Source: Paraspadella gotoi
Taxonomy: Eukaryota; Animalia; Chaetognatha
DNA: 64,000 nucleotides
Direction: 5' to 3'
Assembly (NCBI GenBank): GCA_051294375.1
Contig: CM119264.1
Location: 23,910,002 to 23,974,001 of the forward strand
Every line of letters begins with the position of its first letter. Position 1 is the stretch's first letter. The translations under genes and the position numbers were made by a program. Of the stretch, positions 1 to 64,000 are shown one piece after another. The notes beneath the pieces are model-generated. The model saw nothing but the letters and a program-made list of their open reading frames with translations. It was not told the origin of the DNA and did not search any database.

Positions 1-227
1 ATGTTAGAAAGAGACAGAAAGAGTAAGAGAAAAAGAAAGGCGAGAAATAAAAAAGATCGCAAACACCATGGGATGTTGCTACGTGATACCATGATGCTTC
101 CTCCGGTCGTGAGGTCATCAGTGACCCGGTCTGACCTCTGGTGGCGGGACACAGGAGCCATCGCCCATCTAGCGGATAGAAAAAGGTGAAAGTGAGAGAG
201 AGAGAAGAGAGTGAGGAGGAAGAGACG

Positions 228-262
<35 letters not shown>

Positions 263-540
263 TGAGAGAAGAAGATATAAAGAGAAATGGAGGACGGATG
301 TAGGGAGAAAAGAGAGAAAGAGGAAAGTAGCAAGACAGAGCTCAAGACAGCCCAGGAGAGAGAGAGAGGAGAGAGGAAGGGAGAGGGAGGGAGAGAGGAG
401 AGAGAGAGAGAGAGAGAGAGAGGAAGGGGAGAGTTCCAGAGGAAGAGAACGAACTATCGCGAATTCTTAATGGGAGTGAAATTTTTTCACGGAGTCGCGA
501 GAGCTTACGCGAGCGAAACTGAGAGAGAGAGAGAGATGAG

Positions 541-597
<57 letters not shown>

Positions 598-599
598 GG

Positions 600-666
<67 letters not shown>

Positions 667-1652
667 TGAGAGAGAGAGAGAGAGGAGAGAGAGAGAAAGG
701 AATGTGTGTGTGCTCTGGTTGTTCCTTCTTTCCGTTGAACAAGAAAAACAAATAAAAGGACGGATTTTCTCTCTTTTTTCTTTTTGCTTCTTTGAAAAAG
801 TGAAAAAAGGGAGAAAAGACCAAAAGGGATATGTAGTATCATTTCATAAGTCTAAAATGTATTTGCAGTCGAAATACTGCATTATTATATATCTAAGCAA
901 TAACAAAAATTTGGTTTCTGTTTACTTAAATGCATGAGACGAACAAAAGAACAAAAGAAGATGGTGTTCAAAGGACGCAGCTATTTTTGTTCCCGTCCTT
1001 TACAAGATGGAGTCCTGGAGTCTCCTACGGCGATGTAATTTCTTTCTTTTTCGTTTTTCTTTTCCTTTTTTCCTTATTTTCTTTTTTTCTTTCTCATTTT
1101 CACTTAATATTCTTTTTTTTCTCTTCTTTCTTTCTTTTCACTCTTTCTCTGTCTTTTTATTTCAACCCTTCTTTCTATTATTTGGACTATTTCTTTCCTT
1201 CTTTCTTTCTTTTCTCCTTTTCTTTCTGTCCCGCTGCTTTGGAAAATCACCCACCCACCGGCGGCCAGTCTTTTTTTCTTCTCCATCTTTTCTTGACATT
1301 TTCATCCCATCTCCATCAACCATCAACCAGAGTCGCCCTACAAAACCCAGCAACATCAAAAGTCGCCCTATAACCGACGTCGCGATTTTTCTTCAGACAA
1401 TTTCGCCTCTCTCTCCCTCTCTCTCTCTCTCTCTATCTCTCCATGTCTCCTTCTCACTGTTTGTTGTTACAACATTAGCCTCAGTTTCTGTCGTTTAAAT
1501 CATCTAATTGCGCGCATGCTCTCTGCCTCTCTCGCTCTTTCGCTCTCTCTTTCTCTCAGTCTCTCTGTCTCTCTCGCCCCCGAGTCTCTACCTCCTTTGC
1601 TCCGCCACGAGATAGGAAGAGAATTATTAATGGCGCCGGCGAACGAGAGAGA

Positions 1653-2203
1653 TCCAAATATCAGCGATTTTTCCCTTGACTTCTCTTCATATCAGTTCAA
1701 GATCTAATTCATGGAATCCAGATAATGTGGCCCTTGTTGAAAGTCTTCCAGAGGATAACGACCCCAACGCCTAAGTAACACACTCCGCAATCAAAATAGA
1801 GCTCATACATCGCATATGGTCGTTCATAAATTATATATATGAATAGAAACAATTTAAAGATCATTAAGGGACAAGTTTTAAGTCAGAACTTGCATCTGTA
1901 CGTGAAACCATACTTTCGCGATATTTGTTGTTTGTAACATCAACTTTAAATCTTGTTTTAAGTTAGTTATAATCAAGATGATAACCATACTAATTGGACG
2001 AATCCAAACCAATGTTCCCCGGTTTCTCTCTCTCTCTCGCTCCTTCTCTTCTCCCCTCCACACACACACCGGCGGAATTCTCCAAGATCGACGCCGGGCG
2101 AAGGTGCCGCTCTGGTTTCCGGTGGAACGGGGTTACAAATTTTGGCGCGCGCCACAGGGGTGGGAGGGGAGGGCTCCANNNNNNNNNNNNNNNNNNNNNN
2201 NNN

Positions 2204-2240
<37 letters not shown>

Positions 2241-2614
2241 GGGAAACATTGGTTTGGATTCCGTCCAATTAGTATGGTTATCATCTTGATTATAACTAAC
2301 TTAAAACAAGATTTAAAGTTGACGTTACAAACAACAAAATATCGCGAACGTATGGTTTTCACGTACAGATGCAAAGTTCTGACTTAAAACTTGTCCCCTT
2401 AAATGATCTTAAATTGTTCTATTCATATATATAAATTTATGAACGACATATATGCTATGTATGATGCTCTATTTTGATTGCAGGAGAGTTTTACTTAGGC
2501 GTGGGGTCGTTATCCTCTGGAAGACTTTCAACCAAGGGCCACATTATCTGGATTTCATGAATTAGATCTTGAACTGATATGAAGAGAAGTCAAGGGGAAA
2601 AATCGATATTTGGA
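1653..2614. repeat. ~390-bp inverted duplication around a 25-N gap
   Basis: 1653-2038 is the reverse complement of ~2222-2614 with mostly small indel differences; N run at 2179-2203. Confidence 0.9.
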
Positions 2615-2697
2615 ATCAATAGATTTCCGATTACGAAAACAGATGCGCGCGCAGATCCGCATTGCATCGTCGAATTTGCGTATTAGAGGCTTCCTTT

Positions 2698-2808
<111 letters not shown>

Positions 2809-3237
2809 TCAAAGAAGCCTTTTTTAGCTTCCCATACACGTTTCGCCGCCGACACATTGACCTCACCCTTTCTCTCCTCTTCCCTTACCTGCCTTTTCTC
2901 GTACGATGAATTGACCTCACTTTTTCTTTGGTAGTCCCTTACTTTTCTTTTTTATTATCTACTACGAATGCTGCTTATCAGCTTAGATCTGCTCTCGCAG
3001 TTAGCTCCCGGCTTGTTTACAAATTGAATCTACAGCCTTAAAAAATTGGACCACACTTTACAGTTTAAAATTTAAAGTTTTTAATAATAGTATGGTATAA
3101 TATATTATAGTATTCCCTTTGAAATCTCTTTATCTTTATCATTTCGTTCTGTAAGACTTACATTTTCTTGTATTCTATATTTATTTCCAATTTCAATAGT
3201 ATTGAGTATCTATAAAAAACATAGAATTTGTAATTTA

Positions 3238-3335
3238 AAATTGGTACAACCAATGTAAAACTGATCTATTCAGTTAATAAATAAGTTATCTTGCCCTTGA
3301 CTTTGGACAGGCTTTGGTGGTTTAAGGCCTCCATC
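3238..3335 (+). repeat. Dispersed ~90-bp repeat family
   Basis: aaattggtacaaccaat...aataaataagttatcttgcccttgactttggacaggctttgg; copies at ~24095-24184 (-), ~24310-24405 (+), ~40234-40314 (-), partial ~51477-51513 (+). Confidence 0.85.
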
Positions 3336-3880
3336 AATTTTAATGAATATTTTAAAATATAATACTTAAAATAGTGAAACAAGTAATTTTAAAATTTTCA
3401 TAAACAGTCTACATACATTTACATTTAGATGAACTGTTTTTAATTCATTAATTATACGATAATAATGTAATTTAATGTAAAAAACTTAATTGTCCTGGTC
3501 ATTACTATTTGTACTGCTTAAAAGATTTAGAAATCAATTATGTTGAGAGCCACGGGAATTTATCTCTCTCTCTCTCCCCCCCCCCTCTTTCTCTCTCTCT
3601 CTCACTTTGGGAGACGGTCATCAGTCTTTCTCTCACGGATTCGCCTTGAAGCGACAAACTGTGATCGATTGTGAAGGAAAGGGAATCCTTGACTCCATCT
3701 CACTTTTTTTTTTTTGCTGTAGCGCTGTATTCTTGACTCCATCTCTAACCTTTTCGACTTTAACACAGTATTCTTGATGCTTGATTTTTATAAATGAGCT
3801 GTAAAACCTTTTCCAGACTCCATCTCTCTCAAACCAATTTGTTGATAAACTTTTTTTTCTACATTATTGTCGGCTCCCTC

Positions 3881-3916
<36 letters not shown>

Positions 3917-5671
3917 TCTCTATCTTTCTCTCTCTCTCCCGCTGTAGCGCTTTGTCTCGCTATTTCCGTCGCGCTCCGATAAAAAAGACTTTGATTGAGC
4001 GCTTCTTCGCCAAAGCGGCTCGGTTGTTGTGTTGTTGTTCTTGCAAAGCGTTGGAGGTGAACGACCTGCTCTCTTGGGAAAATACAACGAGTACAAAACG
4101 TTACTATTGGATATTCCAGGTTCCAGCTTCTCTTTCTATTATTAAATGAATATGTTTAAATTCATGTCTATTATTCTAAATCAATTTCATCAAATCATGT
4201 GTTCACGTAATCCACAGAGCAAAACACTGAAATATTAAAAGACAGCTCTTTTTACTGACCATAAACTGCAGTCACGATTAACAATTAAAAATTTGCAATT
4301 TTTTTTGACGTCTCCTTTGACGTCATTTCTTTCGATCGAGACGATGCTCGTCCAAAGAGTATATATGTTTTATTATAATGACATTAAAGCGATTAATATC
4401 TCCAAAAAGACCCGTAGAAATTGATTTCGTCCCGGCTATCGTAGTCACGTTTAACCAAAGGTAAAAATAATAAGCATCAAGAGGGCAAGAGAGACTCAGA
4501 CATAACCTTTTCTTCACTTAGTAAAAAGAAAAAGTAAAAATAGTTTTCCAAAAACGGTTCGAGTTTTTGTGTGTGGCAAAAAAGGTGTGGGAGGTTTTTG
4601 GCAAATTCGAGTTTCAAAAGGTGAAACCCAAGTTAGAATCTTTTCTCCTCACATTTTTAAATTCCAAGAACGAAAAGGAGACCTGGTGGATTTTTCGAGA
4701 TGCGACTTCTTTTGGCAAATTTGAGCGTTCGCTTCTTTTCTTTTGTTTTTCCTTTTAGTTTTAAATAGGATTAAATAAAATAAATAAAATTAAATAAACA
4801 AGCAAGTAAGTAAATATAAAGATAAATATAAAGAATTAGAGGCGGAAGAGTTAAAGCCAAAAAATTATATTAAAGTGAAGTTTTATGTGAGAACAACAAC
4901 GACAAAAACTTCACATTTGACAAAAATTCATCCAGTGTCGGCAGCAGAACGCCAACGGAAACGTCAGCGGCAGCAGCAGCAGCAGCAACAGCAGGAATCT
5001 AAAAACGAAAGAAAAATCGTAATCATGACGACAACAAAATTAATGACGAAAACGAGGAAAAAAAAATTGAAGTTCTCTTGTTTGGCCGTCGCGTCGTCGA
5101 AAACAGATCCGATGAAATTATTAATAGATTGACGAAACAGCGCCGCCGCCACCGCCGCCGCCGCCGCCGCAGAAAACGCAGCAGCCGACGCAGCCGATGT
5201 CGCTGAAATTAATTTAGTTTAAAAAATGGGTACACTATACTATTATGTCTTTTGGTCGTTGTTTGGTATCTAAAAAAAAATGAAACAATCGGTGTTGATG
5301 ACAACGACGACAACGACGACAACGACGACGACAACGAGAACACGAACAACGATGAAGATGATGATGATGATGATGATGATGAAGATGACGACGAAGACGG
5401 CGAGAAGGAACAACAATAAAATTAAAAGATGATATAAGTCTGAAGAAGCTCGATAAGTTTTTGTCTCCAATCCATTCCAAAACATAATCGAATCTGAAAT
5501 GAGAGAGAAGAGAGAGAGAGAGAGAGATGAGAGGAAGAGAAGATGGAAGAGTGTAGAAAACGATTTGTTAATTATTTTCCTTATCTTTATTTTAATCGTC
5601 ACACAGACTCAGGTAAAAAAAATGAAACAACAGGCTAACAACGGACTGACAGACCGCACGGAGAGTAATAG

Positions 5672-5677
<6 letters not shown>

Positions 5678-5724
<47 letters not shown>

Positions 5725-5890
5725 AGAGAACAGAGAAAAAGAGAGAGAGCATAAGAGAGGAGAGAGAGAGAGAAAAGAGAGACAGAAGACAGAGACAGAA
5801 AAAAGACAGAGACAAACGAGAGAGAGAGAAGAGAGAGAGAGAGAGAGGAAGAGAGAGAGAGTGAACAGAGAAAGAGAGAGAGAGTGGAGG

Positions 5891-5926
<36 letters not shown>

Positions 5927-5955
5927 AGAGAAAGAAAAAAGACAAGACAGAGAGA

Positions 5956-6015
<60 letters not shown>

Positions 6016-6019
6016 AGAC

Positions 6020-6067
<48 letters not shown>

Positions 6068-6078
6068 GAGAGAGAGAA

Positions 6079-6121
<43 letters not shown>

Positions 6122-6140
6122 AAGAAGACAGAGACAAGAA

Positions 6141-6185
<45 letters not shown>

Positions 6186-6190
6186 GAGAC

Positions 6191-6261
<71 letters not shown>

Positions 6262-6274
6262 AAAAGACAGAGAC

Positions 6275-6342
<68 letters not shown>

Positions 6343-6365
6343 GAGAGAGAGAGACAGAGACAGAG
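5678..6365 (+). repeat. Long interrupted (GA)n microsatellite, representative of many (e.g. 190-700, 2704-2802, 11940-12121, 29175-29406, 37854-37985, 43926-44031)
   Basis: Directly visible; source of the RERE/SLSL ORFs. Confidence 0.98.
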
Positions 6366-9175
6366 TGACGGCTCTCTTCGCGCGACGGCAGATCTTCTCG
6401 AGCGTAAAAGTGGAATTCTTCCAAAATTCCGCCAAAAAGGCGAAAATGTTTTCGTGATGAATTATGTACCAATTGGTTCTTTTGTTTCCTTTTTTTTTTC
6501 CTTATTTTATTCGTTTGAATATTTTTAAGAACATTTGAGCCATGAAAATAAAAAAATTTAGATTAAAACAGAGAGCTTTCATTCTTATCACGTTTTCGCC
6601 ATCAAAACCACTATAATACAATCATATGTTGAAGACTCTCTCTCTTTCTCTTTCTGTCTCTCTCTCTGTCTCTCTCGCTCTCTGCATGTACATTAAATCA
6701 GTTAAAAAACCCAATATTGGGCCAATCGTGAAGCTCCCAATGTCTTTGACCTCGACATTGGGCCAGGATTTATTCGGAGACCCTTTTGTTTTTGTTTTGT
6801 TGTGAGGATGACGACCAGAAGAGCGCCATCTCTCCTCCCTTGTCCGAACCAAAGACAAGAAAAGCAACAGAGACATAAATCCACAGAAACGGTCGCGCCT
6901 TTCGATTATCGCCAAGAAGGTCAGCAAAGAGGGAGGGAGGGAGAGAGAGAAAAAGACAGAGAGAGCCTTAATGTTTATATTTTTCTTCGTTGGTTTGTAA
7001 TTTGTAATTTTGTAACTTGCATCGCACTTAGACTTTTCACTTCACTTCGCAGTAAAAAAAAAATCAAGAGGCTGTTTACGCCGCGTTTGAATAATTAGCA
7101 ATCTCAAACGCGCTTTCTCTCTTAAATCCGGGTCGACCAACACGCCTCCCTATTACATCCGGGTGTAAGAAAACGCAGTCTCTCATTTTCAAAATATCGT
7201 TCATTATTCAAACGCGAGAAGCGTGAGTAGAGAAACGTCAGCTGAGATCGACAGAGTAACATCTTCGTAGTTGAACAGATTTTCAAAATGATTATTCAAA
7301 TTTAGATTCGGATCAGTAAATTTTTGTTGTTTTTTCTAAATCAGTGAAAATAAAACTGGGACAACTGTTTTGCCTTTGTTTCCTTTTAGTTCAACTTTAT
7401 TTTTATTCGTCCTTTTAAACTTTTGCACGGTTCTGTTTTTTTTTCCCCTTTCATTCCTTTTCCCCTTTTTTTCGCTTCCTCGTTTTCTTCTTTCTTTTTC
7501 TTATCTACTCTTATTCTTTCTATCTTTGTTATTTCCTTTTTTTTTCTGTATCTCTTAAGTTTTTTCTTGATCGTGAAATCTGGACCGCCATTTTTTACTG
7601 TGTTGACATTTCTTTCAAAATTTAAGATTAGTTTTTCTATTGAAATGTTTTTTCTGTTTCTCGGAGAGTTTTCTTTAAAAAAATTGGTATCGATATAAAA
7701 AAAATTTTAGTCGCTTTCATAGAGTTTAAAACATAGTTTAGCAAACATTCAATTACTTATAAAAAAAGTAAAAATTAAGATTGAAATGATCAAAAACGTA
7801 AAGTTAGTTCCAACATTTATTACCACTCTTTTCACAAATTAAGAAAATCATCCAAAATCAGAAACGCACAAATTCTCAGTTAATAAAAACAAGTAGAAAT
7901 TCCCCGATACCAAAAAAATTCTTCTCGATATACAGATGCAGATGCAAAGACTAGAAATTACATCTCGACTCCGAGATTCGCAGATGCGCAGAGGATTTCC
8001 TCGATTTGTTTGCGCAGATTGTTTTGGTGCAGGAAACGTCGCTTCTAACGACTTCCCCAGAATTTCTTTCTTATTTCTTCTTTAATTCTATTTTTGAGCT
8101 AAGAGGGAGAGAAGAGGGAGAGAGAGAGGGGGGGGAGAGAGAGAAAGAGCGAAACAGCTGCGTAGAACATATAAAGCTTCAAAACCACCATTCCGACTTA
8201 TATTCTTTAATTCTAATACTTTTTTTTTTCTTCGACGATAACTTACGATTTGTACGTCACAGCTGTGTTATAATCAATTTTTTGGTGACCATTCCTCTTG
8301 GTCCTTGTGCCTTCGCCACCAACTGACCACTCGACCCGCTCATCCTCTAATTCCACCTCCACCACCGCCACCATCCAAACCAAAACCAAAGGATGCTCTC
8401 CGCCGAGATTCTCGATTCCTTCGTCGCTGAAGAAAACATAACTCAGTTCATCCAGTTTCGCTTTTCGCCCTCGGAATCAGTATTCCCAAGCTCGTGTTTT
8501 TCTCCCTTTTAATTTATCGCTCTCTTTCTCTCTCTCTCTCTCTCTGTCTTTCTATCCCTGTCTCTGTCGCTCTCTTTCCTTCTCCTTTCATCACTCTTTC
8601 TGTCGCCTGTAAACTATGACCATTTACGTAATTAAACTGAATTTCGTCACATTAGATTTTATTAACTTAATAAAACACCAGGTAAAGCAAAATCCATTCA
8701 TTTTTTTTTCTTAAAGGGCACGTTAATGCGACAAAGTACAATTATAAAATTATTAAATGTTTTAAGAATGTTACGTTTCGACCTCCAACTTGTAAGTTAG
8801 TTCAACCATTATGAAATTCAAAGTAAGTAAAAATATTTTGTAATAAATTTTTGGCTTTTCTTGTTTTTTCACTGTCATATTGTAGTTTCATAAAAAAAAA
8901 TATTTAAGCAATAAACGTTTTTAAGGTTTAGTAATTATAGTTAAAACTTTATATTCATAATTTTAAACAAGGGCGCAAGTAAAATATCAAGACTATTCTT
9001 TCAAAAAAAATTATACGAATGTTTTTCGACAATCACCAATGTAAACACGATTAACAAAGGTCTGTGAATGTTTTTTCTTCCATTTCTCTATTTTAATATA
9101 GGTTTTTTATTTTTTCAACCTTAAAAGTTACAATTTTATTATAATATATATGATATATAATATATATTACAATAT

Positions 9176-9319
9176 TTATCTTTCAACTAGATGTCGCTTT
9201 CGACCTCCAAATTTCGCAAACTTGCCACCGATTGGTTTGTAATCGACGTCGCGGTCCATGATCAGCGACGCCAAGACCAAAAGCGTCATCAGCAGCAGAA
9301 GGCATTTCCTCGAAGCCAT
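9176..9319 (-). CDS. Putative small secreted peptide precursor, 47 aa (neuropeptide- or antimicrobial-peptide-like)
   Basis: MASRKCLLLLMTLLVLASLIMDRDVDYKPIGGKFAKFGGRKRHLVER*: basic n-region, hydrophobic h-region, G-RKR amidation/convertase signal. ATG directly follows an acceptor-like tttccctttcattcag; GC-rich island in AT-rich DNA. Too short for the supplied ORF track. Confidence 0.55.
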   Translation of the reverse strand: MASRKCLLLLMTLLVLASLIMDRDVDYKPIGGKFAKFGGRKRHLVER

Positions 9320-10179
9320 CTGAATGAAAGGGAGGAAATAAAAACTCTTTGGGAGGAAGAGGGTTGAGCCCTACCGTTTTCCTTTCTCATATTGTAAAAG
9401 AAATAAGCAGGAAGAAATCAGTGTTACAAAGCTGATGCGCTCATAAAACGGGAAATCGCCAACAATTTCGCCCACACAAATCATCTTCGCCGTAAAGTCA
9501 AATCATTTAGTATGTTTGTAGATTCGATACTTAAACTCTTAGATCTATATGCGAAACTACTTGTTCACTTCGACGCATGGTTTGGTAACCGCTTTGAGAT
9601 ACAATGATATAGGTCACTGCTGCAAAGCAGTCACGGAGGGTCGAATGACCTGGGCCAAGTGACACAGGTATTCTCCCGGTCGTTGCCATCCTTTTTTATG
9701 TTGTCAAGGAAAGTCAAATACAGAGAAACCAGTTTTTGGAGTCGAGAAAAAAAAACCCGTAAAATGTTTCAAGCTATGAAAGAAAAAAAAACTTTAAATT
9801 TTAATGAACATGAAAGTTCATAAAAATAATAATAATAATAATAATAATAAAAAGTTAGCGCTAATTTTGACGCCGAAAAAATATAGGAGAATTATGAAAA
9901 TCCACTGTCACAAATTGCCCCGGTGTATTTGGGGATCAGCGCTAAAAATTCATCCTAAGACCATTACTGGCCAATAAAATTATTCGAGGCTCCTAAACAC
10001 TTAAGCATTCAGTTGTTGTAGTCACTTTGACGGACAAAAATAAATACATCTGCGCCTTATAACACGAGTCTTTCTTCAAGTCTGTAGTGTCATTAACTTT
10101 TTTCTTTTCGCGTCTTTTATGTTCATTTGTGATTAGCGACGCCCGAATCTCTCTCGCTCTCTTTCGCTTTCGCTTTCGT

Positions 10180-10262
<83 letters not shown>

Positions 10263-11992
10263 GCGATGATTAACTTGTTTGGCAAGAAATTAATGTTGTT
10301 GCTGCGAACGAATTTGATTACATCGAAGAGATAATTATTGAAGGGATGTATCTCCTTTCTTGGTCTCAACTGAAGAGAACTTGTTTCACACGTTCATATA
10401 AGCTTGAATATTTGTATTTTATCATTTTAATTATTTCATTATAAAAGCACGATATCATTTTAGCTCGTTATGTAGAGGAAAAACGCCTTTTAAAAAGCCT
10501 TTTAAAAAATTGTGTTCAACTATGTTTCAATCTGTTAATTTCTTTATATATTTTTATGGAAGAAAAAGAAGAAAAAAACACGAAGTCACTTTCGCTCCAT
10601 GAATTGTTTTTAAAAAGTGACTTTTTTGGGTTTTTCTTTTCTGAAATGTATACTTTACAAGTTTACTTTCTTCTGTCATAGCTTTTCTTTTTCTCTCTTC
10701 TTTCCTTTTTTCTGTCTTCGCTAATTAATTCGATCTTCGATGAAACCGAGAGGGAGAGGAACAGGAAGAAGGGGAGAGGAGCAGGAGAGGGAGAGCAGCA
10801 AGAGTTGAGGGAGAGGAGCAAATGGTGGAAGAAAGGAGTAAGAGAAGAGGGAGAGGAGGAGGAAAGGAAGAGGAGCAATAGGATAGGAAGAGGAGTAAGC
10901 GGAAAAGGAAAGTAGGAGGAAAGAAAAAATCTTTATATCAAAAAGTAGTAAACGGTGAAACTGTTTAGATTAGTACATTATAAACAAAACAGCGATCATT
11001 TTTGGTCCTTCCTATCGTCCCTGTCCTTTCCCCTATCCTTTCCCCTATCCATTCCCTATCCTTTCCCCTATCCTTTCCCCTTTTTCTCGTTCCCTTATTC
11101 CCGAATCGAATCGGAAATATCGTCCGAACCGAAGCGCAATTCCTTCGCTCTGCCGTCCACTTTCCTCCTTACCTTAACTTACTCGCCTTTCCAGCTAATC
11201 CCCTCATGAGCCCACCTCTCCAGCGTTTCCTCGTCCCCTACGATTAGACCCTGACAAGCATCCCGCCACAACGGGCCGAACTTGTCTAATTTCCCATTTC
11301 CCGTTCGCCCATCCTCCACCTCGGCCTCCCTCTTCCACCCCCCCACCGTGCCTCAGCATCGGACGGGTGTTAATCAGAGTCGCTCATTAATCAGCGATCA
11401 GTTCGACCGAAGCGCGTTGAGGCGGGGGGTGGCGACGGTTGGCATAGAAGGGAGAGGGGAACCAGGGGTGTGGAAGATGGCGAAAGGTGGTGAGAATCGG
11501 GTGGTGGAGAGTTGGAAGGGGTGGGGGTTGATATTGGTTGGTAGGGGTGGAGATATCGAAAGCTGCCTTGGGTGAATACATGGGTGATAGTAAACTAGCT
11601 CTGTTAGGGCCTTAATGTGGGGATTGATAGTCGGTGAAAGGGAAGGTAGGGAAAATGTAAGGAAGGGAGGTAGGGACCAGGGAGGTTAGGAAAATGAAGG
11701 AAAGGAGAAGAAAGGAAAGGAACGTAGGGGTGATTAAAAAAAAAGGAAGCAAACTAAAAGTGAGAAAAGCACAAGAATTCGAAATAAACCCGAAAAAAAA
11801 GGGAAAGAACTTGACTTTCACAATTATCGCAAACATCACAACTTAATTTACGTCTTGAGGGCCGATCTTATTAACGCGGGTTTTTCATTTGAAAATTTTA
11901 TTTCTTGAGCGGATGTAGAGGCACACGCTTGGAATTAAAGAGAGAGAGAGAGAGAGGAGGAGGAAGAGAAGAGAGAGAGAGAGAGAGGAGAG

Positions 11993-12036
<44 letters not shown>

Positions 12037-12089
12037 AGGAGGGAGGAGAGAGAGAGAGAGACGAAGAGAGAGAGAGGAGACGAGAGAAA

Positions 12090-12121
<32 letters not shown>

Positions 12122-12498
12122 AACTAATCTCCTCTCCCCCTCCCGATAAACAGTCCGCCCCCTACACCCAATTTTCGCTCAGTCAAGTTTTTCCTCTCCT
12201 CAGATTTCGTATTCGCGATCGTCAAACTTTTATCGTCCGCGTGGGAACAGGAATACATCGTCCGCTAGATGGCGTAGTAGACTTCATCTTTGGCGCTGAA
12301 TATCGAGCTGAATCTCAGGCTGAATATTATGAGCGAAATCGTAAATTCGCTCCAAATATCGCTATTGGCTCTTGGGCGTTAGGAAAGGTGGCTGGTGCCT
12401 TTCTCACCGATTCCGAGTGATTCGTGACTATTTGTAAAGTTTTACTTTATCTGGTGGCGTTGTAAAGGCGAAGATAACTACGAAGACGACGACGTCGG

Positions 12499-12577
<79 letters not shown>

Positions 12578-12840
12578 CGCCCTCCCGTGACTACGTAATA
12601 ACTTTCAACCTTCGTGGAATTCGACATTAATGGATTTTGATGAATTTTGACAAGATTCAAAGTTGATGAATTTTGGGAGGAGTTAAAAAGTAGAAAGAGA
12701 GATAGAAGGAAGGAAAGAAACAAATTTGAGGAAACAAAAAAGAAAGAAAGCCAAAAATGAGGAAAAAAACAATTTTAACAAAAGAAAAAGAAAAAGTTAA
12801 CAAGAGAAAGAAAAGAGAACGAATCGAAAAAAAAAACAAA

Positions 12841-12940
<100 letters not shown>

Positions 12941-13325
12941 AAAAAAGAAAGCCGGCGGATAGATTTTCGAAAGGTCAGGTCTCGATGAAATCTGACACCC
13001 TTCTCTTTCTTTGATCCCGCGTCCGATCTTTTCTTCTCTTTTCAGTTGCGCCTCCTTTTCTTCTCTGAGGGACCAACCTCTCTTTCCCATCCAAAACCTG
13101 GACTCGTTCTTTTTCTTTGCCTCGCCTTACTTTCTATTTATTCCTTATTTGAGACCTACATTGCTTTATATCCACATTTTTCACCTTGATGTACTTATAT
13201 GTAATCTACGCCCTTGTGAGATATTTCTCTCTTTTCTCTTGTTCTCATCCCTTTCCTTTCCTCCCTATTTGCTTTCCCCCCCTCACTCTTTTCCCACCCA
13301 AAATCCTTTTTCTCGCGATAGTTTT

Positions 13326-13391
13326 TGACGTCAGCCGGAGACGTGGTCACGTGAGTGGATCACGTGACCGCGTCACGATAAATCCGCGTCA
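13326..13391. promoter_or_regulatory. Cluster of a CRE and two extended E-boxes
   Basis: TGACGTCA 13326-13333; TCACGTGA 13347-13354 and 13360-13367; further CGTCA half sites. Confidence 0.35.
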
Positions 13392-15384
13392 GAAGTGTCT
13401 CCCCACATTTCGTGATTAAAAAAAGCTTTGGCGTAAAATGATTAGTCGTATTTCGCGAGTAAAAAAAAAAAAGAAAATTACCGGAATGACCCCTGCAATT
13501 AGCTGATACAGTCACCCTTAAACAAGTTTGAGCAAATCAATTGTCGGGATCTGCCTACGATAATTAATTAATTAATTGATTAATTAATTAATTAATAGAT
13601 AATTAATTAATAATAGATAATTAAATTAATTAATAGATTAAAATTATAATTTATATCAGCTTTTCATCATCAATGTCCTACAAAGGGCAGTCAGGACAGT
13701 TATTAAATCTTTTGTTACAGTTACTCAAACAAACAAATATCCCTCTATTATCCGAGCCAGGCGGGCAAAAGCCCGCTCCTGTCTACGATTTTTTTCGGCC
13801 TTTAGCTTTCGGTCTCGCTTTTTTGCAATCATGGCTTCTGAAAGTGTGATATCATAGGGAGTGGAATGTTTCATGATATGGCTTCTAATCATCAAGGATC
13901 TTTAAAATTCTCATGTTTCATATCAATATTGGTATTTAGTTTATGTTTTATTTACAAAACATAAAAACGTTTTAATTAGTATGTCGCTCTCTCTCCCTTC
14001 TCTTTCTCCGTCACTGCTTCTTACTTAAAAACCGCAGTTCCGCTCTGCAGCGTCTGTACCAGCTTCTTTCTCTCTCTCTCTCTCTCTACTCTCTCTTTTT
14101 TTTTACTAAAAAAAAATTTTTAGATATAATGTGCCGGTTCACTAATGAAAAAACGAATGCCGCGAACAGCGCGCGAACAGTGGGCGCAGAACCCGCGCGT
14201 CCTTGGGGTAGAGAATAGCTCACGCTACGTGCGGCGCCATAATGTACTGCTGATTCTTTAACAGTTAAAGGGCGCTGTAGAGCTTCTCTTTCTCTTTTAA
14301 TTATTACTTATATCGCCTCTTTTCTCTTCTACCTTTTGTTCTACTGCCCAGCGCGCATGTCTCTCTCGTCTCTCTCTTTTTCTCTCCATCTCTCTTCTCT
14401 CTGTCTCTCTGTGTGTGTCTGTCACCTACTGCTCCGATCTTTTGCGGCGTGATCGTTCGTTTTTTGAAAAACTCTCGATTATTCTTTTTCCTTCTTATAA
14501 AAACTTTTATAAAAAGTATTGCCATTTATTTCCGCGGTCTTTATGTCAATACAAAATCCCATATTCATACCGAGTATTTTCGTGAGATTTATTCTCTTTC
14601 TTTCTCTCCTCTCTCTCTCCTCTTCGACTTTCTTTTCTCTCTCTCTCTTTTCTCTCTCTTTCTCACTCTCTCTCTCTCTTCTCTTTCACATCATACACGC
14701 ATTTTGTTAGTTATTATGCACTATCATCGCCATCAATGAATGACAATCATCGAATCAATGAATGCTACAATCAATCGCCCATCACCTGAATGGACCTATC
14801 ATCACAGCAGCTGAAATGACTATCATCACAGCAGTGACATGCACTAATCATCGCATTCATTAATTGATTCCACATCATCAATCAATAAGTCAAACTCCTA
14901 ATTACATCTAATAAATTTACATTACATCAACTCAATTAGCGTTACTTACCTCAAAATCAATACAGTACGATCCCAACAACATTCGGTGATAATCGCATGA
15001 TTCATTCGTTTTTTTCACCGCGTTTTCATTAATTTTCGTATGATAGTGGGCTACTGGCCTCGATCTTGCAGTACTTTTAAGAGATTTTTTATTTTATTGT
15101 CTGCCTTCTCTCTCTCTCTCTCTCTACTCTCTCTCTCTCTCTCTACTCTCTCTCTTCTCTCTCTCTCTCTCTCTCTTTTATGCTAAATAGCGCACGATCC
15201 TTATGCTTTTAAGATTTAACTTGCATCATTTCTTCAACTTGCTATAATTTTTTCAACTTGCATTCCGCTCATAAAACTTATATCTAGCTTCGTTCACTCA
15301 CTTTCTACCGGCTTCACAAAATTCATCTCAATCCTATCATGGGTTAAAATAAATAAAAAGATTCAAGCGAAATGCGTTGCACTC

Positions 15385-16447
15385 ATACCTTTTTTTTCAT
15401 TTAAACTCATTCCACTGGTAACGTTTCCACTGAAGACGGTTATACAAGCTGCGTCATACGTTTTCCTACTCCACACACAAAATTTCAACTCAATCTATCC
15501 ATCCCAATTATGATTAATTGAAAGTATTTATTGGTTAAAATAAGGTAAAAAGATTTTAGTAAATTCGACTTATGCTTGTTTCCATTTAAAACTAATTTCC
15601 ACTTTCACACGATTCCATCGAAATGTTATACCAGCTTTATCACACACTTTCCGTACCCGACCACACCAAAATTAATTCCAATCCAACCAGCGCAACACGA
15701 CGTTATTGCGAGGCTTTTTGCTAAGTGGACGGGAATGGACGAGTTGATTGACTAATTAATTAACTTTATTGATTTAATTTATTTACTAATTGATTAATTA
15801 ACTGATTAATTATTTATTTATTAATACATCCTGCAAGAATACATTTAATAAATAAAAGGCGAAAAAAGAACATAATCAATTAGTAAAACAGGGTTTTTTG
15901 TTTTCCATTTTAAACTCATTTACCACTCAAATCTATTCCATCGAAACTTGATTCCTGTTCACATCACACAGCTTTCACTACCCACATACAAAAATTCCAG
16001 GTCACATCAGCCCATCCACTCATGCAGCAATTCGAGGTTGTTCAAATAGTGAATATAATTTTTTTTGGTTTTTTCCATTTTAAACTCATTTCCACTCAGA
16101 CGATCTCATCGAACTTAATATCCAGCTCAATCACCCAACTTAACCTATCCACACACAACAAATCTTCATTTACAAGATCCATCCATCTCACAATCACGAA
16201 GTAATTGGTGTTTTTTTGCCTAACGGTGGGACCGGACGGTACGGACGGGTACGCGACAGACAGACGGACGGCACGGAACATCATTTTGACATGAATTTAT
16301 CATAATTCGATGTTCTGAATGAATAAGTGCGTGTGCCCGACAATATTTGAGGGGGCGGCGACGACGGACCCGAAAAAGTGAGTTTATAAAAAGTGAGTAT
16401 AGAGTTCGGGAACTGCTTGCGATAAGCAGTATCCGCGACCTAAAAAA
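15385..16447 (+). mobile_element. DINE-1/HINE-like (Helentron-associated) non-autonomous element with tandem core repeats; 5' limit uncertain
   Basis: Four diverged cores beginning tttccattt(t)aaactcatttccact at ~15392, ~15577, ~15900, ~16070, then a GGAC/GACA microsatellite (~16229-16272), hairpin ACTGCTT-gcgat-AAGCAGT (16412-16430) and an A-run; this order is typical of that class. Confidence 0.6.
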
Positions 16448-17702
16448 CTTTCACGCCTTTCTTATCCCCTCACCGATCCCTAAGCAACTCTTACCCCCCC
16501 CCACAATTGACCCTCGCTCCCTGCACATCACGTGACCCTCCTCCAGGCGACGAGTCTCGCGCGCGAGAGCTTTCTCGGATCGTTCGTTCCATTTCCCCGC
16601 GATTGTTTCACCATGAACGCCTTTCATCGCCACCATGAAAATCACTTCACGCCAAAAAAATCGGTTTTCGCGTCGCCGGCGCCAAACCGGCGCCAAACCG
16701 GCGCCAAACCGACGCCGGTGAGGATGCCGGGCGCCACCCGCCGATTTCCATCGATTGCCATCGGCAGCGTCGTGGATTGCCATCGGCGGCCAACGACGTT
16801 TTCGCCCTAATCGACCGGAAGTATAAAATATGAGAGACGATGAGCGAGAGAGAAAAGGATGAAAAAAAAAAAAGCTTGATCGCCCGATAGCCTTGATTGC
16901 TTCCTCGCTTGGTCGCCTGATTGACTGACCAAGAGATTCCCCGGAGAATTCAATGTTCGATCGATTACCGATAACGGTCGGTATGTGAGAAAGCTTTGAT
17001 AGTATAAATTAAAATAATAGAATGCTGCTGATGACGGTTGATGATGGAAAGCTTTCCAAGTCCAAAGTTGATGATAGGTGATAGCCGAATAACAGATAAC
17101 ACATTGACGAAGTAAAACTTATAACGAAAGAAAGATCAAAATCAGAATGATTCAGTGTGTCAAACCGCTTTCCCTGACGCCTGCAGTCCAACCGTTTAAC
17201 CATAAAAAATATTTAATAGATACTTACGAAAAAGTTTTATTTAATTTCGACAACGATTTGTTTTTATTTAAAAAACGTACATGTTTCGGCTTTTCATACA
17301 AGCCTTCATCAGCGCCAAAAGTGAATGTAAAATTTACAGATTTTTTTGTGTAAAGGAAGAGTGAGAGATAAACAGAGAGAGAGAGAGATATTAGATATTA
17401 TTATTATATTACGAAGATGTCAACGAAGAAAATAGGCCTACTTCCTTCGTAGATGAAATAAAATAGTAAAGTGTCGCCGGTGTCGGTGACATAAGAAGAG
17501 CGATGACAAAAAAATATGGAAAGCCATGGCCTAAAAAAAAAATGGCCGACGATGGCAAATAAAATGGCGGGAGATGAAAGCGAGGGATTTCCAAGGGATT
17601 TCTGAGAATCGACATTTTCTACTCGAGACGCAAAGTCGACGCCAAGAGTCAGCGTCTCTTTCGTTTCGGTTTCCCCAATTGTCCCTCTGCCCTTCTCTTT
17701 GT

Positions 17703-17835
17703 AAGTTTTCCTTTCCCTTTCCTCTTCCCTTTCCCTGTCTCTTTTCCTTTCCAAGTTTCCCTTTCCTTTTCCCTTCCCTTTCCCTGTCTCTTTTCCTTTC
17801 CAAGTTTCCCTTTTCCTTTTCCCTTACCCTTTCCT
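17703..17835 (+). repeat. Pyrimidine-rich tandem repeat, ~49-50-bp unit, ~2.7 copies
   Basis: aagttt(t)ccc...ttccctgtctcttttcctttcc repeated. Confidence 0.85.
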
Positions 17836-19139
17836 CCATTTTGCTCCATTTTTTTTTATCCTATTGTTTGTTTGTTTTTCCCTCTGGTTTCAATTTCCTT
17901 TTGTTTGACCAGCTCTTTCCTCCTCCTCCTCCTCCTCATCACGCGCGCGCCACCTGAAATCCAATTTGAAAAATCGCGCGGGAAACTCGAGGGGGCGATC
18001 GACCGCGAAAGACGAAGATTAAACAAACAGAATTTAATGAAATGAAGTAAATGATTTGAGACTTGGAAAAAAAATAGAGAGAGCGGCCGGCTGGTATACC
18101 TTAAGAATATGAGGAGAGAGGAGAGAGGATAAGCGAGAGAGAGAGAGATGAGGAGAGAGAGAGAGGGAGATGTGAGAGGAGAGACTGGGGAGAGAGAGAG
18201 AGAGATAGAGAGAGAGAAGATCAATTCCATTCGTCGAAATAATCATATTCATCTTCTAACAATCAATTTCATCGTTCGAACCAATCACATTTCATCGTAC
18301 GAAACCAATCAATTCCATCGTCGAACCAATCAACGTCGTCTTCTGTCGCATATCTCTCCCCATTTTCCAGAAGTCTGAGATCTAATTCAATCCAATCAGT
18401 TTGCAATCAGTTGCAATCAGTTCAAATCGAATCCAATCAGTTCCCTCCGTTTGACGTTTATCTCTTCGGTCGTCGTCGGCGCAATAGCGCTGAGCCTCGA
18501 CTGGCATCCGAGTTTAGCCCGACTGGCATTGGATCAGGGTCCAAAAGGCGCTCGAACGGCGCTCATCCGGCGTCGGACGGCGGCATCCGGCGTCATCCGG
18601 CGTCGCGCATCGAACCGGATGCCAAGGAGGCGCTAATCGTATTTCCGGTCCGCGACGTTTGGGGGTCGAGGGTCTCGGACTACGAGGATGACGACGATGA
18701 CGACGACGAAGAAGAAGAAGAAGAAAACGATGACAACGATGACAAGATTTGACATGATATAAACTACTACAACAAAACGACAGTGAAGGTGACGATGATA
18801 AAGACAACGACAACGACAACGACCACAACGACGACATTTAGGTCGACAACGACAACAACGATGCCAACGACGACGACGACGAGAACGAAAACAACAACGA
18901 CACATAATTCGATTTCGACTTTTCTTTTTAGTTGTTTTTCTTCGCGACGGCGTTTGACCTTAAGGGGACGAAGGACATGTTGTTTAGAGTCTCCAGGCGG
19001 TTGAGGAGGTGAGAAGCGGAAGAGTCTAGATGTTGAGAAGGTGAGAAGTTGAGCGTTTGAGGAAGTTAGAAATTCAGAGCAGTTTGTGAATTAAAGAATT
19101 CATTTTGGTTATGGTAACTTAGATTACAAATTATGGAGC

Positions 19140-19316
19140 TGAAGAGATGAAAAGAATAGGGGAAGAAGAGATGAGGAGATGAGGAATTGAGGGATGTGAG
19201 GATGAAAGGATGAGCACGAAGAGATGAGGAATTGAGGGATGAGAGGATGAGCACGAAAAGATGAGGAGATGAGGAATTGAGGGATGAGAGGATGAAAGGA
19301 TGAGAGGATGAGCACG
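19140..19316 (+). repeat. Purine-rich tandem repeat, ~3 units of 40-55 bp
   Basis: gatgaggaattgagggatg(a/t)gaggatga...gcacg repeated three times. Confidence 0.85.
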
Positions 19317-19407
19317 TCTACCACGAACACATTTTTCCGATTTTTGTCTACCGTAAAAAATCTCTCTCTTTTTTGCCTGATCTTTCTGCCCCTTTCCTTT
19401 TACCCTT

Positions 19408-19459
<52 letters not shown>

Positions 19460-21049
19460 ATCTTTCCTTATTTTGGAAGGTCCAAAAATGTGCCTAAAGC
19501 AGTTCGCACTCTCACATGAAACTTCTTTACTTTGTCTCTCTATTTCTCTCCTTTTTTTTCCGATGTGTTTCTTCTCTCGTTCTAAAGTCTTGTTCTCTTT
19601 CGTTCTTCCTTTTTTTCCTTATATCTTTCTTACTTTATTTATTCTTTCCTTTTATTCAATATCAACGATAAACAACATAACCTTTTTTTTATTTTTTTTC
19701 TCTTCGTCTTATGGGTTTTTTTTTTTTTTTTTTTATTTTCCCTCCGTTTTATTGCTCTGCATCCGAGGATTTTCCTCTTTTTTTTTCCTTTTTCTTTTCC
19801 AATATCCGACTTTCCGGTTACATCCACTTGTATCCCTTCTTCCAGAAGCGAAGACGACGTCTCCTCTTGATTCTTTCAGATTCTTCTCTAAATTGAAAAT
19901 GAAATTGAGTTTTTCTTTCTTTGCCAGATGTACGTACAGACAGTCAGACAGTTCTTATTGAGAAGTATTCCAGTCAGCATTTGCCGTCAATGGAAATTCA
20001 AAACCCGATTAAACTAAACTAAACCATAATCAATCCAAAGTTAGCGACAATCTATGTAAAATTAACTAAAGGAATAACGTTAACTACTGTCGCGATGATA
20101 ATGGAAACCTCGTGAACTGATACAAGGATCTGTTGTTGTTGTGATTGTCGAAGTCACCCGTCTCGTCCAAAGATCACGAAGGGTCAAACGATGGACCAAG
20201 TGAGGGCGCGAATTCATGAGCTGCGGTCAGACGAGGCATATGGGTGAGGCAAAGGGGAGGAGGGGAAGTGACAATCGAAGGTAAGGCGCGGGTGGGGCAA
20301 GGCTGTAGTGGTATGTTTTTGGTGGGGTGAAAGGATACCTCCGCTTTTTGTGGTGGAAAATAATGCTCACAGGGACCGAATATGTAAAACTACGGTATGC
20401 AACAATGGAGTGAAAACACTGGGGTGAAAGGGCGTGAAACCCAAGCTGTGGGGTCATTGGTTCCATCGCCCCCCGGCGGGAGAGATTTCCCCTATATAGT
20501 AAAGACTAAGGGGAGAGGTTTCTTAGATATTAAGGATATTAAGTATTAAGAATATTAAGTATTAAGTATTAAGAAAGCGCTTAACCAGAGACTGGAGCAA
20601 ACTACATTCGATTCTTGTTGGGAACTTTAAGGGAAAAGTCTTTTGTGGATAAGGGAGTCAGGAATAAGGAGTAAAATTTTTAGGGGGAGCAAAGAGAAAA
20701 AGTATTCGGGGCGAAGGAGGAGAAGAAAATGTTGCGAAGAGCGAGCGACGTAAAACCGAGAAGAAATTCTCGTAAAAAGAGGAAAAGCGACCGAAAGACG
20801 ATCACGAAGAAGACGACGATGACGATGATGAAGACGAAGAGGAAAAAAGTCACAAAGACGTTAATGGAGGAAATTGTGACGACGACAACGATGATAAAAA
20901 CAAATAATTTTGAGAGAATTTAGAAGAGAACTGAATTGATAATTTATTATTAAAACCGTAAATTACAAGGATATCAACAACAGGAAAATGATGATGACAA
21001 CGATGACGATTGACGAATAACTTGATTTTGAAAACTTTTCTAAAGAAAT

Positions 21050-21104
<55 letters not shown>

Positions 21105-21272
21105 TTTACGGCTTTCTTAACAAGAAAACCTTCACTGGGTAATTCGAAAAAAACGGTCATTTAATTCGCGTTTGATTCGGTTCCACGGCGACGACGACGA
21201 CGATGAAGGCAACGACGACGACGACGACGATGAAGGCAACGACGAAGCTTTCAAAGAAGACAGACAACGATC

Positions 21273-21314
<42 letters not shown>

Positions 21315-23596
21315 ATGATGATAATGACGATGACGATGCAGATGAATCATAAAGATGCGCCGAAGACGAGGAGTAAACAAAGACATTCTACATCCTATTC
21401 ACGTTACAAGATTTGCTTAAGATAATATTAATAAGTTTCATAACATCCGAAATTGACTACTTATATATGCGCCGCGTTGACGACGACGACGACGACGACG
21501 ACGATCTCGCCACTTGTGACGCAGCGAGCGCCGAGTTTATCGAAGGGTTCGCGAGATTATACGAGGATCATAAAACTTGTATCATGGGCTTGGAAGGCCC
21601 GAGGCTGACTCGGGACTCTTGGCCGAAAAAGAAGGATAAGGGGGGGGAGGGAGATAGATAGGGATTCAAGGAAATATGGAGACAGAGAGAGTGAACCTAA
21701 GTCCGAGGCGGGTTAAGACTTAGGGCTAAAAAGTGGAAGGGAGGGACAAGGAAAGGGAGACTAACGCAAAAAGAAGAAAGAAAGAAAGAAAAGAAAGAAA
21801 AGAAAGAAAGAAGAAAGAAGAAAGAAAGAAAAGAAAGAAAGAAAGAAAGAGTAAAGAAAGAAAAAATTAGAAGAAAGAAAGAAAGAAAGAAAGAAAAAAA
21901 GAGAAAAAAGAAAAAGCAAAGAAAAATTGGAAAAAAAATCAGACTTACCCTTCCTTACCTTTATTCAATTCCCCATCAATCTGCACTCATTAGGTTTTCT
22001 CTTAATTTTCCATCGCGCTCTCCTTCCCCACCGCCCCATGCACCGCCCCAGCCACCCTTTTCCTTATCCCCCACTTCCCCCCCCCATTTTATTCCGGTCA
22101 TCCTCCCCCCCTTTCCAATTCCCCAGTCCCCTCTTTCAAATCCTTCAAGCTTCAATTCTCTTTTCAATGATTTCTCGTTCCTTTCAAAATTATGCCGGAA
22201 AAAACGAATCGGCCAATCATTGTGGTCGTCGTCGCATTTCCGGTCTTTTTTCGGTCGTTGCTTCGTCGTCGTCGTCTCCAAACTTAAAAAACTCTACAGA
22301 TTTCGATGAATATTTAATTCCCACGGATCTTCGCGGTAAAATGCAGCGAGAGCTAATTCGTTAATTGCCGTTAATGTCAGAGTTGTGAAAATGCCTGTCG
22401 AATTGCCGATCTCGCAAAGTCGTTCGGAGATGCTGTGCTGATGGCTGATCGCTCGAATTGCTACTGATAATGCTTGCCGATGCTGGGGGCGAACAGTAGT
22501 TTCAAGCTAGGATGTTGTGGATTGCTGCACTTGCTTTATTCTTCAAATTTATCAAAATACTAGCTAGGATTAGCGATCTTGCCGATATTCCTTTGCCGAT
22601 GCAGCACAAATACTTGCCGATGCCGCCCGTTATGTTGTCTTTGTATGCCTGTCGATGCTGCCTTATTATGCGGTCGATGCCGCCTTATGCTATCTGAAGC
22701 CGCCTTTTATTGCATTGTATTTTTATTATTATTTTTGTTTTATTTTTTTTCTTTGCTTTTGTTTTTTTTTTTATTAGTTTTTCTTTGCTTTTTAATATGG
22801 TTTATTTATTTTTTTTCTGTTTTTATATTTATTTCTTTATATTTTTTATTATTTTTTTTTTTCTTTTTTTTTCTATTTAATGTTTTTTTATATGATTTTT
22901 GTTTTTATTTTTTTTTATGATTTTATTTCTTTATATTTATTTTTTTTTTTATTTTTTGTTCTTTCTTTCTTTTCTTTCTGTCTTTCTTTCTTTCTTTCTT
23001 TCTTTGTCTTTCTTCACTTTTTCTCTATATTTTAATTTTATCATTATACTTATTTCTATTTCTCTATTCAAATTGGGTTCAAAGATAAATTTCCAAAATC
23101 CCTACCGGGGAACGAACAGGGCGGGGACTCAGATGGTAACTTGGGCTCATGAGCTCCGACGTAAAGAATTCTGTTTTGAAAAACAAATTTTTAAATCAGA
23201 ATTAATGTCGTAATTTAAAATGACTGGATGCATAACAACTACCATTACCCCTGAATTGTCGGATGACGTGTTTGGGGCTAAAGTCCAAACCGCCAAGCTT
23301 GCTTGCCTTTGTTGTTCATCCTAAGAATCGATTATCAAAATTAAATATATGAAAATCTATTCAGAGATTTATTGACCAGCAATTTATATCTCGCTGATTA
23401 ATAGATGAAAATGACTCACGCTTGCTTCAAGCTTTCTTCTTCCCGCGCTTTGGATATGCGATCGATCCGACTGTCTCGATATGTGTCCTCGAATGGCAAA
23501 CAGTTCCGAACAAAAACTCTCGCTGCTCTGCTGAAAAAAGCGAACAAAGAAAATAAAACGAATTATGTGAACTAAATCCATCATAAAAAGTTCATC

Positions 23597-24005
23597 AGCG
23601 AAATTGGTGCAGGAGGCAAGTCATTCGCCCACAACCCAAAGGTCCTAGGTTCTAGCCTTTGTGTCGCCCTAGCTATTAACAGTACGGGCGCTTAACCGCC
23701 TGTATAACACGGTGTTACAAGCCTGATCCGAAGCCGATCCAAAAGGGACCCGCCTTACAGGAATTAGATCGCGTCATACGCCAGCGATGTCTTTTTGTTC
23801 GACATTGCAGCATGAGACGGACCCCGGTGCTGTTGGGCCCCTCATGAAGGTAAAGAGTTCCGAAGGAAGGCGTTGAGGAATGAGTGAGACAGTACGAGAC
23901 GACTTGCGAAGAGTGTCGGGTTCTTCTCCAGAAAATACCGTCGATTGTACAACACACGGTGCCTTGGGAAGTTCACGATTAGTCCAATCAATATCATCAA
24001 TCAAA
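23597..24005 (+). mobile_element. tRNA-derived SINE family 1 copy followed by a decayed LINE (RTE-like) 3' end and a CAAT-type tail
   Basis: Head ttggtgcaggaggcaagtcattcgcccacaacccaaaggtcctaggttctagcc. Downstream broken-frame peptides IRQRCLFVRHC, EGK, ETVRDDLRRV resemble the C-terminus of RTE-clade ORFs; ends caatcaatatcatcaatcaaa. Noisy sequence; the LINE assignment is inference. Confidence 0.55.
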
Positions 24006-24604
24006 TAACCTGGGAGTGAATAATACGTAAACGTGAGAGAGTCTTGATTGAGCTGTAAGGAGACTCTGCTATGTATATCTTGTAAGAGTGATGGAGCCTT
24101 AAACCACAAAAGCCCTGTCAAAGCAGGGCAAGATAACTTTTTATTAATGAATGGATAAATTTTATATTGGTTGTACCCCATTTCATAAAATTCAGCTCAT
24201 TGTATTTTGATGCTAGTGCGGAGTACAATAATATTCCCCGATCTAATATTAAGGAAGTGGTCTTTCATACAATTGAAACATTCTTTGAAATATTATACCG
24301 AACCGACCGGAAATTGTAACAACCAATATAAAATATCCATTCATTTATATAAATGCTATCTTGCCCTGAAATCTTTGGACAGGCTTTGGTTTAAAGGCCT
24401 CCATAACCTACAAGAATAATGACATAGCAGGTCCCTACAAGTCTTTCAATCAAGACTCTCTTCACGTTCGTTTATTCACATCCCAGAAGTAAACTGGCTT
24501 CCCTATCAAGAAGTGTATAATATTCAAAGAATGATTTCAATTGTATGAAAGACACTCCCTAACAGTATAGATCGGGGAAAGGTACGGGTCCATTAGGATT
24601 GTCA

Positions 24605-26200
24605 CCCACGTAGGAATTGCGCCCAGAAAATGCGCTCCACAGCATTGCGCCCACTATAATCTACAAACCCGCAGGTCGTGCCATGTAGAATTGCGGCCCT
24701 AATTAGGAGTTACGCCTACCGTAAGTAATTCCGCCACATATATTCCCGCCCAGTAGAATTGCGCCCACTTAGGAAATTGCGGCCAACAGAATTGCGCCCA
24801 TAGATTGCGCCCCAAGGATGGGACCCAGTATAATTGGAACACGTTAGGTCCTGCGCCCTTGGAATTTGCGCCCAGTAGGAATTGAGGCCCATAGGATTGG
24901 GCGCCCATACAGTATGGGGTCCGGACATAAATAATGGTGGGGGGTGGGTCCCATATATATTGGGGGACCGGCAGTAGGATTGGGGGGGAGCCCCGACATA
25001 GGATCAATATTTTAGGGTGAGGTACCTGGCCACAATATGATTTGATAGGATGGACACTCACCCACTTATCGTAGGTCAGGTAGGGTGCTTGAGTGCTTCT
25101 CCCTATCTGTGTAGCGATCTTTTTGTGGTGTCTCCTCTCCCTTTAAACTTGAAGGTAGGACGGCCAATTTAATTCAAAAAGAGTAAGTGATTTTCGCGGC
25201 GGATAGTTGGCCGCCCACGCATAAATCATGGGCCATCTACAATTGGGCTAAAATTCCCTATGGGATATCATATGTGAGATTAAATAGTATGTGGGACCCC
25301 ATCCTATCGAGAAAAAAGACACGAATATCGATATATGAATGAGAAGGAAGAGGACCTTCACTATTATCAGTTAGGACTCAATGGAATTGGGCCCAAATCT
25401 ATTGGGTCAATCCTATGCAGGCGCAAATCCCATGGGCGCAGACCTACACGGGTTCAAATTATACCTGGGCCCTTTGGGCGTCAAATCTATGGGCGCAATT
25501 CTTGTGGCTTGCAATCCAAGTTAGGCGCAATTCTCACCTGAGGTACGGAAACTATGGGGGCGAGGAATACTACGGAGGGATATACGCAAATCCTAATTCT
25601 GGGAGCAAGTTCTTAGGTTATATGGACATGGGCACCCCCGAAATCCCTGCAGGTTGGAGTATAAGTGGGCGCTATGGCTGTGGGGTCGCCAAATTAATTT
25701 ACTACTGGGGGCGGGCATATCTACCAGTGGGGCCCAATCTATGCTTAGAGCGTGACATGGTGGTCCTAAGATCGAAGGACTGGACATCCTAACACTGAGC
25801 GAATGGCCCAAGTAATCCTCCCCTGAAATTCTAAGTTCGGGCCTGGATTAAAGGATCACTTAGTGGTGCGGGTACTGTGTACATCACCTAAAAATGTCAG
25901 GCCCCAGCCCAATCTTCGAATAGAACTGATGGTCTAATTCCTATTGTGGAGCGCAAACTATGTGATCAATCCTTCGGCCCAATGCTTAAGCTGGGTGGAA
26001 TCATCAACAGCGGGCACAATCCTTTGGGCGCAATACTTGCGCAATTCTACGGGCGCAGTCTTAGGTGGGCGCAATTTTACTACGTACTGGGCGGTCAATC
26101 ACTTACAGGTAATTGGGAAGAAAGTCCGCGTATAACTGTGGGCGCAATCTTACGCTGGGGGGGCGGATATAGAGTGAATCAAATATGGGTGCAAACTGTA
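24605..26200. repeat. Minisatellite (~14-17 bp, core AGAATTGCGCCCA) arranged as inverted arrays
   Basis: Forward units 24605-24910; reverse units (TGGGCGCAATTCT) 25385-25740 and 25945-26200; the variant order in 24820-24910 mirrors 25385-25470. Confidence 0.75.
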
Positions 26201-46032: not shown

Positions 46033-46386
46033 TTCCCCTCTTAAACTTTTTCCCGCGAAAAGTCTTCACAATTCATGGGGGATACAAAAAGCTTTTCGAC
46101 CTCACTAGATCTTGCCCATCTCACTCTCCCCTTTCACATCCCCCTCCCCCCTCCACTCCTCCGCCTTACAACTACCTCACCAACCTCGTTCCTCTCACAA
46201 ACTCACCCCCACCATTCACCAAAAAAAAAAATAAAGGGCAAAGCGAAAAAAAAACCCTGCGAAAGAAATCTTAGTCGTGAATCCATTTAGAAGGAAAGTG
46301 ATAAAGGCCCATAGCCTCATTCCAAACTAATTTTACGTCCCATGGACTTTATTCAAGTTATCTCTTTCCGAGCCTCGACCCGAAGA

Positions 46387-46469
<83 letters not shown>

Positions 46470-47019
46470 GAACTTCTCTTCCAAATTTTTCTTTTTCTCC
46501 ATTACTTTCTAATTTGTGAATATCCTCCCATCCACAGATCATTTCTCCACACTTTCCCACGGTCCACCCACTCCCCAGCCTTCCTCCCCAACCCCCAACC
46601 CCCACGCCTCACAGACCTCTCACCCCTTTTCACCCCGTTTGTGATGATAGCGATGTGAGCGTCGAAATGATGGTGTCCATTTCTTCAGTTTCCATTAGTA
46701 TTTTTTTTTTCTATACATTTTTTTTTCCTGTTGATTGGAGAAATGACCATTACGAGGAGAGGCTCGATGGTTGGGATAAGGGACACCAGGGGTAAGGGGT
46801 TAGGGGTAAGGGTAAGGGGTAAGGATTGTATAAGGGATAGGAGCGAGGGGTAATCGATAAAGGGGGTAAGTCTTATATCAGTATTTTCTGGGGAATAATT
46901 TTTTTTTTACGGATAAGAAGGCAAACCATTTTGATGAATAATTATACCATTCTAATTTATTTCTCCATTTAAAACGCTTTGGAAATAATGGGTTTATCAG
47001 TGTTTAATTACATATCAAA

Positions 47020-47280
47020 CATTCACAGCCCTGTTTGTTCGCTTCTCGGTTTCATGGTCAGCTCGTGCTGCCCTCTTTTTACTGGATTTCTTGAATAGGA
47101 CTGTGAACGATCATCAGTGAACAATGAGAACAATTAACCCATTGTTCAGTGAGTCGGTGACTTCTTCCTTTAGTGAAGCTTTCGATACAGTTTTCTTTGC
47201 AGTTTCACAACAGTCAATAACAGCTTCGACAGATTTGTGATACAGTCAGTCAATGCTGTTTTCAGCATCAACGATGGGTC
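47020..47280 (-). mobile_element. Possible highly decayed non-LTR retrotransposon ORF fragment
   Basis: Broken frames give SID*LYHKSVEAVIDCCETAKK and KKRAARADHETEKRTNRAV, reminiscent of the endonuclease-RT linker of RTE-type LINEs; weak by-eye resemblance. Confidence 0.25.
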
Positions 47281-48872
47281 GATTATGAACAAGTGATGGG
47301 CGGAGCCGATTTGGCTAAAACGATTTTATGAAGGGTTGAGAGACTTTGGATGGTGACGTGATGGAGGCGAGAGAGAGAAATATAGTCGATCTGAGGGTGC
47401 ATCATAGATAAATTAATTATCAAGAGTCCAGAGGCATTAAAAAATTAAACAAAATCGAGTACGACTTCTATTACAGAAATTAACTAATGAATTTTAACAA
47501 TGGCAAAGGAAATGCCTAATTGTATAGCGGAACCGTCACAAGACAATTAAGTATTTATAATATTTTATAAAATAACGAGTAAGCTCTTTGTTAGCGTAAT
47601 AAATTAATGTAGCAAGATTTCAAAACACTCGTGATTAAAAAGAACAACAACAACAACGATTTTGGTTCGATTAAAGCCAAAGAAAATGCGATCAACAAAT
47701 ACATTGCGATCTTAAAATGTAAAAAAAAATTGTGATCTAATTAAAATTGCGATTAATGCAATAAAAAAAAATTGCAATCAACATAAAATACGATCAAAAA
47801 ATAATTAAACGAAGCAAAAGTTTTTGGGATGAAAGGAAATCATCGAATTTGTCGTCTTCAGTCTTCATAAACGGGGTTTACTGTTCCGCTGTTGATGTAA
47901 ACAAAAGGAGGCAAATTATATTTAACCCATATCACAAACGAAGTTTTAAGTTAAGGACTAACACTTAGGGTTAAATGTATAAAAAGTATAATGTCTTGGA
48001 ATCATGTAAAAAAATTTTTATTTTTATTTTTATTTCAAGGTTTGGTGAGGCAACTGGCTGTTGCCAGATCATTGTTCTTTTCTAATTTTATTTCAACGCT
48101 GAAATTTTTATTTTCTATAAGTTTTAACTAGAAAAACTAAAAAATACAAATGGCTGTCATTGTTGTTGTAAAAAAGCTTTTGACATTCAGATTGCTCAGA
48201 AACATACTGCACTGTCTATATCTGTAAGATGAACCAAAATATTTCTTTCTTTTTTTTTTATAAAAATATATCTTATAACAGGAAGGTTCTTTTCAAACGC
48301 AAACAATTTCCTTTTTTGAAATTCGATCATGCCACTGATAAGCACATGATTAAGAAAGTAAGCGAGCTGGACTACTGGGAGTTTAAAAATATAAAACGTC
48401 AGCGATTTTTCTACCAGAGTGCAAAATCTGAAGTTGCTATAACAAATAATTTAGCCACAGTATTTGATCTTTTCATTTCACTCCCATTTGAAATCCGTGT
48501 ATTTCTTTTTCTTTCTCTCTTTCTTTCTCTCACTCTCTTTTGTTTTCTCTTTCTTACTTCCTTAATCTTTACTCTCACCCTAAAATTTCCCCTTTCTTCC
48601 TTCTCTTCCCCTTCCTTATTCTTTTGGTTGCTCTTTACTCTTCCTTCCTGACCAGTGACCACCGACGAACACAATTGACTCTTTCTCGAGTTCATTTGTG
48701 CCACTCTTCAACACCGGCTTCCTTTTGTGTGAGAATTACCCATTCTCTTTTCATACACTATCTTTCTCTCTCTATCTCTCTCTCTTTGTATCTGTCTCCA
48801 CTACTCTTTTGACAACCAAAACTACTATACTATTAATATCATTGATGACGAATACTAATTTTTAATTAAATC

Positions 48873-51800
48873 TTACTTGGACTGTCTCCGTTTAACTTCG
48901 CTCATCTCCATTTCGTTCCCGCTCTCAGTGGAGGGCGCGATCTTGGAACCGGCGTCGAAAGGCGCTTCCTCCTCTTCGTCCACGTAGCTGAGTTGGGGGG
49001 GGGAAGGAGTTGGTTGATTGATTGGGTAAATGATTGGAGAAATGATTGAAGACTTTTGGAAAGTGACGAGCATGAAAAAAAATATCGTAATTTTTTTTTA
49101 AATTTTTCAATTTATGCTTCTGAAATATGTTTAGAGAAAGGAAAGAGAAAAAAAACGATTGCAAAAAATAATGTCTTGCGTCGGTGATAAAAATTTGTAA
49201 ACTTTGGATATAGAATGAAAAACGGCCATATCCAAAGTGTTTCACGCTTCTAAAATAAATTATATCTTTGCATTTAAATTGCACGTCAACATTACAACCT
49301 CTTTTGTCGGATCTACCCCCGTCACTCACTTGTATCTCGCGGCTAGGAATAGAAAGAGGAGAAAGGCGAGAAAGCAGAGTCCAGCGAAGAGAAAGAGTTC
49401 GGCTGAGTGAGACAGAGTCGCGTCACCGGAAGTCTGCGACGCCGCTACCACCAGATCGATGGCGTTGCCGAGGAAGGTGGTGAACAACCATCCGGCCTGG
49501 GAAGGTGGGGGGAAAGGGAAAGGAAGGTGGGGTGAGCAATCGAATCTGACGAAGAGTCTTGGTTACGAGATATGACAGATGTATTCGTACGTATTCTCTT
49601 CCCCTTATTCCAGAATTTTAATGAGAAAACTTCCTAAGCATCATAGATACTATCCACATTAAATCTCCAGGAGATTCCATCGACGAGGTAGACATCATCT
49701 CGACCATTTCCGAAAGTGTTCACCTGCATGACGGATTTCATAGAGTCCGGTCCCTGCGAGTAGGCGAACGACAATCCTGTGATCGACACCATAATTTCTG
49801 CCATCGTCATTACAACGTATTGAGGAACCTGGGGAAGTTAAGATTAAAAAAGCTGGAGAAAAAAAAAGAAACCGAAAAAGTAAGAAAAAGAAAAAAAAAG
49901 AGAGAGAGAGCGTGAAATTGGATTCTTTCCTATCGAAACAAAAACTTGGCACGAGTAGTTATAAATTTCCCACTTCTTTTCTTAGGCATTATTAAACGGT
50001 TACTCAGAATCACATATACGCCTTTAACAAAATTGAATTTGAATTGCTATAGTACTTAAACTGAAATACATTCAATGCCTGATTAATGTAAGAACCTTTA
50101 AAAAAATTTCGTGGGCAAACCTGCCAAAGCATGGAGAATTCATTCTCCTTCGTATTGGTGTACACAGTGTAATAAAGACCCGCGCCGTCGTGAAAAACCA
50201 CTGTGTAGGTGCCGCCATTTTTAAAGTCATTTTTAGGACTGCAGATTTCGGTTCCGTTGTCGTTGATTTTGAATTTATAAAAACCTTAAAGTTTAAAAAT
50301 GACAATTGATAAAGTGTAAGACATCCTTTCATTAAATTGATAAATGAGTGAGTTAATCAAACGCAATTTGCTTTGCAATAGATTATGGTTGACTAAAATC
50401 CACCAACCATTCAACAGCGGCCATTAGTGCCGGAGGGAAGTCATTCGCCTCCCAACCCAAAGGTCCGGGTTCTAGCCGGTGGCCGGCTAGCAGTTAAGAG
50501 GGACGGGGCGCTTAACCCGCCTGTAACACTGTTACAGTAAGGCGTAGTGAAAGTTAAATACGAAAATTCTAAAAGTCAATTATGAACAACATACCATCAG
50601 TGAATATTAATTTGTAAAAAAAATAATTTTATGTTTTTTAATTTTCGCAGTAGGCCATATTTATATATAGTACTATCCTTATAAAATCGAAAATTTCAAA
50701 ATAGGCTTTTCTTAATTTTGATTACAGATTTGAATTCCTCGTCAAAAGTTGATAAAGAAAATATAAATCATTTTTAAAAATTTTTTCATTAAGTGGGTTA
50801 AAATTAAAAAAACTATTTAATATATAAAAAGTTAATTTTCAGCTTAAAATATAGTTTTTTTCTAATTTTTGACCCACTTAATGAAGGAATTTTTCAAAAA
50901 GAGTTATATTTCTTTTTATCAACTTTTTATAACGAATCCAAATCTGCAAAAAAATCTTAGAAAAAACTGTTTTGAAATTTTAACATTTATTGGTTTAGTA
51001 CTAGTATAAATATGGCCTACTGCGTAAATTGGAAAATTTTATTATAAATTGTTTTATTACATAAATGTTCATTAGTATAATGTTGTTCGTTCCTCACTTT
51101 TAGAATTTTAAATTAAAGTTAAATTGAGAAATTTTACTACGCCTTACTGTTACAGCCTATCCGAAGCTCAGGGACTGCTTATATTGAACGGTTCTGTCAT
51201 TAACACAATTTCTGTCTCTTCAAGATGCTCGCTACAATTTCTTTCAGAAAAGTTAAGCAGAAATTTTTTACATCTATATTTATTCGAATTCTTAAAGAAA
51301 ACAATTTCATTTTAAATATCAGTTTGCGGGTAAAAAAAAAAAAAAAAAAAAAACTTAGCGATTGTGCAGTTGTTACGTAGTGTAAATTCTCAACTTATAA
51401 AATTTTCTATATGGGATTAGTCACTATTCAATTCATATGAAATTGGTTTAACTAATATAGGATTATCCACTGGATAATATCCAGTCATTCAATAAATAAG
51501 CTATATTGCCCTGTAAATAGTATAATAGTTTAGGCTGTCATTGTAGTCAGTATCTCGTTTTTTTCTTTTTCGGTACGTGAAAGAGCTTCAAAAAACGGTC
51601 AACGCATTCCTACCTATTGTCCGATATCAACAATTCATCACTTGACAATAATGCAAAAAAGTTAAACTCTTTTTTGTGACTCCAGCTGCAAAAACACAGA
51701 GAGAGAGAGAGAGAGAAGTCAGTGGGAGATCCATGGTCAGTAAGGAAGAGGAAAACAAAAGGAGAAGTTACGAAGGAAGGAAGAGAAGGAAGAGGACGGA

Positions 51801-54800
51801 ATCGAGGGTAAGGATTAAAACAAAGAAAAAAAGCCATTGGTGGAAACGAGGCAATGGGAATCGACAAGAGCCAATCCACGTCTCACGGTAACGACGGTGA
51901 AATCGATATCAAATCGAGATCGATTCACTTTCACATTCGATTCCAAACCGATGTCTTTGCGAAACTCTTGACCATTTTTTCTGTCAAATTAAAATTCAAA
52001 CCTCAATCTTCTCCAACTGTCAAACATTCGATTCTACAACGAACTATTAATACCATCTTTTTAAACTACCTTCATTTTAAACAATATCGAACTAAATCCT
52101 CCCCATTTTTAATTAAAAATAAAACCCTCACAGAACCATGGAAGGATCCAAGAATGCTTTTAAATCATCGCTTGTCTTCGGCGGAAATTTATCTTCGGTT
52201 TGGTCGGCGTCGATGAACGGGTCAATCAACGGGTCCAACGACGGTTCTCCCGCGACTTCCCCAGGCAACAACATCCTCAAACGACATCTCGAAACCTGTC
52301 ATGACTAACGATTCTCTCGTTCCGGAACCGAAAAAACAGCGTGTCTCCGAAGATGATTCCCAAGAATGCGTCGATTCCATCTTAGATCTAAGTTTCCTCA
52401 GCGAATACGAAGAGATAAGTAACGAGAGTCTCGCGGCGCCGGTCACCCAGGCGGCGTCGGTTGTGCAGGCGTCGCCGGTCTCCCAGACTGCGCTCGTCGC
52501 CGAGGCGCCGCGGCTCTCTAATCCTGTTCTTGTCCGGCGGTCGTCTTCAGACACTTTGTCGTCCTCAGTTTCAGAGTCATCACCGACCTTAATGAATCTC
52601 GACACAAAATGCTTCTATCTCCTTGCGTCTTTCGAAGCGCAAATGGTTGCCGCCGTTTCGGCGCCGCCATCGCCGAAGGCAAAGCAGCCGTCTTGCCAGA
52701 AAAATAACGAGAGTCTAGCGGCGCCGGTCGCCCAGACTGCGCTTATCGCCGGGGCCCCGCGGCTCGCTAATCCTGTTTATGTCCGGCGGTCGTCTTCAGA
52801 CACTTTGTCGTCCTCCGTGCCAGAGCCACAATCGGCTTTAACGAACCTAGCGGCGGAAAAGGTCGACATAAAATGCTTCGATCTCCTTGCGTCTTTCGAA
52901 GCGCAAATGGCGGCTGCTGCTTCGGCGCCGACACCGCCGCCTCGCCAGCAAAAGCCGTCACAACGTCGACAGCCACTTCGTCGCCCACAGAAGCAGCAGC
53001 CGTCCTTGCAGCAGCTGAAGCCATCAAAGTCGCAAAAGCAGCAGCAGCCGAGAATGAAGCAGCAGCCTAACGAACTTTCCCTTGATTTTCTTCCGGTGCT
53101 GACGGACGACATCCTCAAAGAAATTAAAGAGATCGAAGCCCTTTGCGAATCCGATTCGTCGGCGGCCAACGACTTCACACGGACCGCCAGCCAGGCTTCT
53201 CTCTTCTCCCAGCCGCTCCCCATGCCGGTTACCCTGCCGGTCACCCACTCATCTCAGGTTCCGGCGCCGAAAAAGGGCGGAACGAAGAAAGCGACGCGGC
53301 AGCCGGTTTTGTCTCTGCCGCAGTTTGTGCTGCGCGAGCAAAACACGATTGTCCCCGCGCGCGCCGCGCCACTTTCTTGGAATGCCAACAATTTCGAAAA
53401 CTTCAACTTTTACAACTGGAACGCTGTTCAAAATTTCGTTGACTCTCCATCGGCTTCAAATATCTCGCCATCGGCGCAGGTTGTGAATTCGCCAGCACCC
53501 TCGGCCTCACTTAACCCCATCTATTTCAATGGCCCCAATTTTTACGGCGCGGGCCCCAACGTCGCCTGTCATAACCACGCCATCTTCGCTCAACGACCGG
53601 GAACTCTTGGACAGGCGATTCCCAGTAATTTCTCTTTCAGCTCCCAAAATTATTAACTCAAGTAGCAACAGATGCAAGCGCAACATCAGGGACAGCAGCT
53701 GCAGTATTGCGAAATGCCGAAGCCACAGCAATAGCTGTAAATGCAATAAATTAACGTCAACTGCAGGAGGGAAGGCAGTCAATTAATTTCAAAAAATACA
53801 ATAGTTCTACTAGGGAGAAACTAACTCAGTAAGGTGGTTAAGAAATTTGAATTAAGCACCTGCTCAAACGAAAATTTAGACATTTTTAAAAAAATTTGAA
53901 TAGACAAATTTTTTTAATATTACTCAATATATTAATTTTTTAATATTTATTTATAAATAGGAAAGGCTAAATTTTTTTTTTGATTTTTTGATTTTTAAGG
54001 TCAGATTCAGGTAGCTTGCAAAAAGTTGTCTACACAAAGTATAAATTATGATTCTTTTTTCAATATTTTGATCATAAGTGTGTGAAAAATATGAAAAACT
54101 ATTTATAATCATCATTTTTCGATAATTTTATTACTTTTTCTTAATTTTGACCAAGAAAACAAATATTTTTGAAAGTTGTAGTTAAATTTTTTTATCATTA
54201 TATAGTAATATTGTAATTTTAATAGCAACAATAAAAGCATTAAAATCGAATTTTTTTTAAAAATTCTTTTTTTACCTAAAAGTAAAGTTTTGAACCCCCG
54301 CCCCTATTGAATTTAATTTCATAGTAGATTTCTAGTTCTACAGAGGCAAAAATCGATTGAACTTTAACGAGAGCACCTCGAATAAATTCTGAAATTGAAA
54401 AATGTGTTTTTGTTATTTAGGTAAAGTTCGAATTAAAGTATTTGAAAGTATTTAAAATACTAAGGCCGCACGATTTAGTTTTCATTCCGGAGGCTTCAAA
54501 CATATTAATTCTAAACGTATTATAATTTGCAGCATTGATCTTATTTTTAGCCTTTCATTCATTGACTGACCATAATTTTATCGTGATAATTTTTTTTTAA
54601 TTTTTTGATACAGTTAATACGTTATATTAATTAAAAATTTTAAAAAAGACGTGAATTCAAAACATGGCTATTGCTTGCTATTACAAGAAGAGAAGAGTTC
54701 AATTTTAAGAAAGATAGAAAAAGTGCGCTTAAAGGCCGTTTTTACGAAAACTAGGACATTAGAAGTAAATGTATAATATAAGGCATTTTGACTCGTCTTT

Positions 54801-57800
54801 CGGCTCACCCGGCTCCAGTTCCAATTTAGTAGTCATGTTGTGGGAATCCGAATTCTTCTCATCCAACTTGACGGCTGTCAGATTAGATCGAGAAGAAAAT
54901 AAACTGGGGGAAAATAATATAAAGTTCTTTTTGCATTTTATGACGAAAAAATTCACAATTGGTGTAAGTTTATGAAGCTTTAACCTTTTTTGAAACAGCC
55001 CATCAGCTGTTAACGTTATTTTTCTACATATAAAAATCAATCTCTCAAACTTTTCGTCGACGCCAAAGGAGCGATTGCCGAGTTGAATACCAAGACAGGG
55101 TTCTCTCGCTACTCATTTCTCAGACAACTGAAACAATCTCCAACGTTATATAACTAATAATTATGTAAAGTATGTATTCCAACTTTTCTCTCCTCCATCT
55201 CACTTGATCCATGTTTTAGCGTCGGGTGGTTTCTCGATCGTCTCCACTATCGTCTTCACCATCAACGTCCCGTCTTCCCTCAACACCACCGCTATCACTC
55301 CTTTCCTGTCATCCACGATCAGAGTTTCGCCGATTTTGTCCCCAGAATTCTTGGCGGCGAACGTGAGATCGAAGTGGGCCCACTCATCCTTGGTCACGGT
55401 GGACCCGTGGGTTTTCACGGTGTGGTTCAGCTCGACGCGGATTCGCTCGCCTTCCATCATCTGGGAGAAAGGAAAAAAAATCGGTCTTATCGTTTGTTAT
55501 AATTGCTTGGTTCTTGTTTGTTCAGTTGTTGGTTTCATTCGTAGTTCCTTCATTATAACAACGGAATGGACTTATAAACGGACTTGGTTGGCCTAGTGAT
55601 GTGATTGCTTGTCTCCTTCACGAATCATCAGAATGCCGACGAATCACAGATCTTACTTCAAACTTAGAATGACCAATGACCGACAGAGGAACCGACGGAG
55701 GGATTGATGGTCAAAATTGCTAAGAGAACTTTAGGCATTCACCTCAACATCCAAACTCAAGAAAGAACCCTTCAAATAATTATTGAACTGTTTAATATTT
55801 CATCACCTTTGTCTTAACCTTTGTCATCGGGTCATCGTTACCCATGTCATCACCCTAATCATTGTCCGTCATTAATAAACTATTGTAAGCCAAATACTTT
55901 GCCACTTATTATTTACCCTCGTTATTTGGCTAAACGTCAACGATAATAATCTCTTTTCAAAGAATTAATTGATAAATAACCAACCAAATCCCGTGGTTCT
56001 CACCGGTCCGTTCGTAACTCACTTTTACCTGATACGCGGGAACCGTGTAAGGTTTTCCAAGCATTCGAACGTCAAGCGGCTCGTCGAGATGGTTGATGAC
56101 AGTGATGAAGCCGTGACCGGTCATCGGAGGATGGAGATCTTGGTCTTCTAGTTGGAGTTCGAGGAAACCTTGAGAGTGTGAGATAGAGAAGCTAAAAGAT
56201 GGAAAATATACGTACAGTATAGAGAAGTAAATTATAAATTGCATTACTAAAAATAAATCTGGATACTTCGCTATCCAGGTCGGTTAACTAAGGGTAAAGC
56301 GAGGGATTGCTACTCCCAAAGCAGTTTACGGCCGAACTCGCGTTAGTCTAACCCCCCGCCCCGTACCAAGTGGTCGTTTACACGGCTTTGCACAAAGAGC
56401 CCCTACGACAAGACGGGAAGTACAAAGCTTGTTAACGGAATAAACCAGGGCTATGACCGCAGAGTAGAGAAACTAACTAAAATGATTAAATCACTAAAAT
56501 ATCACTTTCAGCTATACCAGAAGTTTTTCTCGCCTAAATCCAATAGATATTCAGACGTCACAACAAAATAAAAACTTCAAAAATCGACGGATCAAAATTA
56601 ACCCAACCGGAAATGACGAAGGATCCCGAAGTCAGGAGGAGGCCGATGCCGAGACGCTGCAACGGACGCATGCGCAGACCGAATTTGTTGCAAAGAGGAT
56701 AGATTCCTTGATCGAAGATCGGGATGAAGAGAAGGATCAAAACGGCGTTGAGAACCTAGGGGAGAGAGAATAAATCAAATCGATATATGCGAATAAATTA
56801 TTTGGCAATATGGTTCGATCGCGCCCCATTTCATAGTATATTTTAATTTATTTATAAAAATTAAAGTTTAGATCAATAAAAAGGGTAAAAGATCAGGGTT
56901 TAAAGTTAAAAATAAAAAAAAGGTTAAAGGCTTAAAATTATGTTATTTTCCTTTTTTTTTTCGTTATGTATTGATATTTTAAAAAAAGAATTAAATAAAT
57001 TTAATTACCAAATTCAAACTTTTTTTAAAGCTTAAAATTAAATTAAATAATTTTTATAAAATTAGGAAAAAAAATAGAAATGGGGCGCTTTCGAAAGGAT
57101 GGACCGATTAACAGACCTGCATCTGATCCGGTTTAATAAAATTCATTCCATCGAGTCTTTGCGCTTGGAGGGTCCAACGTGTTCCCTGTCAGAAGATTTT
57201 AAAAAAAGAATAACAGTCAACGTCGCTCACTATAACTATAAGCAACATATCTCGGCCATAAAACCGAAGGTTAAGAGAGCTAATGGAATTTGCATCAAAC
57301 CAGACAAAAAGGCACGATCGATTAAAATCCGGTACAAATAATCCAAATAGAAGGAATGGTAAAAATCATATCGACATGTAAATAGGCTACATAGTAAAAA
57401 TCGTGCATCGGGAGATTGGAGAAAAACCGAATACCAATTCTCCGTGGGTTTTGAAATCTGTTGACCGGCGCAATGGGCAAGGTAAAATGCGACCAAGGCG
57501 TTCCCTCATCGAATACTTTTGAATTTGGCGGGAAAAAAGGTTACGATTCTTCTCCGTATATCTCGACGTTGATTGGTTAAGTCTCGCCAATCCAAGATCT
57601 AAGGTAAGAAATGCTTCCTTTCGCAATACGATATGAGAAGGGTTAGCCGTCTACTTTTCAATATCAATGAACCTACGGTCAACTGGTTTTCTGGAGATTA
57701 CAAGTTGTTAGCAGATAAACAATCTCATGCAGTGTAGTTAAAACGCATTTTTCTCATGATAAGAACCTTAGAGTATCAATAATGTATTGTGTCAATAGTC

Positions 57801-60245
57801 TATATACCTGCTGATCGAAGAGAGCCCAAAATATAACGATGGGAATCAAAACGGTCATGACGTTGAAGACGACTTTGATGTCCGCGATGAGTCGGTTCGA
57901 GTATTTGTCATCAGCCCAATCCAGCCAATGGCGGCGCCACTGGTCGGCGCCGGAGCGAAATTTCCGCTTGAGGGCGTAACAGACGCATCGAACGACGTCT
58001 GTATGAATCAATGTCGAAGAGACGAAAAAATTATTAATTTATTATAAATTATAAATAATAAAATGGGAGTCCTTGGGCTAAAATCAGGATGAAGGACTAC
58101 TTGCAGATTAGCCGGCCGGTACCACTTAAAAGATAAGCGGCAACTGGGCTAAAAACCCAGGGCCTTTTGGCTTGGAGGCGGATGACTTGCCTCCGAGTCA
58201 AACGACTGACGGACCATGTCAATCAATTTTAAGCCAAAACCTATTACGTGACACGTCAATTGTGACGCTGAAGAGACAGATGTAAGCACTAAGTAGTCCC
58301 TGAGTTTCGCATCAGGCTTTGACACCATTTTACAGGCGCGTGACGCGCCCCGTCCCTCTTAAGTGCTTGGCGGCTACCGAGCTAGAACCCTTTAGGTTGG
58401 GAGGCGAATGACTTGCTTCCTGCACCAAAGGCCGCTGAACGGTTCCACCATTATGGATCATTTGTCATAATCCCCGTGCTGACCTCCGAAAATATTTCCT
58501 TCTGGTGGATTTTTTTTGTACTTCGTGATGACGTCACCGAGTATAAAGAAACCGACGGCGATGATCATCAAAATGGCGGGGACGCCGAACGCTAGAGGGT
58601 AGCACGTGATCTCGCCGAAACAGCCAACGTCGGCTGAAGTAATCAAGTAGTAAATTAAGTAGTTAATAAATTAAAGATAAATTAATTTAAAAAAATCGGT
58701 CAATAAATCAATCGCCAAGTAAATCAATTAATAAATAAAATATCAATTAATCAATCAAGAAACCGGCTAATAAATTTATAAATCAATATATTAATTAATC
58801 AACCACCTCTTAGTATGGGAGTGAGCAGCATTGAGACGACCGACCCGGCGTTGATAGAGAAATAAAACATGGAGAAAAAAGTCCCGATTTTAGATTCGTT
58901 GCCGTCGGAAAATTGATCGCCGCCGAACGCAGCGACGCAAGGCTTGATGCCGCCTTAAAAACAACAACGATTCTATAATTTTAAAAATATACGTTATACA
59001 GTATTATGGCGCTGATTAAAGATCACCGGGCCGTGTAGACAAAGCGTTGATTTCTTTTTCAAAGGATTCTCTCGCTCAAACTTACCATAACTTGCAACCC
59101 AATTTCAGGTCATTCTGTAACGGGCATTGCACAGTTTCCGCCTCATAAATATATCGATCACTCAGTGGCTAATTGAGTAAAGCCATCGGCTCATAACTGG
59201 GAGGGATCCCAACTAGGTACTTATCCTACGGAAAGCGTGAGGAGTGCCGTAAATCGACTTGGTGGCGTGAAAAAAAAATCCATAAAGCCTGCTTCCACGT
59301 CCAGGACCCGTCATACAATACTACCAGCATTCCATTCCCTTTTGACTCCTTACCGGTTCCGATCCCGATGAGCAAGAGTCCCACCATGGGCCCGTACCAC
59401 ATGTGAGGTCCAGCGCCGAATTGGGGAATGGCGGTGAGCGACATGACTAGATTTCCGATCGAGTAGACGATCGAGATTAGCATAATCGTTTTGAATTTCC
59501 CCCAGTAGCTGTCGGCGATGAGGGCACCTTCGGAGGTGGGGTAGGGAAAAGGGGGTAGAGGGGGGGGAGAAAGCAGGGTCGAGGTGGCATTAACAGGGTA
59601 GAGGTGTGGAGAGAATAAAAATCAAAGAGGGTAAGATTAAGAAGCTTCTGCTCCGTCGGTTTTAAAAACCTTATCCCCACGCATCATACTTAAAAAGTAG
59701 AAATGCATGAAAAAATCTGACCTAGCAAAGGCGTTCCGTAGCAGACCATGTTAAAGCCGTGCGCGAGGGCGACGGCCGTGTTTGGGGACATGTAAAGATA
59801 GTTCTGCGATTAGGATGCGAAAAAAAAATAGTATCGATATAAAACAATAAGATGTATGGTTACTTCAAATAATAAGAAAATAAAATAATAATAATCAATA
59901 CGAGACTAGTCAACTTTTGAACGTGCAACAGTAACCTACAGTAAAATTCATCGAATAGGTACTATATGACTTTAAAAAAAACAAACTCTAAAACTAAGTA
60001 CCAACTGATTCGCACGTAACACGCCCCCCCCCCAATCGACTGAAACATGGTTTCACTCACAGTGAGATAAATGATCAAAATCGCCTTCATCCCGTAAAAG
60101 GAGAATCGCTCGCAGAATTCATTGCCGATGATGAAGAAGACGGCGTTGGGAAAACCAAACAGCTGAATTTTGGGGGTTGATTGATTTGATGGATTTGATT
60201 GATTTGATTGATTGATTGATTGATTAAAGTAAAACTTACCCCCAT
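48873..60245 (-). CDS. SLC15A1-like: SLC15/PTR2 (POT family) proton-coupled oligopeptide transporter, PEPT1/PEPT2-like; complete, 16 coding exons, 703 aa
   Basis: Exons (minus): 60245-60240, 60162-60061, 59803-59722, 59527-59354, 58953-58807, 58633-58484, 57998-57808, 57185-57117, 56755-56608, 56168-56029, 55460-55204, 54903-54809, 50284-50121, 49828-49724, 49496-49330, 48987-48873. All introns GT-AG, phases consistent, total 2112 nt. Motifs: [11 protein letters not shown] (ExxER), [69 protein letters not shown]...AE...FAYSQGP.SMKS; large extracellular domain as in animal PEPT1/2. A1 vs A2 orthology cannot be decided by eye. Confidence 0.96.
50415..50537 (+). mobile_element. tRNA-derived SINE family 1 copy, interrupted by the foldback element (continues ~51156-51168)
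   Basis: cagcggccattagtgccggagggaagtcattcgcctcccaacccaaaggtccgggttctagcc with A/B-box-like motifs; homologs at ~23597, ~58330 (minus), ~58100 (minus). Confidence 0.75.
50538..51146. mobile_element. 609-bp foldback (palindromic) non-autonomous DNA transposon with 9-bp TSD, Mutator-like
   Basis: Ends TAAGGCGTAGT...ACTACGCCTTA; arms are imperfect reverse complements to the centre near 50830 (cgcagtaggccatatttata / tataaatatggcctactgcg; tcattaagtgggt / acccacttaatga); CTGTTACAG at 50529-50537 and 51147-51155. Confidence 0.9.
52138..53749 (+). pseudogene. Intronless S/P/Q-rich ORF (451 aa, 52301-53656) nested antisense in intron 12 of the SLC15 gene; probable frameshifted 5' part and stop-interrupted Q-rich 3' part
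   Basis: Non-microsatellite 1356-nt ORF with an internal ~285-nt duplication (starting 52421 and 52706) and a PKKQR NLS-like motif. An upstream ATG at 52138 after an acceptor-like cacag runs in another frame to TAA near 52306; past the stop the frame reads TAA CTC AAG TAG CAA CAG ATG CAA...CAG CAA TAG CTG TAA ATG CAA TAA. Confidence 0.55.
56277..56470 (+). mobile_element. Degenerate tRNA-Ser(GCT)-like head with structured tail (SINE-like) in SLC15 intron 9
   Basis: GGTAAAGCGAGGGA-TTGCTAC-TCCC resembles a tRNA-Ser D-loop and anticodon arm; no intact T-arm; nested stems CCCGT/ACGGG, GTCGT/ACGAC downstream. Single copy in the window. Confidence 0.4.
56814..57095. mobile_element. MITE-like element with ~19-bp terminal inverted repeats in SLC15 intron 8
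   Basis: TTCGATCGCGCCCCATTTC at 56814 versus GAAATGGGGCGCTTTCGAA ending 57095 (17/19), very AT-rich interior; no clear TSD. Confidence 0.6.
58100..58210 (-). mobile_element. More diverged SINE family 1 copy
   Basis: Reverse complement ggaggcaagtcatccgcctccaagccaaaaggccctgggtttttagccc. Confidence 0.6.
58330..58440 (-). mobile_element. tRNA-derived SINE family 1 copy in SLC15 intron 6
   Basis: Reverse complement cagcggcctttggtgcaggaagcaagtcattcgcctcccaacctaaagggttctagc...ttaagagggacggggcgc...cgcctgtaa matches the 50415 copy. Confidence 0.78.
59158..59312 (+). mobile_element. Diverged, truncated copy of the tRNA-Met-headed element in SLC15 intron 4
   Basis: gtggctaattgagtaaagccatcggctcataac...gcgtgaggagtgccgtaa...ggcgtgaaaa...aagcctgcttccacgtccaggacccgt aligns with 61561-61713. 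Confidence 0.8.
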
Positions 60246-60646
60246 AGTCTCCGATTTTCAGATTCGGAGAAAAAAAATGGTTTTGTTTTATTATATTTCA
60301 GTTTTTAAGTAAACGCTCGTATTGTTTTCGTGAAAGTTCGTCTTATCTCATTTTTTAAAAATTTTTATTGATGTCAGGTGATTAACTTTTAGAAAAAAAA
60401 TTCATTAAAAAAATGTTATCTATTACAGGATTAAAAATGTGGGAGTGAATGGTTGTATGGAATACGGGGTCGGTTTTTTTAAATTTTTCACAAATGGGAA
60501 AACATATTTTTATTGAAAAGAAAGTAAATTAAAAACTATTTGAAAAATTGTACTGAATTTTGCACCTAAGTATTTTTACTCCTAATCTTATCACGATTTG
60601 ATTTGTCAGAGATCGTCCCTTTATTTTTTCCGTTTCTTTAAAGTCG

Positions 60647-60729
<83 letters not shown>

Positions 60730-61322
60730 GAACAAAAAAAAATAGGAAAAAAGAAGAACAAAGAAAATAATGGTTAGCAATAGTATACCAAAATGTTGAG
60801 CTAGTCACTAAGGTCCTCACCAAAAATCCCAAGCCATCTTTCCAGCCACATTTTCCCGACCGAAATGAGACTTTCATACAACCGCGATGATACGCCCTGA
60901 AACTATCTCCCTTTTCGTTTGTCAAATTTCCTTTTCAATCAATTTTTCGTTTCGTTTTTATAATCCTTGTTAACTCGGACCAAATGAAGAAACATTAAAC
61001 CATAAATTTTTGCTCTTCTCTTTTACTACCTAATCATGTTAATGGGATCAAATAAATTAAATACTTGAATCCAAAAAAAAAAAATAACTTCTTGGGTGTT
61101 TTTGATCGTTTAATTTTCATTCTGACCAACACCAATTAAACTTTTTAAAGTGAGATTCAATTGATTTGTACACCAAATAGTAAAAGTGAAATAGAAAAAG
61201 TTTTTTAAAAAATGAAACTTTCGAATCATTATTCGTTGAAAAATATCACAGTCATAATTTCTAGAAATAAAATTTGTCGTATATTTTACGGAATAAAATA
61301 CACAATTCTAGATGAAGCGAAA

Positions 61323-63712
61323 TCATTGGACGTCAACAAGTGGATCGTCATCATTGTCGTTTCTTACTTCGTCGGCCTCTGATTGGTCGAAATTCGGTTC
61401 AAGGTTTGGTTCCCGATTCTCAACGTACCTGGATTGGGAACAAATTCATAAATATTATGAATTTATATGACAACTTATTCAAATCACAAATATTACATAC
61501 TTGTAGTCGGGCATAGCAAAGTTCACCCCGCCTCTAAGCATGACACCTTCAGTCTGACCCGGTGGCCTCATTGAGTAAAGCCATCAGCTCATGACCACTA
61601 GGTACGGGTTCAATCCCAACCCGGTACCTACCCTGCGGGAAGTGTGAGGACGGCCGTAAGCCGCCCTGGGGGCGTGGAAAACCCTCAAGCCTGGTTCCAA
61701 GCCCAGGACCCGTTCCATAGCTGCTAGAGGGGGTTAAGAAGTTACGGATAGTCATCTTCAGCCCACTTAGCGCCTTATCCACACTGGTGAGCCCATCCTG
61801 TCGAGCGTTTCCAACCTTCTGATTCCAGGCCCATGGACGTGCTGAAGATTGCTCCCCTCCCTCCACTGGAAGCAGTGCAGGGTGGGTTACAATCTGGGGG
61901 CATGTAGTCGGGCATAGCAAGTTCACCCCGCCTCTAAGCATGACACTTCAGTCCTGACCCGGTGGCTCATTGAGTAAAGCCATCAGCTCATGACCACTAG
62001 GTACCGGTTTCAATCCCAACCCGGTACCTACCCTGCGGGAAGTGGTAGGACGGCCGTAAGCCGCCTTGGGGGCGTGGAAAACCCTCAAGCCTGGTTCCAA
62101 GCCCAGGACCCGTCTTCATAGCTGCTAGAGGGGTTAAAGAAGTTACGGAAATAGTCAAATCCTTCGCCCACTTAGCGCCTTATCCACATACTAATAAATA
62201 TTATAAATAACTAACTAAACTTAGGATAACTTGTTCGCCAGTTTCGAAAAATAAGATGTGCTGATGAAGACTTGAATTAAGGTCGAACCACGTTCACTCT
62301 CTCAAAATAAATCGTTGAAAAATATTTCAAACTTTTTCTCATTGTTGAAAAATTTATAACTTAACACAAACCTTAACCATTCAACAATTGACAATAACTA
62401 TCTCATCAATCGATCGATCAATTCGCCTGTATCTCATGGCGATGGCGACGAAGACTGCGGTGACGACGAAGACGACTCCAGCGAAGAAGAACATCTCGAT
62501 CCAGTTGCGTTTGAAGGCGTCGGAGACCAAAATAATCACGTCAACGAGATTCCCGAAAAATATGGTCAACAACCAGGAAGCCTTATAAGGTATTGAACCT
62601 CCTATAAACGCCTGCTTAATGCGTTAAATATACCATATATTTTTAGTTAAATAAATATTATTCACTATTATTATTCGATTTTCACTAATATATAATATTA
62701 TTAACTAATATAACTGATAATATTCAGTCATACTGGTTGGCATTTTTTTCAACCTGCACGATAGACTTCATCGAGTTTGGCGCCTGGGAATAGGCGAAGG
62801 ACAAAGCGGAAATGGCCAATAGGATTTCCCCCATCACGAAAATTACAGTTTGAGGTAACTGAGAAAAAAAAGTTGTATTCATTTACATTTATTTTCAATT
62901 GAGATCCATTTGACGACTTAACTAGACAAACACAAATACAACAATGTTATTTTTAAATTAGTAAATTTTTGCGTAATTTCCTGTTATTAAATTTTTAAGG
63001 TGGCGATCATCATCACCATCATCATTTTTTTACTCATCCAGTTCCAGACTCCAGCCACGGTAATCTCACAGACCTGCCAGAAAATGTTGACACGAAAATG
63101 GTCGGTGGTCTCCACCAAACTTGGTGTGGCTCGTCCGCCTTCGCCTTCGACGACCGTCAAGGCGTAGACGCCTCCGTTGACGAGTTCCAACTCGTCGTCG
63201 ACGTCGTCTTCGATCTTCAAAGAATATCGATCTGGATGGGAAGGTTGAAAGTGATGGAGAAACGGACGGACAAACGGGCAATTAGATGGACAGGCGGATA
63301 TTCTGATGGACAAACGCAAACAGATGGACTAACAGACAGAGACTAGCAGAGAAGCCATTTTACATGACAGACAGATGAAGAGAGACCAATATTCTGACAG
63401 GCAGACAGACACAGAAAGATATATTGAAACGGATAAATAAACTGGCAGACAGAAACGCATAAAGACAGACGGTCGGGTCTTTCCAAATAGAAAAAAACTG
63501 TTAGACAGAAAAACAGTAGGCAAGATATGGATCAATATCTAGAGCCTTCGCTCAATACAGAAAGACAGATAGACGGACGAAAGGACAGACCCGGATCGAT
63601 GGTGAAGACGTTTCTCTCTAGACTGGAGTTGATCTTCAAAGGCTCCGCCCCGAGTTTGTCGTCGTCGACGATGAGGATTTTGTGTCGAAGGGATTTCGAG
63701 GGGGAGATCACG
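61323..63712 (-). CDS. SLC15A1-like: Second SLC15/PEPT-like oligopeptide transporter (tandem paralog); last 5 exons, 5' part lies beyond the window
   Basis: Exons (minus): 63712-63591, 63231-63074, 62858-62754, 62581-62427, 61428-61323. Translation includes NGGVYALTV, NIFWQLPQTVIFVMGEILLAISALSFAYSQAPNSMKSIVQASWLLTIFFGNLVD, EMFFFAG, MRYRYVE; intron positions and phases match the last introns of the neighbouring paralog. The last intron needs a GC donor. Confidence 0.93.
61502..62188 (+). mobile_element. Tandem 1.7-mer of a 401-bp tRNA-Met-headed structured element with target-site duplication
   Basis: tgtagtcgggcatagcaa starts at 61502 and again at 61903; similarity continues to 62188. ACATACT at 61495-61501 and 62186-62192. 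tRNA-like part from ~61556: D-arm GGCT/AGCC (clean in copy 2), loop CTCATGA, T-arm GGGTTCAATCCC. Confidence 0.8.
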
Positions 63713-64000
63713 CTGAGGTGGAAGGAATGGGAGGAGGGGGGAGGAAGGAAGAATCAATGGGGCAAAAGAAGTAGGCGATGTATTACAGAGGCGGATGTGG
63801 GGAACAATGTCTCGCGGAAAGAAACTCTTGTGTGATTAATTCATTGATTAATCTGTCATTTAAATAAAGGTATATGTATTTTTCATTTATTAGTCATTGA
63901 TAATTATTATAGCTCATTACGCTTTTCGAATATTTTACAACAAAGTTGTTGGGTACTTGGTGTTTAGGTAGTTGTACCGATGTGTTCGCTCAGCTCACAC

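What the first reader, a model, noticed from the sequence alone, without database searches (positions are those of the whole stretch)
61502..62188. TSD-flanked, circularly permuted 1.7-mer of a tRNA-headed 401-bp unit: candidate retrozyme-like mobile RNA
Seen: the GC-rich insert starts ~54 nt upstream of its own tRNA-Met-like head with sequence belonging to the 3' end of the unit, runs one full 401-bp unit, and stops part way through the next. ACATACT flanks both sides (the ACA overlaps element sequence at the right junction). The unit has A/B-box-like motifs, several stems and no TTTT terminator on the plus strand; a diverged relative lies at 59158-59312, so the family is dispersed. Known: ordinary SINE copies begin at the tRNA head, whereas animal non-LTR retrozymes and the Schistosoma SM-alpha and newt satellite-2 repeats are ribozyme-bearing tandem units transcribed as multimers. 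Inference: the template was a multimeric or circular Pol III RNA copied by a LINE RT.
Basis: partly seen in the sequence, partly recalled or inferred. Interest (0 to 1): 0.85.

Follow-up and report, generated by a model that had tools for sequence, protein, structure and literature searches.

The report
Twister-ribozyme mini LTR retrotransposon in animal
This is a small, protein-free jumping element with two terminal repeats, each holding a tRNA-like segment (likely a promoter) followed by a twister-type RNA fold predicted to cut itself, so it would likely spread through a 400-base RNA circle, as plant retrozymes are proposed to do with a different ribozyme.

Summary
The repeat is real, but it is not a permuted multimer. 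It is a 687-bp non-coding LTR element (TRIM). It has two TG...CA repeats (61502-61783, 61903-62188), a 119-bp interior with PBS-like and PPT-like ends, and a 4-bp duplication TACT; the extra ACA is the LTR end. In six public runs the largest listed class of loose ends sits at the LTR 3' end, so the termini are fixed. A tRNA-like head inside the LTR matches Helenus TRIMs (Kojima 2024). It scores below Rfam's threshold (16.8 vs 37.6 bits), and LTR2 as assembled lacks the catalytic G. Cleavage in both LTRs would release a 400-nt unit, as in plant LTR retrozymes. Cutting, circles and transcription are untested. The twister lead came from earlier notes: this scan has reported the same design on other DNA of this genome, with 413-423-nt units. 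My literature searches did not find it described.

The parts
61498..61501 (.). Left copy of the 4-bp target-site duplication (TACT)
61502..61783 (+). 5' LTR, 282 bp, TG...CA
   Evidence: family contigs leave the element at 61783
61557..61628 (+). tRNA-like segment in the 5' LTR (box A-like TGGCY at 61563, box B GGTTC at 61607); likely Pol III promoter
   Evidence: motifs; not called at default ARAGORN settings, only at a relaxed score
61635..61713 (+). Type-P5 twister-like fold: P5 5 bp, P2 3 bp with one bulge, T2 2 bp, P3 7 of 8 pairs, P4 5 bp, T1 3 bp; predicted cut between 61657 and 61658
   Evidence: pair table; partial Rfam RF02684 match, 16.8 bits, below the 37.6 threshold
61651..61656 (+). 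Six-base palindrome in place of stem P1 (8 bases with its neighbours)
61784..61902 (+). 119-bp non-coding interior
   Evidence: bridged to LTR sequence in contigs (X3 records 4 and 5, X9 record 30; X2 record 8, X6 record 24)
61785..61802 (+). PBS-like tract starting with TGG one base after the LTR; primer tRNA not assigned
   Evidence: no variant row shown at 61784-61799
61896..61902 (+). Short G-run before the 3' LTR, PPT-like (weak)
   Evidence: about 40-70% of depth has one more G (table 4)
61903..62188 (+). 3' LTR, 286 bp, TG...CA
61957..62028 (+). tRNA-like segment in the 3' LTR
62035..62113 (+). Second twister-like fold; as assembled it lacks the general-base G and one P2 pair; predicted cut between 62057 and 62058
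   Evidence: Rfam 15.5 bits; most read depth at these positions carries the intact motif
61658..62057 (+). Predicted cut-to-cut unit RNA, 400 nt
   Evidence: inferred from the motif positions
62189..62192 (.). Right copy of the target-site duplication (TACT)
59116..59317 (+). Diverged relative, likely a decayed solo LTR (TGTA...TACA, flanking 4-mers match at 3 of 4) with tRNA-like head and a damaged twister-like fold; right end tentative

Best explanation
The insert is a non-coding miniature LTR retrotransposon (two TG...CA repeats, a short interior, a 4-bp duplication) whose LTRs each carry a tRNA-like segment that is likely a Pol III promoter and a twister-type fold predicted to self-cleave, so it likely spreads like an LTR retrozyme through a 400-nt RNA that would circularise. 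SHOWN: the LTR anatomy, fixed family ends, promoter-box motifs and the twister-compatible pairings in LTR1. INFERRED, step by step: (1) Pol III starts at the tRNA-like head of LTR1 and reads through LTR2, since the first T4 is at 62333. (2) The twisters cut at U^A 61657/8 and 62057/8. The palindromic P1 would let the two copies form a strand-swapped pair in which each active site is built from both LTRs; monomer cutting is also possible, because P1 is dispensable in other twisters. (3) The 400-nt product has no terminal repeat, so it would need to be ligated into a circle to serve as template. (4) A tRNA-primed RT and an integrase of an autonomous LTR element, likely Gypsy, copy more than one turn of the circle and insert LTR-interior-LTR or solo-LTR copies with 4-bp TSDs.
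For: LTR anatomy. Fixed 3' end: contigs leaving at 61783 into mixed AT-rich DNA number 77/46/10/18 in X3/X4/X8/X9 and 126/95/99/30 in X2/X4/X6/X9. This is the largest loose-end class shown in each run of both calls; 805 and 814 rows were not shown. Fixed 5' end: 35 and 22 contigs have AT-rich letters before the TGTAG start (X3, X4). Twister: LTR1 has the GAG, UAA and L4 core, and T1, T2, P4, P5 and three P2 pairs all pair. A twister descriptor hits only this place in the 64-kb window and 0 of 20000 shuffles of the unit. A gapped pattern taken from this motif returned 5 metagenome loci, of which 3 are Rfam Twister-P5 above threshold (50.6, 50.0, 43.0 bits). These share the same L1 and L4 letters, and one has the same short three-base P2 strand. 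Family variants shown fall at 7 of 79 motif positions: 4 in the loop or bulge, and 3 that keep or restore a pair. The next 70 LTR bases vary at 18 positions (3 of 69 vs 18 of 70, Fisher p = 0.0006). The 59-kb relative keeps P2, T1 and 7 of 8 P3 pairs with changed letters. Unconstrained cofolding of the two isolated motifs gives the strand-swapped dimer as the minimum-energy form, -74.2 vs -61.8 kcal/mol for two monomers. Natural twisters tolerate P1 and P2 imperfections (PMC11662667 passages). The circle-template model is the one proposed for plant retrozymes (PMC4918200 passages).
Against: Rfam scores are far below threshold (16.8 and 15.5 vs 37.6), and the 5.5-kb scan missed the motif. The descriptor was relaxed after I saw the sequence and recovers only 2 of the 3 Rfam-positive loci. 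The metagenome pattern fixed the L1 and L4 letters, so their sharing is by construction. 13 of 53 variant rows were hidden; if all lay in the core, the conservation contrast would vanish. LTR2 as assembled lacks the general-base G, so this copy may not release a unit. In the whole predicted transcript the P1-P1 pairs have probability 0.001 and a competing local hairpin over the cut site 0.74-0.98 (pseudoknots not modelled). The modelled nested fold of LTR1 is 13 kcal/mol above its MFE. The 400-nt circle is no more structured than shuffles (z = -0.74), unlike described retrozyme RNAs. The relative's T2, L4 and palindrome are damaged. Box A lacks the YGG typical of Helenus. The primer tRNA is unassigned and the PPT is weak.
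Confidence: 0.6

Rival explanations
1. An ordinary Helenus-type TRIM copied from its uncleaved linear Pol III transcript, which has terminal redundancy. The twister fold is a captured passenger, is mostly inactive in vivo, or only trims or limits transcripts; no circle is involved.
For: All Helenus anatomy is present (PMC10886601). The unit is not unusually structured. A competing hairpin is predicted to mask the cut site. Both other motif copies in the window are damaged as assembled.
Against: Variants shown avoid the catalytic core and keep pairs. The relative keeps P2, P3 and T1 with changed letters. Efficient cutting in both LTRs would remove the terminal redundancy that linear copying needs (PMC4918200).
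Confidence: 0.33
2. One reading: a circularly permuted 1.7-mer of a tRNA-headed SINE or non-LTR retrozyme, copied by a LINE- or Penelope-type RT, with a 7-bp TSD.
For: ACATACT flanks both sides, there is a 401-bp periodicity, and no internal T4.
Against: TG...CA ends on both repeats, PBS-like and PPT-like tracts at the inner junctions, fixed family termini, the same TGTA start in the relative, and no hammerhead core inside the insert on either strand. Animal non-LTR retrozymes lack LTRs, PBS and PPT (PMC7761336 passages).
Confidence: 0.03
3. Assembly artefact: a single LTR or unit duplicated by the assembler.
For: LTR1 and LTR2 differ mostly by indels and swapped neighbours. Several of their letters are rare in reads. 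No contig spans this locus.
Against: LTR-interior and interior-LTR junctions occur in contigs of several runs from three coded studies, so the architecture exists in the family whatever this locus holds. The right flank contig matches with no difference up to the LTR end (X3 record 8).
Confidence: 0.04

Closest known systems
Helenus TRIMs (TRIMp3), Kojima 2024, PMC10886601 (main text parts 1-4 and 6 of 6 read; supplement parts 1, 5, 9, 10 of 11 read, plus one motif search)
   Same: Non-coding TRIM under 1 kb, tRNA-like segment with A/B boxes inside each LTR, PBS and PPT between the LTRs, 4-bp TSD as in animal families, solo LTRs.
   Different: Has a twister-like fold behind the tRNA segment; the paper's main text names no ribozyme in Helenus. 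No match to this family among the consensus sequences I read or in the motif search. The PBS is not among those listed in Fig. S2. Box A lacks YGG. Helenus-2_SyJa and Helenus-2_SyUm LTRs show a hammerhead-like core by eye (not folded).
Plant LTR retrozymes, Cervera et al. 2016, PMC4918200 (passages read)
   Same: A self-cleaving motif in each LTR, PBS and PPT, 4-bp TSD, no coding capacity, and a cut-to-cut unit that lacks the R repeat.
   Different: Animal host, twister instead of type III hammerhead, internal tRNA-type promoter, 400-nt unit rather than 600-1000 nt, unit not highly self-paired, and circles not shown.
Type-P5 twister ribozyme (Rfam RF02684)
   Same: Order of elements, GAG, UAA and L4 core, both pseudoknots, P4.
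   Different: P1 hairpin replaced by a 6-base palindrome, three-pair bulged P2, long P3, score below threshold.
Twister T-variants of Schistosoma Perere-3 (PMC8501958, passages) and RTE elements (mentioned in PMC7761336)
   Same: Twister with a weakened P1 tied to a retrotransposon.
   Different: Those sit at the 5' end of autonomous non-LTR elements; here the motif is inside the LTRs of a non-autonomous LTR element.
Animal non-LTR retrozymes (PMC7761336 and bioRxiv 10.64898/2026.07.22.740005, passages)
   Same: Animal, small ribozyme-delimited unit, possible dimeric cleavage.
   Different: They are tandem arrays with type I hammerheads, have no LTR, PBS or PPT, and are linked to Penelope-like elements.

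Membership tests
TRIM / Helenus | Two LTRs with TG...CA ends, total under about 1 kb, no element-encoded protein | tested here: met
   687 bp. Longest ATG ORF 130 aa; the longest stop-to-stop frame in the insert has no Pfam match
TRIM / Helenus | tRNA-derived segment in the LTR with box A (TRGCY, YGG) and box B (GGTTC) | tested here: met
   TGGCY and GGTTC present, YGG absent; not a callable tRNA, as for most Helenus
TRIM / Helenus | PBS complementary to a host tRNA 3' end | tested here: inconclusive
   TGG one base after the LTR, no variant row shown; host tRNA set not available; not among Fig. S2 types
TRIM / Helenus | PPT before the 3' LTR | tested here: inconclusive
   Short G5-6 run followed by CA
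TRIM / Helenus | 4-bp TSD (animal families) | tested here: met
   TACT at this copy; 3 of 4 at the relative; other copies' TSDs not seen
TRIMp3 | Transcription by Pol III | not testable with these tools
   Only contigs were available; no run on record as RNA
LTR retrozyme | Type III hammerhead in each LTR | tested here: not met
   No hammerhead core in the insert on either strand
LTR retrozyme | A self-cleaving motif at the same place in both LTRs | tested here: inconclusive
   Twister-like fold intact in LTR1, damaged as assembled in LTR2; activity untested
LTR retrozyme | Unit-length linear and circular RNA in vivo | not testable with these tools
   No raw RNA reads offered
LTR retrozyme | Highly self-paired unit RNA | tested here: not met
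   z = -0.74 against 100 shuffles
Twister-P5 (RF02684) | Rfam gathering score 37.6 | tested here: not met
   16.8 and 15.5 bits
Twister-P5 (RF02684) | Core letters (GAG, UAA, L4) and pseudoknots T1 and T2 | tested here: met
   LTR1; no core variant among the 40 of 53 rows shown
Twister-P5 (RF02684) | Stem P1 as a hairpin | tested here: not met
   Six-base palindrome; can pair only between copies
Non-LTR retrozyme / permuted SINE multimer | Tandem units with variable ends, type I hammerhead, no PBS or PPT | tested here: not met

The most novel reading that the evidence does not exclude
An animal LTR retrozyme of a new build: a Pol III-driven TRIM whose two LTR twisters work only as a strand-swapped pair through a palindromic P1. 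A two-LTR transcript is cut to a 400-nt unit, while solo-LTR transcripts and the finished circle, each with one motif, stay uncut. It would join the Helenus promoter and the retrozyme circle in one element and give a natural dimer-gated twister.
Probability: 0.35. Interest if true: 0.85.

Novelty: new variant of a known kind. Interest (0 to 1): 0.66.

Why it matters
In the passages I read, LTR retrozymes are described mainly from plants, with hammerheads and no promoter of this type. Animal Helenus TRIMs are described without ribozymes, and twisters in transposons are tied to non-LTR elements. An abundant animal TRIM with a tRNA-type promoter and a twister in each LTR would link these. It would give twister a concrete role in LTR retrotransposition. 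It would also make the circle-template model testable in a 687-bp element, with an in vitro cleavage assay as the first step.

Tried and rejected
No genome is held for this window, so copies with both flanks could not be tabulated. The Rfam scan of 58.5-64 kb gave 5 weak matches and no ribozyme. ARAGORN found 0 genes in the window. The hammerhead scan found no core inside the insert. Sequencing runs: no RNA holder listed; X9 is only guessed to be RNA, and all runs are contigs, so no start, end, strand or circle could be read. Summed depth is about tenfold higher on the LTR than on the interior, which would fit many solo LTRs, but the tool says depth is no copy number, so I do not count it. An empty-site joint was not among the 15 joints shown (98 hidden). 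The X3 flank contig begins exactly at 62186, where an empty allele would branch; this is only a hint. The metagenome pattern scan found no family member: 3 of 5 loci are unrelated twisters and 2 (one sequence twice) have no Rfam match. The viral scan found 0. MAFFT did not align the element motifs to the three twisters in register, so I compared them element by element (the 59-kb row was off by one and was redone). A protein search to place the host's clade found nothing; the host is called an animal only from its spliced SLC15-type gene. The idea that the 59-kb relative is the donor SINE was rejected because it starts at the LTR's TGTA. The element's own tRNA-like head does not complement its PBS (longest match 5 nt). 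The look-up of earlier findings by sequence found no look-alike and none nearby.

Full report
Observation. The insert at 61502-62188 is real and GC-rich against its flanks. Its first 282 bp recur at 61903-62188, with 271 of 290 columns identical. Both repeats start TGTAG and end CCACA. After the first comes one base and a TGG tract; before the second stands a G-run. The flanking match ACATACT includes the ACA that also ends repeat 1, so the duplication is the 4-mer TACT. This is LTR-interior-LTR anatomy. The relative at 59 kb aligns from the same TGTA start and can be read as a solo LTR, 59116-59317, with flanking 4-mers matching at 3 of 4; its right end is tentative.

Family ends. No genome was held, so I used public runs. 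Thousands of contigs lie on the element (6858 in X3). The largest loose-end class shown in every run is at 61783, the LTR 3' end, followed by mixed AT-rich DNA: 77/46/10/18 contigs and 126/95/99/30. In X3 and X4, 35 and 22 contigs have AT-rich letters just before the TGTAG start. Most other classes shown continue in element sequence and reflect indel variants; 805 and 814 rows were hidden. Contigs join LTR to interior and interior to LTR in runs of three coded studies, though none spans this locus.

Known family. Kojima 2024 (PMC10886601; main text parts 1-4 and 6 of 6; supplement parts 1, 5, 9, 10 of 11) defines Helenus as TRIMs with a tRNA-like segment in the LTR, PBS and PPT, and 4-bp TSDs in animals. 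This element fits in size and layout. Its head has TGGCY and GGTTC but not YGG and is not a callable tRNA. I saw no matching consensus in the parts read or in a motif search, but I could not align against the set, and unread parts or Repbase may hold a relative.

The twister fold. My reading at that point was plain Helenus. Earlier notes on this genome (unchecked AI notes) reported twister folds in similar LTRs, with 413-423-nt units, so I tested this copy. In LTR1, 61635-61713 follows the type-P5 order: P5 strand, P2 strand, GAGGA, a six-base palindrome in place of P1, UAA, P2 strand, GC, P3, P4 with its eight-base loop, P5 strand. P5 (5 of 5), P2 (3 pairs and a bulge), T2 (2 of 2), P3 (7 of 8), P4 (5 of 5) and T1 (3 of 3) pair. 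Rfam sees only the P4/L4 part, at 16.8 and 15.5 bits against a threshold of 37.6. A descriptor hits this one place in the window and 0 of 20000 shuffles; it was relaxed after I saw the sequence and finds 2 of 3 Rfam-positive controls. A pattern drawn from the motif returned 5 metagenome loci, 3 of them Twister-P5 above threshold, one with the same three-base P2 strand.

Conservation. Among the 40 of 53 variant rows shown, 7 of 79 motif positions vary. Four are the P2 bulge or the P3 loop. The other three keep or restore a pair, and one of them is simply this copy differing from 99% of the depth. None touches GAGGA, the palindrome, UAA, T2, P4 or L4. The next 70 LTR bases vary at 18 positions (p = 0.0006). 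The 13 hidden rows could erase this contrast, and variants are not phased. The 59-kb relative keeps P2, T1 and 7 of 8 P3 pairs with changed letters, but has lost T2, an L4 letter and the palindrome. LTR2 as assembled lacks the general-base G and one P2 pair, whereas most read depth there carries the intact motif. Whether this is an assembly error or a dead copy is open.

Mechanism. The predicted cut sites are 400 nt apart, and the first T4 on the + strand lies beyond the element, so one Pol III transcript would contain both motifs. Plant retrozymes have the same geometry, and because the cut unit has no R repeat a circle is proposed as the RT template (PMC4918200 passages). The two isolated motifs cofold, unconstrained, into a strand-swapped dimer through the palindrome, 12 kcal/mol below two monomers. 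Against this, in the full transcript that pairing has probability 0.001 and a local hairpin covers each cut site, the modelled fold is 13 kcal/mol above the MFE without pseudoknots, and the circle is no more structured than shuffles. P1 is dispensable in other twisters (PMC5408937 passages), and P1 and P2 flaws are tolerated (PMC11662667 passages), so monomer cutting remains possible. My odds: TRIM anatomy about 0.95; a functional twister in the family about 0.75; the circle-based cycle about 0.6; dimer gating about 0.35.

Novelty. Searches for TRIMp3, twister with retrotransposon or retrozyme, twister with LTR, TRIM and tRNA, Helenus with ribozyme, and twister with retrozymes, metazoan and LTR listed no paper whose title or abstract start describes a twister in an LTR element. 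The library lacks most subscription papers, and bioRxiv supplements were not seen. Passages read tie twisters to non-LTR elements (PMC8501958; PMC7761336) and place LTR retrozymes mainly in plants (bioRxiv 10.64898/2026.07.22.740005). I file this as a new variant: Helenus-type by anatomy, working like an LTR retrozyme by inference, and not a member of the hammerhead-defined retrozyme family. The scan has noted the same design several times elsewhere in this genome; those notes gave the lead and are not independent support.

Noticed in passing
window 62258-62303 (+) and 17262-17316 (-): Two related minimal hammerhead-like motifs (CTGATGA core, 5-bp stem II) outside the insert, of the kind I recall from Penelope-like terminal repeats. 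The first lies about 70 bp downstream in the same intron and has a changed letter after GAA that the X3 contig confirms. No Rfam match.
   Followed up: partly
window 61429-62426 (-): The insert lies antisense in what appears to be the last intron of an SLC15A1/2-like peptide transporter gene; an upstream exon matches SLC15A2 at E 6e-7. The intron seems to have a GC donor.
   Followed up: partly
window 49637-60297 (-): A second SLC15/PTR2 gene follows in tandem (4 of 65 frames scanned hit PF00854). The decayed relative at 59116-59317 sits in one of its introns, also antisense.
   Followed up: partly
L002:224-281, L004:701-774, L005:701-755: Three type-P5 twister ribozymes above the Rfam threshold in unrelated metagenome contigs.
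   Followed up: partly
PMC10886601 supplement, Helenus-2_SyJa-LTR and Helenus-2_SyUm-LTR: A hammerhead-like core is visible after the tRNA segment in these wasp consensus sequences; the paper's main text does not mention it. Lead from an earlier finding; not folded here.
   Followed up: partly
window 52217-53656 (+): A 479-codon open frame without a Pfam match, inside the span of the second transporter gene on the other strand.
   Followed up: no
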